A stretch of 64,000 nt of DNA from contig JBBQRQ010000004.1 in the NCBI GenBank assembly GCA_038214755.1, positions 32,001 through 96,000 on the forward strand, given 5' to 3'. The position numbers and the translations under genes were made by a program. Origin of the DNA: Verrucomicrobiota bacterium (GTDB lineage: Bacteria; Verrucomicrobiota; Verrucomicrobiia; Limisphaerales; CANJXF01). Of this stretch, positions 1 through 64,000 are shown in pieces (the stretch's first letter is position 1; every line of letters begins with the position of its first letter). Below the pieces are notes generated by a model. It had not been told where the DNA came from and did no database searches. It was given only the letters and a program-made list of their open reading frames with translations.

Positions 1-697
1 GGACGAGTTTCATTTTCTCCTCGGCAAATTTGTTTACGCCCGACAAAAAAAACTTGGCCTCCGCGATAGCTCGCTTCTTTCCACGGCCTACGAATGCGGC
101 ATCCCGATTTTTACGAGCAGTCCGGGCGATAGTTCCATCGGGATGAATGTGGCCGCGATGTCGATGCGCGATTCAAAACTTTTGCCAGACGTAAATCGGG
201 ATGTGAATCAAACCGCCGCCATCGTTTACGAAGCGAAATCGACCGGACACAAGTCCAGCGTTTTTATTCTGGGGGGCGGTTCGCCGAAAAATTTCATGCT
301 GCAAACCGAGCCGCAGATTCAGGAAGTGATGGGCATCGAGGAAAAGGGGCATGACTACTTTTTGCAATGCACTGACGCGCGGCCCGATACGGGCGGACTG
401 AGCGGCGCGACTCCAGCCGAAGCGGTGAGTTGGGGAAAAGTGGATCCCGATTCATTGCCTGATTGCGTCGTCGCTTATGTTGATTCAACTATTTCGCTTC
501 CGCTCCTGACGGCGTATTGCTTGAGTCGAACCAAGCCGCGAAAACTCAAACGCTTGTATGATCGGCGCGATGAAATGCTCAACAAGGTGCGAAATCTTTA
601 TTTAAAAACGGGGACTGTTTCAAAAGTTTTGACCAGCCGAAAAATTGCCAAACGCGCCAGCGGCATTGGAACGAAGACCGTAGATCGAGACCGCTAG
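1..697 (+). CDS. Deoxyhypusine synthase-like (homospermidine biosynthesis) protein, 5'-truncated by window edge
   Basis: Frame open from position 2 (DEFHFLLGK...[10 protein letters not shown]); motifs [27 protein letters not shown] (catalytic Lys). Confidence 0.88.
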
Positions 698-705
698 AGT
701 GATTT

Positions 706-773
706 GTAGGCGCCGACGTGAGGAGGCGGATCGGGATTAGTTCCGCAGACCGCTTCCTCAAGTCAGCGGCTAC
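706..773. repeat. REP-like palindrome pair, family A (GTAG-GCGCCGACGTGAGGAGGCGGA ... CTAC)
   Basis: Inverted pair between convergent genes; relatives at 11044-11113, 17671-17785, 42702-42780. Confidence 0.85.
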
Positions 774-804
774 ATTTTTTTTATAATCCGGTGCAAGCTC
801 AAGT

Positions 805-1242
805 CTATTCGTCGCTCTCTTCTCGCTCCTGAGTCGCTCTCCCTGCTGTCTTGGCCAGGCGCTTGAAATGTTTTTCCATCTTCGCCAATTGCTCATCCGA
901 CAAGTCTTCCAAGTCGATCAAATTATTGCGCGCTCCTTTGACCGCGAAAATCAACTCGTCCAGTTTGAGGTGAATCGCCTTGGCGTCGCGGTTCTGCGTG
1001 TTCTGAATTAAAAACACAATTAAAAAAGTAACGATGGTGGTGCCGGTGTTGATGACCAGTTGCCAGGTATCGGAGAATCCAAAAACCGGTCCGAGCGCAG
1101 CCCAGATTGCAATGGCTAGAACAGCGCCGAGAAACGACCACGCGTTACCCACAATCCCGGAGGTCCGGCTCGCCAGGATTCGGAACCAGCCACCGTTATT
1201 TTTTTGGCCTGCTGCGGTTTTTTTTTCTGCTGATTTTTTCAT
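805..1242 (-). CDS. Low-affinity iron permease (Fet4-like) family protein
   Basis: FSDTWQLVINTGTTIVTFLIVFLIQNTQNRDAKAIHLKLDELI signature. Confidence 0.9.
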   Translation of the reverse strand: MKKSAEKKTAAGQKNNGGWFRILASRTSGIVGNAWSFLGAVLAIAIWAALGPVFGFSDTWQLVINTGTTIVTFLIVFLIQNTQNRDAKAIHLKLDELIFAVKGARNNLIDLEDLSDEQLAKMEKHFKRLAKTAGRATQEREESDE

Positions 1243-1252
1243 AGGGTTTGAG

Positions 1253-2359
1253 TTAGCGCGCGTTGCTTTTTGGGAACATCACTTTTTCGGGCGCGGCGTT
1301 GAGCGCGGCTAATAATTTTCGGATCAAATCATTTTTGGTTCGGCCAGCCATTTTTGGATCGACCAGATAGCGCACGGTTGCTTCCAACCAGGTATTGTCA
1401 CCCACGCGAAAAAAAACGGAGGGCCGTTCTCGCACTTCCAAATGGTTGACGGGTGTTTGTGCGAGCAGCTCGCGAAAGATGGCGATTTGTTTTTTCATAT
1501 TTTCGCCCAATTCTTTCTCGGCAATTTTTTGCATCGTAGCGGCGACGAATTCCAAGTCGCTCTCGTAAGCGATTTGAAATTTTATTTCATTCCAGATGTA
1601 GGGGAACAGCGGCCACGAATAATTCCACACTTCTGTGCTCAAGACTTTTGAGTTGGGAAATTTAATAATTCTACCACTGGGATGGTCGGTCGAAAGATAA
1701 TCGCCGCCAAATTCCCAAAGCGTCGTGTCGAGGTAACTCACGTCGATCACGTCGCCTTTGGCCTCGCCGATTTTGATGCGGTCACCGACGCGATAAGGGT
1801 GGCGCGTTAAAATATAAATCCAACCCATGAAACTGGTAATGGGCGTTTGCAGCGAGAAACCGAGAATCAAAGAAATCAGCCCGAGCGACTTGAGCGATGC
1901 TCTCCAGTTGGAGAAGAGCATCGAGACGCAGAGGAACGCGATGGCCAACCCGGTGACTAAATGCAAAATGCGCGTCAGGTTGAAACGGGAGGCGGTGTCG
2001 CGAACGCGGGACAACAAATAAATCTCCACCACCTTCATCCCAAACAAAATGGCCGCGACGAAAACACCGCCCAACACGCCCGTTTCTATCAACTCGTGAT
2101 ATTCCCGCCAAAAAGTCCATCGAGACAATTCAGCGGAGAAAAATTTCAGCTTTAGAACAAAATAGGCGGCGAGAAATATTCCCAACGCGAAGAAGTATCC
2201 GGTGGCGATTACTTTGCGTTTGGTTTTGGTCTCGGTTTCTTTCTTTAGAGTGGAAGTGTGCGCGGTTTCTTCCAGCGCTTGCTTAACTTCCGGCTGATTT
2301 TTGATCGCTTCCACCTCAGCCTTTGGCGCGGGCGGCAAATTATTTTCTTCTTTTTCCAT
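1253..2359 (-). CDS. Small-conductance mechanosensitive channel (MscS family)
   Basis: TM helices then PYRVGDRIKIG..GDVIDV; start placed at MEKEE (ORF extends to 2386). Confidence 0.85.
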   Translation of the reverse strand: MEKEENNLPPAPKAEVEAIKNQPEVKQALEETAHTSTLKKETETKTKRKVIATGYFFALGIFLAAYFVLKLKFFSAELSRWTFWREYHELIETGVLGGVFVAAILFGMKVVEIYLLSRVRDTASRFNLTRILHLVTGLAIAFLCVSMLFSNWRASLKSLGLISLILGFSLQTPITSFMGWIYILTRHPYRVGDRIKIGEAKGDVIDVSYLDTTLWEFGGDYLSTDHPSGRIIKFPNSKVLSTEVWNYSWPLFPYIWNEIKFQIAYESDLEFVAATMQKIAEKELGENMKKQIAIFRELLAQTPVNHLEVRERPSVFFRVGDNTWLEATVRYLVDPKMAGRTKNDLIRKLLAALNAAPEKVMFPKSNAR

Positions 2360-2363
2360 GGGC

Positions 2364-4055
2364 TTATTTTTCCCGGACGACTTCACGGGCTTTTTTGTCT
2401 TCGCGCAACCCGAGGAAAACCGGATGCCGCAAATGCCCGTCGCGCGTCCACTCCGTGAAATGGATTTGCGCGACCAGATTCGGCTCGACCCAACTGCAAC
2501 GTTTCATTTCGGCGGCCGTCACGCCTTGCCCGTATCGGCCGGAACGTTTCTCGGGCAAGTTGGCAAAGGGGCATTGGTCGCGTTTGATTTTTTGAAATTC
2601 TTTGTAAAGCGAGGTCAACAGCGCCTGGTTGAAACCCGTCCCGACTTTTGAGGCGAAAATAAATTTCTCCTTTTCAAAATAGCCGACCAGTAGCGCGCCA
2701 AAAAAATCTCGCGAACCTTTCGGCTGGGTGTAGCCGCCAATGACGAATTCCTGGTCGTTGACGATTTTAATTTTAATCCAAGAGCCGGTGCGAAGCCCGG
2801 CTTCGTATTTGGAATCAACCCGTTTGGCGATGATCCCTTCCAAGCCGCGCTTGCGAATCTCGGCCAGGAGTTTATTGGGATCTCCGGTGATGTTGGCCGA
2901 GTAGCGGACCGGCTCGTGCGCGGGCACAGTGAGCTTTTGCAAAATTTCTCTTCGTCGCACCAGCGGAAAGCCGGTCAGTTTTTTTCCGTCGAGGTTGAGC
3001 AGATCGAAAACGTAAAAACAGAGTGGGCCGCGCGCTTGACCCGGCATGTTCGCCGTTTGCAACAGTTGAAAAGACGAGCGGCCTTTTTCGTCAAGCGCAA
3101 CGATTTCTCCGTCGAGAATTCCGTTTTGAAAAGGCAACTGGCGCACCGCGTCGGCGATGGAAGGAAAGCGCGCGGTCAAATCCTTGGCGGAACGGGAGAG
3201 CAACCTGACTTCGTCGTTTTGCTTAAGAGCCAGCGCGCGGAAGCCATCGAATTTTATTTCGTAAATCCAGTCGTCGCCGCGCGGTGGTTCTTGAGCCAAC
3301 CGGCATTTCATCGGCGCGAGGAATTCTATTCTCCCGGCAGGCGCATTTTCTAAAATAGCGTCAGGAGTTTTTTTTTGAGCCGGGGATTTTTTCTCGGGGG
3401 AAGCAGAACGGGCCAACGCCTCAATCTTCTTCGGGCTTTTCGTTTGGCGGCTGCTGCCCCATTGCGCGTCGTTGTCGTTGGCAATTTTTTCCATCGACCG
3501 ATGCGTCAAAACGGATTCGTCCTCTTTTTTTGCCGACAGCGGCTCCGCATCTTCGCCGGCTTTAAAAAGCAACCACGATTCTTTCTCACCCGGGCGGGGT
3601 CTGATCCGAATTAGCGCCCACTCTCCTTTCACTTTTTCCCCGGACAATTGCAGGTGCAACTTTCCTTCCTTCAAGCCAGTGAGCGGGTCCGTTCCCGAGA
3701 CTTCGTAAGTCCCCGTGTCCCAGACCATGACCGTGCCGCCGCCGTAATTTCCTTCGGGAATCGTCCCTTCGAAATGCGCGTAATCCATCGGATGATCTTC
3801 CACGTGGATGGCCAAATGTTTTTCGCCGCGCTTCATGGGCAATCCTTTCGGCACCGCCCATGATTTTAAAACACCTTCCATTTCGAGACGGAAATCGTAG
3901 TGCAAACGGCTGGCGTCGTGTTTCTGGATCACGAACATCAGGTCTTTGGCCGACTTCGATTTGGCGACGCGCGGCTTTGGCTCTTTTGTTTCGCGAAAAT
4001 TTCTTTTGGCTTCATACGTTTGCAAAGTGGTGTCGTGCGCAACCTTTTTTTTCAT
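2364..4055 (-). CDS. ligD: NHEJ DNA ligase D, 3'-phosphoesterase + ATP-dependent ligase domains
   Basis: FVIQKHDASRLHYDFRLE (PE domain); EIKFDGFR, EGIIAKR, LRHPVFLGLREDK (ligase). Confidence 0.93.
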   Translation of the reverse strand: MKKKVAHDTTLQTYEAKRNFRETKEPKPRVAKSKSAKDLMFVIQKHDASRLHYDFRLEMEGVLKSWAVPKGLPMKRGEKHLAIHVEDHPMDYAHFEGTIPEGNYGGGTVMVWDTGTYEVSGTDPLTGLKEGKLHLQLSGEKVKGEWALIRIRPRPGEKESWLLFKAGEDAEPLSAKKEDESVLTHRSMEKIANDNDAQWGSSRQTKSPKKIEALARSASPEKKSPAQKKTPDAILENAPAGRIEFLAPMKCRLAQEPPRGDDWIYEIKFDGFRALALKQNDEVRLLSRSAKDLTARFPSIADAVRQLPFQNGILDGEIVALDEKGRSSFQLLQTANMPGQARGPLCFYVFDLLNLDGKKLTGFPLVRRREILQKLTVPAHEPVRYSANITGDPNKLLAEIRKRGLEGIIAKRVDSKYEAGLRTGSWIKIKIVNDQEFVIGGYTQPKGSRDFFGALLVGYFEKEKFIFASKVGTGFNQALLTSLYKEFQKIKRDQCPFANLPEKRSGRYGQGVTAAEMKRCSWVEPNLVAQIHFTEWTRDGHLRHPVFLGLREDKKAREVVREK

Positions 4056-4966
4056 ACGAGGTTCGCTTTCAAACGTTGTTTCAATTGCAAGACCGGCTCA
4101 AAAAGGTCGCCATGTTTTTCGACACGTTTCAAAACTTGATCGGACGTGAAAACCAATTTTTCGGGATCGCCTTTTTTCAAAGTGGCTTCGACTTCGGCCC
4201 AGGTCAGCGGCGTTGAGACCGTCGGAAATTCCTTGGCGCGGAGCGAGTAAACGCAAACCGTCGTCTTGTGGTCGTCGTTCTGGCTCCAATCGACGAAAAC
4301 TTTTCCGGCGCGAAGGGCTTTTGCCATTCGAGATACGACCAGTTCTGGATGCTCACGTTCGAGACGTTCGGCGAGGTGTTTTGCGAAAGTTTTTGTGATT
4401 TCATAATTAGTGGGTGTGTTCAAGGGCGCGTAAATTTGCAGTCCTTTCGAGCCGGAAGTTTTTGGAAAACATGCGAGACCGAAATCATTTAAAATTGTCC
4501 GCAACCAAATTCCGACCTGACAGCATTGGACAATGTTCGCGGGCGGGCCGGGGTCCAAATCGAAGACGACCATGGTGGGAGATTGGATTTTGGGATAGCG
4601 CGCCAGGGACGTGTGCAATTCGAGATCAGCCAGGTTCGCCGCCCAAACGAGCGTGGGCAAATCGTTGGCCATGCAAAAATAAATGTCCGCTTGATTTCCT
4701 TCGCTCCAAACTTTGGCGGTGTTGACCCACGGTGGCCGGTGGGAGGGACATTTTTTTTCGTAGAAAAATTCCGCTTCAACTCCGTTTGGATAACGCTTCA
4801 AGGTGAGCGGTCGCATTTTCAAATGGGGCAGAAGAACGGGGGAAACCCGAATGTAATAATCAATGACCTGGCCTTTGGTGAAGCGGGCTTTTGGATATAA
4901 AATTTTGTCGAGGTTCGACACCTGCAATCGTTTTCCTCCGACCTCCAATTCTGTCTCCTGGCGCAT
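4052..4966 (-). CDS. Stand-alone LigD primase-polymerase domain protein
   Basis: VSNLDKILYP, RYPNGV, FDLDPG, KTSGSKGLQ, VFVDWSQN, YSLRA motifs; 4-nt overlap with ligase gene. Confidence 0.92.
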   Translation of the reverse strand: MRQETELEVGGKRLQVSNLDKILYPKARFTKGQVIDYYIRVSPVLLPHLKMRPLTLKRYPNGVEAEFFYEKKCPSHRPPWVNTAKVWSEGNQADIYFCMANDLPTLVWAANLADLELHTSLARYPKIQSPTMVVFDLDPGPPANIVQCCQVGIWLRTILNDFGLACFPKTSGSKGLQIYAPLNTPTNYEITKTFAKHLAERLEREHPELVVSRMAKALRAGKVFVDWSQNDDHKTTVCVYSLRAKEFPTVSTPLTWAEVEATLKKGDPEKLVFTSDQVLKRVEKHGDLFEPVLQLKQRLKANLV

Positions 4967-5080
4967 GAGGAAAAGTAGATTGGGCCGAGCAGTTAGGGAA
5001 ATCGGGACTTGCCCTAAAAGCCCGTGCTCGAAAATGCTGAACTTCGAGGAAGATGACGAATGAGACTTATAGGACTGATC

Positions 5081-7225
5081 TTAAATTTTTACCGTGCCGA
5101 GGGCGGGGATGGGAATATCTTCGGCAGCGGGAATTTCTGAAACTATTTTCCACGGGACTTCGTAAATATTTACCGCGTTGCGAAAACCTTTTACTTTTTC
5201 CGGGGGCAACGCGACGCAAGTTGCGGCAAGGCGAGGGTCGTCGCGCTCGAGATCGCGGAAGGTGGCTTCGCCGATGATGATTCGCCCGCGGCCCGACACC
5301 CCTTCGAGGCGGCTGGCCAGATTTACTTCGCGGCCGAAAACGGTGTAATTCAAACCGTGCGTATCCGACCCCATCAGTCCGGCAATTATGGTGCCGGTGT
5401 TGATGCCGCTGCCGAGGGTCAAGAGAGGAAGCATTTGCAAAGGCGGCTGGCCGGTGGCGACTCTGGCCAGATTTTCCTGCTCGCGTTTTTTATTTTCGAG
5501 GGCGCGTTGTTGATTGAGCACGTGCATGGCGCGCTGCGAATCGATGGCGGCGCGAACACAGCAGAGCGCGTGTTGATGGTTGGTGATGGGCGCGCCCCAA
5601 AAAGCCATCACGCAATCGCCGATGTATTTGTCCAAAGTGCCGTGATGCTCTTTGACTTTGTCGGCGATGGTTCCGAGATAAAGGTTGACGGTGGCGAGAG
5701 TCTCCCGGGCTTGCGCGTCGAAATGCGCTTCAGCGGCCAGGCCGGTCAATTTGTTTTCCTGAACGTATTCTTCGGCGCGGGACTGGTGCAGATCAGTCAT
5801 TTCGGTGAAACCGCGCACGTCCGCGAAGTAAACGGTGATCTGACGGCGAGCGCCGCCGAGGGAAAGTTTTTGGACATTGAGAAGCTCGTTGACGACGCTG
5901 GGCGAAACCATTTTGGAAAAAACCGCTTTGACTCGACGCCGCTCGTTTTGCTCGACCAGAACGCGATAAGTCACCAGGCAGAGGTGACTTAACACCATGG
6001 CGAAGACGACCGGCACCACCAGCGGAATCCAATAGCGAAACTGCACAAACAAATAAAAACTCGCGGCGATGTAGAGCAGGATGGCGAGAGCGACGGAGAC
6101 GGACGCCGCCACGGCGCGCAATTGGAGAGTAAGCCACGCGGAGAGAACACCCGTGAGCACGATCAACAACACGGCAATGAGATAAGGGGTTGGGCGAATG
6201 AAGCGGTTCGTCAGAACGGAATTGGCGACGTTCCAATGTTTGCTAAGGAGGTAGTCTTGTTTGTTGAGCGGAGTCGCGCCGCGATCGGTGAGATTGTTGC
6301 CCACCAGGGTTGACCCGATGACGACTAATTTATTTTTGAACGGCGCATCCCCGGCCAGGTTACTTCGGCCCGATTCCGATCGAAACAAATCGAGAGCTTG
6401 CCGATACAAAGCGAGGTCTCCCGATTGGCGAATTTTATCAAACTCAATCAGCGCGCCGTAGGGCATCACCGTCAATCGCTTTGGATCATCCCAGGGGATG
6501 CTCCAGTTGATTAAAAAATCCCCGTTCTCATCGACTGGAATTATTCGTCGCTCGCCCGTCGATGAATTTAAAATAATTCTGCGCGGCTGGATGACGGCGC
6601 GGTCCAAATCCAAGGCGAGCGCCTTGGCGGCCAGAACAATCCCCATGTGCCAGCGGCGACCGTGCTGAGGATCATCCATGAAAACTTTGGCGCGGCGCAA
6701 CACGCCGTCGGAATCGGATTCCGCCGCGATGTCGCCCACCGCCATTGCGTTGGAGGCGAAAAGGGGCGGGGGAAAAATTTCCGACTCAGAAGCCAAAACA
6801 ACATTGCCGGCCGCGCGCATTTGGTCCGCAAAAAAAACGTCCGATTCAACCAGACTTCGGTCGGGCATGGCGACCAGTGAATCGAAGGGCCGCAGTTCAC
6901 CGAACAGGATGTCGAAACCGACCGCCGTGGCGCCCTGCGCAGCGAGTTCGCGCACAACTTTTCCGTGCAACTGTCGCGGGAATGGCCAGGCCAGGTTCCC
7001 CAAAATTTTGACAGTAATTTCGTCCAGCCGAATCACCGCCAGATTGGTGGCGGAAGGGACGGGAAATTTTTGAGCGACTTTGACGCGCTGATCGTAGGTG
7101 ACCCATTCCAGCCGTTTGAAAAAATCAAAACGATTGGAAAAAAATTGGGATTGAAAAAAACAGGCGAGGCTGATGGTGGTGACTGCGATGAGAACAGGAA
7201 CGGGCTTGAAGGACTTCAGGTTCAC
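5081..7225 (-). CDS. CHASE2-domain class III adenylate/guanylate cyclase
   Basis: WPFPR, GFDILF, DSDGVLRR (CHASE2), three TMs, FADVRGFT, DKYIGDCVMAFW, VNLASRLE. Confidence 0.92.
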   Translation of the reverse strand: MNLKSFKPVPVLIAVTTISLACFFQSQFFSNRFDFFKRLEWVTYDQRVKVAQKFPVPSATNLAVIRLDEITVKILGNLAWPFPRQLHGKVVRELAAQGATAVGFDILFGELRPFDSLVAMPDRSLVESDVFFADQMRAAGNVVLASESEIFPPPLFASNAMAVGDIAAESDSDGVLRRAKVFMDDPQHGRRWHMGIVLAAKALALDLDRAVIQPRRIILNSSTGERRIIPVDENGDFLINWSIPWDDPKRLTVMPYGALIEFDKIRQSGDLALYRQALDLFRSESGRSNLAGDAPFKNKLVVIGSTLVGNNLTDRGATPLNKQDYLLSKHWNVANSVLTNRFIRPTPYLIAVLLIVLTGVLSAWLTLQLRAVAASVSVALAILLYIAASFYLFVQFRYWIPLVVPVVFAMVLSHLCLVTYRVLVEQNERRRVKAVFSKMVSPSVVNELLNVQKLSLGGARRQITVYFADVRGFTEMTDLHQSRAEEYVQENKLTGLAAEAHFDAQARETLATVNLYLGTIADKVKEHHGTLDKYIGDCVMAFWGAPITNHQHALCCVRAAIDSQRAMHVLNQQRALENKKREQENLARVATGQPPLQMLPLLTLGSGINTGTIIAGLMGSDTHGLNYTVFGREVNLASRLEGVSGRGRIIIGEATFRDLERDDPRLAATCVALPPEKVKGFRNAVNIYEVPWKIVSEIPAAEDIPIPALGTVKI

Positions 7226-7237
7226 TTACGCGAGCTA

Positions 7238-7276
7238 AACAAAAAACCCAGAGCAACACAAGGTCACTCTGGGTTT
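7238..7276 (-). terminator. Intrinsic terminator downstream of FecR-like gene
   Basis: AAACCCAGAG/CTCTGGGTTT stem followed by a T-run on the minus strand. Confidence 0.65.
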
Positions 7277-7314
7277 GAAACCCGGTTAATTAGAACGGCC
7301 TAAACTCACTCTCC

Positions 7315-8088
7315 CTATGGGGAGGGTTCGCGCGGAACAAAGGGAGCGCCAATCGTGGGAGAAACCCGTTGTTCGATCGCGGAGATGACGGACGGTAAAG
7401 TTCGTGTCGGAGGATTTGCGTTGAGAAGCAAAGCGATTTGATCCCGGTAAAATTCCAAGAGTTGGGCGGGAGCTGGCTTCACGGGACTTCCCGGTGTCCA
7501 GGATTCACCGGCATTGAGCACAACAGTTTCAGGAGTGCCATTGACCATCGCTACCACGACCAGCGTGCCGTCCACGTCGGTGAAGGTGACTTCGTAGGTT
7601 CCATCGGCGCGTTGTTTGACCGAGACAACGTAATCAGTCCCGCGAATACCGGCGACGCCGTTCGGGGTTTTGATTTCGTATTTGGAGGCTTTGGCCAACT
7701 TCTTGACGTTGCCAATCAGGGTTCCGTTTTGAACGCTGAGCCGAGTTTCAATGACGCTGTCCATGCCGGTGCCGGCGAAAGTTAATTTATCGAGACTGAC
7801 GGTGGAATTGGGAGCGATACGGATCAGTGGTCCATTTGGGCCGAGATCCAAATCGACGATCGACTCCACGGCCGTTTTCACGGTCGAGCCTGGATGAAGG
7901 GTTGCTCCGGTCTTGAGCGGAACCCACGCGCCGCTGTCGGCGGAGTATTGAGCCGAGCCTTTTATTTGACGAACCTTTGCGCTGCCTTGCTGCATGGTTT
8001 GCGCGTTGAGATCAAAAGCCAGGGAGGTCAATGCCAAGGCGGAGACGCAAGCGAGGAGCTTGCCCGTGAAGTTTCCAAATAGTTTCAT
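7315..8088 (-). CDS. Exported FecR-domain protein
   Basis: Signal peptide; YEIKTPNGVAGIRGTDY FecR-type motif. Confidence 0.82.
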   Translation of the reverse strand: MKLFGNFTGKLLACVSALALTSLAFDLNAQTMQQGSAKVRQIKGSAQYSADSGAWVPLKTGATLHPGSTVKTAVESIVDLDLGPNGPLIRIAPNSTVSLDKLTFAGTGMDSVIETRLSVQNGTLIGNVKKLAKASKYEIKTPNGVAGIRGTDYVVSVKQRADGTYEVTFTDVDGTLVVVAMVNGTPETVVLNAGESWTPGSPVKPAPAQLLEFYRDQIALLLNANPPTRTLPSVISAIEQRVSPTIGAPFVPREPSP

Positions 8089-8148
8089 AGTTTTATTAGT
8101 AAAACGTTGTTTCGAGTGAAAGCAAATTAGGGATTCAATTACCGGCTG

Positions 8149-9249
8149 TCAATTATTTATCTGCGATAATTTGGCGACGGTGTCCGAGACCAAAGCTGGC
8201 GGCACTTTAACCCCAAAAACGACTTTCCCAATTTTTTTTGCCAGGACAAACCGCGCTTCGCCGCCGCTGACTTTTTTGTCCAGTTGCATCGCTTTGAATA
8301 ATTTTTTTTGTTCTGCGGGCGATAATTTTATCGTGGTGGGCAACTGCGCGGCGGAAAAGAGATTGATGATCCGCGCTACGTCTGATTCCGGCAGCGCGCA
8401 AATGGGCGCGGAAAGTCTGGCCGCTGCAACCTGTCCGATGGAGATCGCTTCTCCATGAAGATATTTGCCGTAACCGGAAATGGCTTCAATGGCGTGCCCG
8501 ATGGTGTGGCCGAAATTTAAAATGGCGCGGAGGCCGGATTCCGTTTCGTCCTGCGCCACCACCTCAGCCTTGATCTGGCAACAACGCGCGATGATCGACG
8601 CCAAAATTTTGGAATCCTGCTGAAGAATTTTTGGCAAATCGCGCTCCAGATTTTTGAACAGCGTCGCGTCGTAGATGATCCCGTATTTGATTACTTCGGC
8701 TAGACCGGCGCGAAATTCCCGGTCCGGCAAAGTTTTCAATGCGCCCAAATCGCACAGCACCAGGCGCGGTTGATAAAATGCGCCGACTAAATTTTTTCCC
8801 GCCCGCAAATTGACTCCGACCTTTCCGCCCACCGAACTATCGACCTGCGCGAGCAAAGTGGTCGGCGCCTGGACGAAAGGGATTCCGCGCAGATAAGTCG
8901 CGGCAACGAACCCGGCCAAGTCGCCAACCACGCCGCCGCCCAGAGCAACGACCAAAGATTTCCGCTCGATTCGATGGGCGGCGAGTTGGTCGTAACAATC
9001 GTGAACGGTTTCCAGATTTTTCGCGGTTTCTCCAGCGGGAATGGTGATGAGAACTGGATCAAAGCCGGCAAGACGCAGGGAACGCATCGCGGTCTTTCCA
9101 TAAAGGGCGGCAACGTTGCGATCGGAAATGACGGCGCAACGTTTGGCAAATTTGAAACGAACGCAACGTTGACCGAGTTCGGGAAGCAAATTCGTTCCGA
9201 TCAAAATCGAATACGTTCTTGGCCCGAGATTCACGTTCACGGTCTTCAT
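8149..9249 (-). CDS. aroB: 3-dehydroquinate synthase
   Basis: GGGVVGDLAGF, PTTLLAQVDSSVGGK, LNFGHTIGHAIE, LHGEAI. Confidence 0.97.
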   Translation of the reverse strand: MKTVNVNLGPRTYSILIGTNLLPELGQRCVRFKFAKRCAVISDRNVAALYGKTAMRSLRLAGFDPVLITIPAGETAKNLETVHDCYDQLAAHRIERKSLVVALGGGVVGDLAGFVAATYLRGIPFVQAPTTLLAQVDSSVGGKVGVNLRAGKNLVGAFYQPRLVLCDLGALKTLPDREFRAGLAEVIKYGIIYDATLFKNLERDLPKILQQDSKILASIIARCCQIKAEVVAQDETESGLRAILNFGHTIGHAIEAISGYGKYLHGEAISIGQVAAARLSAPICALPESDVARIINLFSAAQLPTTIKLSPAEQKKLFKAMQLDKKVSGGEARFVLAKKIGKVVFGVKVPPALVSDTVAKLSQINN

Positions 9250-9376
9250 ACGAAAACGATAGGTCTTGAAAACGATAGGTCTTTCGCGGGAGGAGAAAAC
9301 AAAAAACCGTAGAGGTCACGCGCGAGGTTTTTTTGCGAAGATATTCTTTGAGCGAAAGAAATTAGCCCGCAGCGCG

Positions 9377-9510
9377 AAATCCGAAATCCGAAAGAAATCC
9401 GAAGCTCGAAAGCCGAAAGTGGGTGCGGAACTTTCTTGGGTGGCGAGGCACGGTCCGTGACGCTGGCGGGAAGTCGTTTCGATATTCGGATTTCGGGGAT
9501 TCGGATTTCA
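9377..9510. repeat. Inverted clusters of TCCGAAA-like heptamers
   Basis: aaatccgaaatccgaaagaaatccgaag ... ttcggatttcggggattcggattt; same architecture at 40772-41037. Confidence 0.8.
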
Positions 9511-9514
9511 AGCC

Positions 9515-9769
9515 TTACGCGACGACCGCTGCTTCCATTTCGCCGTTGTTGCCGATCGCCTCGACCGGGCAGCCTTCCATCGCTTCTTTGCACTGGGCTT
9601 CTTCGTCCGGCGTGGTGGGTTGTTTGAACACGTAGGAGTAACCGCCGTCGTCGTTGCGGGTGAAATTGCTCGGCGCAGTTTCGCGGCAGAGGTCGCAATC
9701 GATGCACTGGTTATCCACGTAATATTTGCCACCCACGTTTTCCGGATATTTATTTGCGATGTCAGCCAT
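9515..9769 (-). CDS. Single-cluster ferredoxin
   Basis: CIDCDLC...CPVEAIG; start placed at MADIANK. Confidence 0.92.
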   Translation of the reverse strand: MADIANKYPENVGGKYYVDNQCIDCDLCRETAPSNFTRNDDGGYSYVFKQPTTPDEEAQCKEAMEGCPVEAIGNNGEMEAAVVA

Positions 9770-9892
9770 AAAAATTTTTGTTGCGTCGGGAATATATGTT
9801 TCGCTACAGGCGGGTTTCAAGTGTTGATTTTTTTCCGGCGGCACTTTCTTCCACAAGTTTGAACTTAAAACTTTGGGCTTCGAACTATTCTC

Positions 9893-10948
9893 TCAAAATC
9901 CATTCAGCAAATCGATCAACTGACGCAAACGCCCGTATTGTCTGCGATCAAACCCAAAAGCGATTCGCTGCAACTCGACCAAATCATTATCCTCCCGTTC
10001 CTCCGCTGTCGCCTCGATCACGTGCATTTTTTCTCCGCTGATGATGTCGGCGAAATCCTCATTCAATCCTTCGAGGGCGGCCTCCGATGGCGCGCGTTTG
10101 AGCCGCAGAATAAAAAGGTCTTTGACAAACCGGCTCGAATGATAGTTGCGATAGAAACGCGAAATCCATTTCACCGCTTGATCCGCGTCATCGGTGATTT
10201 GATAAAGATGCAAATCGTCGGGCGAAATCAGTTGGTCGCGCAATAAATGTTCGCGGACATTTTTGTCCCACGTTTTCCAATAAGTGCCGCCCGGTTTGTC
10301 CATCAAGACCAGCGGCATGAGGCGATGCTTGCCGGTCTGCATCAGCGTGATGGCTTCGTAACCTTCGTCGAGCGTGCCGAAGCCGCCGGGAAATAAAACA
10401 AACGCATCGGAGTGCCGGACAAAAGTCAGTTTGCGTGTGAAAAAATATTTGAAGGTCACCAACTTTTTATCTTTGTCGATGATCGGGTTCGCGCCTTGCT
10501 CCCAAGGCAGACGAATGTTCGCGCCAAAACTTTTTTCCAGTCCCGCGCCTTCGTGTCCGGCCTGCATGATTCCCGGCCCCGCGCCGGTGATAACCATGTA
10601 ACCGGCCGCGACAATTTTCCGCGCGAAATCCACCGCCTGCATATATTCCTGCTTCGTCGGCAACGTCCGCGCCGAACCGAAAATCGTCACCTTGCGCGTT
10701 TCGTGATAGGGAGCAAACAAACGAAAGGCGTAACGGAGTTCGCGCACCGCCGTGCGGATGACCCGCACGTCCCCGCGATCTTTCACATCGGTCAAAAGTT
10801 TCAGCGCATTGACGATGATGTCCTCGACGTGATCGGGATTATAACCGCCGCCTTTGAAAGCGATCAGGTCTTGAATCCGCTTTTTCAATTCGGGATCGAC
10901 GGGTGTTTTTTCCAACTTTTCGCCCGGTGTTCTTTCTAACTTGTCCAT
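9893..10948 (-). CDS. LOG / TIGR00730-like nucleotide-binding protein
   Basis: VTIFGSAR, TGAGPGIM, PGGFGTLDE. Confidence 0.9.
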   Translation of the reverse strand: MDKLERTPGEKLEKTPVDPELKKRIQDLIAFKGGGYNPDHVEDIIVNALKLLTDVKDRGDVRVIRTAVRELRYAFRLFAPYHETRKVTIFGSARTLPTKQEYMQAVDFARKIVAAGYMVITGAGPGIMQAGHEGAGLEKSFGANIRLPWEQGANPIIDKDKKLVTFKYFFTRKLTFVRHSDAFVLFPGGFGTLDEGYEAITLMQTGKHRLMPLVLMDKPGGTYWKTWDKNVREHLLRDQLISPDDLHLYQITDDADQAVKWISRFYRNYHSSRFVKDLFILRLKRAPSEAALEGLNEDFADIISGEKMHVIEATAEEREDNDLVELQRIAFGFDRRQYGRLRQLIDLLNGF

Positions 10949-11033
10949 CGCGGGAGAGTAGCGGGGCAGGAGGCAAAAGCAACTTCACAGAACTCAGGAG
11001 AGATTTCGCCGAAAGAAAATTTCGGGCATTGAA

Positions 11034-11128
11034 CCCATGAACCGTAGCCGCCGACGTGGGGAGGCGGACTTGACTTGGCGTGCGAGGTTCCACCTTCTCA
11101 GGTCGGCGGCTACCGGCAGGTTCGTGGG
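11034..11128. repeat. Family A REP pair wrapped by CCCATGAACC/GGTTCGTGGG inverted ends
   Basis: GTAG at 11044 to CTAC at 11113; 10-bp outer inverted repeat with 1 mismatch. Confidence 0.75.
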
Positions 11129-11249
11129 TAGAGTTTGGAGCGCCGAGCATTGCTCAGTAATGGCAGTTAACGGCAAACTATAATCACTCCGCGTTGAGCC
11201 ATCGTTGTTGCGCGCGTCGGAAATCTTCTGTTAATTGTCACTCCATTTT

Positions 11250-11333
11250 GCGCGAGTGGTGAAATGGCAGACACGCCAGACTTAGGATCTGGTCCCGCAA
11301 GGGGTGGAGGTTCAAGTCCTCTCTCGCGCACCA
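11250..11333 (+). tRNA. tRNA-Leu(TAG)
   Basis: GCGCGAG acceptor stem, CCAGA-CT-TAG-GA-TCTGG anticodon arm, long variable arm, GGTTCAAGTCC, encoded CCA. Confidence 0.97.
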
Positions 11334-11346
11334 AATTGCCAACTTC

Positions 11347-11465
11347 AAACACCAAACTTCAAACACCAAACACCAAACACCAAACACCAAACACCAAACA
11401 CCAAACACCAAACACCAAACACCAAACACCAAACACCAAACACCAAACACCAAACACCAAACATC
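11347..11465 (+). repeat. Heptamer tandem array (AAACACC)n
   Basis: 14 perfect units at 11361-11458 plus degenerate flanking units. Confidence 0.97.
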
Positions 11466-11467
11466 AA

Positions 11468-12481
11468 TCACCTGTTCGCCCGGGTTTGCGCAGCGATGGT
11501 TTCCAAGTCAACGAGCGTGGCACGGCCTTTGGATTTCTTCACTAAATCGCAAATCAATTCAATCGCTTTGAATTCTGGATCGCTGGGATAAAGCACCGCC
11601 GGATGCGCGAGAAAGTCGTAAACCTCTCCGTGCGCAATCGCCCATTCGACCCCGAGGCGAATCGCTTTCAGAAAATCAGCGAGCTTCCATTTGCCATTTC
11701 GAAAAGCGCCGATATCGCTGATCGGACTCATCGGAATATCAATCAAGCCGCTGGGATAAATAAATGGTTGCGCGTCGTTTTGCGCTCGAATGATATCGTC
11801 GAAAACTTTCTTGGTTGGCGCTGAGCCGGGATCGCCATACAAGTGCGCCGGATATTTGCAACTGATCCATTTGAAACCCAAATCCAAAAACATCTGTTGC
11901 ACGTCCGGGGTCGGAGTGAGTCCGTCGGCAAAACCGCCCGGCGTGCGAAAACCGGCTGGCTCAATTCCCAGCCGCGATTTGATCGCGGCGCTCGCCATCT
12001 GAATATTTTCGCGAATGACATCCAGCGGCTTCTTTCCCTCGACCAGCCACGGCGCGCGTTTGAAAATGTATTGAACTTCATCCAGCGTTTTTGCCCGGAC
12101 AAAAACGTGATCGTAGGTGTGGTTGCCAATGCGATGGCCCATCGCCAAAATTTCTTTGAGCCAATCGACGTTCTCCTGCTCCAGCGCGCGACCAACCAGA
12201 AAAAAATGGATGATGCCGCCATGAGCTTTCACGCGTCGCGCTGCTTCAACCGCGTATGTTTTTGTTTCGTCATTGAGATTTCCCTTTTCATAATCCCAAT
12301 GCGTGTCGTCCCAGTTCGGAAAATTTCGCGCCATTTCCAAATCAAGAGTGATGGCGATGAGCGCCTTCTTCGCCGGATTTTTTTTCTGTTCCTGCGCAAA
12401 CAGTTTTTCGCCGAGAGCAATTCCGCTCGTAGCCAGCGCGGAAGTTTTCAAAAAATCGCGTCGCGAAAAAACGGGTAGCAT
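11468..12481 (-). CDS. Tat-exported polysaccharide deacetylase family protein
   Basis: SRRDFLK twin-arginine signal; ITLDLE, GNHTYDH, GFRTPGG. Confidence 0.85.
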   Translation of the reverse strand: MLPVFSRRDFLKTSALATSGIALGEKLFAQEQKKNPAKKALIAITLDLEMARNFPNWDDTHWDYEKGNLNDETKTYAVEAARRVKAHGGIIHFFLVGRALEQENVDWLKEILAMGHRIGNHTYDHVFVRAKTLDEVQYIFKRAPWLVEGKKPLDVIRENIQMASAAIKSRLGIEPAGFRTPGGFADGLTPTPDVQQMFLDLGFKWISCKYPAHLYGDPGSAPTKKVFDDIIRAQNDAQPFIYPSGLIDIPMSPISDIGAFRNGKWKLADFLKAIRLGVEWAIAHGEVYDFLAHPAVLYPSDPEFKAIELICDLVKKSKGRATLVDLETIAAQTRANR

Positions 12482-12576
12482 CTGCCTCCAGCGGGTGCGA
12501 AGAGAGGAATTTTTCAAGAGCGCTTTCACAAAATTATTTCGAGTTTTGCAGGCGAGTGGTGGTTTCAATCTCCGCT

Positions 12577-12677
12577 AAAGCGCCAGAGGACTGGCGCACT
12601 CTAAGACGCTTCGCGCCATTCCAAACGGATTGTCCAGCGCGCGAGCGTCTTGGAGTGCGGTAGTCCTCTACCGCTTT
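12577..12677. repeat. REP-like pair, family C (AAAGCGCCAGAGGACTGGCGCACTC...GACGC)
   Basis: Inverted pair; close relative at 23625-23731. Confidence 0.8.
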
Positions 12678-12738
12678 TCCCAGCGTTCATCCAACCTTTG
12701 CGGACTGTTTCCATGAAATTGATTTTGAAACTCGCCTT

Positions 12739-13821
12739 TTATTTTTGCCCAACACTCGCCCGCGAAACCCCGGCGCTACCCTCGAACTTGATCCACGAAA
12801 TCTGCGTCACCAGTTGATTGAGCGACGCAAAGGAAATGTGCGCGCTCGTCGTGAATCGCGGAGTAGCTGCGGCAGGAAATGTCGCCAGCGTCGTATCGCC
12901 GACGAGAAAGACATTAAAGTCTTTGGAGAGATTTTCATAACCCGCGCAGGTTCGCGCGTAGCACATGTCCGCCGCATAACCGGTGAGCAGCACGTGACGA
13001 ATTCCATTTCCCTGAAGAAACTTTTTCAGCGCGGGATAACCTTCGCCGTCATAAATGATCACATCCGCGGGATCGAGATCGATGTCGGTCGTCACTGGGA
13101 TCGGCAGTTCCCAAAATCCTTTGGGATCATATTTGTCGCCCGCATCCAAACCGGGAAACTGTTTGAAATAATCGATGACCGGTGTCTCGCGCGACAATTT
13201 GAGGGAAGCGGGGAGCGGTTCGCCGCGATAAACAAAACCGGTCAGTTTCGCTTTCAACTCTTTTGCGCCCTCCTTCCGTTCCGTTTCCGGCGGTGATCCT
13301 TTGAACGAGCGATACAATTTTTTCCGAATCGGATCCTCATTGCCGGGGAGGCTGAGCAAAACCAACGAAACTTTTCCGCGCATCGATTTCAGAAAAGGAT
13401 TGATGACATTATGCGTGTGCTGGGCAGCGAGATGATTTTTTTGCGGCGTGCAAAAATCCGCGACACCCGCCGGATCCGGGGTGTCCCATCCTTGCCCATC
13501 ATCAATCCCCCACGGATGAACCATGATGACCGCCGTCTCTTTGGCGCGCAATCGGTTCGGCATTTCGATGATGCCGCGAGCGTTGTAGGAAAATCGCCAG
13601 GCGCGCACCGACAAATCGGCGTCTGCGTCATCGACGAGAATCGGCGCTTCGAAACGGTTGGTCTCGCGGATCGGCTCGACCCATTCTGGATCGTCGGCGA
13701 GGAGAGGCTGGGGATTTTTAATTGGCGTCAGGGTGTTTTGATAAAGACGCGTTTCATCGGCGGGCGCAGCCAACCCGCTCGCCAAAAAGCACAGCGCGCA
13801 AATTTTTGCGAGTGGCTTCAT
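12739..13821 (-). CDS. Exported protein with isochorismatase/cysteine-hydrolase-like fold
   Basis: Signal peptide MKPLAKICALC; HVLLTGYAADMC...NVFLVGDTT resembles the cysteine hydrolase C-terminus. Confidence 0.6.
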   Translation of the reverse strand: MKPLAKICALCFLASGLAAPADETRLYQNTLTPIKNPQPLLADDPEWVEPIRETNRFEAPILVDDADADLSVRAWRFSYNARGIIEMPNRLRAKETAVIMVHPWGIDDGQGWDTPDPAGVADFCTPQKNHLAAQHTHNVINPFLKSMRGKVSLVLLSLPGNEDPIRKKLYRSFKGSPPETERKEGAKELKAKLTGFVYRGEPLPASLKLSRETPVIDYFKQFPGLDAGDKYDPKGFWELPIPVTTDIDLDPADVIIYDGEGYPALKKFLQGNGIRHVLLTGYAADMCYARTCAGYENLSKDFNVFLVGDTTLATFPAAATPRFTTSAHISFASLNQLVTQISWIKFEGSAGVSRASVGQK

Positions 13822-14026
13822 CGTTGGCGATTGAAGATCGCCGGCGAACTTTTTTGAATTTGCGGTGGTGAACATGGAAGAGAGTTACCAATTCGGTGTG
13901 ACCATCGCGAGACGAATTTGAGTCGGCTCCTCCCTTCGACGAAATCAGGTCGTCCGAAATCAGTCTGTAATTCTTTGATTCAAAGCTCGCCTCACCCAAA
14001 GCGGCGGGATAACGTCTGGACGCTCA

Positions 14027-15772
14027 ATGAAGTTCCCTCTGAAACGTAACGCAATGTTGATTCTCACCTTGGTCGGTTTCCTTGCCTATGAGGCTCACGC
14101 GCAACCGGCCAACGATAATTTCGCGAACCGGGAAACAATTATCGGAACAAATATTTTGGGAACGTTGGCCGGGTCAACGAGTGAAGCGGGCGAACCGATG
14201 TTGCCTGGAATTTCGACCGGACAAACCGCGTGGTGGACTTGGACTGCGCCTTCAAATGGGATCGTGACGCTGAATGTCAGCGCGACAAATTTTAATCCGC
14301 TGCTCACAGTGTATGCCGGGAGCAATGTCGAACACCTCTCACTGGTCGCGAGTAATAATTTTCTCGCCTGCTATTCCGGCGGGTGCGGCTGCAACTGGCG
14401 AATGCGCAACTCCACGAGCTTTCACGTCGCACGTGGGCAGGCTTATCAAATCGCGATCGATTCTGCTCTGTTCACGGACAGCCATTTCGTTGTCCCAAGC
14501 GTCCCGTATGTCAGATCAACGAATTTCTTTGCACCTGGTTCCGTTCCAACTCTCGATATCTTGGAGCGTGAAGCCGCCCAGACAACGAACGTATTTGTTC
14601 CTGATTCGGGGCAAACAACGAATATCCTTGCTGGGGAAGCCTTGAACGTGAGCTTTCAATTTACGCCCGCACCTCCCAACGATTATTTCGCCGGCCGCAT
14701 TCGGATGCGCGGTTCCCGATTTCATTTCAATGCATCTAACTCAGGAGCCGGGAAGGAATCCGGCGAGCCTGATCATTTCGGAAATCGTGGCGGAAGTTCT
14801 GTTTGGTATTCCTGGACTGCACCTGCCTCAGGCCGAGTCACTCTTTCGGTTAATAACATTCCACCCTATCTACCGCCAAGCTGGTACGGATGGTCCGGAT
14901 GGTACGGATACCACGAAATGATAAATCTATTTAGTTTTTGCGGCTATGAAGTGGATCAAAATCCGCCTCCGCAATTTTTCCCCGTGTTCGCCGTTTACAC
15001 CGGCACATCCGTCGATTCTTTGGTTTCCGTAAATGCGTTGCCGCTGGCGTTGAGCGATTATCCTCACGCCATCTCCTTTGATGCGATCAAAGGCCGCGCC
15101 TACCAAATCGCTTTCGATGGCAATCAAGGGACAACCGGTGAAACGCCTTTGTATCTCGCGCTCACCACTCCGGCGATCAATGACAACTTTGAACGACGCA
15201 TCCCGGTGCGCGGAATTTATATCGTCGCCACCGGCTACAACGCGGGCGCGACTCGCCAAACCAATGAACCTGCGCCGCAAGATGGTTCCGTTGGGAAAAG
15301 TGTCTGGTGGTCATGGCGCGCGCCAGTCAGCGGAACGGTTTCCATCGACGCCTCTGCCAGTGAGTCTCAATTTCCAATCAGCGTTTTCACGGGCGCGCGT
15401 CTCTCCACTCTGCACACAGTCGCGCGCTCTACCGACAGCGCTCTGACCTTCGAGGCAGTCGCCGGACAGACCTATCAAATTTCCGTCGAAGATTTTTCCG
15501 GTCTGACTGGCGCGATTAAATTCAAACTGCAAGCGCCGGTGGTTGAAGTGCCATTGTCCCGACGCCTCGGCTCATCCAGAATTGTGTCGCTGGTTTATCC
15601 CGCTCGACCCGGGCAGGTCATCCTTTTGCAACGATCACCCGACGGACAAAACTGGAGCGATATGCAGAAAGGAACGGCGCATTGGAATCGGGTGGAATTC
15701 ATTGTGAAGCAGGACGGGATTGCCAATCGGTTTTTTTATCGCGCGATCATCGTGGACAATTTCTTTTTCTGA
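14027..15772 (+). CDS. Secreted protein with three PxNDxF...WxxWxAPxxGxV repeat domains and a C-terminal FFYR domain
   Basis: Signal peptide; repeats PANDNF, PPNDYF, AINDNF, each followed by W-x-AP-x-(S/N)G-x-V. Confidence 0.75.
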   Translation: MKFPLKRNAMLILTLVGFLAYEAHAQPANDNFANRETIIGTNILGTLAGSTSEAGEPMLPGISTGQTAWWTWTAPSNGIVTLNVSATNFNPLLTVYAGSNVEHLSLVASNNFLACYSGGCGCNWRMRNSTSFHVARGQAYQIAIDSALFTDSHFVVPSVPYVRSTNFFAPGSVPTLDILEREAAQTTNVFVPDSGQTTNILAGEALNVSFQFTPAPPNDYFAGRIRMRGSRFHFNASNSGAGKESGEPDHFGNRGGSSVWYSWTAPASGRVTLSVNNIPPYLPPSWYGWSGWYGYHEMINLFSFCGYEVDQNPPPQFFPVFAVYTGTSVDSLVSVNALPLALSDYPHAISFDAIKGRAYQIAFDGNQGTTGETPLYLALTTPAINDNFERRIPVRGIYIVATGYNAGATRQTNEPAPQDGSVGKSVWWSWRAPVSGTVSIDASASESQFPISVFTGARLSTLHTVARSTDSALTFEAVAGQTYQISVEDFSGLTGAIKFKLQAPVVEVPLSRRLGSSRIVSLVYPARPGQVILLQRSPDGQNWSDMQKGTAHWNRVEFIVKQDGIANRFFYRAIIVDNFFF

Positions 15773-15861
15773 GAGCCGCCCGTCTGGAATCGGCGTTCCA
15801 AAGGCCAGGGCGATTTCCGATTTTCCCGACGGAACAAATTTTTCGCCAGAGGTTGCGCTGG

Positions 15862-18800
15862 TCATTCCAAGGCGCCGGAGCGCAGAGCATTGCTCTGCGT
15901 GGAATTCTGCGGAGCGATGTTCCGCGCTCCTTTGATCGGTTTCTCACTCTGCAAATAAGCAAATAAATCGCGCCGTTCCTGTGGCGTGAGTCCATGCATC
16001 AAACCTTCCGGCATTAGTGAAATTCCCGATTGACGCATCGAAATAATTTTATCGCGATTAATAATGGTTCGTTCGTTTTTCGCGGCGACGAGCGTAACGC
16101 CATTCGCATTTTGCTCCGCGATCAACCCATTCAAAATCCGGCCATCGCTCGTCTCGACATTGTAGTTGAGAAATTCTTTTCGTATGACCGCGTTGGGATC
16201 GACGATACTGGTTAATAAAAAATCTTTGTCCGCTCGATTCGCGTGCGTCAGTTCCGGTCCAACCTTTTCGCCTTCCCCAAAAAGCTCGTGACATTGAGCG
16301 CAGGTCTTCAAAAAAACTTCCCGCCCATTTTTCGCGTCGCCCGGAAATGCGCGCAGGTCGTTGTTGAAGCGGCGGATGTCCGCAAGTTTTTCTTCGGGGG
16401 TGCCGCGGCCAATGTTTCCCCAATGTTTGCGCACCAGCGCGTCGAGTTCGTTGTCGTCCAACGTCGCGACTTTTTGCAACTGGTCCAACGGAAGTTCACT
16501 GGCGTTGAAACGTCCCGAATCGACTCCTTTTAAAAATGGCGTAGCCCAAAGTCTGCGGCTGAGAAAAACATCGCGCGCTTTGCCGCGGACGCGTGGGGTC
16601 ATTGCCGGATAGTTCAAAAGCAGGCCATCAATTTCCGCGTTGGGAATTTGTTGAATCGCGTCGAGCGCGGCCAACTGAATCACCTCCGGCTGACTCAGCG
16701 CGCCAAGACGGAGAAGGACCTTCAGGGCCGCCGGGTTCGCCGAGTCGCCGATCAGTTGAAGCATCGCCACTCTCAATTCGGTCGGGCTTTTCGTATCTTC
16801 GGCCAAGGTTAGCGCACGGTTCCAGGCCGGTCCGTCGCCGAGGCGTGAGAGCAATCGCAGCACGGTTTCATTTTTCGTTGCGTCACTCCATTGCGAGGTG
16901 AGTTGTTTTTGCAAAGTGGGCGGAAGTTTCTCAAGGGTTGAAATTCGTTGGGCGTTGGGCTGCTCGCGAAAACCTTGCTCGAGTGCAACCAACATTAGTT
17001 GCCGCACTTTATCCGGCGAAGTTTCAAGCAGCCGCGCGCACGCTGCCAAAGTTTTCTCGCTCGCATCCGCCGCGTAACGGCGCATCAGCCGAGGCAAAAT
17101 GATTTCGCGAATCAACGCCGACTGCCACGCCTCGCTCGATGTAAACAAATTGACAGTTTCATCAACCGCCGCGACGGAATGATTTTCCACCGCCCACCAC
17201 AGCAGCAATGGAATGTGCGGATCAGTCGCGTCGAGATTTCGGAGCGCGACTTTTTGAGCGAGCACCAGGCCCATTTTGGCGGGCAGACGTTTGGCGGCGG
17301 AAGCGAGTTGGCTCCGCACGCGCACGTCGGTTTCATGCGCCGCAACCTTCAAAAGATTTTCGCAGCTTGTCGGGGAAATTTTCTCTTCATCGCCGAGAAA
17401 GCGGACGGCCCAATAGCGGATTTTCGGGGAGGAATGTTCGAGTGCATCGTTCAGAAAAGATTCGTCCGCGCCGCCACTGGCGTAGAGCGCCCAAAAACTT
17501 TCGAGCGCAAGATGTTCATCCTTCGTTTCAAAAATTTGCGCGCGCAGTTTTGGAAAGGTTGCAGCATCGCGGCGGTCGGCGAGAACGCGGCGCGCTTTGC
17601 GGACAAACCAATCGTTTTTGCTGGAGAGAAGTTCGATGAGTTGCGCGCTGGAAAGTTTGGTTAAATCCTTCGTAGGAGCCGAGGTGAGGAGGCTCTGATT
17701 AGTTTCAGGATTTGAAGTGAGCCTCCTCACGTCGGCTCCTACGATTTCGGTTTTTGAAATCCGCCTCCTCACGTCGGCGGCTACGCGATAGATGCGTCCG
17801 TTGCTCCGGTCCCATTCGGCGTCGGGATCGGGGTGGGCGGTGCGTTTGTCGAACCAGTCGGCGACGTAAAGCGCGCCGTCCGGGCCCATCGTCAAATCGG
17901 TGGGCGCAAACCAGGTGTCATTTGGATTCAACAATTCTCCGCCGTAACTCGCTGTGAAAGTTGAACCAAATTTTTCCATGTTGTGAACTTGCACGGTGTG
18001 GCCGAGCAGATCGTTGGCGATATATTTGCCGCGAAATTTTTCTGGAAACGAATCGCCTTGATAAATAATTCCGCCATCGGTCACGTGGCCGCCGGTGAAA
18101 TTTTTATAGGGAATATGGTCAAAATATCCGTAGGCGTAAGGATTGTGCAGCTCGCCGTGTTTGCCAAAACTTTTCCAGTAATAGCCGCCTTGCACGCCGT
18201 GCAAGTTTCGATTCGGGCCAAGGTTGGTCGAGTAAATCAAATTTCCATCTTCATCAAAATCGAGTCCCCAGGAATTTCCGCCGCCTTCGCAAAAAAGCTC
18301 AAACCGTTTTGAAAGTGGGTGATAACGCCAGACGCCTTGTTGAAATTCGATGCCGCGAATATTGGCCGTCACCGTGCTGCCCTGACAACCGTAGAGCCAG
18401 CCATCCGGACCCCACGCCAGCGAGTTGGCGACGGAATGCGCGTCTTCCATTCCGAAGCCGGTGAGCAAAACTTCGGGATCGGAATCAGGAATGTCGTCGT
18501 GATTTTTGTCGGGATAAAAAAGTAAATAAGGAACCTGCACAACGAAAACTCCGCCGTGACCGAAGGCGAGTCCGCTGGCGAGATTCAATCCGCTGATGAA
18601 ATCTTTTGATTGGTAATGTGCTGCCGAGATCCTCTCGGCAGAGGTTGCGTCAGATTTTGCGCTCTTGCTCTTGGAAGGATCCTCATTGGCGGCATCGCGT
18701 TTTTCTTCCGAGAGGATCTCGGCAGCACTTTCGACTCGTTCCAAAATCGTGATACGATCCGCGCCTTTCGGTCCGCGCGGCGGTGGGTCGGGGATTTTGT

Positions 18801-19098
18801 CGTAAGTTGTCCGAGAGAAACGATCCACTTTCGCGCGATTCAATCCAGCAGGATTGGGATATTGCAAATATTGAATGACCCAGAGCCGCCCGCGATCATC
18901 GAACTCAATGCCAACCGGTTGCGCGATCATCGGCTCGCTGGCGACGAGTTCGACTTTGAATCCATCGGCGACGGACATTTTCTGAACCGCTTCAGAAGGT
19001 TTGTAGCCCTGGGCGAAGATGGAAAAATTTCCTGCAAGCAAAGTGATTCCAAGGGGAAGAAACCTGAAATGTGAAACGAAAAATGCCGATGGGTTCAC
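15862..19098 (-). CDS. PVC-type membrane-bound dehydrogenase-like protein (beta-propeller + HEAT repeats + CxxCH heme domain)
   Basis: LVASEPMIAQPV.IEFDDRGRLWV, WGPDGWLYG, CAQCH, GPELT, SLMPEGL; start GTG at 19098 is an estimate. Confidence 0.85.
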   Translation of the reverse strand: MNPSAFFVSHFRFLPLGITLLAGNFSIFAQGYKPSEAVQKMSVADGFKVELVASEPMIAQPVGIEFDDRGRLWVIQYLQYPNPAGLNRAKVDRFSRTTYDKIPDPPPRGPKGADRITILERVESAAEILSEEKRDAANEDPSKSKSAKSDATSAERISAAHYQSKDFISGLNLASGLAFGHGGVFVVQVPYLLFYPDKNHDDIPDSDPEVLLTGFGMEDAHSVANSLAWGPDGWLYGCQGSTVTANIRGIEFQQGVWRYHPLSKRFELFCEGGGNSWGLDFDEDGNLIYSTNLGPNRNLHGVQGGYYWKSFGKHGELHNPYAYGYFDHIPYKNFTGGHVTDGGIIYQGDSFPEKFRGKYIANDLLGHTVQVHNMEKFGSTFTASYGGELLNPNDTWFAPTDLTMGPDGALYVADWFDKRTAHPDPDAEWDRSNGRIYRVAADVRRRISKTEIVGADVRRLTSNPETNQSLLTSAPTKDLTKLSSAQLIELLSSKNDWFVRKARRVLADRRDAATFPKLRAQIFETKDEHLALESFWALYASGGADESFLNDALEHSSPKIRYWAVRFLGDEEKISPTSCENLLKVAAHETDVRVRSQLASAAKRLPAKMGLVLAQKVALRNLDATDPHIPLLLWWAVENHSVAAVDETVNLFTSSEAWQSALIREIILPRLMRRYAADASEKTLAACARLLETSPDKVRQLMLVALEQGFREQPNAQRISTLEKLPPTLQKQLTSQWSDATKNETVLRLLSRLGDGPAWNRALTLAEDTKSPTELRVAMLQLIGDSANPAALKVLLRLGALSQPEVIQLAALDAIQQIPNAEIDGLLLNYPAMTPRVRGKARDVFLSRRLWATPFLKGVDSGRFNASELPLDQLQKVATLDDNELDALVRKHWGNIGRGTPEEKLADIRRFNNDLRAFPGDAKNGREVFLKTCAQCHELFGEGEKVGPELTHANRADKDFLLTSIVDPNAVIRKEFLNYNVETSDGRILNGLIAEQNANGVTLVAAKNERTIINRDKIISMRQSGISLMPEGLMHGLTPQERRDLFAYLQSEKPIKGARNIAPQNSTQSNALRSGALE

Positions 19099-19188
19099 GG
19101 CGAGAGTTTCGGCCGAATAATTTTCAGCCGCGAGAAAATTTTTAGGGGAACCTGCCGTCGCCTTTACGCCGCCAGTAAAAGCGGGAAA

Positions 19189-19353
19189 ATGGCGAAGGAA
19201 TTTTTGCCGGAGATTAATCGAAAATTCACGGTGGAGGCGCGAGGCAAAGCGGACTGGCCTCGGGCGCGTCCTAAAAACCTGGCGGAGATCTTGGCGCGCG
19301 AACAGGCGCGGGTGGTGGGGCGGGACTGGACGGGGAGAGTGGTTGGAGATTAA
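19189..19353 (+). pseudogene. Possible transposase fragment (ISNCY/IS481-like C-terminal part)
   Basis: Manual translation MAKEFLPEINRKFTVEARGKADWPRARPKNLAEILAREQARVVGRDWT resembles the FLPxxNxxF...LxxIL...RxVxxDWT pattern, recalled from memory. Confidence 0.45.
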
Positions 19354-19626
19354 GAGTTTTGAGGGTGTGATAAAAAGCGGGTGAGGCGGGATTTGGTTTC
19401 CTTGGAGAGCGCCGGCATGACGCCGCTTTTCCAGCACGTTACGCGAATGGAGCCAGCGCTCAAAATGAACCTTCCCGGCTTTTCCATCGGGCCGCCAAAG
19501 CGGGGACGTGTCCCCGCAGTCCAAAATAAGTTTGGTTCCAACCTCACCCACTTTTAATCACACCCTGGTTTTGATAACTCTCATGTTTTGGATTGAAAAC
19601 CCATGCCTTCGTTTTACGCTGGGCGG

Positions 19627-20610
19627 ATGCAACACCTTTTCCGCTGCGGCCTTCTCTGGTTATCTCTCGCATCACTCGTCCTTCAAGCGGCGGAGAAGAC
19701 CTACACCATCGCCGTAATCCCAAAGGGCACGACTCACGAATTCTGGAAATCGATCAATGCCGGCGCGTTCAAAGCGCGAGACGAACTGGCGGAAAAAGGA
19801 ATCAAAGTTGAGGTCATCTGGAAAGGCCCGTTGCGCGAGGATGACCGCGATCAGCAGATTCAAGTCGTCGAAAATTTCACCACGCGCCACGTCAGCGGGA
19901 TCGTTCTCGCCCCGCTGGATTCGCAAGCCTTGGTCCGGCCGGTCAACAACGCGATGCAATCCAAAGTTCCCGTCGTGATCATGGATTCCGGTTTGAAGTC
20001 GGACAAATATGTGAGCTTCGTCGCGACGGATAATTTCAAGGGCGGCCAGTTGGCGGGCCAACAAATGGGGAAGATTCTCAATGGCAAGGGCAATGTCATT
20101 TTGATGCGCTACGCCGTTGGTTCCGCCAGCACGGAAGAACGCGAAGCTGGTTTTCTTGACGCGTTAAAAAAATTTCCAAACATCAAACTGATCTCTTCCG
20201 ACCAACATGCTGGGGCCACCCGCGAGTTGGCCTACGCAGCGTCGCAGAATTTGCTCAATCGTTACGGCCGCGAGGTCGATGGAATTTTTGTTCCGTGCGA
20301 GCCGCCGACGATCGCGATGACGAAGGCATTGCGTGACATCGGACGCGCCGGCGGAAAAGTAAAAGTGATCGGGTTTGACGCCGGTTCGCAGGAAGTGGCC
20401 GATTTGAAAAACGGCGATGTGCAGGCGCTCGTCGTGCAGAATCCGATGAAGATGGGTTACCTCGCCGTGCAGACAATGGTCAAACATTTGCGCGGCGAAA
20501 AAGTAGAAAAGCGAATTGATACCGGCGTTGTCGTCGTCACGAAGGAAAATATGGACACACCGGAAATGAAAGAACTGCTCTATCCGCCCCTCGACAAATA
20601 TCTAAAATAA
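19627..20610 (+). CDS. Sugar ABC transporter substrate-binding protein (RbsB-like)
   Basis: IAVIPKGTTHEFWKSI, VATDNFKGG, GFDAG, QNPMKMGY; start placed at MQHLF. Confidence 0.92.
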   Translation: MQHLFRCGLLWLSLASLVLQAAEKTYTIAVIPKGTTHEFWKSINAGAFKARDELAEKGIKVEVIWKGPLREDDRDQQIQVVENFTTRHVSGIVLAPLDSQALVRPVNNAMQSKVPVVIMDSGLKSDKYVSFVATDNFKGGQLAGQQMGKILNGKGNVILMRYAVGSASTEEREAGFLDALKKFPNIKLISSDQHAGATRELAYAASQNLLNRYGREVDGIFVPCEPPTIAMTKALRDIGRAGGKVKVIGFDAGSQEVADLKNGDVQALVVQNPMKMGYLAVQTMVKHLRGEKVEKRIDTGVVVVTKENMDTPEMKELLYPPLDKYLK

Positions 20611-20611
20611 A

Positions 20612-21589
20612 ATGGCGCTACGGAAGAAGACCAGACTCTGGGCGCTCTTCAATTTGCTGGGGCCGTTTCTCGGCTTGCTGCTGGTCATCGGATTATTTTC
20701 GCTCAACTCGGAAGTGCGGCCATTTTTTCTGAGCGGGGGGAATTTCAAAATCATTTTGACGCAGACGGTCATTGTCGCCATCGGCGCGCTCGGTATGACC
20801 ATGATTATCGTCAGTGGCGGAATTGATCTGAGCGTCGGTTCCGTCGTCGCTCTGACGAGCGTGGTGGGAGCGACGTTGCTCGTAAAAAATTATTCTCCCA
20901 TCACGGCGGCGTTGCTGACCATTTTGGCGGGCGGACTAATTGGACTAATCAATGGCGTTTTGATTTCAGGACTTCGCATGATGCCGTTTATCGTGACGTT
21001 GGGCATGATGGGTGTGGCGCGCGGCTCTGCGAAATGGCTTTCCAATAGTCAGACGGTCAATCCCTCGGAAAATCCGGTCAACAACATCATGGCGTTGTCT
21101 GAGCCGACGAATTTATTGCCGTTGCCCAATGGAGTTTGGATCGCAATTGCTCTGGCAATTTTCCTTGCGCTCATTCTGCGCAAAACTGTTTTTGGCCGAT
21201 ACGTGTTCGCGATGGGTGGAAATGAAATTGCCGCGCGCTATTCCGGCGTTCGTGTTTCGTTGCACAAAACTTTTGTCTATGCGTTCGCCGGAATTTTTTT
21301 TGGCGTGGCCGGCCTGATGCAATTTTCCCGCCTCACGCAGGGCGATCCGAGCGGCGCCAACGGTTTGGAACTGGACATCATTGCCGCGGTCGTGATCGGC
21401 GGGGCGAGTTTGAGCGGTGGCACCGGCAGCGTTCTCGGTTCGATGATCGGCGCGCTCATCATGGCGGTGTTGCGCAACGGCTCCAGCCAGATGGGTTGGC
21501 CCACTTACATGCAGGAAATTATTATCGGTGGAGTCATCGTGCTCGCCGTCGCCCTGGATAAGTTCCGCCAAAAACGCGCCGACAAATAG
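20612..21589 (+). CDS. Sugar ABC transporter permease (RbsC-like)
   Basis: GGIDLSVGS, PFIVTLG, GGNEIAARYSG, ELDIIAAVVIGGASLSGG. Confidence 0.93.
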   Translation: MALRKKTRLWALFNLLGPFLGLLLVIGLFSLNSEVRPFFLSGGNFKIILTQTVIVAIGALGMTMIIVSGGIDLSVGSVVALTSVVGATLLVKNYSPITAALLTILAGGLIGLINGVLISGLRMMPFIVTLGMMGVARGSAKWLSNSQTVNPSENPVNNIMALSEPTNLLPLPNGVWIAIALAIFLALILRKTVFGRYVFAMGGNEIAARYSGVRVSLHKTFVYAFAGIFFGVAGLMQFSRLTQGDPSGANGLELDIIAAVVIGGASLSGGTGSVLGSMIGALIMAVLRNGSSQMGWPTYMQEIIIGGVIVLAVALDKFRQKRADK

Positions 21590-21620
21590 CTTGAGGGTGA
21601 TTCGAACTGGCGGTCAAAAT

Positions 21621-21769
21621 GTAGCGCAGGATTGCATCCTGCCGTATCGCAGGTTTTCCATTTGCGAGGGCCGCCAGAACACAAGACTTTTGGAAACCTG
21701 AAGACTCTCTCTTTGCGACGGTCAGCCGGTTTCAAACCGGCGATACGGCAGGATGCAATCCTGCGCTAC
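21621..21769. repeat. REP-like pair, family B (GTAGCGCAGGATTGCATCCTGCCGTATCGC)
   Basis: Long inverted pair; relatives at 23525-23815 and 48351-48483. Confidence 0.85.
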
Positions 21770-21819
21770 ATAGCCCGCTCGATTATTGACGAATCGTTTT
21801 GACCGGTTAAAATTTTTCC

Positions 21820-22383
21820 ATGCAGGCCGCGCCATCAGCACCGTCCGTTTTGTTGACTGCGGATGATTATTTTCTGATGCCGGACACCGGACCGCGCTAC
21901 CAACTCATCGAAGGCGAACTTATTATGGCCCCAGCCCCCAATCGTTTTCATCAGGATATTTCCAGAAACCTTGAATTCATCCTGCTGAAATATCTGGAGA
22001 AAAATCCAATCGGCACACTCTACGATGCGCCGTTCGATGTCGTTCTCAATGAGATCAACGTTTTTCAACCGGACATCCTGTTTGTAGCGAATGAACAAAA
22101 ATTTATTTTTACGAAGCAAGGAGTTGAAGGGGCACCAAATCTGGTGGTTGAAATTCTTTCGGACAGCACCGCGCGCCTCGATAAAATTGCGAAGAAGAAA
22201 GTTTATACCGACACCGGAGTTGCCGAACTCTGGATGATCAATCCGGCCACTGAGACGATTGAGATTTATTTCCTGCAAAAAGATGCGGAACGTCCGGCTG
22301 CGACGCACCAAGCAAAGGATGTTTTTAGTTCCCCAACTTTTCCCGGACTGAAAATTAAAGCTGCCAAAATTTTCCAACAATAG
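21820..22383 (+). CDS. Uma2 family (PD-(D/E)xK) endonuclease
   Basis: [32 protein letters not shown]. Confidence 0.92.
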
Positions 22384-22405
22384 CCCGTATTCAAAAAACA
22401 AAATT

Positions 22406-23296
22406 ATGTCACACGTCATTTCACCCGTCGAATCCAAGCCGCTCGAAAGCCTCGATCATTGGGAGGATTTCATGAAGGAGCGATATCCCGAAAACGCCGC
22501 GCTCGTCGGAACCAATCCAAATAAAAAGGAGGAGCAGTTTCGCGACTACGAAAAAACCGCCCGACCGACGGTGCGCGAATTTTATCGGCTGAATCATCGC
22601 TACCAAACTTTCGACTTTGTTCAGGAGAAGCGCCGTGAGTTTCTTGCCCAAAACCGCCGGGAGATGAGCATCTGGGAAGCGCTCGAATTTTTAAACACGC
22701 TGGTGGACGACAGCGATCCCGACACTGACCTGTCGCAACTCGAGCACCTTCTCCAAACCGCCGAGCAGATTCGCAAAGACGGTCATCCGCGCTGGTTTAT
22801 TTTGACCGGCCTGATTCACGATATTGGAAAAATTTTATGTCTCTTTGGTGAACCGCAGTGGGCGGTGGTCGGCGATACTTTTCCCGTTGGTTGCGCTTAC
22901 TCGGACAAAATTGTTTTTCACAAGTTTTTTGCGGATAACCCAGACAGCAAAAATCCGAAATATCAAACGCGGCTCGGCATTTACGAGGAGAATAAAGGAT
23001 TGGACAGCGTGACGATGTCATGGGGCCACGACGAATATCTCTATCATGTGACGAAAGATTATTTGCCCGAAGAGGCGCTTTACATGATTCGTTATCATTC
23101 CTTTTATCCAGCGCATCGTGATGGCGCGTATTCGTATTTGATGAATGAGCAGGACCGCAAAATGTTCGATTGGGTGCGGAAATTTAATCCCTACGATCTC
23201 TACACCAAGAGCCATACGCGCCCGAATTTGAAGGAGCTTCGCCCGTTCTACGACGATCTCATCAACGAATATTTTCCGCCGGTCTTGAAATGGTAA
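22406..23296 (+). CDS. myo-Inositol oxygenase (MIOX)
   Basis: [53 protein letters not shown]. Confidence 0.93.
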
Positions 23297-23598
23297 AAGC
23301 GAAATTGCAACAAGGTCAGACGTGGAAGCGCGGTCAACAATACCTTCGCATCACCCGGCTTGAACGGCTCGCCGTCGAATACAAAGTCATCAGCGACCTC
23401 GCCACCAGACACGGAGCGCACCACAAAGCCACGAAGAAAGAATTTTGTTGTTTGATAAAAAACGCCGAGTTGCTTCCAGCAAAACAAGTCATCTCTCTTG
23501 AAACATCGCCCGTGGAAACCCAGCGTAGCGCAGCTTTGCAAGCTGCTGTATCGCCGGTTTGCAACCGGCAGGACGTCGCGACATCGGGTGTGATTTAA
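23290..23598 (+). CDS. Small hypothetical protein; C-terminus runs into REP/MITE DNA
   Basis: Overlaps MIOX stop; globular-looking N-terminal ~65 aa. Confidence 0.55.
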
Positions 23599-23759
23599 AC
23601 TGGTGGTCACAACCGGTGCCATGGAAAGCGGCGGAGGGCCGCCGCACTCCAAGACGCTCGCGCGAATTTCAAGGTCAACTGTGTATGAACGGCGCGAAGC
23701 GTCTTGGAGTGCGCCAGTCCTCTGGCGCTTTTGTTTGACCGCCAGTTTAAATCACACCC
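23586..23759. mobile_element. 174-bp MITE with 24-bp TIRs and 9-bp TSD
   Basis: TIR GGGTGTGATTTAAACTGG(T/C)GGTCA matches 23/24; CGCGACATC at 23577-23585 and 23760-23768. Confidence 0.9.
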
Positions 23760-23886
23760 CGCGACATCCAGCGGGTTGCAAACCCGCGATACAGCAGGTT
23801 AAAAACTGGCGCTACGACACCGATTTGCGCGGCGCGCGACAAGCGCAAATAGTTTTTTCACGACGAACAATTATTTTTTTAAAATC

Positions 23887-24612
23887 ATGAAATTAAAATC
23901 CAGTTCCTCCAAACATCTCGCCAGACCCGGCTTTCGTTTCGTTGCGCCTGCGTTCTTTCTCTATCTGTCACTTGTCGCTCCGCTGCTGGCCGGCGAAAAA
24001 TATCTTTCGCCCAATCATCCCGACGGCGTGGCGCTGCTCGCGCCTCCGCCCCTCGCCGAATCCTCCGAGCAAGCGGCTGATCTCGCTTCGGCGCGATCCG
24101 TTTTTAAATACCGAACGCCAGCGGAAGAGACGCGGGCGTTTCAAGACGCTAGTCTTTCCATTTTTTCTTTTGCGCCAGCCATTGGGCCGATTTTTCAGCC
24201 GGGCAAACTGCCGAAGGCCGAAGCGTTTTTTGAGAGAGTGAAAACGGAAATCAAAGACGCGGTGAACACGCCCAAAGAATATTGGAAACGTCCGCGCCCC
24301 TATGAAAAAGATAAAAAATTATCGCTCGGAAAACCGGAAAACAGTTTCAGTTATCCGAGCGGCCACTCGACTCGGGGGACGGTTCAAGCACTGTTGCTCG
24401 CGGAATTATTTCCAGAAAAACGCGAGGCCATTCTCGAAGTCGGCCGCAATATTGGATGGGACCGGGTGCTGATTGGGAAACATTATCCAACGGACATTTA
24501 TGCCGGACGAGTTTTGGGAAAAGCCATCGTGCGTGAGTTGATGGCCAATCCAGATTTTCAACACGACCTCGCGGAAGTGAAAGCGGAAGTGGGGGCGGCG
24601 GAAAAACTTTAA
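23887..24612 (+). CDS. Class A non-specific acid phosphatase (PAP2 family), exported
   Basis: KEYWKRPRP, SYPSGH, RVLIGKHYPTD. Confidence 0.92.
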   Translation: MKLKSSSSKHLARPGFRFVAPAFFLYLSLVAPLLAGEKYLSPNHPDGVALLAPPPLAESSEQAADLASARSVFKYRTPAEETRAFQDASLSIFSFAPAIGPIFQPGKLPKAEAFFERVKTEIKDAVNTPKEYWKRPRPYEKDKKLSLGKPENSFSYPSGHSTRGTVQALLLAELFPEKREAILEVGRNIGWDRVLIGKHYPTDIYAGRVLGKAIVRELMANPDFQHDLAEVKAEVGAAEKL

Positions 24613-24628
24613 TGCGCCCGGTCTTCGT

Positions 24629-24719
24629 GGGTAGCATCTGCCTCCGGCGGGTGCGAAATCACCTTTTTATTTTTCAGGAAAATAATTCTCCACGCACCCG
24701 CCGGAGGCAGATGCTACCC
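24629..24719. repeat. REP-like pair, family D (GGGTAGCATCTGCCTCCGGCGGGTGCG)
   Basis: Inverted pair between convergent genes; solo copy at 12473-12500. Confidence 0.85.
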
Positions 24720-24743
24720 GGTGATAATTTTCCGAGCTGAATT

Positions 24744-27413
24744 CTACCGGATTTTTAACAACTCCGCTTCCGTCCATGCTTCGTTGCGGCCCGTCGTAGC
24801 GTCGCGAACTTTTTTGACAGTGGCCGCATCCACCGGTGATGCGCCGTGCTCCCATTCGCGGCGGATGTAGGTCAGCAGTGACGCGATTTGTTCATCATCA
24901 AAAACAGCTAGTGACGGCATTTCCATTTCGTAGCTTTTTCCTTTCACATCGATTTTGCCACGCAATCCATGGAGGATGATTCGGGCGATTCGTTCAGACG
25001 GACCCAACACCCATTCGGAATCAGCCAGCGGCGGGGCAAGGCCTTCCATGCCTAACCCAGTCAGTTGATGGCAAGCGGCGCAACTGGCCGCGTAGAGATC
25101 TCGTCCTGCGGTAAATTGTTTTTCCTGTTCCGCAGTGAGCGGGAGAATTTTCGGGGGAGGGATGTAACCCGGTTGCCCAGGCCAGGTGACCAGAGTGGAA
25201 ATTTTTTCCAACCGCTCCGACAATTCCTTGTTTTGAATTTTGCGAAGCGCGGCGAAACCCATTGGCTCGGAAATAAAATACAATTGTTTTTGCGCGGGCG
25301 ACGCTTTCTTGCCTTTGGCAACGGGTGTTCCTGTGGAAATAATTCCGTCCAGCAACGCGGCTTGTTGCCAGGCGGAGGCGGTTGCGGCCCACTCGAACAC
25401 GCGATTGACCCGGTTGGTTTTGCGTTCGTAAAAAATACATTGCGCCAACCCGCTCAAAAATTCCGCGCGCCCGGGTTTCTTTTCATTCCAGTTTTTGTCG
25501 GCCAATAATTTTTCCAAAAATTCCAGTTCGCGTTTGTAAAGTCCGGTCAGCACCGCATCGCGAACATAAATATTGGCGGGGGAATTTTTCGCAATTGCCA
25601 ACATTCCTTGCTCCGCTTTCCAATCGGCAATTTCTCCCAGCGTGAAGGCGAGTTGCAGTTGAACATCGGGATTTAAATCGGAGCTTGTCATCGCAATGAA
25701 AAACTTCAGGAATTTCTGCGCGTCTGCGGACTTGAAAAACGGTTCGGACAAGCGAATGGCCATGGCGCGAACTTTTGCGTCAGGATTTTCGAAAACTTGG
25801 AACAATGTTTTCTCATCCAGTTGCCCTATCCCGTCCAGACTCCAAAGCGCGTGGATTGAGCCGAGGGCCCTTGTCTGGATCCCCAGCGCGGTTGCGCCAG
25901 CTCCACTTCCCACGGTGCCATTAGTCGCCATATTCCTGAGCAGAGGAATTGTTTTGGCCTCGCTCCGTTCGACGAGCAAACGTTGCGCCGTGTCACGCAC
26001 CCAGCCGTTCGGATGGGAAAGATTTCCAACCAATTCAGCGGAAGTTATTTTTGCGAGGTTGATTGGCTTCGGCGATTTGCCATCCGCAATTACGCGATAG
26101 ATGCGCCCCAAACCAATCGGCGCTTGCAAACCGCGCGACTCGGATTGCGCGCGCAAATACGAGGTGAGGAAAATGCGATGCTGCAAAATTCCGCGATACA
26201 GATCGACGATGTAGAGCGCGCCATCGGGAGCGTTGTTTAAATTTACGGGGCGAAATCGTTCGTCGGTGGACGCGAGAAATTCGGCGTTGGTGTAAGCCTG
26301 ACGGCCAGTGACCACTCCATTTTCGTCCTTCAAAATATTTCGCTTGATCAGATTGGCGGACGGTTCGCAAACGAAAGCGTTGCCTCTAAATTCCGCCGGG
26401 AAATTGTCGCCGCGATAAATCAAGGGCGCGCAGGCTGCGGTAAATTTTTCCAGAGTTCCGTCGCGCCGCAAAATTCCCTCGCGATAACCGCGATTGACTC
26501 CGGGCGTGACGCGAATGGGCCACGTCGTCTGATTTTTGATGGGGTCCACATTCAGTCCCGCTGGGTTGCGGCAATTCGGATTGCGCCGCAAATAATAGGA
26601 AGGCACGAGGTCCATGCGGAACTGGTCGCTGTTGGAATTGTAAACGATGCGTCCGTGATCATCCTGCGAAATTCCCCACTGCCCGCGAAAGGTGGTCGGC
26701 TCGCGACGCCATTCGCCATCCTCGTTGCGAAATCGTATCGTGGTGTCAGCGCTATAAATCCAATTGTCCAGCGCCCACATCAAACCATTCGCGGTGTGCT
26801 CGGGACTTTTCGTATCGCCATAATCTTTTGCGACCTCGATTTTTTCGTCCGACTTTCCATCGCCGTTGGTGTCGCGACAGAACCAGAGGTGCGGCGGCTC
26901 GGCGACGAGCAACCCATCGCGGACGAGTGCGAATGCTCGCGGCATAACCAGGCCATCGAGAAAAACGGTGCGCTTGTCCATTTTTCCATCGTGGTCGGTG
27001 TCTTCGAGCACGGCGATTTTTCCGACGGGTTGGTCTTCGCCTTTACCATCGGCGTTGGGCATGTAGCCGCTCATTTCGACGACCCAAATTTTCCCGTCAG
27101 GCGCGAACGTGAGGGCTACTGGATCGTGGACGAGCGGGTCGCTTGCCACAATTTCGATGCGAAACCCGGGGGCGAGCTTGAATGATTTGAGCGCTTGCTC
27201 CGCTGTCAAAACGGGCGCGGGTGGAATTTTCTCCGGCGGGACGGGAGCGATCTGTTGTTCCTTGGAGCCACTGGGGTCTTTCTTGTCGCCATTTTGGGCG
27301 GCCAGATTTAACGCAAAGAAAAGCGCAGCCAGAAAATAAAAAACGGTTGGAGAGATTCTGGCGGCGAAGTGATGGGTAAAAATTCTGGTGTCAGCAGAGG
27401 AAGGTTTCTCCAT
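24744..27413 (-). CDS. PVC-type dehydrogenase-like beta-propeller protein with HEAT repeats and c-type cytochrome domain
   Basis: GFRIEIVASDPLV, DTDHDGKMD, STDERFRPV, CAACH...GLAPPL, MPSL. Confidence 0.87.
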   Translation of the reverse strand: MEKPSSADTRIFTHHFAARISPTVFYFLAALFFALNLAAQNGDKKDPSGSKEQQIAPVPPEKIPPAPVLTAEQALKSFKLAPGFRIEIVASDPLVHDPVALTFAPDGKIWVVEMSGYMPNADGKGEDQPVGKIAVLEDTDHDGKMDKRTVFLDGLVMPRAFALVRDGLLVAEPPHLWFCRDTNGDGKSDEKIEVAKDYGDTKSPEHTANGLMWALDNWIYSADTTIRFRNEDGEWRREPTTFRGQWGISQDDHGRIVYNSNSDQFRMDLVPSYYLRRNPNCRNPAGLNVDPIKNQTTWPIRVTPGVNRGYREGILRRDGTLEKFTAACAPLIYRGDNFPAEFRGNAFVCEPSANLIKRNILKDENGVVTGRQAYTNAEFLASTDERFRPVNLNNAPDGALYIVDLYRGILQHRIFLTSYLRAQSESRGLQAPIGLGRIYRVIADGKSPKPINLAKITSAELVGNLSHPNGWVRDTAQRLLVERSEAKTIPLLRNMATNGTVGSGAGATALGIQTRALGSIHALWSLDGIGQLDEKTLFQVFENPDAKVRAMAIRLSEPFFKSADAQKFLKFFIAMTSSDLNPDVQLQLAFTLGEIADWKAEQGMLAIAKNSPANIYVRDAVLTGLYKRELEFLEKLLADKNWNEKKPGRAEFLSGLAQCIFYERKTNRVNRVFEWAATASAWQQAALLDGIISTGTPVAKGKKASPAQKQLYFISEPMGFAALRKIQNKELSERLEKISTLVTWPGQPGYIPPPKILPLTAEQEKQFTAGRDLYAASCAACHQLTGLGMEGLAPPLADSEWVLGPSERIARIILHGLRGKIDVKGKSYEMEMPSLAVFDDEQIASLLTYIRREWEHGASPVDAATVKKVRDATTGRNEAWTEAELLKIR

Positions 27414-27749
27414 AAGGAATTAATTCTACTGGTTGTCTGCGTTTTTTTGCGGCGGCGACATTGTTGAAAGATCGCAGTGCGAATCTATAAAAATAAACAG
27501 AGTGAGAAGAGCTTGCCAAGTGTTTCCGCTTGCGGCATCGCCACGATTGGATGCGCTTGATGATCGAAGCGATCCGGACGCGTGGCCTGCAAATTTTTGC
27601 GGCCCTCCAGTAAATGAGCATTTTCGTCTGCATTTAATACATTGGTCTTTTGACGGGGGAATCGAAAAGAAGCCCGGTTGCCCGTGGCAGAGGAGTTGCT
27701 GATTAGAAAACAGACTTGAGTTGTTCGCTTCATTCGAACGGTCACAAGC

Positions 27750-28199
27750 ATGAAGATAAAAAACATAAGTCAAAAACGACTTGGTGAGCTGGAAGGCTTC
27801 ACCCTCCTGGAGGTCTTGGTTTCATTTCTTATCGCAGGGATAGCTATTGGGGGAATTATCAAGGGCTATAGCCTGGCCTCTCGTCGCGCGGAATGGTCGG
27901 CCTATTCGTTGGCTGCTCAAGCAATGGCGGTTAAAGGAATGGAGCAGGTGGTCGCCGCACCGTGGGTTCCTCAATACAATATTGACCAACTGGTTAGCAG
28001 CAATTTTCCGCCTCGGGTTGAATACCTTTGCTTGCCCACTCAACAAACCAATCTGGTCAATGGCACCAACATTACGGTCATCAGCACCTTCTCTACTTCT
28101 CCTTTGATGAAAATGGTGCGGGTGGACTGTGTCTGGACGTTCCTGGACAACCGAATGTTTACCAATAGTGTAGCGACTATCCGGGCGCCTAATTTATGA
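27750..28199 (+). CDS. Prepilin-type N-terminal cleavage/methylation protein (PilV-like)
   Basis: GFTLLEVLVS with Glu at +5 and a hydrophobic helix. Confidence 0.85.
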   Translation: MKIKNISQKRLGELEGFTLLEVLVSFLIAGIAIGGIIKGYSLASRRAEWSAYSLAAQAMAVKGMEQVVAAPWVPQYNIDQLVSSNFPPRVEYLCLPTQQTNLVNGTNITVISTFSTSPLMKMVRVDCVWTFLDNRMFTNSVATIRAPNL

Positions 28200-28810
28200 G
28201 ATGCAGCGTCACTTCGAGAGGAATGTTCCCAGGACGACGTGCTTTCACCTTGCTTGAGATCATGGTGGTAATGACGACGTCGTTACTTCTTATCGGGGCA
28301 GTGTTAGGGAGTCATATCTACGGATTGAGAATGTCCGCCAGGATACAGGTTAAGTTAAGCGCGAGTGACGATGCGCGAGAGACCTTAAGCAAGCTGTTGC
28401 AAGATATTCGTTCGGCCCGGAGCTTGCGGATCGGAAGTGGAAGCTGGAGCAGTTTTACCGATGTGGCGGCCAACACGAATCAAGTGGGGAACGCGCTCCA
28501 GATTTATCCCACTGTAGATACGAACAGTTGGATTCGATACTATTATGATCCATCGGACAACACGCTCAAGCGGTCAGTCAATGGAGGCAGCGCAACACTG
28601 GTGACGGCCAACTCGGTCACTAACGATTATATTATCTTCACGGAACAGGATTTTGCCGGGAGGACTTTAACCAACCGAACCCCCATTGGAGTCATCGAAG
28701 TGAACCTGTCGTTTACGAAATTAAAGGATCCGCAGGTGCAGATTGGGCCGGGCAATTACTTCGATTTCTATCAGATCCAAACCAGAATTACTCCACGGGT
28801 CAAATTATAA
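28196..28810 (+). CDS. Prepilin-type protein (PilW-like)
   Basis: RRAFTLLEIMVV; 4-nt overlap with the previous gene. Confidence 0.85.
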   Translation: MRCSVTSRGMFPGRRAFTLLEIMVVMTTSLLLIGAVLGSHIYGLRMSARIQVKLSASDDARETLSKLLQDIRSARSLRIGSGSWSSFTDVAANTNQVGNALQIYPTVDTNSWIRYYYDPSDNTLKRSVNGGSATLVTANSVTNDYIIFTEQDFAGRTLTNRTPIGVIEVNLSFTKLKDPQVQIGPGNYFDFYQIQTRITPRVKL

Positions 28811-28818
28811 GCATCATC

Positions 28819-31146
28819 ATGCATCTCCAACCTCAAGGCAATAAGCGCGGTTACGCCCTTCTGATTACAATGTGTCTGGCCTGCGTCGGCGCATTGATTC
28901 TGGCGGGGGTGTTGGATTGGGCGTCGCAAAATGCTTTGCTCACCACTAGGAATAACGAGTACTTCACCACCTGTTACGCCGCTGAGGCTGCGACGGAGAA
29001 GGTCTTCGCCAACCTATCGCGGGACTACCAAAACTACGGGGAAGGCGTGGTCTATTCGAGAATACCTCAGTACCTGACCAATCCCCCCTCGACCACCGAC
29101 AGTTCTTACTGGGCTGACTATGAGTTTAACAACGGCGCAGGAGCGGTTAATCGCGTCACCTTGCAAAGAGTCAACCCGACGAACTCTATTCTCCTGGGCG
29201 CGCCTTATGCCGGTCTTCGGTCATTCGGCTCCACTTACCAGACCATTGCCAATGCGAAAAATTCCTCGACGCGCCATCATATTCCTGGAGCAGTCGGACA
29301 AGAGGTTCACCTCGGAACCATTCCTATTTTTCAGTTTGCCATTTTTTATCAGGGAGACATGGAGATCAATCCGGGACCGACTATGAATATTACCGGGCTG
29401 GTTCATGGGAACTCAGATATCTATTTGCAACCACAGTCGGCGTTGAGGTTCTACGATGACATCTCTGCATCTGGCACAATCATCCCCGGTAAAAAGCCGG
29501 GCGACCCGTTGAATCGGACTTCGGGAACCATTACCTATGATGAATACCATTTGAGCGGGGTAAATCCCCTCAACCTTCCTGTCGGCACAAATACCACCGG
29601 TGTGGTGACAAATATCGGTGACAATGTATATGGGATTATAGACCTGCCCGACCTGAGTGAGTTACCCAATTCCGCTGTGGGCACCAATCGTCTTTACAAC
29701 AAAGCAGATTTAATTTTGATTCTTTCAAACAATCTGGTGGTGGTGAAGAGTGGAGTGTCGGTGGACAACTCCGCCACTGTTATACCGACCAATCAATGGA
29801 AACTTTTCCTGCGGACAAACGATAACTTCACCAACAAGCGCGAAAACATCAACGTCCAGGCCACCACCATTGATGTTGAGAAACTGCGGTTATGGAGCGG
29901 GACGAACACCGTCTTGCGTCCACTCCTTGGCAACCGCGATGTTTCCTCCATTTATGTGGCGGACCTTCGTCCTACCAGCAATGCGGTGCTAACCACAAAT
30001 TTCACGGTCTCTACCAACTACACCTTGATTACCAACACGACGCCGACGACCTCCCGGACCTACCCGGCAGCCGATTCCTACTTAGGGCCGGTCAACAACA
30101 CCACTGTATCCACCAATGCGCCCCCGCCCGCACCGGCTGCGCCACCCGCTTTGAACATCACCCCTATTACCACTGGTACCACCGATGTTGTTCCACCGGC
30201 TCCGGGAACTTACACCGGCACGATTACAACTAATACTGCAGCGACAACGACTTCATCGTATCCGTCCGCCGGCACTTATACGGATTCCGTGACGACCAAT
30301 ACGGTTGTGACAAGATCCGACACTTATCCGTCACCTGGAACCTATTTTGGTCCAGTGGTGACAAATAGCACTGGAAAAAGATATACTTACAATCTTATCA
30401 CCGGCTACAGCTACGCCCGCATCACTGGGTATAGCTATAACCTCATTACTTCCTACACCTACCTGCTTCCGGCCTACGCTTATAACAGGATAACGAGTGT
30501 TGGCACCAATACATCGCGGGCAACCAACCTTTTCTACAACACTAACTTCACCGTATTCGCGCAGTCTGGCATTGTTTTGACCAATGGCAGGACGCTACCC
30601 GCTCTCGGTTTGACGGTAGTGACGCCCGATCCGTTGTATATCACGGGAGACTACAACACATCGCTTGATGGCATCTCTTTCTACACCGGTTCGGCGGACA
30701 CGTCGCATGCCCGACCCGCCGCCATCATGGCCGATGCCATCATGGTGCTGTCCACCGCATGGAATCCTGTCAATAGCAGCGGGCTTCTTAGCGCTCGAAT
30801 CGCCGCCAGCACAACTGTCAATGCCGCGTTTCTCTCCGGGATAGTTCCTACTGGCGATGGTTATTACAGCGGTGGAGTGGAAAATTTCCCGCGCTTTCTG
30901 GAGGACTGGTCCAGCCGCACCTTTACCTACAATGGATCAATGGTCGTCATGTTCGATAGCAGGGTTGCCACTGCGCCCTGGCTCGGAACGGGTAGCACGT
31001 ATGGAGTCTATAATCCGCCGATTCGTAGCTGGGCCTTTGATACAAACTTTCTCGATCCGCGCAAGCTTCCGCCACTGACGCCCCAGGTCATCTCCGTAAC
31101 AAGGGGTCGCTGGTCCTTAATTTCGCCCAACACCACGACTTTCTAA
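28819..31146 (+). CDS. Large PilX/GspK-like minor pilin with Thr-rich repeat insertion
   Basis: KRGYALLITM lacking Glu+5, AEAATEK, SGGVENFPRFLEDW. Confidence 0.75.
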   Translation: MHLQPQGNKRGYALLITMCLACVGALILAGVLDWASQNALLTTRNNEYFTTCYAAEAATEKVFANLSRDYQNYGEGVVYSRIPQYLTNPPSTTDSSYWADYEFNNGAGAVNRVTLQRVNPTNSILLGAPYAGLRSFGSTYQTIANAKNSSTRHHIPGAVGQEVHLGTIPIFQFAIFYQGDMEINPGPTMNITGLVHGNSDIYLQPQSALRFYDDISASGTIIPGKKPGDPLNRTSGTITYDEYHLSGVNPLNLPVGTNTTGVVTNIGDNVYGIIDLPDLSELPNSAVGTNRLYNKADLILILSNNLVVVKSGVSVDNSATVIPTNQWKLFLRTNDNFTNKRENINVQATTIDVEKLRLWSGTNTVLRPLLGNRDVSSIYVADLRPTSNAVLTTNFTVSTNYTLITNTTPTTSRTYPAADSYLGPVNNTTVSTNAPPPAPAAPPALNITPITTGTTDVVPPAPGTYTGTITTNTAATTTSSYPSAGTYTDSVTTNTVVTRSDTYPSPGTYFGPVVTNSTGKRYTYNLITGYSYARITGYSYNLITSYTYLLPAYAYNRITSVGTNTSRATNLFYNTNFTVFAQSGIVLTNGRTLPALGLTVVTPDPLYITGDYNTSLDGISFYTGSADTSHARPAAIMADAIMVLSTAWNPVNSSGLLSARIAASTTVNAAFLSGIVPTGDGYYSGGVENFPRFLEDWSSRTFTYNGSMVVMFDSRVATAPWLGTGSTYGVYNPPIRSWAFDTNFLDPRKLPPLTPQVISVTRGRWSLISPNTTTF

Positions 31147-31149
31147 CCT

Positions 31150-31902
31150 ATGAAGTATCTCAACCGGCACGGTGTAGCTGATGCGGTGGCGTTTATGAAC
31201 CAAAGCGCAGAATCTGATCCACTGGGACTAGATACGACTTACCATCGCCGCAGACCCCACACAGTGCTCGGAAACGGACTGAAGTCTGCGCTCCTTCATC
31301 TCATCAGCCGCATCGTCAGTTTGTTCACGGATCGAACTGCGTGGTTGCGACTCAGCGTGGGTGTCATCTATTTGGGAGTGGCGGTTTCTACTCTAGCCGA
31401 GGGGCGCTTTGAATTATTCGATAGCATGGTCGAACTCGTTGAGGGAGGAACCATCGAGACTAGCGTGATATTAACCGATCACCATCGTATTACCTTTGTT
31501 CCGCCGCCGCGGTTCACGGTGAATGCCAATAAACAATTAAAAAAAATCATCCTGACAGGGGATAACAAAGTCTCCATTGGGATTGAGATAACGACGAATC
31601 ATTTGGGTGGTTTGCCAACGGAAGAAACATTGAAGAAAATTGTTTTGCAGCATTATACCGGGGCGGCGGTTATACGTTCTTCCAGTTGCCGTATTGGGGG
31701 GAAAACAGGTTGGTCGATTGATGCCAATCGAATACTGGGTCGAGGGGAAATGTGGATGACGCGTCACGTCTTTGTGCCGTGGCTGGCTGGGACGATAGAA
31801 TTCACCTTGACCACGGAGGGCCAGAATTTCGAAGCCCAACGGAATATTTTTGGCAACCTTTTAAATTCTTTCCAAGTTGAACCGCTGAAGCCCAAGAGTT
31901 GA
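31150..31902 (+). CDS. Hypothetical membrane-anchored protein (true start may be downstream)
   Basis: Follows the pilX-like gene by 3 nt; one hydrophobic segment. Confidence 0.55.
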   Translation: MKYLNRHGVADAVAFMNQSAESDPLGLDTTYHRRRPHTVLGNGLKSALLHLISRIVSLFTDRTAWLRLSVGVIYLGVAVSTLAEGRFELFDSMVELVEGGTIETSVILTDHHRITFVPPPRFTVNANKQLKKIILTGDNKVSIGIEITTNHLGGLPTEETLKKIVLQHYTGAAVIRSSSCRIGGKTGWSIDANRILGRGEMWMTRHVFVPWLAGTIEFTLTTEGQNFEAQRNIFGNLLNSFQVEPLKPKS

Positions 31903-31989
31903 TCGCCTGGCTGTTTCGTATCTTAGCCGCGAAGATAATGGCGCTCCTTTCAGGACACCGGCGTATTGACCTTTATCGTTGGCAAAATC

Positions 31990-32064
31990 TGGCGACCCTA
32001 CCGGGAATCGAACCCGGGCTACCTCCGTGAAAGGGAGGTGTCCTAACCGCTAGACCATAGGGTC
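31990..32064 (-). tRNA. tRNA-Glu(TTC)
   Basis: Reverse complement GACCCTATGGTCTAGCGGTTAGGACACCTCCCTTTCACGGAGGTAGCCCGGGTTCGATTCCCGGTAGGGTCGCCA. Confidence 0.97.
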
Positions 32065-32165
32065 GTCGAAGGCTGCGAAATATATTCTCAACCAGTGGCT
32101 TGTCACGGACAATTTCACTCCTTATCACCTGCGTAATACCAACGGTTCCAAGCCAGCTTGTTTAA

Positions 32166-33590
32166 TTATTTTTCCACGGGGGTTTTCTTCGCGAAGATGT
32201 GGGTGGCGTGTCCGTAGAAAGATTCCGCTGCTTCCATAATCGTTTCAGAAAGTGTGGGATGGGGATGGACGCACGCCGCCAAATCTTTGGCGTTGGCGCC
32301 CATTTCCACTGCAACAACCCCTTCGGCGATCAGTTCGCCCGCGCCATGACCCACGATCCCGACGCCCAGCACGCGGTCTGTATCCGGCTCCAAAATTAAT
32401 TTCGTGAGTCCATCTGTCCGATCAAAAGTCAGCGCGCGTCCGGACGCAGCCCAGGGAAATTTCGCGATTTTTACCTCGACGCCTTTGGCTTTCGCTTCAG
32501 TTTCCGTCAAGCCGCACCACGCCACTTCCGGTTCAGTAAAAACGACCGCCGGAATAATGATGTCCCGATTGACGGCTCCCTCGCCGACAATATTTTCCAC
32601 CGCGATGCGCGCTTCTCTCGACGCTTTGTGCGCCAGCAAAACTCCGCCCGCGATATCGCCAATGGCAAAAATATTCGGATCGGACGTCTGCTGCGTTTCG
32701 CTGACCTTGATGAATTTTTTTTCGTCCTGCTCGACCTTCGTATTTTCCAATCCGAGATTTTCCGCGTTCGGAACACGCCCGACCGACACTAACACGCGGT
32801 CAAAAAGTTCTTCCGTCACCGCGCCATCTTTTTCACTAACGACCATAATTTTTTTTCCTTTGGTCGCCATTTTCGTCACTTTGGTTTTGTAACGAATTTC
32901 TTTAAAATTCTTTTCAGCGTATTTCACTACGGGTCGAATCAAATCCGCATCGGCTCCGGCGAGAATGGATTCCAATGCTTCAATGACCACCACCTTGCTG
33001 CCGAGATTGGCATAAGCCGTCCCCAGTTCCATACCGATGTAACCGCCGCCGATGATCAAAAAATCCTCCGGCACATCCTCGACCTGTAGCGCCTCGGTCG
33101 AAGTCATCACGCGGGGATTGCCCAGATCAAACGCTTTGGGTAGCGCCGGTTTTGAGCCGACGGCAATGATCGCTTTTTCGTATTCAAGAAATTGCTGGCC
33201 GTGTTCCGTTTCCACTCGCAACCGTTGCGAGCCTTCGAAGTAGGCGCGGCCATTGACTACTTGCACGCCGCGCGACTTCGCCAGTTGGCTGATGCCGCCG
33301 GAAAGTTTTTGGATAATCGAATCTTTCCAGGAACGAAGTTTGTCCACATCGATTTTGGGCGGCTCAAACGAAATGCCTCGATGCGCCGAGTCCTTCGCTT
33401 CTGCAATCATTTTGGTCGCGTGCAACAGTGCCTTGGATGGAATGCAACCGCGGTTCAAACAAACTCCGCCCAGCCGTTTTTCCTGCTCGACCAGGATAAC
33501 TTTTTTTCCGAGGTCAGCAGCGTAAAATGCGGCGGCATACCCGCCCGGCCCCGCGCCGACCACAACGATTTCGGTTTTCAATGTCTCCAT
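32166..33590 (-). CDS. lpdA: Dihydrolipoyl dehydrogenase (E3)
   Basis: GAGPGGY, GGVCLNRGCIPSK, HPHPTLSE; start METLK. Confidence 0.97.
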   Translation of the reverse strand: METLKTEIVVVGAGPGGYAAAFYAADLGKKVILVEQEKRLGGVCLNRGCIPSKALLHATKMIAEAKDSAHRGISFEPPKIDVDKLRSWKDSIIQKLSGGISQLAKSRGVQVVNGRAYFEGSQRLRVETEHGQQFLEYEKAIIAVGSKPALPKAFDLGNPRVMTSTEALQVEDVPEDFLIIGGGYIGMELGTAYANLGSKVVVIEALESILAGADADLIRPVVKYAEKNFKEIRYKTKVTKMATKGKKIMVVSEKDGAVTEELFDRVLVSVGRVPNAENLGLENTKVEQDEKKFIKVSETQQTSDPNIFAIGDIAGGVLLAHKASREARIAVENIVGEGAVNRDIIIPAVVFTEPEVAWCGLTETEAKAKGVEVKIAKFPWAASGRALTFDRTDGLTKLILEPDTDRVLGVGIVGHGAGELIAEGVVAVEMGANAKDLAACVHPHPTLSETIMEAAESFYGHATHIFAKKTPVEK

Positions 33591-33706
33591 GGCAAATATT
33601 ATAGAATCAGATTCTGGCGGAGGATAGCTGGCCGAAAAGCGGCGTCGATATTTTTGTCGGCCGGATTTCACAAATCGTTCAGCTTATTTTTTTTCAAAAA
33701 AAAACC

Positions 33707-33742
33707 TTGACGGTATGGCTGGAGTGCCATACAAAGTATGGC
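33707..33742 (+). promoter_or_regulatory. Putative sigma70 promoter with overlapping operator for vapBC
   Basis: TTGACG-17-TACAAA; GTATGGC/GCCATAC/GTATGGC half-sites at 33713, 33726, 33736. Confidence 0.75.
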
Positions 33743-34006
33743 ATGAAAATGACGATGCATATCGATGATGAGTTGTTAGCCAGAGTCATGGACGTCACCG
33801 GCGCACACAGCAAGACGAACGCGATCGATTTGGCGTTAAGAGAAATGGACAGAAGAGCCAAATTAACCGAATTGGCTTCCAAAGGATTGGGGATGACCGC
33901 GAGTGAGTTGAGGGAATCCTTTGATCCTGCTTCCTATCTGGAAACCTCTTACGCTTTAGCGGAAAAACCCGTGACTTATGGCCGTAAGCCCCGTTCTCGT
34001 AGATAG
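33743..34006 (+). CDS. VapB-family antitoxin
   Basis: MKMTMHIDDELL....TGAHSKTNAIDLALRE ribbon-helix-helix pattern; overlaps PIN gene. Confidence 0.85.
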   Translation: MKMTMHIDDELLARVMDVTGAHSKTNAIDLALREMDRRAKLTELASKGLGMTASELRESFDPASYLETSYALAEKPVTYGRKPRSRR

Positions 34007-34373
34007 CAGTTTTTACATTCGCGCCGCCCGGGAAGGGCGCGACCCCCTGCGGCTCCTGGCGCCAATTGCCGCCATGCGAGACGTGGCTGTGTGCGGCGTC
34101 ATCCGCTGTGAGGTGGGGCGCGGCGTGAAGAACCCAAAAGTGTTGGATCGATACAATGCTTTTTGGGACGTAATGATTTACGTGTCCACCGACAATCGGC
34201 TTTGGGATAACGTCGAGAAAACGCTTTGGCAACTGGATCGGCAGGGAATTATTCTGCCACTACCTGACGTCGTCATTGGTTGTTGCGCCATGCGGATCGG
34301 CGCGGTGGTGCTGACCCACGACGATCATTTTTACCAAATTCCCGGAGTGCGAGCCACAGACCGAATCGACTGA
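33978..34373 (+). CDS. VapC / PIN-domain toxin
   Basis: VLVDSS, E, PDVVI, LTHDDHF acidic PIN residues. Confidence 0.88.
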   Translation: MAVSPVLVDSSFYIRAAREGRDPLRLLAPIAAMRDVAVCGVIRCEVGRGVKNPKVLDRYNAFWDVMIYVSTDNRLWDNVEKTLWQLDRQGIILPLPDVVIGCCAMRIGAVVLTHDDHFYQIPGVRATDRID

Positions 34374-34511
34374 GTTGATTTGGGATCTGCTGGAGAAATT
34401 TCACTCGGTGATTTTCAAGGCAAGACGAGCGAACTGTTCCCAGCGGAATTGTCCGCCAACAAATGATTTTGCGTCTTTGACTGGGAAACGTAATTCGACT
34501 AAAAGTTCCTT

Positions 34512-34781
34512 ATGAATGCCGACAGTGCTGTGACCGAAGTGGAAATATGGGATCGCGCCATCCGTCCGGAAGCGGGCGATTTTTCCGCAGCAGCATCGCG
34601 GGATTTGTTGCGCTTGCGATTGTCGGACACGGACGCCAAACGGGTTCAGGAACTTTCAGCCAAGGCAAATGAAGGCGGGTTATCGGAACTCGAAGCCGAA
34701 GAACTTGATCACTATCTCAACGTCGGTCGCGCGCTGGAATTCATCAAAGCCAAAGCCCGTCTCTCCCTGAAGGCTGCTTGA
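34512..34781 (+). CDS. Small hypothetical protein, partner of downstream HNH gene
   Basis: 89 aa, own promoter-like motif, 7 nt upstream of the HNH ORF. Confidence 0.7.
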   Translation: MNADSAVTEVEIWDRAIRPEAGDFSAAASRDLLRLRLSDTDAKRVQELSAKANEGGLSELEAEELDHYLNVGRALEFIKAKARLSLKAA

Positions 34782-34788
34782 CCGCCAA

Positions 34789-35193
34789 ATGAACGCGGCG
34801 TTTCGAAAAGCCGTTCGGGATCGGGCGCTGCAACGTTGCGAGTATTGTCGTTTTCCTGAGCAATTCGCCGAACTTCCGTTTCACTTCGACCATATCATCG
34901 CCCAACAACACGGCGGAAAATCGGAATTGGAAAACCTGGCGTTCGCTTGTTGTTATTGTAATCGCTACAAAGGTCCAAATCTTTCGGGTCTCGATCCGGA
35001 TTCAACGAAAGTGGTTCCCCTTTTTCATCCGCGACAGAATTCCTGGGGCGAGCACTTCTCCTGGACCGGCGCGTTTATCGACGGCAAAACCGCCATTGGC
35101 CGCGCAACGATTCAGGCATTGCGATTGAACCGCCCCGACGCAATTGCCGTGCGACAACTTTTGATTCGGGCAGGAGATTACGGTGTGAGTTAG
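34789..35193 (+). CDS. HNH endonuclease
   Basis: RCEYC, DHIIAQQHGG, NLAFACCYCNRYKG, LFHPR..W..HF. Confidence 0.9.
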   Translation: MNAAFRKAVRDRALQRCEYCRFPEQFAELPFHFDHIIAQQHGGKSELENLAFACCYCNRYKGPNLSGLDPDSTKVVPLFHPRQNSWGEHFSWTGAFIDGKTAIGRATIQALRLNRPDAIAVRQLLIRAGDYGVS

Positions 35194-35360
35194 CAAAGCC
35201 GCGCCGGAATCGTGAACAAGATTATCTCGCGCAGAAACCGCTTCTAAAAAAACTGGATGGTGGAGAAATTTCACTCGCGGATTTACAAGGCGAGACGAAG
35301 GAATTATTCGACGCGCACAAAAATTGCCATTTAAGCAACCCGAGTTTGGCGACTTAAATT

Positions 35361-36677
35361 TTACGCGTCGAGCTTCACTTCTGCTTCTTCAAAATTCTGA
35401 AAGGCTTCAACCAGGTCCACCATGAACCGTGCCGCGCTGCCGCCGTCGATCACCCGGTGGTCATAGGATAAAGTAATCGGTAAAATCAAACGCGGTTCGA
35501 TTTTCTTTTCCTTCGTCACGATTGGTTTGAACGCCCCTTTGCCCATTCCTAAAATTGCCACATCCGGTTTGTTCACGATCGGCGTGAAGTGTCCGCCGCC
35601 AAATGCGCCTTGATTGGAGATCGTGAAACTGCCGCCCTGCATTTCTTCCGTGGAAATTTTTCGGTCGCGCGCTTTCGCGGCGAGTTCGCTCAACTCTTTG
35701 GAAATTTGCGCCAAATCTTTTTTATCCACGTCGCGAATGACGGGAACCATCAAGCCCTGCTCGGTTTCAACGGCGACGCCGATGTGAAAATATTCTTTGA
35801 AAATAATTTCCTGCGAACTTTCATCGAGACTCGTGTTGAAAATGGGATGTTTTTTTAAAGTGTTCACCACGGCTTTCACGGCGAAAGAAGTCACCGTGAG
35901 TTTGGCCCCTTTTTTCTCGTAGGCATCGGCGTATTTTTTCCGAAGCTCCATGATGTTCGTCAAATCAACGTCATCAAACTGCGTGACATGCGGAATCGAA
36001 TTCCAATTCTCGGTCATGCGTTGCGCAATGACTTTACGCAACTCGGACATCGGTCGTTTGTAAATGGAACCGAATCGGGAAAAATCAATTTGCGGCGCGG
36101 CTTTGCCCGGAGTTTTTTGCGCGTCGGGCGCGGAAACATTTTTTTGTTTCGCAGCGCGCTGCAAGTTTTGGATGAACGTTTTTAGATCGGCCAAAATAAT
36201 TCTGCCGCCGCCTTCGCTGCCGCGAACTTTGCGCAAATCAATTCCCAAATCCTGCGCCAGCCGCCGCAGGGCAGGGGACGCGGGCGGAGGAAATTTCCCC
36301 GTGTATTCGAATTCTTCTTCGGGCGCCTCCTCAACTTCTTCGCCTTCTTCTCCCTTGTTTTTTTCCTGGCGCTCGGCGGGTTTTTTCGCGGGAGCTTTTC
36401 CGGGCGAGGCCTTTTTTGGCGCGGAAGCGGCGGGAGCTTCGGCAACGCCGCCCGCCAACGAAAGAATCGGTGAACCGACGGAAATTTTCTGTCCCTCTTG
36501 AACGATGATTTTGGAAACTTGTCCGGCGGCGCTCGATGAAATCGGGGTCACGGCTTTGCCCGTTTCAAGTTCGATAATGGTTTGGCCTTTGGTGATTTGA
36601 TCACCTTCCTTGACGAGAATGGTCACGACCGTTCCCGCGTCGGCGCCTTCACCGAGTGGAGGTAATTTTACGTCCAT
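35361..36677 (-). CDS. aceF: Pyruvate dehydrogenase E2, one lipoyl domain
   Basis: LETGKA lipoyl site, ASPALRRLA binding domain, DHRVIDG. Confidence 0.93.
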   Translation of the reverse strand: MDVKLPPLGEGADAGTVVTILVKEGDQITKGQTIIELETGKAVTPISSSAAGQVSKIIVQEGQKISVGSPILSLAGGVAEAPAASAPKKASPGKAPAKKPAERQEKNKGEEGEEVEEAPEEEFEYTGKFPPPASPALRRLAQDLGIDLRKVRGSEGGGRIILADLKTFIQNLQRAAKQKNVSAPDAQKTPGKAAPQIDFSRFGSIYKRPMSELRKVIAQRMTENWNSIPHVTQFDDVDLTNIMELRKKYADAYEKKGAKLTVTSFAVKAVVNTLKKHPIFNTSLDESSQEIIFKEYFHIGVAVETEQGLMVPVIRDVDKKDLAQISKELSELAAKARDRKISTEEMQGGSFTISNQGAFGGGHFTPIVNKPDVAILGMGKGAFKPIVTKEKKIEPRLILPITLSYDHRVIDGGSAARFMVDLVEAFQNFEEAEVKLDA

Positions 36678-36691
36678 ATTTTAATAAGTTT

Positions 36692-37160
36692 TAACCACGG
36701 ATGAACACGGATGAACACGGATAAAAAAAGTCATAAGACGATTCGTTCCCACTGCAGCCTCGCGTGTTTAAAATTCAGAATCAGACCCACCCGGACCTTC
36801 GCAATTCGTAAATAATTCATCATCTGCCCGCGTTCGTGGTCGCTAATTCGTTCGATAACTTTCGCGTCCACAATAACAGTCTCGTAAGCGATGAGATCAG
36901 GAATGAATTTCCCCACCATCCGGCCTTTGTAAGAAACATCGAAGTTGCGTTGCTGGTGGTGCGGAATTCCTTGTAAAGTAAATTCAACAACCAGAGAATT
37001 TTCGTAACATTTTTCACCCAAACCGTGGCCAATTCCATTTAGCACTTCGAAGGCGCATCCCAGAATGGAATGGGTCTCTTCTTTCAGCAAGAGTTTGGAA
37101 CTGACGCCATGAAGCAGGTCCACTTGTGTATCCGTGTTCATCTGTGTTCATCCGTGGTTA
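36692..37160. mobile_element. GxxExxY cassette bounded by 32-bp terminal inverted repeats
   Basis: 36692-36723 matches the reverse complement of 37129-37160 at 31/32. Confidence 0.75.
36731..37141 (-). CDS. GxxExxY family protein (putative PD-(D/E)xK nuclease)
   Basis: GHGLGEKCYENSL, FIPDLI, IVDAK, QMMNYL, GLILNF. Confidence 0.92.
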   Translation of the reverse strand: MNTDTQVDLLHGVSSKLLLKEETHSILGCAFEVLNGIGHGLGEKCYENSLVVEFTLQGIPHHQQRNFDVSYKGRMVGKFIPDLIAYETVIVDAKVIERISDHERGQMMNYLRIAKVRVGLILNFKHARLQWERIVL

Positions 37161-39731
37161 GCTCACTGAAAGAATTTCGGGAAAAATCTTTTCGGGATTC
37201 ACGCCCAAATCTTTAATCGCATGGGCGACAATTTGTTTTTCAATCGCGCCTGACTTTGCCAACGCCCATAACGTGGCGATCACTGTCGCCTCGGCATCCA
37301 CTTCAAAAAATCTTCGCAACGCCTGCCGCGTATCACTGCGACCGAACCCGTCTGTTCCCAAAGTCGTTAAGCCACCGGGAACCCATTGTTGGACCTGATC
37401 GGGCACCATTTTCATGGAATCAGAAACGGCGATGAATGGACCTTTTTCATTGGCAAGCAAATTTTCGAGGTAAGATTTTTTCTGTGGCTCGATTGGATGA
37501 AGCATATTCCATCGCTCGACTTTCAACGCGTCGTTGCGCAACGATTTGTAATTCGTCGCGCTCCAAACATCCGCCGACACGTCGTAACGCTCCGCCAAAA
37601 TTTCCTGCGCTTTCAAAGCAGAGCGAATGATCACGCCGCTCCCGAAAATTTGCGCCTTGTGTTTTTTGCCGTCGAGACCCGCCTGAAATTTATACAACCC
37701 TTTTAAAATCCCTTCCTCCACGCCTTCCGGCAGGGCGGGCATTTGATAGTCTTCGTTGTAAAGCGTGATGTAATAAAAAATTTCCTCACCCTTTTCATAC
37801 ATGCGCTTCAAGCCGTCGTGAACGATGACCGCCGTTTCAAAATCAAAAGCAGGATCGTAGGCCAAAAGATTTGGCACCGTGCTCGCCATGAGCAAGCTGT
37901 GGCCGTCCTCGTGTTGAAGACCTTCGCCGTTGAGCGTCGTGCGGCCGTACGTTGCGCCCAGTAAAAATCCTTTCGTGCGGCTGTCGGCCGCGAGCCAGAT
38001 TTGATCGCCGACGCGCTGAAAACCGAACATCGAATAAAAAATATAAAACGGAATCATGTTCACGCCGTGGTTGGCGTAAGAAGTTCCCGCCGCCACGAAT
38101 GAAGAAATGGAGCCCGCTTCGTTGATCCCTTCTTCGAGAATTTGTCCATCGATCGCCTCTCTGAAATAGGCCGCCGTGCCTGCATCGACGGGGTCATACA
38201 ATTGTCCTTTGGACGAATAAATTCCGAACTCGGCGAACATCGTGTCCATGCCGAACGTGCGCGCTTCGTCGGGAATGATTGGAACAACATTGCGGCCAAT
38301 ATTTTTATCGCGCAGCAACGCAACCAGAGTTTGCGTGAAACCTTTCGTCGTCGAGCCGACCCGCGTCGGTCCAGAGCCTTTCAGCGCGTAGGAGAAACTG
38401 CTCAGCGGCGGGATCATCAACGGCGGCGCTTTGACAACGCGTTTCGGAATTGGGCCGCCCAGTTTTTTCCGCCGCTCCAAAAGATATTTGATGACGTGCG
38501 AATCGGATGAGGGACGATAGAAAGGATACTCCGCGATCTCTTCGTCGCTGATGGGAATATCGAAACGAGTGCGAAAATCGCGCAACTCTTTCTCGTTCAT
38601 TTTTTTCTGCTGATGCGAAATGTTGCGCCCTTCGCCCGCTTCGCCGAGGCCGTAGCCCTTGACCGTTTTGGCGAGGATAACCGTCGGTGAACCTTTGTGT
38701 TCCACCGCCGCCTGGTAGGCGGCGAAAACTTTTTGCGGATCGTGGCCGCCGCGCGTGAGCTTGCGCAATTCCTCGTCGGTCATGTCATTGACGAGTTCGA
38801 GCAGCTCGGGATATTTTCCAAAAAAATGGCGGCGAATATAACTGCCCGGCTCGACGGTGTACTTTTGATAATCTCCGTCCACACACTCTTCCATTCGCTT
38901 GACGAGGAGGCCGGTCTCATCTTTGGCCAGCAGAGCGTCCCAATTGGATCCCCAAATAACTTTGATGACGTTCCAGCCCGCGCCGCGAAACGCGCCTTCG
39001 AGTTCTTGAATAATTTTTCCGTTGCCGCGAACCGGGCCGTCGAGACGTTGCAAATTGCAATTCACCACCCAAATCAAATTGTCCAACTTCTCACGCGAAG
39101 CCAGCGTGATGGCGCCGAGACTTTCCGGTTCATCGCTTTCGCCGTCGCCCATGAACATCCAAATCTTCGGCTCGTTTTCTTTCACTAAAATGCCGCGCGC
39201 CTGGAGGTAACGAATGAAGCGCGCTTGATAGAGTGACATGATCGGGCCGAGACCCATCGAGACCGTGGGAAACTGCCAAAAGTCCGGCATCAAATACGGA
39301 TGAGGATAAGACGAAAGCCCGCCGCCCTCGGCCAATTCCTGGCGAAAATGTTGCAAATGTTTTTCCGTCAAACGGCCTTCGAGAAAGGAGCGCGCATAAT
39401 TTCCCGGAGTGGCGTGGCCTTGAAAATAAATTAAATCCGCCGGCCGTTCGCCCTCGCTCCCGCGGAAAAAATGGTTGTAGCCAATTTCGTAAAGCGTCGC
39501 GCACGACGCAAAACTGGAAATGTGTCCGCCGAGGCCATGCCCCTTGGACTCGCCGTTGACGACCATCGCCATCGCGTTCCATCTGATGATGCTTTTGATG
39601 CGTCGCTCCGTGTCGCGGTCGCCGGGAAACGTCGGCTCATCTTCCGGCGGAATGGTGTTGAGGTATGGCGTGCGAATCGGATCGCTGTCCGTGTGCGAGG
39701 TGATGTCGATGTCGCGTCTCTTGGGTTTCAC
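37158..39731 (-). CDS. aceE: Pyruvate dehydrogenase E1, homodimeric type
   Basis: GGHISSF, FQGH, SSYPHP, GDGESDEPES, NLQRLDGPVRGNG, GEGLQHEDG; start uncertain (GTG 39731 or TTG 39773). Confidence 0.95.
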   Translation of the reverse strand: MKPKRRDIDITSHTDSDPIRTPYLNTIPPEDEPTFPGDRDTERRIKSIIRWNAMAMVVNGESKGHGLGGHISSFASCATLYEIGYNHFFRGSEGERPADLIYFQGHATPGNYARSFLEGRLTEKHLQHFRQELAEGGGLSSYPHPYLMPDFWQFPTVSMGLGPIMSLYQARFIRYLQARGILVKENEPKIWMFMGDGESDEPESLGAITLASREKLDNLIWVVNCNLQRLDGPVRGNGKIIQELEGAFRGAGWNVIKVIWGSNWDALLAKDETGLLVKRMEECVDGDYQKYTVEPGSYIRRHFFGKYPELLELVNDMTDEELRKLTRGGHDPQKVFAAYQAAVEHKGSPTVILAKTVKGYGLGEAGEGRNISHQQKKMNEKELRDFRTRFDIPISDEEIAEYPFYRPSSDSHVIKYLLERRKKLGGPIPKRVVKAPPLMIPPLSSFSYALKGSGPTRVGSTTKGFTQTLVALLRDKNIGRNVVPIIPDEARTFGMDTMFAEFGIYSSKGQLYDPVDAGTAAYFREAIDGQILEEGINEAGSISSFVAAGTSYANHGVNMIPFYIFYSMFGFQRVGDQIWLAADSRTKGFLLGATYGRTTLNGEGLQHEDGHSLLMASTVPNLLAYDPAFDFETAVIVHDGLKRMYEKGEEIFYYITLYNEDYQMPALPEGVEEGILKGLYKFQAGLDGKKHKAQIFGSGVIIRSALKAQEILAERYDVSADVWSATNYKSLRNDALKVERWNMLHPIEPQKKSYLENLLANEKGPFIAVSDSMKMVPDQVQQWVPGGLTTLGTDGFGRSDTRQALRRFFEVDAEATVIATLWALAKSGAIEKQIVAHAIKDLGVNPEKIFPEILSVS

Positions 39732-39902
39732 TGTGAAAATCTGCAATCGCCCGGCAAATTTCGTGGCGAGCAAGGCAGAGTTGTAAATTGGACAACCGAG
39801 TCAGCCAACTTATTTTTTGGGAATTCTTTTTCTTTTCGCTCTTAGTTTTGTTGGGAATGGAAATTACCATTGGCAGTACGATAAAAACGAATCAACCACT
39901 CA

Positions 39903-40616
39903 ATGAAATTTCTAGACCTGACTTTCCCCACGCCTGCGGAAAATCTCGCCGCGGATGAGGCGCTGCTCGACTTGAGCGAAGAAACGGGCGCGCCGGAAAT
40001 TTTGCGTGTTTGGGAACCGACCGAATATTTCGTGGTCGTCGGCTACGCCAACAAAGTGAACAGCGAAGTGGACACGGCGGCTTGTCGCGCCAAAGGAATT
40101 CCAATTTTCCGCCGGTGCAGTGGCGGCGGAGCGGTGGTGCAAGGGCCGGGCTGTTTGAATTACTCCTTGGTTTTGAATTTTGCAGAAAACCCTTCGCTCC
40201 AAACCATCACGCAGACCAACCGTTTCGTCATGCAACGTCATCGCGGATTGTTCGAGTCGCTGTTGCAACGACCCGTTACGATAGAGGGTCACACCGACTT
40301 GGCGATGGGACACTTAAAATTTTCCGGCAACGCCCAACGTCGCAAGAAAAAATTTCTCCTGTTTCACGGAACCTTCCTGCTCGATTTTGACATCTCATTA
40401 ATCGAGGAACTTCTCAAAATGCCATCCCGCCAGCCGGCCTATCGCGAAAGCCGCTCGCACAAAAATTTTCTGGTAAATCTTGGCCGACCCGCGACGGAGG
40501 TGAAACTGGCTTTGCGCCAACTTTGGGGAGCCTCGAAAAGTTTAGGGCAACTTCCTGATTTTTCAGAATCGATCACCCGCAAATATCGCAGCCACCAGTG
40601 GAACAAAAAATTTTGA
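39903..40616 (+). CDS. Lipoate-protein ligase family protein
   Basis: ENLAADEALL, RRCSGGGAV, KFSGNAQ, HGTFL. Confidence 0.9.
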   Translation: MKFLDLTFPTPAENLAADEALLDLSEETGAPEILRVWEPTEYFVVVGYANKVNSEVDTAACRAKGIPIFRRCSGGGAVVQGPGCLNYSLVLNFAENPSLQTITQTNRFVMQRHRGLFESLLQRPVTIEGHTDLAMGHLKFSGNAQRRKKKFLLFHGTFLLDFDISLIEELLKMPSRQPAYRESRSHKNFLVNLGRPATEVKLALRQLWGASKSLGQLPDFSESITRKYRSHQWNKKF

Positions 40617-40771
40617 AAACACGGAGAAAAAAATGACTGCCTCCCAAAGCGCAACCAAACACTTCAAGAGGCAGCCAGGTTTTTCCCCCAAACAGGATTG
40701 ATCTTCTGTGGCAAAAATTTTTCTGCCATCAGGGTGTCTCCGTTTTTTTCTTCCGGCAGACACCGGGGTTT

Positions 40772-41037
40772 AAATCCGAATTCCGAAATCCGAGACCCGA
40801 AAGAAATCCGAAGACCGAAAGTGCCGCGGCATACGGTGGGTGGCAAAGTACTTTTCTGACTGGCGGCTGGAAGCCGCCGCAATCCCGCGCGCGGGACTGG
40901 AAGCGTGCGCTACAGTTCGTAGCGCAAGCACCCTTGCCTGCAAGTTACTGAGGCTGCCAGCTTCGTGCCGGAAAGTTATTTTTCGTATTCGGATTTCGGA
41001 CTTCTTTCGGATTTCGGGTATTCGGATTTCGGATTTC
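40772..41037. repeat. Inverted TCCGAAA-heptamer clusters enclosing a degenerate REP-like pair
   Basis: Same flanks as 9377-9510; inner ...GCGCTAC / GTAGCGC... Confidence 0.75.
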
Positions 41038-41123
41038 AGCTTAATGACCGAACACGCCCCGACATTTTCCCCGCGGCATTGAAGTTAGTTGAATTCCCCG
41101 ACGCCCTTCGCCATTGTCGTTTC

Positions 41124-42686
41124 ATGGATCAACTCGATCAATTGGATGAACTGCTCACCTGCCGTTTGGATTTCGGGCGCAAAACGGTCGAGCCATGTTC
41201 AATTGTAATTTTTGGCGCGAGCGGCGATCTGACGGCGCGAAAACTCATCCCTGCGCTCTATCATCTCTTCTGCGAAAAACAATTGCCCAATCCCGTTCGC
41301 ATCATTGGTTTTGCCCGGCGTGAGAAATCCGACGCCAGTTTTCGCGACGAGTTGAAAGCCGATTTGGAAAAATATTCGCGCACAAAAAAAGTTGATCCGG
41401 CGCAGTGGGAATCTTTCGCGGCCAATGTGTTTTATTGCCAGGGAGAGTTTTCCGACATCGAGGCTTATCACAAATTGGAACAGCAACTAACCGGTTTCGG
41501 AAATGAGTTGTTGCGGCGGAACCTGCTTTTTTATCTCTCCACTTCGCCCAGCCAATTCGCCGAAGTGGCTGAGCATTTGCACAAGTCCGGTCTGCTGCAT
41601 CGCGAGGAAAATAAAAAAAACTGGCAGCGCGTGGTCGTCGAGAAACCGTTTGGCCACGACCTCGCTTCCGCCCAGCAACTCAACGCCGAGTTGACCCGCT
41701 TTGCTTTTGAAAAACAAATTTTTCGCATCGACCACTATCTCGGCAAAGAGACGGTGCAAAATATTTTGATGTTCCGTTTTTCCAACGCGATTTTTGAGCA
41801 GCTCTGGAATCGGCAGGCAGTCGAACAAGTGCAAATCACCGTCGGAGAAAAATTGGGCGTCGGCGGGCGCGGCGGTTATTACGAAGAGGCCGGCGCGTTG
41901 CGCGACATGGTGCAAAATCATTTGTTGCAAGTGCTCGCTCTTGTGGCCATGGAGCCGCCGGTCTCGCTGGAAGCCGAATCCGTCCGCGATGAAAAAGTAA
42001 AATTGCTGAAATCAATTCGTCCGCTCCATCCCAGCCAGGTCGCCGGCAACGTCGTTCGCGGGCAATACACCGCCGGAGAAATCGAAGGGCAAAAGCGCAT
42101 CGCCTACCGCAGCGAAGTAAAAGTGAAACCCGATTCCAACACCGAAACTTTCGTCGCAATGCGGACGTTGATCGACAACTGGCGTTGGTCGGGCGTGCCG
42201 TTTTATTTGCGCACTGGAAAAAGTCTGCCGATGAGCGCGAGTGAAGTGCGGATTCAATTTCGACCGACTCCGAATGTGTTGTTCGCCGCGCAATGCGGAA
42301 CGCGACTCGATTCCAACGCGATCACTTTGCGCTTGCAGCCCAACGAAGGAATTTTTCTTCGCTTCAACGGAAAAGTTCCCGGCACGAGTCAGGAGATTCG
42401 TCCGGTGCGAATGCACTTCGATTACGATTCCGAATTCGGCGCCTACACGCCGGAAGCCTACGAACGCTTGCTGCTCGAAGTGCTGGCCGGCGACGCCACG
42501 CTTTTCATCCGACGCGACGAAGTTGAAACCGCGTGGGGCATCGTCGATCCGATTCGTGAGTCGTGGAAAAATCTCCCGCTGACCGAGCGCGAATTTTATC
42601 CCGCGGGAACGTGGGGACCTGTCGCCGCCGACGAACTCCTCGCGCAACGCGGCCACAAATGGCGCAAGCCGCATCCCGTCACGTGA
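41124..42686 (+). CDS. zwf: Glucose-6-phosphate 1-dehydrogenase
   Basis: [23 protein letters not shown]; start MDQLD. Confidence 0.97.
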
Positions 42687-42701
42687 TTTTTTTTACAACT
42701 C

Positions 42702-42780
42702 GTAGCCGCCGACGTGAGAAGGTGGATCGGTTTTCAAACAAGTTAAAATAATTCGTCCGCCTCCTCACGTCGGCGGCTAC
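42702..42780. repeat. Family A REP pair
   Basis: GTAGCCGCCGACGTGAG ... CTCACGTCGGCGGCTAC. Confidence 0.88.
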
Positions 42781-42795
42781 TCCGTTCGCAATGCA

Positions 42796-43506
42796 ATGAG
42801 TCACTTCGAACTAAAAAATTTTGGAAATAGCGGCAAACTGGCTCAAGCAGTAGCGGAAGCATGGCTGGAGATTGTTGAACAGTCCCATCGGCAAAGCATT
42901 GCGCACACCGTTGCTCTTTCCGGCGGACGAATCGCTGCGGAGTTGTTTGTCCAAACTGCCGCCCAAAGTAGGGCCAAAGAAATTTCGCTCGGGCATGTTG
43001 ATTTTTTTTGGTCGGACGAACGCTGCGTTTCTCCCGACGATCCGGTAAGCAATTTTGCGTTGGCCAATCATGTGTTGGCTTTGCAAAAAATCCCTTCCGA
43101 GAAAATCCATCGGCTTCGTGGCGAACTCGATCCCGCCATCGCAGTGGCCGAAGCCAATGCCGAAATTTTCAAAACTATTTCACGAACAAAAAATGGATTG
43201 CCCGTGTTGGATATTGTTTTTCTTGGCGTCGGCCCGGATGGGCACGTCGCCTCGTTGTTTCCCAACGCCTCAGTCGATGTCATGGGTTGTCAGTCGCCAT
43301 TTCTTTTCATCGACAATTCGCCCAAGCCACCGCCCCGCCGCATCACGTTGAGTTACGCCGCCATCGCCGTCGCCAAAGAAGTTTGGATTCTCGTTTCGGG
43401 CGAGGGAAAGGAGCGCGTCTTAACCGAGGCACTGACCGAGCGTGGCCAAACGCCGCTCGCCCGCGTTCTTCAATCCCGGACGGACACAAAAATTTTCACC
43501 GACTGA
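42796..43506 (+). CDS. pgl: 6-phosphogluconolactonase
   Basis: ALSGG, DERCV, LGVGPDGHVASLFP, PKPPPRRITL. Confidence 0.93.
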   Translation: MSHFELKNFGNSGKLAQAVAEAWLEIVEQSHRQSIAHTVALSGGRIAAELFVQTAAQSRAKEISLGHVDFFWSDERCVSPDDPVSNFALANHVLALQKIPSEKIHRLRGELDPAIAVAEANAEIFKTISRTKNGLPVLDIVFLGVGPDGHVASLFPNASVDVMGCQSPFLFIDNSPKPPPRRITLSYAAIAVAKEVWILVSGEGKERVLTEALTERGQTPLARVLQSRTDTKIFTD

Positions 43507-43525
43507 AAATCAACGTGGAAAATCA

Positions 43526-44557
43526 ATGACGCTGCTCGCCTTTGAAACCTCCTGTGACGAGACGAGCGTCGCCGTCATTCGTGACGGAACGGTTTTGGCA
43601 AATTTGGTTTCGTCACAAATCGCTCTCCATTCTGAATACGGCGGCGTTGTTCCCGAACTCGCCACACGCGAACACCTCCGGAATTTATTGCCTCTCTCCC
43701 GCACCGCATTGCAGGAGGTAAATCTTTCTTCCTCGCAGCTCGACGCCGTCGCCGCGACGCGCGGCCCGGGTTTGCCCAGCGCGTTGATGATCGGTTTGAA
43801 AGCAGCGCAAGCATTGGCATTCGCACTGCGAAAACCGTTTATCGGAATCCATCATCACGAAGCACATCTTTATTCGCCGTGGATTTCTGGAACCCCACCA
43901 CATGCAAATTTTGAAAATCTGGAGCCGAACGTTTCTCTGATCGTCAGCGGCGGACACACGATGTTGGTTCACGTCAAAAGCGAATTAGATCACCAACTTC
44001 TCGGCGAAACGGTCGATGACGCGGCGGGCGAATGCTTCGATAAAGTTGGCAAGCTAATCGGATTGCCGTATCCCGGCGGCCCGGAAATCGACCGTTTCGC
44101 CGAGCATGGAAATCCAAAAGCGCACGATTTTCCTCGTCCAATGATTCACGAGACCCATCACGATTTTAGTTTTTCCGGATTGAAAACATCCGTGCGTTAT
44201 TTCCTGGAAAAAAATCCTGCCCTGCTCAATCACCGGCAGAAAATTTGTAATCTCTGTGCCAGCGTTCAAGCCGCGATTGTCGATGTGCTTGTCGTGAAAA
44301 CAATTCGTGCCGCGATAAAATTGGGCGTGAAATGTGTGACGGCATCCGGCGGCGTCACCTGCAACGGCGCTCTACGGAGAGAGCTTTCTCTCGCCTGCGA
44401 AAAAAATGGTTTCACGCTGCGGCTCGCCGAAAGAAATCTTTGCACCGACAACGCCGCCATGATCGGGATTCTCGCCGAAAGAAAATTATTAAATGGAGTC
44501 GAACCCACTTCGCTCGATGCAGAAATTCAAACCAATTGGGCTTGGTCCGTCGCGTAG
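43526..44557 (+). CDS. tsaD: tRNA threonylcarbamoyltransferase
   Basis: ETSCDETS, GGVVPELA, HHHEAH, VSGGHT, DDAAGE, CTDNAAMI. Confidence 0.96.
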   Translation: MTLLAFETSCDETSVAVIRDGTVLANLVSSQIALHSEYGGVVPELATREHLRNLLPLSRTALQEVNLSSSQLDAVAATRGPGLPSALMIGLKAAQALAFALRKPFIGIHHHEAHLYSPWISGTPPHANFENLEPNVSLIVSGGHTMLVHVKSELDHQLLGETVDDAAGECFDKVGKLIGLPYPGGPEIDRFAEHGNPKAHDFPRPMIHETHHDFSFSGLKTSVRYFLEKNPALLNHRQKICNLCASVQAAIVDVLVVKTIRAAIKLGVKCVTASGGVTCNGALRRELSLACEKNGFTLRLAERNLCTDNAAMIGILAERKLLNGVEPTSLDAEIQTNWAWSVA

Positions 44558-44595
44558 GATGTTCTGTTTACTCCCTTGGGTCAAATGAGGTTCGT

Positions 44596-45768
44596 TTACA
44601 AATCGAGTCTCGTCCATTTCGCGTTGGCTTTGGACGACTTGACCACCGCTTCGATGAACGCCATGCCGCGAACGCCATCCTCGATTTTTGGAAAATCATT
44701 GGCCGCGTCCTCTTTCGCGAGCTTCCGGTTTTCTTCACGCGCGCGAATAGCGTTGGCAAAATTTTTGTAAATATTGGCGAACGCTTCGAGGTAACCTTCC
44801 GGATGCGCCGGCGGGGTGCGGCTGGCTGCTTTCGCCGCGTCGCCCAGATAACCTTGGGCGGCGCGATAAATTTGCATCGGTTGGTCTGGCCATTTTAGGA
44901 GCATGGAGTTGGGTTCTTTCTGATGCCACTCGAGGCTTCCTTTTTCGCCGTAAATGCGAATGTTCAAATTGTTTTCTTCGCCGATGCTGATTTGCGATGC
45001 GTGCAAAATCCCTTTCGCGCCTCCTTCAAAACGGAGCAACACATTGACATCATCATCGAGTTTTCTTCCACCGACAAAAGTGGTGATGTCGGCCGCGAGT
45101 TCTTTAATTTTTAGCCCGGTCATGTACTCGGCCAGATTTTCCGCGTGCGTGCCGATGTCGCCCACGCAACCGCCCGCGCCGCTTTTTTTTGGGTCGGTGC
45201 GCCAGCCCGCTTGTTTTTGGCCGGAACCTTCGAGACGCGTCGCGAGCCAGCCTTGCGGATATTCCGCGATCACTTTGCGCACCTTGCCGAGCGTGCCGGT
45301 ACGAATCATTTCACGCGCTTGTTTGACGAGAGGATAGCCTGTGTAGTTGTGCGTCAAGCCGTAGAGCAGACCGGTCGCCTTGACCAGTTGCGCAATTTTT
45401 TTTGCTTCAGCGAGATTGAACGTCGCCGGCTTATCGCTCAAAACGTGAAAGCCATTTTCCAGCGCCATTTTCGCCGGAGAAAAGTGCATGTGATTGGGCG
45501 TGACGATGGAAACAAAATCCATTCGTTGTTCGCGGGGCAATTTTGTTTCGGCTCTGATCATTTCCTGAAACGTGCCGTAGCAACGTTCGGGCGGGAGAAA
45601 TAAATCCGCGCCGCTGGCTTGGCTGCGCTCAGGTTCGGAACTGAACGCGCCGCACACCAGTTCGATCTGTTGATCCATCGCCGCCGCGATCCGATGCACC
45701 GCGCCGATGAACGCGCCGCGCCCGCCGCCGACCATGCCGTAACGAATTTTTCTGCTCATAGTTTCCAA
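44596..45768 (-). CDS. Gfo/Idh/MocA family oxidoreductase
   Basis: GMVGGGRGAFIGAVHR, TPNHMH, DKP, DIGTH. Confidence 0.92.
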   Translation of the reverse strand: METMSRKIRYGMVGGGRGAFIGAVHRIAAAMDQQIELVCGAFSSEPERSQASGADLFLPPERCYGTFQEMIRAETKLPREQRMDFVSIVTPNHMHFSPAKMALENGFHVLSDKPATFNLAEAKKIAQLVKATGLLYGLTHNYTGYPLVKQAREMIRTGTLGKVRKVIAEYPQGWLATRLEGSGQKQAGWRTDPKKSGAGGCVGDIGTHAENLAEYMTGLKIKELAADITTFVGGRKLDDDVNVLLRFEGGAKGILHASQISIGEENNLNIRIYGEKGSLEWHQKEPNSMLLKWPDQPMQIYRAAQGYLGDAAKAASRTPPAHPEGYLEAFANIYKNFANAIRAREENRKLAKEDAANDFPKIEDGVRGMAFIEAVVKSSKANAKWTRLDL

Positions 45769-45842
45769 AGTAAAAGTTGAATTGTCTGCGACGCGGACTT
45801 TATCTTGCGCCCGTTTTTCAAGTCAACGAGTCTTGTTCCGAT

Positions 45843-46880
45843 ATGTTTACCGCCGCCGATCTTGCCAGCGAATTGAAGGGAGAAGTGATCGGAGACAGTT
45901 GCGTTAAAATCTGTGGATTCGCTCCGGCCGCTTTCGCGAAACCCGGTGATTTGACTTTCGCGGAGAATGAAAAATTTTTTCTGGCAGCAGAACAAAGCGC
46001 GGCCTCGGCCATCCTGATCGACGGTGATTTTCACTCGACCGAAAAAGTTTTAATTCGAGTGAAAAATGCGCGGATCGCCTTTGCCAAAGTTCTGCCGCTA
46101 TTTTTTCCAGAACAAAAGTTTGAGGCGGGGATTCATTCGAGCGCGGTCATTCATCCTTCCGCGCAAATTGATCCCAGCGTCCATCTTGGCGCGCAGTGCG
46201 TCGTGGGTGCGAAAGTAAAAATTGGCGCGCGAACGATTCTCGAAGGAGGAACTCACGTCTCAGCGGAATCGACGATTGGCGACGACGTCCGCATTTTTCC
46301 AAACGTCACGATGTATCGTCGGACACAAATTGGAAACCGCGTGAGGATTCATTCTGGAACGGTGATCGGCTCCGACGGGTTCGGATATGTTTTTGATTCC
46401 GGCTTTCACCGGAAAATTCCGCAGACGGGAAATGTGGTGATTGCCGATGATGTTGAAATTGGCGCCAACGTGACGATTGATCGCGGCGCGCTCGGCCCGA
46501 CCACGATTGGGAAAGGCACGAAAATTGATAACCTCGTTCAAATCGGACACAACGTGACCATTGGGGAACATTGTTTGATTATCGCGCAAACGGGAATTTC
46601 TGGAAGCACCCAACTCGGTGACTATGTGACGGTCGCCGGGCAAGCCGGAATTGCCGGCCATTTGAAAATTGGCAATCGCGCGACCATTGCCGGAAAATCC
46701 GGGATCATGTTTGACATCGCGGATGGAGAAAAATGGTTTGGCAGTCCTATCGCCGCCAAGGACCGCGAGATGAAACGGCAACTGCTGGCGGCACAACAAT
46801 TGCCGGAATTACTCAAACGAGTGAGGGCGTTAGAAAAAAAATTAGAGAGCGCTTCAACCGGATTCGCATCGGACCGTTAA
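45843..46880 (+). CDS. lpxD: UDP-3-O-acyl-glucosamine N-acyltransferase
   Basis: Hexapeptide repeats, [18 protein letters not shown]. Confidence 0.95.
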
Positions 46881-46906
46881 ATCTGCGATTACTTCGCCCC
46901 GATTTT

Positions 46907-48289
46907 ATGCCTTTGGCCGAAAATATTATTTCTGAACTCCGTCGTGTCGTCGGAAGCGAAAATGTTTTGACGTTGCAGGAGGATTTAATCCCTTACTCCA
47001 TCGACGGCACCGCAGCGCTGCAACAGATGCCCGGCTGCGTCGCTTTCCCAAAAACTGCGGCGGAGATTTCGGCGATTCTCAAACTGGCCAACGAAAAAAC
47101 TTTTGCCGTCGTCACGCGGGGTTCGGGCACCGGACTGAGCGGCGGAAGTCTGCCCAGCCGCGATTGCGTCGTTCTCTGCACGGTCAAGATGGATAAAATT
47201 CTGGAAGTGGATCGCGCGAATTTGACGATGCTGGTTGAACCGGGCGTCACGACCTTGACCATCGCGGATGCGGCAAGCGCCGTCGGATTATTTTATCCGC
47301 CCGATCCCGGCTCGATGAAAATTTCCACCATCGGCGGAAACGTGGCGGAGAATTCCGGCGGCTTGCGCGGGTTGAAATATGGCATCACCCGCAATTACGT
47401 GATGGGCCTTGAAGTCGTTTTGCCGAATGGCGAAATCATGATGATGGGCAATAAATGCGTCAAAGATGTCGCTGGTTATTCGCTCAAAGATATTTTCATC
47501 GGCTCGGAAGGAACCTTGGGCGTTATCACGAAAGTTTTGCTGCGACTGATTCCAAAACCCGCCGCGAAAAAAACCATGGTCGCGACTTTCTCGCAAATGG
47601 ATCACGCGGCCGACGCGGTTTCCGCGATTATCGCCGCCCAAATTATTCCATGCACCTTGGAATTTCTCGACCGCATGACAATTCATTGCGTCGAAGATTA
47701 TGCGAAAATCGGTTTGCCGCTCGATTGCGAAGCGCTGTTGCTCATCGAAAGCGATGGTCATCCTGCCGCCGTCGCTGATGAAGCCGCGCAAATGGAAAAA
47801 ATTTGTCGTGAACGAGGTTGCCTCGAAGTGCGCGTGGCCAAAGACGATGTTGAAGCGACGAAATTAGCCAGCGCGCGACGTTCCGCTTTTTCTGCGCTGG
47901 CTCGCGTTGCGCCAACCACGATTCTCGAGGACGCGACCGTTCCGCGAAGCGAACTCGCCAAAATGATTCGGTTCGTCGAAGCCATCGCGAAAAAATACAA
48001 ATTAAAAATCGGCACGTTCGGCCACATGGGCGACGGAAATTTGCATCCGACATTTTTGACGGACGAACGCAACCACGAGGAAATGCACCGCGTCGAAGAA
48101 GCCTTCAAAGAAATTTTCGACGAAGCGATTCGTCTCGGCGGAACGATTACCGGCGAGCATGGTGTTGGTCTGGCGAAGAAATCTTTTCTGCCAAAATTTC
48201 TTGGCGACGCGCAGATGCGAATCACCCGCGAATTCCGCAAAGTGCTCGATCCAAATGGAATCTTGAATCCGGGAAAGATGTTTGACTAA
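46907..48289 (+). CDS. glcD: FAD-linked oxidase, glycolate oxidase subunit GlcD-like
   Basis: RGSGTGLSGG, YPPDP, GSEGTLG, GHMGDGNLH, GEHGVG, LNPGK. Confidence 0.85.
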   Translation: MPLAENIISELRRVVGSENVLTLQEDLIPYSIDGTAALQQMPGCVAFPKTAAEISAILKLANEKTFAVVTRGSGTGLSGGSLPSRDCVVLCTVKMDKILEVDRANLTMLVEPGVTTLTIADAASAVGLFYPPDPGSMKISTIGGNVAENSGGLRGLKYGITRNYVMGLEVVLPNGEIMMMGNKCVKDVAGYSLKDIFIGSEGTLGVITKVLLRLIPKPAAKKTMVATFSQMDHAADAVSAIIAAQIIPCTLEFLDRMTIHCVEDYAKIGLPLDCEALLLIESDGHPAAVADEAAQMEKICRERGCLEVRVAKDDVEATKLASARRSAFSALARVAPTTILEDATVPRSELAKMIRFVEAIAKKYKLKIGTFGHMGDGNLHPTFLTDERNHEEMHRVEEAFKEIFDEAIRLGGTITGEHGVGLAKKSFLPKFLGDAQMRITREFRKVLDPNGILNPGKMFD

Positions 48290-48350
48290 AGCCGGGAGGA
48301 TTCAATTGAAAGATGGCTCGCCCTCGCCATGAACTTCAAGGTAGGGCACC

Positions 48351-48483
48351 GTAGCGCAGGATTTCATCCTGCTGTATCGCCGGTTTGCAACCGGCAGAAC
48401 GCTGGCAGATTCAACGCGCTCGAAAAATCCAGACGCCCGCAGGTTGCAAACCTGCGATACAGCAGCTTAAAAAGCTGCGCTAC
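48351..48483. repeat. Family B REP pair
   Basis: GTAGCGCAGG...GTATCGCCGGTTTGCAACCGGCAG ... CTGCGCTAC. Confidence 0.85.
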
Positions 48484-48627
48484 GAAATTCTCCCATTCCA
48501 AAAATGTCCCCGTAACTTCCTGTAACAAGCTATCTCGTCAGCGCGTCATTTGGTTTGTCCGACGGCTTTAAAAATTGTAAGCTCTGGATAATTCAAATGC
48601 TCAATTCAAAATCCACTTCTCCTCTGT

Positions 48628-50040
48628 ATGTTTGAAACTTGTGATAACTGTGACTATCGCCCGATCTTTTCGCGCCGCGATTTTTTGAGTCGGTTGGGAA
48701 TGGGCTTTGGCGCGCTCGGTCTGGGCGCGTTGTTGAACGAAGAACTTCTTTGCTCCGCCAACGCAGCCGATGCCAGCCTCTCGCCGCTCTCTCCGAGAAA
48801 TCCGCATTTCCCTGTCAAAGCAAAACGGGTCATTCACATTTTCGCCAATGGCGCGCCGTCGCAGGTCGATACCTGGGACCCGAAACCTTCTCTCGCAAAA
48901 TATTCCGGCAAATCGATCGGCGATGGAAAGGGCGTCGCCATGGCGTCGCCCTTCAAATTTCAGAAGTATGGAAAATCCGGAATCGAGGTCAGCGAAGTTT
49001 TTCCGAACCTCGCTCAACACGTTGACGAAATGGCGATCATCCGCTCAATGAAAACGGATATTCCCGCCCACGAAATTGCGACGGTGATGATGAACACCGG
49101 GTCGCGCCAACTCGCCAAGCCGTGTCTCGGTTCGTGGTCGGTGTATGGACTGGGCACAGAAAATCAAAACATGCCGGGATTTATTTCGTTGCGAAATGGC
49201 GGCGGGCTCCCGAATGGCGGCACGCAAAATTGGGGCGCGGCATTTTTGCCGGGAGTTTATCAAGGCACGAGCGTCAACACGCAAGCGGCGTCCGTCGAGG
49301 AGATGATTCAAAATATAAAAAATCCTTACGTCTCGACAGAGGAGCAGCGCCGCCAACTCGATCTCATTCATCAGCTCAACGAATTGCACGCGCAAAATGC
49401 GCAGAAGGAAGCCCAACTCGAAGCGCGCATTGAGGCTTACGAAATCGCTTTCAAAATGCAGGCTGCGGCAAGCGACGCTTTTGATTATCGCAAAGAGCCG
49501 GAAAATATTCGCGAGCTTTACGGCAACACCGGGCAGGGCCGCCAACTGCTCATCGCGCGACGCTTGCTCGAACGCGGCGTTCGTTTTGTTCAAGTCTGGG
49601 CCGGCGGCTGGGACCATCACCAGGACATCGAAACGAAGTTGCCCGAACGCGCGAAGGAAATCGACAAACCGCTCGCCGCATTTTTGACCGACATGAAACA
49701 ACGCGGTTTGCTCGACAGCACGCTCGTCATTTGGGGTGGAGAATTTGGCCGTCAACCGACCCGCGACCGCAATGGCAATGACAATCCCGGACGCGACCAC
49801 AATGCAAAAGCATTTTCAGTTTGGATGGCGGGCGGCGGAGTGAAAGGCGGAACCATTTATGGTGCGACCGATGAATTCGGCGCGAAGTCAGTCGAAAATC
49901 CGGTGCACGTCCACGATTTGCACGCGACGATTTTGGCGTTGCTCGGCTTCGATCACAAAAAATTAACGTACCGATACAACGGGAGAGATTTTCGTTTGAC
50001 GGATGTGAGTGGGGAAGTGGTTAAAGGAGTGATTGCGTGA
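48628..50040 (+). CDS. DUF1501 domain protein (Tat signal)
   Basis: SRRDFL, AKRVIHIF..GAPSQVDTWDPKP, GEFGR, GRDHN, RLTDV. Confidence 0.92.
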   Translation: MFETCDNCDYRPIFSRRDFLSRLGMGFGALGLGALLNEELLCSANAADASLSPLSPRNPHFPVKAKRVIHIFANGAPSQVDTWDPKPSLAKYSGKSIGDGKGVAMASPFKFQKYGKSGIEVSEVFPNLAQHVDEMAIIRSMKTDIPAHEIATVMMNTGSRQLAKPCLGSWSVYGLGTENQNMPGFISLRNGGGLPNGGTQNWGAAFLPGVYQGTSVNTQAASVEEMIQNIKNPYVSTEEQRRQLDLIHQLNELHAQNAQKEAQLEARIEAYEIAFKMQAAASDAFDYRKEPENIRELYGNTGQGRQLLIARRLLERGVRFVQVWAGGWDHHQDIETKLPERAKEIDKPLAAFLTDMKQRGLLDSTLVIWGGEFGRQPTRDRNGNDNPGRDHNAKAFSVWMAGGGVKGGTIYGATDEFGAKSVENPVHVHDLHATILALLGFDHKKLTYRYNGRDFRLTDVSGEVVKGVIA

Positions 50041-50079
50041 GGAAATGAAATGTCTCGAAAAGAAAGAGTTTTATGAGGC

Positions 50080-50832
50080 TCAGAAAAATGGGTCGCGGTC
50101 ATAATAAACCAGTTTTCCGTCAGCACGAAAAACCAGATCGATCTTGCTGGATAATCCGTTATTCGGATCAGCCCCCGTCGGAAGCATGTCTACCGAAGCG
50201 CCGCCCGCAAGCCCTCCGGCGGCACCGGTTGGTTTGATGATGCATTCATTCCGTTTGAACTCTACCCCCGAGTCGGCCTTCACCATAGATATAACTTCCT
50301 CTTTGGTGATCGGAACAGTAATGTCGGGCTTAGAATCATCCGCTCGCAATGAGTTTAGAGACTGCAGTGCATTTCCGTCAGCCATATAGAACACCTTTGC
50401 AGGGCCTTGTTTCGGTTCTTGGATGGTTAAGGTAATCCCGCTAATAACAAAGGTGTAGAGGTTTGGTTTCATTAAGCTATGGAATTTTTCCAATGTCACT
50501 TCCTTTGGATCGAACAAAACGCGTCCATCGTAGGCTTCGCACCACTTGTTTATCGCGGGCCGAAATTTATCTCTAAACTTTTTAGCAAACTCGGCTCGTT
50601 CGGCATCCGTAAACGCAACTGCGCTAATAGAGTTACCACTCCTACTCCAAGCCGTTGAATTTGTTTTTGGGGGAGAAATGTGTTCCGGCTCGGGTAGAAC
50701 AATAGATGCTTTTGAGGAAACAGGCCATTCCGGGACCGTCCGACTTTCTCGAAATCGGACGATCCAAAAAACTAGCGATGAGACGCCCAAAAGACACACC
50801 ACCCCGACCAGAAGCCGTTTTAGTTTCATCAC
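50080..50832 (-). CDS. Hypothetical membrane-anchored protein
   Basis: 250-aa ORF with N-terminal TM, 3 nt downstream of the large secreted gene. Confidence 0.7.
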   Translation of the reverse strand: MMKLKRLLVGVVCLLGVSSLVFWIVRFRESRTVPEWPVSSKASIVLPEPEHISPPKTNSTAWSRSGNSISAVAFTDAERAEFAKKFRDKFRPAINKWCEAYDGRVLFDPKEVTLEKFHSLMKPNLYTFVISGITLTIQEPKQGPAKVFYMADGNALQSLNSLRADDSKPDITVPITKEEVISMVKADSGVEFKRNECIIKPTGAAGGLAGGASVDMLPTGADPNNGLSSKIDLVFRADGKLVYYDRDPFF

Positions 50833-50835
50833 ATT

Positions 50836-53085
50836 CTACGGCCGTTTAACGTGGGTTGTGTTGAGGTTTCTCAACTCATCATCATAGATGCTACTGTAAA
50901 CACATTTCTTGAAGCCTATCAGCACCGGAATGCCATTGGTTAGTTCGACGTATCGGTTGATAGTTGACTGCACTGCGTATCGAAAAGAGTAAGTTGGATC
51001 ACATCCCCCCGGATATTGGTTCAGTCCGCAAACCCAAGTTTGATCCATTACAGCCGCGACTTCGCAGGTTACTTTATTCTCGCTGTTAGCACGTCCAAAA
51101 CCTCCTTGAGGAAGCTTACCGGCAAAAAACAGACCGCAATTCTTATACATCAAACCGTTATCTTGTTGAGCATTGGGCAGCATTCCACACGCTTCAAACC
51201 AGTTTATATATTGGCCGCCGGCAGTTGCGCCATAGGAAAGATCGCCACTGTAGCATGTCCACAACGCCGCTTTTCTAAGTCTCCATTTCTGATGATCGGG
51301 ATACCCTCGAACATAGTATAATAAGTCCGCAGGATCGAACTTGTCTGGAAGATAATCGCCTCCTCCGATGGTCGCGCCGCTGCCATGCGCTTGCGCAATC
51401 GTGAATTCCGAGAAATAAACGTTTGTTAGGGTGTTAATGATGTTAGATCGCCAAAAGATCGATTGTGAGTAATACGGATAACACGCCGCCAAATTACGAT
51501 TAGTTCCCACCACCGTGGGACTGTACCATGTCAATGAATAGGCCCGATAAATGTCTTGATATAGCGTTTTCAAATCTCCATTGATACTGTAGTCGGCCCT
51601 GCTGTTAAGATACGAACCCGTAGTGTTAGCAGGATCTTCCCACTGATAGGTTAAGAGGCAACCTGCTCCGGGCCTAACTCCACCCCGGACTACCCTATTC
51701 GTGATTGTCAGGGTCGCCGAATTCGATGCCGTGAAGGTCACCTTATAGGTATCATTCGTGTATGCCGTCACCCCATTTGTCCCAGTGAAATTCCAAGAGA
51801 GCGACACCGTTGCCGCATACGGCACGTTGCCTGCGAAACTCTTTATTGTTTGCCCGTTGGAAGGATCGGAGATGGTCGCCGTAATGTATCGCGCTTGATC
51901 AATGCTGAAGTAAATGTAATTCGTACCGACATCGGGCGAACAATTATCGCTTGCGAAAAGAAGGTAAGTCTCGTTATCGAAATCCAAAGGAATGGAGGCC
52001 GACCCGCTGAAAAAAAGTTTAGCCTTATCCGGTGGGTTTGTCGGGTTGTAAACGCGAGCGCTATTTTCAAATGCAGTGATATAGACGTTGCCCACATCGT
52101 TTGGGTTATATCGCGTATCAATAGTGATTACGTTGCTTGCTCCCAGAGTATAGCGAGCCAGAGGTCCATCCACGTTCACATTGAACTGGACATTTGTCAC
52201 ACCGCTCAAATCTAGAACCGTCGCAGTTAATGTCATCGTATTGCTCACCACGTCATACGGTTGAGCCCCCGTTATTTCAATGACTGGACCGCTGTAGGGA
52301 ATCGCTTTGAAAAAGGCGGTATAATCGGGCGCGACATTTGTAATCAGAAAAAACATCGTGTCTGTGACCTCCCAATTAGGAACCGTGCCTTGAACCAGCC
52401 AACCGTCCTCACTATCCGACGCGCCCAGGAAGTCGATACTTTTCCAAGTAGGCCTATCGACGGTGTCGGAAATCAGGAGCGCAAAATCTCGTGACTCCGC
52501 CGAGTAATCGAAATGGTTGGCTTTGACTATGACGGCATTGGTTCCGTACGACGCAATTTGAAGATTCGCTGCGGTGTTTGTATTGTCGGGAAATGATACG
52601 CAAGCGTTGTAAAGGTTAGAGTCGGTCAACGCGATGGCATTTGTATCCAGCAACAAGAATGAGTGATTCATAAACTTCTCATAATTCCTGCGAGTGTCAG
52701 GAATAGGATCAAGAGCCGGATCGCCTTCCTCATCGCCCGAACTGGGAACATTTAGCGATGCGTTCGACCCTTTTTCTTTTCTCAAACTTACATAATCAAA
52801 ATTAGAATCATCGATCAGGAATTGTCCATTTCCCAAGTCGTAAGTTGGCAGGGTAAGATTGGATGGCGGGCAAGGAAATGGAGGCATCGGTTGACCACTC
52901 GGGCCGACGGCCAACCAGAACGTACCGGACTTCGGCACTTCTTCGGTTGGAATTAATTTCAGTTCGGTTCTTTGAGCTTGCTCATAGGCAGTCCCAAAAG
53001 GTTGAGCGGAGGTCGATTGATCAAATGAGACGGCAATCAATGCGAGGCCGATCCGCGACCACATAATTTTATTCCGGATTTTCAT
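50836..53085 (-). CDS. Large secreted hypothetical protein, possible C-terminal His-Cys hydrolase domain
   Basis: Signal peptide MKIRNKIMW...SA; Thr/Asn-rich beta region; QAHGSG and LWTCYSG. Confidence 0.7.
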   Translation of the reverse strand: MKIRNKIMWSRIGLALIAVSFDQSTSAQPFGTAYEQAQRTELKLIPTEEVPKSGTFWLAVGPSGQPMPPFPCPPSNLTLPTYDLGNGQFLIDDSNFDYVSLRKEKGSNASLNVPSSGDEEGDPALDPIPDTRRNYEKFMNHSFLLLDTNAIALTDSNLYNACVSFPDNTNTAANLQIASYGTNAVIVKANHFDYSAESRDFALLISDTVDRPTWKSIDFLGASDSEDGWLVQGTVPNWEVTDTMFFLITNVAPDYTAFFKAIPYSGPVIEITGAQPYDVVSNTMTLTATVLDLSGVTNVQFNVNVDGPLARYTLGASNVITIDTRYNPNDVGNVYITAFENSARVYNPTNPPDKAKLFFSGSASIPLDFDNETYLLFASDNCSPDVGTNYIYFSIDQARYITATISDPSNGQTIKSFAGNVPYAATVSLSWNFTGTNGVTAYTNDTYKVTFTASNSATLTITNRVVRGGVRPGAGCLLTYQWEDPANTTGSYLNSRADYSINGDLKTLYQDIYRAYSLTWYSPTVVGTNRNLAACYPYYSQSIFWRSNIINTLTNVYFSEFTIAQAHGSGATIGGGDYLPDKFDPADLLYYVRGYPDHQKWRLRKAALWTCYSGDLSYGATAGGQYINWFEACGMLPNAQQDNGLMYKNCGLFFAGKLPQGGFGRANSENKVTCEVAAVMDQTWVCGLNQYPGGCDPTYSFRYAVQSTINRYVELTNGIPVLIGFKKCVYSSIYDDELRNLNTTHVKRP

Positions 53086-53587
53086 AGGTTTTATTTTGCT
53101 TTCTCCGAGCGTTGTGCCCGGACGCGGATTTCTTGGAAGGATTGTGGAAGAAGGAAACGCGCCTAGCGCATTTTCCTTCGACCAGGGACCGCGACCAAGC
53201 GAACCCTTCCTCAGAAAAGTACACCAGGACGCGCGATGGAACGCACGTCGAGGTGGACTTCTGAGGAAAAAAGGATTGGTCGCGGTTTTTTCGGTCAAAG
53301 GAATCCGAGTCCTCGCACTGCAAAGACTCACGCCGGAAAGATAAAAAACTTCCGGCTATGAAAAAGAACTGCTGCTTTACTAAAACAAGCGGCTCACAAC
53401 TACAAGCATTGATTCAATTTTTGATTTTATTTTTTCGCAGCGCTGGCTGGCGGCGACGCTGGTGAAGGATTTGGCCGCAGAATGAAAACCGTTTCACTCC
53501 GCCGAGGTTTTTGTAACGAGCGTTCTCCCCAGCCCGTCATTTAGTTTGTCCGCCGTCTTTCGATGTTGTAGGCTCCGGGCAATTCAA

Positions 53588-56059
53588 ATGTTCAACCTGA
53601 AATTCATCTCCTTCGCCGCCTTCGTGTCCGTCGCGAGACTCCATGCCGCCGCACTGACGCCCGATCAATTAAATTTTTTCGAAAGTAAAATCCGTCCCAT
53701 CTTCGTGGACAATTGTTACAAGTGTCACAGTCACGAAGCCGAGAAACTCAAAGGCGGTCTCTCACTCGAATATCGCGAAAGTATTTTGAAGGGCGGCGAA
53801 AATGGTCCGGCCATTGTCCCCGGCGATCCGGGAAAAAGTCTCTTGATAAAAGCCGTCCGCTATCTAGACGCCGATTTGCAGATGCCGCCGAAAGACAAAA
53901 AACTTTCTGACACACAAATCAATGACCTCGTGGCGTGGGTGAAAATGGGCGCGCCCGATCCGCGCGTTGCAGGCGCGACCGTGGCGAGCAAAGGTTGGGG
54001 AAAAATGGCGAAGGAACATTGGGCTTTCAAGCCGGTTAAAAGAGTAGCGGTGCCGGATTTGAGCAATTTGGGAAAAGGAGAAAAGGAGAAAGGGGGTAAG
54101 GGAGAAAGCCCCTCTGCTCCTTCTCCCCTTTTCACCTCTTCAAACCCAATCGACGCCTTTATAATCGTCAAGCTGCGCGAGAATGGGATGACGATGTCGC
54201 AGGCCGCCGACAAACGAACGCTCATTCGCCGCGCGACATTTGATTTGGTTGGCCTGCCGCCTTCGCCCGAGGAAGTAAAAGCGTTTGTCGATGATACCTC
54301 GACCAATGCGTTCGCCAAAATCGTGGATCGTCTCCTTGCCTCGCCGCATTACGGAGAACGTTGGGGAAGATATTGGTTGGACACCGCGCGTTATTCCGAC
54401 ACGAAAGGCGACGTGAAAAAAAATCAGGAGTCGCCGCTCTATCCCTTTGCCTGGACGTATCGCGATTACGTTATTCGCTCTTTCAATGAGGACAAGCCAT
54501 TTAACCGTTTTCTCATGGAGCAGATCGCGGCTGACAAAATGCCGATGGATAAAGACCGCAGTTCGCTCGCGGCGTTGGGATTTTTAACTTTGGGCGATCA
54601 TTTCAACGGAAATCAAAATGACATCATCAACGACCGCATCGACGTGGTTTGCAAAGGGACGATGGGACTGACGGTGAGTTGTGCGCGCTGCCACGATCAC
54701 AAGTTCGATCCGATTCCGACGAAAGATTATTATTCGTTGCGCGGGATTTTCGCCAGCTCCGTGGAACCAGGGGAGGAACCGATTTTGGGCAGCGTACAAA
54801 TGACGGCGGATTATAAAGATTATGCGACGAAAGCCAATGCGTTGAACCAAAAAGTAGCCTCACTGGAAGTGGAGCGGCGGGCGTTGCGCAAGAGCGGCGG
54901 AAAAAAACCGCGCAAGGAATTGCAGAAGGAGGAAATCGAAATCCGCCGGGACATTGCGCGATTGGAAATGACTCATGCCGGCGCGCCTGCTCGTGCGATG
55001 GCGTTGCTCGATTCGACCAAGCCAAAAGATTCAGTGGTCTTCATTCGCGGCGAAGCGGAAAACAAAGGCGAAGTTGCCCCGAGACGTTTTCTGGAAATTT
55101 TGTCCGGGCCAAATCGCGCTCCGTTTCAAAATGGGAGCGGTCGCCTGGAACTCGCTCAGGCCATCGTCAATCCCTACAATCCCTTGACGGCACGGGTGGC
55201 GGTGAATCGCGTTTGGATGCATCACTTCGGCGAAGGATTTGTCACAACGCCGGACGATTTTGGAAATCAATCCGAGCCGCCGAGTCATCCCGAACTGCTG
55301 GATTATCTGACGGCGAAATTTATTCAGGAAGGTTGGTCGCTCAAAAAATTGCATCGCGAGATTATGCTTTCGAGGACGTATCAACAGAGCAGCGAGGGCA
55401 ATCCGCGTTACGCGCAAACGGATCCGCAAAATCGCTTGCTTTGGCGCGCGAACATTCAGCGATTGGAATTTGAAGCGGTGCGCGATTCCATTCTCGCGAT
55501 TGGCGGCGACATCGATCTCAAGATGGGCGGGCGTCCAGTGAACCTCGGCGAAAAAGGTTACTCACTTCGTCGCACCATTTACGGTTACATCGACCGCCGG
55601 AATTTGCCGGAAGTTTACAATCAATTTGATTTTGCCAACCCCGACATCACGAGCGGCAAGCGTTACGAAACGACCGTGCCGCAACAGGCGTTGTTTATGA
55701 TGAACAGTCCGCTGGTGGTGGAGCAGGCGAGAAATCTGGTTGAGCAATCGGAGTTTGTTTCTTTGCGGGATGAAGAGAAGCGAATCCGTTTTCTTTACGA
55801 ACGAATTTTCCAGCGCGAACCGAGTTCAATTGAGACGAAACTTGCGTTGGGTTTCATCAACGATTCGCCGCCGCCAGAAAAAATTACGACCGAAGCGCGC
55901 GAACAATTTCGCCGTGAAAAAGGAAAACAAGGCGGAAAAAAATACGGCCCAGCCATGAGTCTCGCCAATATTCCCGCTTCAGAACTTCGACGCTTGGGCG
56001 CGTGGGAGAAATTCGCCCACGCCCTGCTCCAAACCAACGAGGCACTCTTCGTGAACTAA
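53588..56059 (+). CDS. PSD1 / planctomycete cytochrome c domain protein (DUF1549/DUF1553)
   Basis: FFESKIRP, CYKCH, HWAF, YGERWGRYWLD, CARCHDHKFDPI, NPLTARVAVNRVW. Confidence 0.93.
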   Translation: MFNLKFISFAAFVSVARLHAAALTPDQLNFFESKIRPIFVDNCYKCHSHEAEKLKGGLSLEYRESILKGGENGPAIVPGDPGKSLLIKAVRYLDADLQMPPKDKKLSDTQINDLVAWVKMGAPDPRVAGATVASKGWGKMAKEHWAFKPVKRVAVPDLSNLGKGEKEKGGKGESPSAPSPLFTSSNPIDAFIIVKLRENGMTMSQAADKRTLIRRATFDLVGLPPSPEEVKAFVDDTSTNAFAKIVDRLLASPHYGERWGRYWLDTARYSDTKGDVKKNQESPLYPFAWTYRDYVIRSFNEDKPFNRFLMEQIAADKMPMDKDRSSLAALGFLTLGDHFNGNQNDIINDRIDVVCKGTMGLTVSCARCHDHKFDPIPTKDYYSLRGIFASSVEPGEEPILGSVQMTADYKDYATKANALNQKVASLEVERRALRKSGGKKPRKELQKEEIEIRRDIARLEMTHAGAPARAMALLDSTKPKDSVVFIRGEAENKGEVAPRRFLEILSGPNRAPFQNGSGRLELAQAIVNPYNPLTARVAVNRVWMHHFGEGFVTTPDDFGNQSEPPSHPELLDYLTAKFIQEGWSLKKLHREIMLSRTYQQSSEGNPRYAQTDPQNRLLWRANIQRLEFEAVRDSILAIGGDIDLKMGGRPVNLGEKGYSLRRTIYGYIDRRNLPEVYNQFDFANPDITSGKRYETTVPQQALFMMNSPLVVEQARNLVEQSEFVSLRDEEKRIRFLYERIFQREPSSIETKLALGFINDSPPPEKITTEAREQFRREKGKQGGKKYGPAMSLANIPASELRRLGAWEKFAHALLQTNEALFVN

Positions 56060-56110
56060 CCTCGACCATTGTGGGCGACGACCACCGGCGCGCGGATTTC
56101 TTGCAAGATT

Positions 56111-56189
56111 AACGGAACGTCGATCTCCTGATCGGCTCGCGGAAATGAAAGCAGCGTTCCGATGCCGATCAGGAGATCGGCGTTCCGTT
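56111..56189. repeat. REP-like inverted pair (GGAACGYCGATCTCCTGATCGGC)
   Basis: ~26-bp near-perfect inverted repeat. Confidence 0.75.
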
Positions 56190-56346
56190 CTCACCTCTTT
56201 CCGATGATTTGAAACCTGCCATTTAGTGAGATGCGCCCCTTTCCGAAAAAGGAACTTGCTACCAGCCGATAGGCAGAGAACTGTTGCCGATGACCTCTCC
56301 GTCATCGGCGGAATATTAAAAAGCAAATTCCTCTCAAATCAATGCC

Positions 56347-58326
56347 ATGAAAATTATCTCGTTTCGGAAAATATTTTGCGCCGCTCTTCTCGGCATTCTC
56401 GGCGTGAGTGCAAGCCCTCCATCAGTCCTCGCTGCCACCCTCACCGTCCTCAACACCAACGACAGCGGCGCAGGCTCGCTGCGTCAGGCGCTCATCAACG
56501 CCGCCGCGACGAACGATGTCATCGTCTTCGCTCCCGACGTCACGGGCACGATCACGCTCACGAGCGGCGAGTTGTTCTTCACCAAAAGCCTCACCATCAT
56601 CGGGCCGGGCGCGACGAATCTGACCATCAGTGGCAACAACGCCAGTCGCGTGTTCAGTGTCAGCAGCGGTTTGATCAGCATCTCCGGTTTGCGCATCGCC
56701 AACGGCTTCGTCACTGGCAATCCCAATGCCCTTAATGGCGGCGGCGGAATTTTTAACAACAGCGCCAGACTGACCGTGCGAAACTGCGAGATCGTCAACA
56801 ATGTCCAATCGGGCGGCCTGAACACCGGCCAAGGCGGCGGGGTGTGGCATGTCAGTGGCACTTTTAGCGGTGATCCGACTGGCGGCGGTCGGTTGCTCCT
56901 GCAAAACTGCCTTTTCAGCGGCAACAGGGCCCTCGGGGGGAGCGGAGTGGACGGCGCTCTCCCGAATGGCGCTGGCGCTGATGCTGCCCCTGCGCAAGGC
57001 GGCGGACTCTTCATTTTTCCGAGCAGTGCAAACTCAGTGACGATTCAGGATTGCACTTTCATGAATAACTCCGCCATCGGCGGCACGGGTGGCAATGGCG
57101 TAGGCACCGGAGCGCGCGGTCGGGGTGGACGCGGCCAGGGCGGCGCGATTTTTGTCGGCGAAAATACTTTGCTCGTGGCGGATCGTTCTACATTCAAAAG
57201 GAATGAAGCCAATGGCGGCGCACGCGGCGCGGGCAGCAATACTCCCGTCGGAGGCAACGAGGCCCAAGGTCAGGGCGGCGGGATTTACGTCGTCGGATTC
57301 GCTGTCCTCAACGATTGCACATTGGACGATAACGAGGCCACGGGCGGTTCGGGCATCGATGGCACCTCGCTCATCGGCGCGCAGGGCCAGGGAGGCGGTT
57401 TATACTTTCAGTTTGGCGTCGTTTACCTAACCCGATGCGCCGTTATCAACAACGTGGCTGAAGGGGGCGCAGGTGGGAACGGCGGCGCAAGCGGTGCTGG
57501 CGAAGGCGGCGGTCTTTTCGTCAGATTCAATGGCAACCTGCTCCCGCTGCGTTTGATCAATAGCACAGTCGCCCTCAACATTGCCCGCGCGGCCAACCCC
57601 TCTGCGGCCGCCAGCGGAGGCGGCATCTGGACCGATGACGTGTTAAATGTGACCAACAGCACCATCGCTTTCAACGTCGTTCTCAGTGATGCCAGTGCCA
57701 GCGGCGGCGGTCTCCGGGTGAACAGCGGGACCACTACACTACGCAATACTCTCATCGGCAAAAACATTGCGAATGCGCTTCCGTCCGATGCGAGCGGCGC
57801 GGTCGCCTCGACCAGCGGCTACAATTTGATTGGAGTGGGTTCGGGGTTCGGCACGACGGTCACGGGCATTAGCCACGGCGTGAACAATAATCAAATCGGC
57901 ACGAGCGGCGCGCCGATTGACCCCAAGATGCACGGGCCCGCGCTCAACGGCGGCCTGACCAAAACCTGTTCGCTTGATAGTGACAGCCCCGCCATTAATA
58001 CAGGTGATGATGCGACCGCGCCAATCACAGATCAGCGCGGCGATACGCGCTTTAATGCGAGCGACATTGGCTCTTATGAATTTGGAGGCATCGCAGTATC
58101 GGGCTTACAGATACTGTCCATCACCCGTAACGGAACCGGGACGACAACGTTGCAGGGTCTCGGCGTCCCAAACGGCGTGCATAGAATTCAGGCGTCGTCC
58201 GATTTGAGTCCCGGCAGTTTCTTCGATCTGCCACCCACCGCGACCGCCGATGGGGCGGGTCTTTTGCAATATCAGGACGCAGCGACAAACGTCACGCAAC
58301 GATTTTACCGACTCGCTTTTCCGTAA
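56347..58326 (+). CDS. Secreted Gly-rich beta-helix protein (choice-of-anchor Q-like) with C-terminal RFYR domain
   Basis: VLNTNDSGAGSLRQA, repeated GGG(I/L), NGGLTKT..L..DSPAIN.G, TDQRG, DIGSYE. Confidence 0.85.
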   Translation: MKIISFRKIFCAALLGILGVSASPPSVLAATLTVLNTNDSGAGSLRQALINAAATNDVIVFAPDVTGTITLTSGELFFTKSLTIIGPGATNLTISGNNASRVFSVSSGLISISGLRIANGFVTGNPNALNGGGGIFNNSARLTVRNCEIVNNVQSGGLNTGQGGGVWHVSGTFSGDPTGGGRLLLQNCLFSGNRALGGSGVDGALPNGAGADAAPAQGGGLFIFPSSANSVTIQDCTFMNNSAIGGTGGNGVGTGARGRGGRGQGGAIFVGENTLLVADRSTFKRNEANGGARGAGSNTPVGGNEAQGQGGGIYVVGFAVLNDCTLDDNEATGGSGIDGTSLIGAQGQGGGLYFQFGVVYLTRCAVINNVAEGGAGGNGGASGAGEGGGLFVRFNGNLLPLRLINSTVALNIARAANPSAAASGGGIWTDDVLNVTNSTIAFNVVLSDASASGGGLRVNSGTTTLRNTLIGKNIANALPSDASGAVASTSGYNLIGVGSGFGTTVTGISHGVNNNQIGTSGAPIDPKMHGPALNGGLTKTCSLDSDSPAINTGDDATAPITDQRGDTRFNASDIGSYEFGGIAVSGLQILSITRNGTGTTTLQGLGVPNGVHRIQASSDLSPGSFFDLPPTATADGAGLLQYQDAATNVTQRFYRLAFP

Positions 58327-58449
58327 AGCGGAAGAATGTTCTGGCGATTATCTTCAGCGGCACTCGAAGGAACTGCAAAATTTTGGAAACCAGAGTTGAC
58401 ACTTGGAGAGGCTTTTGGTTTTATCACCGCCCCTTTGCGGGAAAAATTT

Positions 58450-58767
58450 ATGTACGCTGTATTAGAAACTGGTGGAAAACAATATCGTGTCAAAGCCGGA
58501 GACACCTTGGAAATCGAACGCTTGCCCGTGGAAGCGGGTGAAGGAAAAACTTTCACCTTCGATCGCGTGTTGATGATTGGCAACGATGGCAAATTCTCGT
58601 TTGGCGGCCCGACCATTGCGGGCGCAGGCGTAGTGGCCGATGTCGTCGCGCATAAACGCGGCGAAAAGAAAATCGCGTTTAAAATGAAGCGGCGAAAAGG
58701 CTACCATCGCACGGTGGGTCATCGTCAGGAATTGACGGTGGTGAAAATTACGGAAATCAACGTCTGA
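58450..58767 (+). CDS. rplU: 50S ribosomal protein L21
   Basis: MYAVLETGGKQYRV, GHRQELT. Confidence 0.97.
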   Translation: MYAVLETGGKQYRVKAGDTLEIERLPVEAGEGKTFTFDRVLMIGNDGKFSFGGPTIAGAGVVADVVAHKRGEKKIAFKMKRRKGYHRTVGHRQELTVVKITEINV

Positions 58768-58797
58768 TTGACTCAACTCTCAACTCTCAACTAATTT

Positions 58798-59061
58798 ATG
58801 GCACACAAGAAAGGTCAAGGCAGTGTTCGTAATGGTCGTGACAGCGTCAGCAAACGGCTTGGCGTAAAAGAATTTGGCGGCCATGTCGTCTCGGCGGGCA
58901 GCATTATTGTCCGCCAACGCGGCTCGAAATTTGTCGCCGGCCAAAACGTCGGCACTGGTCGCGACTGGACGTTATTTGCTCTGGTAAATGGCAAAGTTGC
59001 TTTCGACAAAGGCAGTCGCCGCGTGAATGTCCTGCCACAGGAAGTCGCGTCGAAAAATTAA
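58798..59061 (+). CDS. rpmA: 50S ribosomal protein L27
   Basis: [16 protein letters not shown]. Confidence 0.98.
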
Positions 59062-59080
59062 TCGCGCGCAAAAAGTTTTT

Positions 59081-59110
59081 GGGGCGAGGTCGAAAGCCTC
59101 GCCTTTTTTT
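59081..59110 (+). terminator. Intrinsic terminator after rpmA
   Basis: GGCGAGG-TCGAAAG-CCTCGCC followed by T7. Confidence 0.85.
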
Positions 59111-59208
59111 GCAAAACGTTTTTCTTTCCCGTCATTGGTTGGCAAAGAATTTTTTCCTGAGTACTCCCCGGATTTGACCAGACGAAAATTTTTCAATAGA
59201 TTTGTGAC

Positions 59209-59445
59209 ATGACAGTAACATTGCCGGAGAATATTTCTGCGTTGCAAAAGATGAGCGAGAGCGAGGTAAAATTAGAATTGGCTCTTTCACTTTATGCCGC
59301 TCGCAAAATGACGCTCGTGCAAGCGGCTGATCTGGCGGCGATGAACCTGTTTGACTTTCAGGCTGCACTGCGCGATCGCCATCTCCCTCAACACTACGAC
59401 GAGCGGGATTTGGAGAAAGACCTCGCGGCTCTTCGGGAACTTTAA
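59209..59445 (+). CDS. UPF0175-family putative antitoxin
   Basis: LELALSLY...MTLVQAADLA.M...F...L...Y....LEKDL. Confidence 0.85.
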   Translation: MTVTLPENISALQKMSESEVKLELALSLYAARKMTLVQAADLAAMNLFDFQAALRDRHLPQHYDERDLEKDLAALREL

Positions 59446-59449
59446 TGCG

Positions 59450-59941
59450 ATGATCGTCGTTGCCGATACTTCGGTCATCTTGAATCTTTGTCGCGTCCAA
59501 CACGAACGTTTGCTCCCACAATTGTTCCAGCGGGTTTTGATTCCTACGACAGTGGCGGCGGAATTCGTCCGCCTGTCGCAGACGGCTGGCCGCTTCACCG
59601 CACTAACATTGCCCGATTGGGTTGAAATTTTGCCTTCCCCTGAATCGTTTCCCCCTGAAGTTATCCAAGCCAGTCTGGACGCGGGCGAATCTGCCGCCAT
59701 TGCCCTCTGCTTGAAAGAGAAAGCAAATGCGTTACTCATCGACGAATCGTTGGGCAGAGAGGTCGCGGCTCAACTTGGAATTCGGACCATCGGCATTCTG
59801 GGTATTTTGGTCGAGTCTCGCCGCCGTGGGTTTGTATTGAATGTGAAAAACATTTTGGAACGCTTGGAATCGGATGCCGGTTTCTGGATCAGCCGAACCT
59901 TGCGAAAAAGGGTTCTCGAGTTAGCTGGCGAAAAGGAATGA
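59450..59941 (+). CDS. DUF3368 / PIN-like putative toxin
   Basis: MIVVADTS, LDAGESAAI, LLIDE..GR..A, GILGIL, FWIS. Confidence 0.88.
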   Translation: MIVVADTSVILNLCRVQHERLLPQLFQRVLIPTTVAAEFVRLSQTAGRFTALTLPDWVEILPSPESFPPEVIQASLDAGESAAIALCLKEKANALLIDESLGREVAAQLGIRTIGILGILVESRRRGFVLNVKNILERLESDAGFWISRTLRKRVLELAGEKE

Positions 59942-59945
59942 CCTA

Positions 59946-61121
59946 ATGTTCGTCGATCAAATAAAAGTTTATGCGCGGGCCGGACACGGCGGCAAAGGCG
60001 CGGTCGCTTTTCATCGCGAGGCCTACATACCCAAAGGCGGTCCGAGCGGCGGCAATGGAGGTCGCGGCGGCAATGTCATTCTCCAGGCCGACCATGATTT
60101 GAACAATCTTATCGGTCAGTTTTTCAAACCACGTTTGATTGCCGAAGACGGCGACGGCGGCGGTGGCAAAGGAATGGATGGACTCGCTGGAAAAGATTTA
60201 ATCGTGAAAGTCCCGTGCGGAACGTTGGTTTGGAAATTACCTTCTGCGCCCCCCGCGCCCGAAAAAAGCGAGGAGGAAGAGGCAGAGCCCAAAACCATGT
60301 TGATGGCGAGTTCCAACAAACGTTCTCTCATTCGTCGATCCGGAACAGAGTTTGCCGTGGAACTAAATTTAGAAGATGACGGCTCGGATAAGTCGAATGA
60401 TCCCATCAGTGGCGAAGCGGAACTCGTCGCCGATCTGACACAAGATGGCCAACAATTCATTTTGTGCAAAGCGGGGCGCGGAGGATTGGGCAACCGGAAT
60501 TTTGCGACTTCGACGCGACAGACTCCTCGCTTCGCCCAACCCGGCGAGCCAGGCGAGGAAGGTGAATATCGTTTGGAACTCCGCACGGTGGCGGACGTCG
60601 GAATAGTTGGTTATCCGAATGCGGGTAAATCCACCTTGCTCACTGCGATTTCCAAGGCGCGTCCCAAAGTTGCAGCGTATCCGTTTACCACGCTTCATCC
60701 GCAAATCGGGATTGTTGAGTATCCCGATTTTTTCCGCCTCACCGTTTGTGATGTGCCGGGATTGATCGAAGGCGCGCACCGAAATGTCGGGTTGGGTCAC
60801 GGTTTTTTGCGCCACATCAAACGTTGCAAATTCCTCGTCGTCCTGCTCGACATGGCGGGAACCGACGGACGCAATCCGTGGGATGATTACAAAATGTTGC
60901 TGCGTGAATTGGAACTTTACGATCCAACGATGTTGGAAAAGCCGCGCCTCGTTGTGGCGAATAAAATGGACGAGGCCGTTGCCGAAGAAAATTTAAAAAA
61001 GTTCAAACGCAAAGTTCCAAAGACGCCGGTGCTGCCGATTTCCGCCGCTTTCGATCAGGGCGTGGAAAAATTTAGAAAGATTATTCGCGAAGCAGTCGAG
61101 GCGCAAAACAAGGAGTTTTGA
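59946..61121 (+). CDS. obgE: GTPase ObgE
   Basis: MFVD, GGPSGGNGGRGG, GYPNAGKST, YPFTTL, DVPG, NKMD. Confidence 0.96.
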   Translation: MFVDQIKVYARAGHGGKGAVAFHREAYIPKGGPSGGNGGRGGNVILQADHDLNNLIGQFFKPRLIAEDGDGGGGKGMDGLAGKDLIVKVPCGTLVWKLPSAPPAPEKSEEEEAEPKTMLMASSNKRSLIRRSGTEFAVELNLEDDGSDKSNDPISGEAELVADLTQDGQQFILCKAGRGGLGNRNFATSTRQTPRFAQPGEPGEEGEYRLELRTVADVGIVGYPNAGKSTLLTAISKARPKVAAYPFTTLHPQIGIVEYPDFFRLTVCDVPGLIEGAHRNVGLGHGFLRHIKRCKFLVVLLDMAGTDGRNPWDDYKMLLRELELYDPTMLEKPRLVVANKMDEAVAEENLKKFKRKVPKTPVLPISAAFDQGVEKFRKIIREAVEAQNKEF

Positions 61122-61152
61122 CGTAAAACATCCGCTGTGCTACACAACCCGC

Positions 61153-61383
61153 GTGAAAACAATTGCCATCTCAGAAATAGCTTACGACCGGCTGGCGGGC
61201 TGGAAAACCAGTAAGCAAGATACATTTTCCAACGTGATTGAGCGTCTGGTTCCGCGCAAAGTTACGTTTGAAGTGGCGTTGGAAGCGGCCCAACAATTAC
61301 CGGAACTTTCCTCTGCACAGGAAAAAGAGTTGTTAAAATTCTACAAAAAAAATCGACAGCCCATGGGATCGCCGTGGAAGTAA
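61153..61383 (+). CDS. Putative antitoxin (VapB-like)
   Basis: KTIAISEIAYDRL...K....TFSNVIERL; overlaps PIN gene. Confidence 0.8.
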   Translation: MKTIAISEIAYDRLAGWKTSKQDTFSNVIERLVPRKVTFEVALEAAQQLPELSSAQEKELLKFYKKNRQPMGSPWK

Positions 61384-61787
61384 TTGCAGATACCACGGTC
61401 TTGATTGATTTGTGGCGCCATCGCAACCGAAGTTTTCGCCTGCAAAGTTTGAACCGCCAATTGGGAGACCGCGCCATCCTGTTACCCTGGATCACACGCG
61501 GCGAATTTCTGCGCGGAGTCTTTCACCAAAATTTGCCGGAAGAAGCGGTGAGGCCATTCCTGGAAACCTTTGTGACGGTTTGGCCGACGACTCAAACCAT
61601 AAGTCTTTATGCAAAGAATTGGGCAGCGCTCGCCCGCTCGGGCAAATTAATTGATTATCCTGACTTGTGGATTGCGGCCGGTGCGCTCGAACGCGGGATT
61701 CCGCTGGTAACCCGCAACCCCAAACACTTCGAACACCTTCCGGAGTTGCAATTGGAATCCTATTTTTTGGACGAACAAACAAAATAA
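61374..61787 (+). CDS. VapC / PIN-domain toxin
   Basis: IADTTVLID, E, DLWIAA, LVTRNPKHF. Confidence 0.88.
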   Translation: MEVIADTTVLIDLWRHRNRSFRLQSLNRQLGDRAILLPWITRGEFLRGVFHQNLPEEAVRPFLETFVTVWPTTQTISLYAKNWAALARSGKLIDYPDLWIAAGALERGIPLVTRNPKHFEHLPELQLESYFLDEQTK

Positions 61788-61790
61788 CTT

Positions 61791-62894
61791 ATGCTCAAAG
61801 CTGGAATCGTCGGACTGCCCAACGTTGGAAAATCAACCTTGTTCAACGCCGTCACGCGCACGCGAAAAGCGGAAGCGGCCAATTATCCTTTTTGCACGAT
61901 TGATCCCAACATTGGCATCGTCACGGTGCCCGATTCGCGTTTGGACGTTTTGAAAAACATCGCGAAAACTTCCGTTGTGATTCCGGCCGCAGTTGAATTT
62001 GTGGACATCGCGGGCCTCGTCAAAGGCGCGTCGGCGGGAGAAGGTTTGGGAAATAAATTTCTCACCCACATCCGCGAAGTCGATGCCATCGTGCAAGTGG
62101 TGCGCTGTTTTGAAGACCCGGACATTCATCACGTCGCGGGAACCATTGATCCCATTCGCGACATCGAAACAGTCACGACTGAATTGGTTTTGTCGGATTT
62201 GGAAGCGGTCAAGAAACGTCTCCATAGCGTGGCCAAAGATGCCAAGCGCGGCGAGAAAGTTGCCGTAGCCGAAGAAAACGTTTTGAAAAAACTTGAACCA
62301 CATTTGAACGAAGGCAAACCGGCGTTGCTCGCCGAACTCACGCCGGAAGAAAAAATTATTTCACGCGGTTTTTTTTTGCTGACGGACAAGCCGACGATTT
62401 TTGCAACGAACGTCAAGGAAACCGATTTGGCCACAGCGGATTCTAATTCCTTTGTCACGAAAGTTCGCGAATATGCCCGCACGCATCACTCCTGCGAAAC
62501 GGTCGTGATCAGCGCGCAAATTGAAAGCGATTTAATTGATCTTTCGCCGGAAGAAGCGAAAGAATTTTTGACGGAACTCGGCGTGAACGAGTCCGGCGTG
62601 GGGTCTCTCATTCGCGCGACCTATCATTTGTTGGGACTGCGAACTTATTTTACGGCGGGCGAAAAAGAAGTTCGCGCCTGGACGATTCACGCCGGTGACA
62701 CTGCGCCGAAAGCGGCGGGTGTGATCCACAGCGATTTCGAACGCGGATTCATTAAGGCGGAAACCGTCGCTTACGCTGCGTTGGTCAATTGCGGTTCCGT
62801 CGCCGCCGCTCGCGAAAAAGGTCTCTATCGCATGGAAGGAAAAGAATACGTCGTGAAAGATGGCGACGTGATGCTGTTCAAATTCAACGTCTGA
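61791..62894 (+). CDS. ychF: Redox-regulated ATPase YchF
   Basis: [41 protein letters not shown]. Confidence 0.97.
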
Positions 62895-62926
62895 ACTAAG
62901 GCGGTAATTATTCCGTGGAGAAGATT

Positions 62927-63390
62927 GCTCGCCCTCACCCTAACCCTCCCCCCCCAAGGAGAGGGAATAGCTCGCGCGTCTCTCGAACGTGCGGAAGTTT
63001 AGTCTGTCATTCCCCTCTTCTGTCATTCGCAAAAGAAAGCGGATAATAATCCGGCCGCTCCAGTTTACCAAAACGCAGCAATGATTCTCCCTCTCCTCGG
63101 AGGAGAGGGCCGGGGTGAGGACGAGCGTTTCTCTTCACTGAAAATAGTTCGTTAATTACAGTTCCAGTTAGAGGTTGTTCGCCCTCACCCTAACCCTCTC
63201 CCCCGAGGAGAGGGAATAGTATCGGCGTCTCTGGAAAGTTCGGAGGCTCATTGTGGCATTCCCGCCTTCGGGTCATTCGTAAAAGAACGCGCATCACAAC
63301 CCAGCGCGTTTGCATTACCAAAATGCGGGTGAACCATTCTCCCTCTCCTCGGAGGAGAGGGCCGGGTGAGGTCGAACGTTTCTTTTCACT
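62927..63390. repeat. Two tandem palindromic units (CCCTCACCCTAACCCTCTCCC..GGAGAGGG ... CCCTCTCC..GGAGAGGGCCGGG(G)TGAGG)
   Basis: Units begin ~62928 and ~63179 with near-identical ends and diverged centres. Confidence 0.85.
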
Positions 63391-63412
63391 CAATGATTCC
63401 GGCTTAGGGCGT

Positions 63413-64000
63413 TTAGGGCGAGGCGAGGTTCAGCAAAGTAATCAGCGCGCTCTCCTTCTCTGAGCCTTTGATAAAATCGAACGCGCGAAAATAACGGTCG
63501 CGTTCTTTGTCCGGTGTCTTTGGATCTGCAATTATTCTCGCGAGATACGCCGGAGCTTTTTGTGAACGGGAACGCCAGATGATGTCGCGTCCCGCGGGCG
63601 TGTTCCAATTTCCGCTCACGAAATTCAGCCACGCCTGAAAAAATTTATCTTCCTGTTTGTCCGCACCGATGCCGAGCGCTTCCAAATACCAACGATCTTT
63701 TCCGTCATGTTGCGCGGCGAGTGTGGCCCAGAGTTGCGCCGCTTCCGGCGAAGAATTGTGACGCAACGCAATCGCGCACTCTCGGCGGACCTGCGGCGAA
63801 AAATCGTTCACCAACATTTTCAGAATAGGAATCAAATCCATTTTCAGTTCGCGCGCGACGCGCAAACCGGCGATGCGTAAATCCGGATTTTCATCACGCA
63901 ACGCCTGTTCAACATATTTTTTTTCTTTTCCTTTGATGCGCGACAACAGGTGCAAAGCGCGGGCGCGCATTCGTTGATCATCGCCTTTCCAAAGTTTGAC
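63413..64000 (-). CDS. C-terminus of HEAT-repeat PVC-type dehydrogenase-like protein (runs off window)
   Basis: RARAL, SPQVRRECAIALR, DRWYLEALGIG. Confidence 0.75.
   Translation of the reverse strand, partial: VKLWKGDDQRMRARALHLLSRIKGKEKKYVEQALRDENPDLRIAGLRVARELKMDLIPILKMLVNDFSPQVRRECAIALRHNSSPEAAQLWATLAAQHDGKDRWYLEALGIGADKQEDKFFQAWLNFVSGNWNTPAGRDIIWRSRSQKAPAYLARIIADPKTPDKERDRYFRAFDFIKGSEKESALITLLNLASP

Follow-up and report, generated by a model that had tools for sequence, protein, structure and literature searches.

Inverted arms of tandem decamers enclose a predicted GxxExxY nuclease gene between aceE and aceF: a possible repeat-plus-partner-gene system

Known repeat systems and their likeness to the locus

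The closest described systems are families of short repeats served by a partner gene. In REPIN-RAYT systems, REPtrons and TIRtrons, a low-copy chromosomal partner gene lies between its own inverted repeats, and there are many gene-less pairs of about 100 bp with conserved arms and a variable spacer. The partner gene stays long at a site and is rare on plasmids and phages (excerpts of 10.1101/2021.07.10.451892 and PMC3733652). The locus described here is alike in all these respects. It differs in the enzyme and in the arms. The REPIN-RAYT partner is an HUH/Y1 transposase, whereas the protein here is a predicted PD-(D/E)xK nuclease by its only family match (TIGR04256/PF13366) and by its fold. 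REPIN-RAYT arms are palindromic REPs with a GTAG or CGTC tag, whereas the arms here are non-palindromic tandem 8-11-mers. The REPIN-RAYT partner is inherited vertically at one site; the cassette here groups by site, has reached many sites and phyla, and correlates weakly with its host.

Paired tandem repeats of similar make were described in 2009 in Geobacter metallireducens as class 2 'global regulator binding sites', with three tandem units, variable spacing and 21 paired sites that lie on opposite strands (PMC2700814, in excerpt). Their consensus, TCTCCGTS[Y], is the reverse complement of one arm class found here, the octamer class; the aceE-aceF unit belongs to the decamer class. The sites were interpreted as those of IHF/HU-type regulators, and the accessible portion of that paper proposes neither a partner gene nor mobility. 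Heptamer repeats have been described with no gene-arm link in the available parts of two further reports (PMC4679880, PMC4853749). Such a link would explain the abundant paired tandem repeats that are annotated as regulator sites.

Other elements share some of the features. The intervening sequences (IVSs) of 23S rRNA in Coxiella and Leptospira are likewise sporadic, about 430-470 nt long, and have one small ORF and a terminal stem of about 30 bp, but they lie in rRNA and are cut by RNase III (PMC4990558, in excerpt), whereas our unit lies between protein genes, encodes a nuclease fold and lacks a G-U bias on its transcribed strand. MITEs and insertion sequences also have terminal inverted repeats, empty alleles and gene-less relatives. 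They differ in that we find here no DDE, HUH, serine or tyrosine enzyme and no uniform target duplication, and in that the gene-less interiors are not deletion derivatives of the gene. Finally, Cas4/RecB-like PD-(D/E)xK nucleases (SSO0001, 4ic1; the archaeal Hjc resolvases) share the fold, but at 12-17% identity, and there is no CRISPR context here.

The protein family itself has drawn little comment in the portions of the sources at hand: PF13366 is listed as of unknown function with multiple transfers (PMC3424549), GxxExxY is mentioned in passing (10.1101/2021.01.26.428298), and the name also occurs in PMC12085832. A literature search, thin in its coverage of subscription journals, found no account of a link between GxxExxY genes and arms; the nuclease-and-arm element family is apparently undescribed. 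The present locus contributes three things: an empty allele, nearly precise, that is set in a phylogeny; an association of the gene with the number of arms that is specific to one clade; and negative outcomes for two of the mechanisms that had been proposed. We see an even chance that this unit represents a repeat-plus-partner-gene system in its gene-bearing form, functionally REPIN-RAYT-like, with an unrelated PD-(D/E)xK enzyme.

The unit between aceE and aceF

The DNA analysed, hereafter the window, is a stretch of 64,000 nucleotides from a genome of Verrucomicrobiota. In its pyruvate dehydrogenase operon, a unit of 469 bp enclosed by inverted arms lies between aceE and the E2 gene (Table 1). 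Each 32-nt arm consists of AAC and three 10-mer units, and the two differ by 1 mismatch. The pair is not due to chance, because its inverted-repeat score is 29 and a score of at least 20 was reached by only 4 of 500 control genes. A preliminary description had outlined this anatomy, and it holds in detail: the arms enclose a single gene, the outer TAA of the upstream arm is the aceE stop, the start codon lies within the same arm, and there is no transposase of a known class, the PD-(D/E)xK protein being the sole product of the one ORF inside. The aceF start had been placed 15 nt past the distal arm; 14 nt lie between, and the ATG begins at the 15th base. Part of this spacer may belong to the insertion, or may be a target duplication. 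An Rfam scan of the unit gave no match at E up to 1, and scans for promoters and terminators gave nothing above chance. The gene would be read from the host operon, with its start supplied by its own arm. As a side observation, the first ATG of the upstream arm opens an out-of-frame ORF (37151-37014, minus strand, about 45 codons) that runs over the beginning of the GxxExxY gene; the 10-nt period of the arm places its units in different reading frames.

Table 1. Parts of the aceE-aceF unit (window positions) and the arm-flanked four-helix-bundle genes of the same genome (G000; contig:position)
Feature	Position	Strand	Remarks
aceE, pyruvate dehydrogenase E1, upstream host gene	37158..39773	-	TIGR00759 above its cut-off; stop TAA 37160-37158 is the outer end of the upstream arm
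Upstream arm	37129..37160	-	TAAC and three 10-mer units; in-frame ATG at 37141 is arm position 18 and encodes MNTD
GxxExxY gene	36731..37141	-	ATG 37141 to TGA 36731, 136 aa; TIGR04256/PF13366; predicted PD-(D/E)xK fold with E43, D82, D92, K94, Q106xxxY110
Downstream arm	36692..36723	+	the upstream arm inverted, with a mismatch at 1 of 32 positions
AT-rich spacer ahead of E2 start	36678..36691	-	14 nt; exceeds the 4-nt spacer of empty alleles by about 9 nt; similar in the other filled allele
aceF-type dihydrolipoamide acyltransferase E2, downstream host gene	35361..36677	-	PDHac_trf_long is the best NCBIfam model, at 443 bits (cut-off 552, not reached)
Arm-flanked four-helix-bundle genes	C148:909, C5:19141, C43:11004, C55:3039, C157:2064, C49:5297, C2:28380, C64:26712		

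The protein is a predicted PD-(D/E)xK nuclease. It scores 121.1 bits with TIGR04256 (cut-off 35) and 113.3 bits with PF13366 (cut-off 22). Its predicted structure (pLDDT 92) has the PD-(D/E)xK fold, with the best match to Cas4 SSO0001 (Z 8.5, rmsd 2.8, 97 residues aligned). Nearly all the top structural matches are PD-(D/E)xK proteins, and since other members follow closely behind SSO0001, the fold does not name a function. Foldseek gave no match to the model at E up to 0.001, a sequence search of the PDB gave nothing above chance, and the ESM Atlas returned PF13366 clusters only. The E-D-DxK-QxxxY layout is also that of Cas4/RecB-like nucleases. The catalytic residues are kept in 77-80 of 80 homologues (D82 in 78, D/E92 in 77, K94 in 78). 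The family is very large: 7,925 representatives at 50% identity match this protein.

The end of aceE served as query in a search of 60 relatives for empty alleles, and the 29 best loci other than our own were inspected. In 22 of the 29, an E2 gene follows aceE, and G005 is the one of these that has the cassette. Within the genus the cassette is absent from the junction in seven of eight genomes, G005 again being the other carrier. Four of the empty alleles read TAA, 4 nt and ATG, and three have spacers of 7, 8 and 69 nt. The unit had been proposed to be an insertion, and the empty alleles show that it is one; the gene is not one that is vertically conserved at its site throughout. The filled allele of G005 has the same arms, and its protein is 85% identical to ours. 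Elsewhere the junction holds a degenerate gene-less arm pair (G058) or a single arm (G052).

The aceE tree places the filled G005 as sister to the empty G001 (support 99/98), and a clade uniting the two carriers is rejected (p-AU 4e-5). Between the carriers, 22 of 49 four-fold sites differ in the cassette gene and 100 of 191 in aceE; for the cassette gene dS is about 0.9 and dN/dS is 0.09. Because the four-fold divergence is like that of aceE and dN/dS is so low, the insertion is old and under selection, not a recent jump. Its history would be either one gain followed by more than one almost precise loss, or two gains.

The ends of the insertion can be placed only approximately. Next to E2, the two carriers have in common about 9 additional AT-rich bases, and a duplication of TAA fits only with one further small change. 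Here and at other cassette sites, comparison with relatives that are strongly diverged showed no uniform, clean target duplication. At one site in G003, the cassette lies between copies of ATTT, a 4-bp repeat of which the empty allele of our genome has one copy; this is a lone and imperfect case. As to excision, no RNA run was listed as containing the unit, and the contigs of the one DNA run that contains it, which may be the source of this genome, show no joint removing the whole unit; rare variants drop out of such contigs.

Arms, sites and transcripts of GxxExxY genes in other genomes

The 61 genomes hold 159 TIGR04256 matches. Of these, 113, mostly full-length, were taken for analysis of flanks, and 110 had enough flanking sequence. 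An inverted repeat spans the gene with a score of at least 14 at 93 of the 110 loci and of at least 20 at 55. The lower score was reached by 4.8% of 600 cross-paired flanks and by 10 of 500 control ORFs, which were long ORFs of this genome and not matched in size to GxxExxY genes. Thus the arms are neither missing from other GxxExxY genes nor equally frequent around arbitrary genes, two outcomes that would have spoken against the preliminary description. They consist of tandem units of about 8-11 nt and fall into several classes. On a tree of 108 GxxExxY proteins, arm class changes 31 times, compared with 69.6 times when shuffled, and 0 of 200 shuffles were as low. The three GxxExxY genes of our genome carry three different arm types, so arm class follows the protein and not the host. 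It should be noted that arms and gene are linked, and hence their joint ancestry does not alone show recognition.

The closest relatives of the aceE-aceF gene keep its own type of arm. A GTDB scan found 99 homologues, of which the closest 80 were kept and 76 had enough flank; decamer arms are present on both sides at 67 of the 76, on one side at 7 and on neither at 2. The 80 span Verrucomicrobiota, Planctomycetota, Thermodesulfobacteriota, Spirochaetota, Lentisphaerota and others. The commonest layout is arm-gene-arm (45/74), followed by arm-gene-arm pair (10/74). The arm supplies the in-frame ATG in 56 of 72 loci, and the distal arm ends 4-25 nt ahead of the next ORF in 35 of 60. Among the neighbour ORFs scanned against Pfam (91 of 156) are thrS (18 loci), valS-type (7), argF/argG (7), alaS (4) and genes of restriction-modification operons. 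On mobile DNA we found six distant plasmid matches, no phage record and nothing in viral contigs. Arm-gene-arm cassettes occupy housekeeping operon junctions in several phyla; they are patchy, long-lived at a site, under purifying selection, and have their own arm type in each protein lineage. One reason for their long stay just before essential genes may be that an imprecise deletion would be risky.

The attachment to sites brings to mind a free-standing homing endonuclease, which would cut the empty allele of its own junction and have the cassette copied by homologous repair, the arms being protective or by-products. Cassettes do group by site on the protein tree (7 changes vs 22.1), on which one short-branched subclade spans many phyla, and they sit in conserved operons such as those of thrS, valS, argF/argG and alaS. 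Furthermore, the two aceE-aceF carriers are not a clade, and thrS distance correlates only weakly with cassette distance (rho 0.18, p 0.14, trimmed alignment). Yet one protein clade sits at many unrelated sites, and the conserved DNA is the arm rather than a host target. The four-fold divergence of the carriers resembles that of aceE, as vertical descent predicts, and homing leaves gene-less pairs unexplained. We consider it very unlikely.

The preliminary description further proposed that the unit targets stop codons. This was rejected: among 56 homologous loci, the TAA of the arm serves as the upstream stop in 1, neighbour ORFs having been picked for this count with a crude caller, and a T stands before only 14 of 70 upstream arms. 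The overlap at aceE is incidental.

The same description suggested that the arms could pair in the mRNA. The duplex can form: in the predicted fold of the RNA the arms pair (-166 kcal/mol, z -4.5). Selection for it is another matter. On the sense strand, arm mismatches are more often of A-C than of G-U type (86 vs 48 in 93 loci, p 0.001; 36 vs 24 in 46 proximal pairs, p 0.16), a comparison confounded by N-terminal coding, and thus there is no sign of selection for the duplex. One reading of the A-C lean would be that pairing over the start codon is weakened. These numbers bear on the view that the unit is an RNA-level intervening sequence, in which RNase III cuts the stem in the operon mRNA and removes or controls the nuclease message while aceE-aceF expression is spared. 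In Coxiella, the 23S IVS ends in a stem of 28 bp that RNase III cuts, and it contains a four-helix-bundle ORF (PMC4990558, in excerpt). The start codon here lies within the stem, and at 49 of 80 loci the gene has the same orientation as both its neighbours. In addition to the lean of the mismatches, however, processing of the RNA explains neither the spread of the arms nor the tie between arm type and protein clade. Pairing in the message may be a side effect; as an account of the unit we find it quite unlikely.

The other two GxxExxY genes of this genome (L001 1404-1992, L002 1387-2113) are flanked by octamer and by 9-11-mer arms, and direct copies of an arm lie on each side of the gene. At these two sites, what relatives have is one arm (G001, G008) or a pair without a gene (G001). 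A gene between direct arm copies, together with relatives that have arms only, is consistent with recombination between arms as the route of gain or loss. At several junctions the arm class differs from one relative to another. In our genome, relics of arms or gene-less pairs, of another class, stand where other genomes have cassettes: before thrS (C42:~18400), before valS (C56:~12300) and at C48:1835; the same slots are therefore reused.

Gene-less arm pairs and what may move them

A decamer arm profile, seeded from 21 arms of the same genome, matched 74 times in this genome and 7 times in the reversed genome. Of the 74 matches, 50 make 25 inward pairs, and there are no outward pairs. One inward pair encloses the GxxExxY gene and the other 24 are gene-less, 62-411 bp long, of the kind that the preliminary description had suggested looking for. 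Their interiors are mostly mutually unrelated or contain other nested repeats. That they are deletion derivatives of the gene is ruled out, tblastn having found no similarity in the interiors searched. Four of their sites were compared with 4, 4, 1 and 1 relatives, and the pair was absent from the relatives at all four.

Arm number was compared in 60 of the genomes, all but G009; those with a homologue that is 56% or more identical count as having the cognate clade. At least 20 decamer arms were found in 16 of 18 genomes with this clade and in 3 of 42 without; outside our own family, with one genome per family, the counts are 13/15 and 2/36. The threshold of 20 was picked after the counts were seen, and related genomes are not independent. 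Genomes that have only other GxxExxY clades (27) have a median of 3 decamer arms, and the number of 8-mer arms does not track the decamer-cognate clade (p 0.51). Exceptions exist on both sides: G022 and G050 have the gene and few decamer arms (6 and 3), and G007, G024 and G042 have 26-38 decamer arms without the cognate clade. G043, 96% complete, has 75 octamer arms and no GxxExxY match; these may be a relic population or be served by another partner. A look for cargo genes, in four long inward decamer pairs of G046 and one octamer pair of G043, found nested repeats, no GxxExxY match and, by eye, no convincing gene. The comparisons indicate that gene-less arm pairs turn over fast in genomes with the matching protein. 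Gene-less inverted pairs tied to a partner gene, as in REPIN-RAYT systems, are thus found here as well.

Could the arms have arisen locally, by slippage and inverted copying, with the gene a passenger of ordinary horizontal transfer? The two arms of a locus are indeed more alike than arms of different loci (2.9 vs 6.8 mismatches), and most gene-less interiors are mutually unrelated. But the same three-unit arm flanks the decamer clade in distant phyla, which largely refutes a local origin, and arm counts track the clade. We hold it highly improbable.

A more serious contender is a shared factor acting in trans (a transposase that moves MITEs, an HUH enzyme or host recombination), which would move the arms while GxxExxY and four-helix-bundle genes are cargo or arm-binding partners. 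Our genome has 11 matches to the four-helix-bundle family (TIGR02436), and eight of the nine genes inspected sit between their own inverted tandem arms, each with a different unit (Table 1). Since these proteins have no known catalytic activity, the arm-gene-arm build needs no nuclease. A MITE about 195 bp long is also present as a separate element. It has outer TIRs and TAA/TTA duplications at its flanks; its pattern matched 68 times, and 38 of these matches are preceded by TTA or TAA. In G005, 18 of 20 fetched loci (L190-L209, picked from BLAST matches) are copies of one such MITE, which share their interior and wrap the decamer pair in outer TIRs; this type has amplified recently there. Arm counts are inflated accordingly, because some arm pairs are spread by the MITE. 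The junctions held by different arm classes in different relatives, and G043 with its many arms and no gene, also fit a shared mover. What speaks against it is that arm abundance tracks one protein clade and not GxxExxY genes generally, that the catalytic residues are conserved, and that the outer MITE TIR, tried as the cassette end, lies beside none of 146 cassette arms and adjoins at most 13 of the 74 decamer arms here. We judge a shared mover unlikely on the whole.

We return to the repeat-plus-partner-gene system. That the GxxExxY protein recognises and acts on its own arms seems to us an evenly poised proposition; that it alone drives their movement is somewhat doubtful. The protein would bind the three tandem units of its arms, whose 10-bp period is about one helical turn, and would nick or cut at or beside paired arms, as a duplex, a cruciform or a fold-back single strand. 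Host repair or recombination might then copy arm pairs into new AT-rich intergenic sites, and rarely the whole cassette would move. Deletions that run from arm to arm, or from one direct arm copy to another, would remove the cassette. In its fullest form, which we offer tentatively, GxxExxY is the catalytic engine of a new minimal class of mobile DNA: a 130-residue nuclease that reads its own arms, spreads gene-less pairs in trans and occasionally moves its own gene, without a transposase of a known class, arm and specificity having co-diversified into six types or more. Should the nuclease be the mover, a REPIN-RAYT-like repeat-partner system evolved a second time on a different chemistry. 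If arm and specificity did co-diversify, these proteins would be a natural set of very small sequence-specific nucleases. For each clade of this very large orphan family the arms are a concrete candidate substrate, and its function becomes testable with swapped arms.

Further repeats were noted. Members of the MITE family of about 195 bp occur genome-wide (e.g., C114:10288-10482), with several unrelated types of interior repeat and a near-constant length. The pyruvate dehydrogenase operon is interrupted again, between the E2 gene and lpd, by a block on the opposite strand (33707-35193, plus strand) with vapB-vapC, an 89-aa ORF without a Pfam match and an HNH gene, the last two enclosed by 52-nt direct repeats (34388-34439 and 35258-35309). 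The window is also rich in dispersed repeats (11315-11489; 40779-41028; 62951-63366; 21617-21776, 23521-23817 and 48344-48485), which include a heptamer tandem array, an inverted repeat built of heptamers, a cluster of CCCTCTCC-type repeats and GTAG-type REP pairs.
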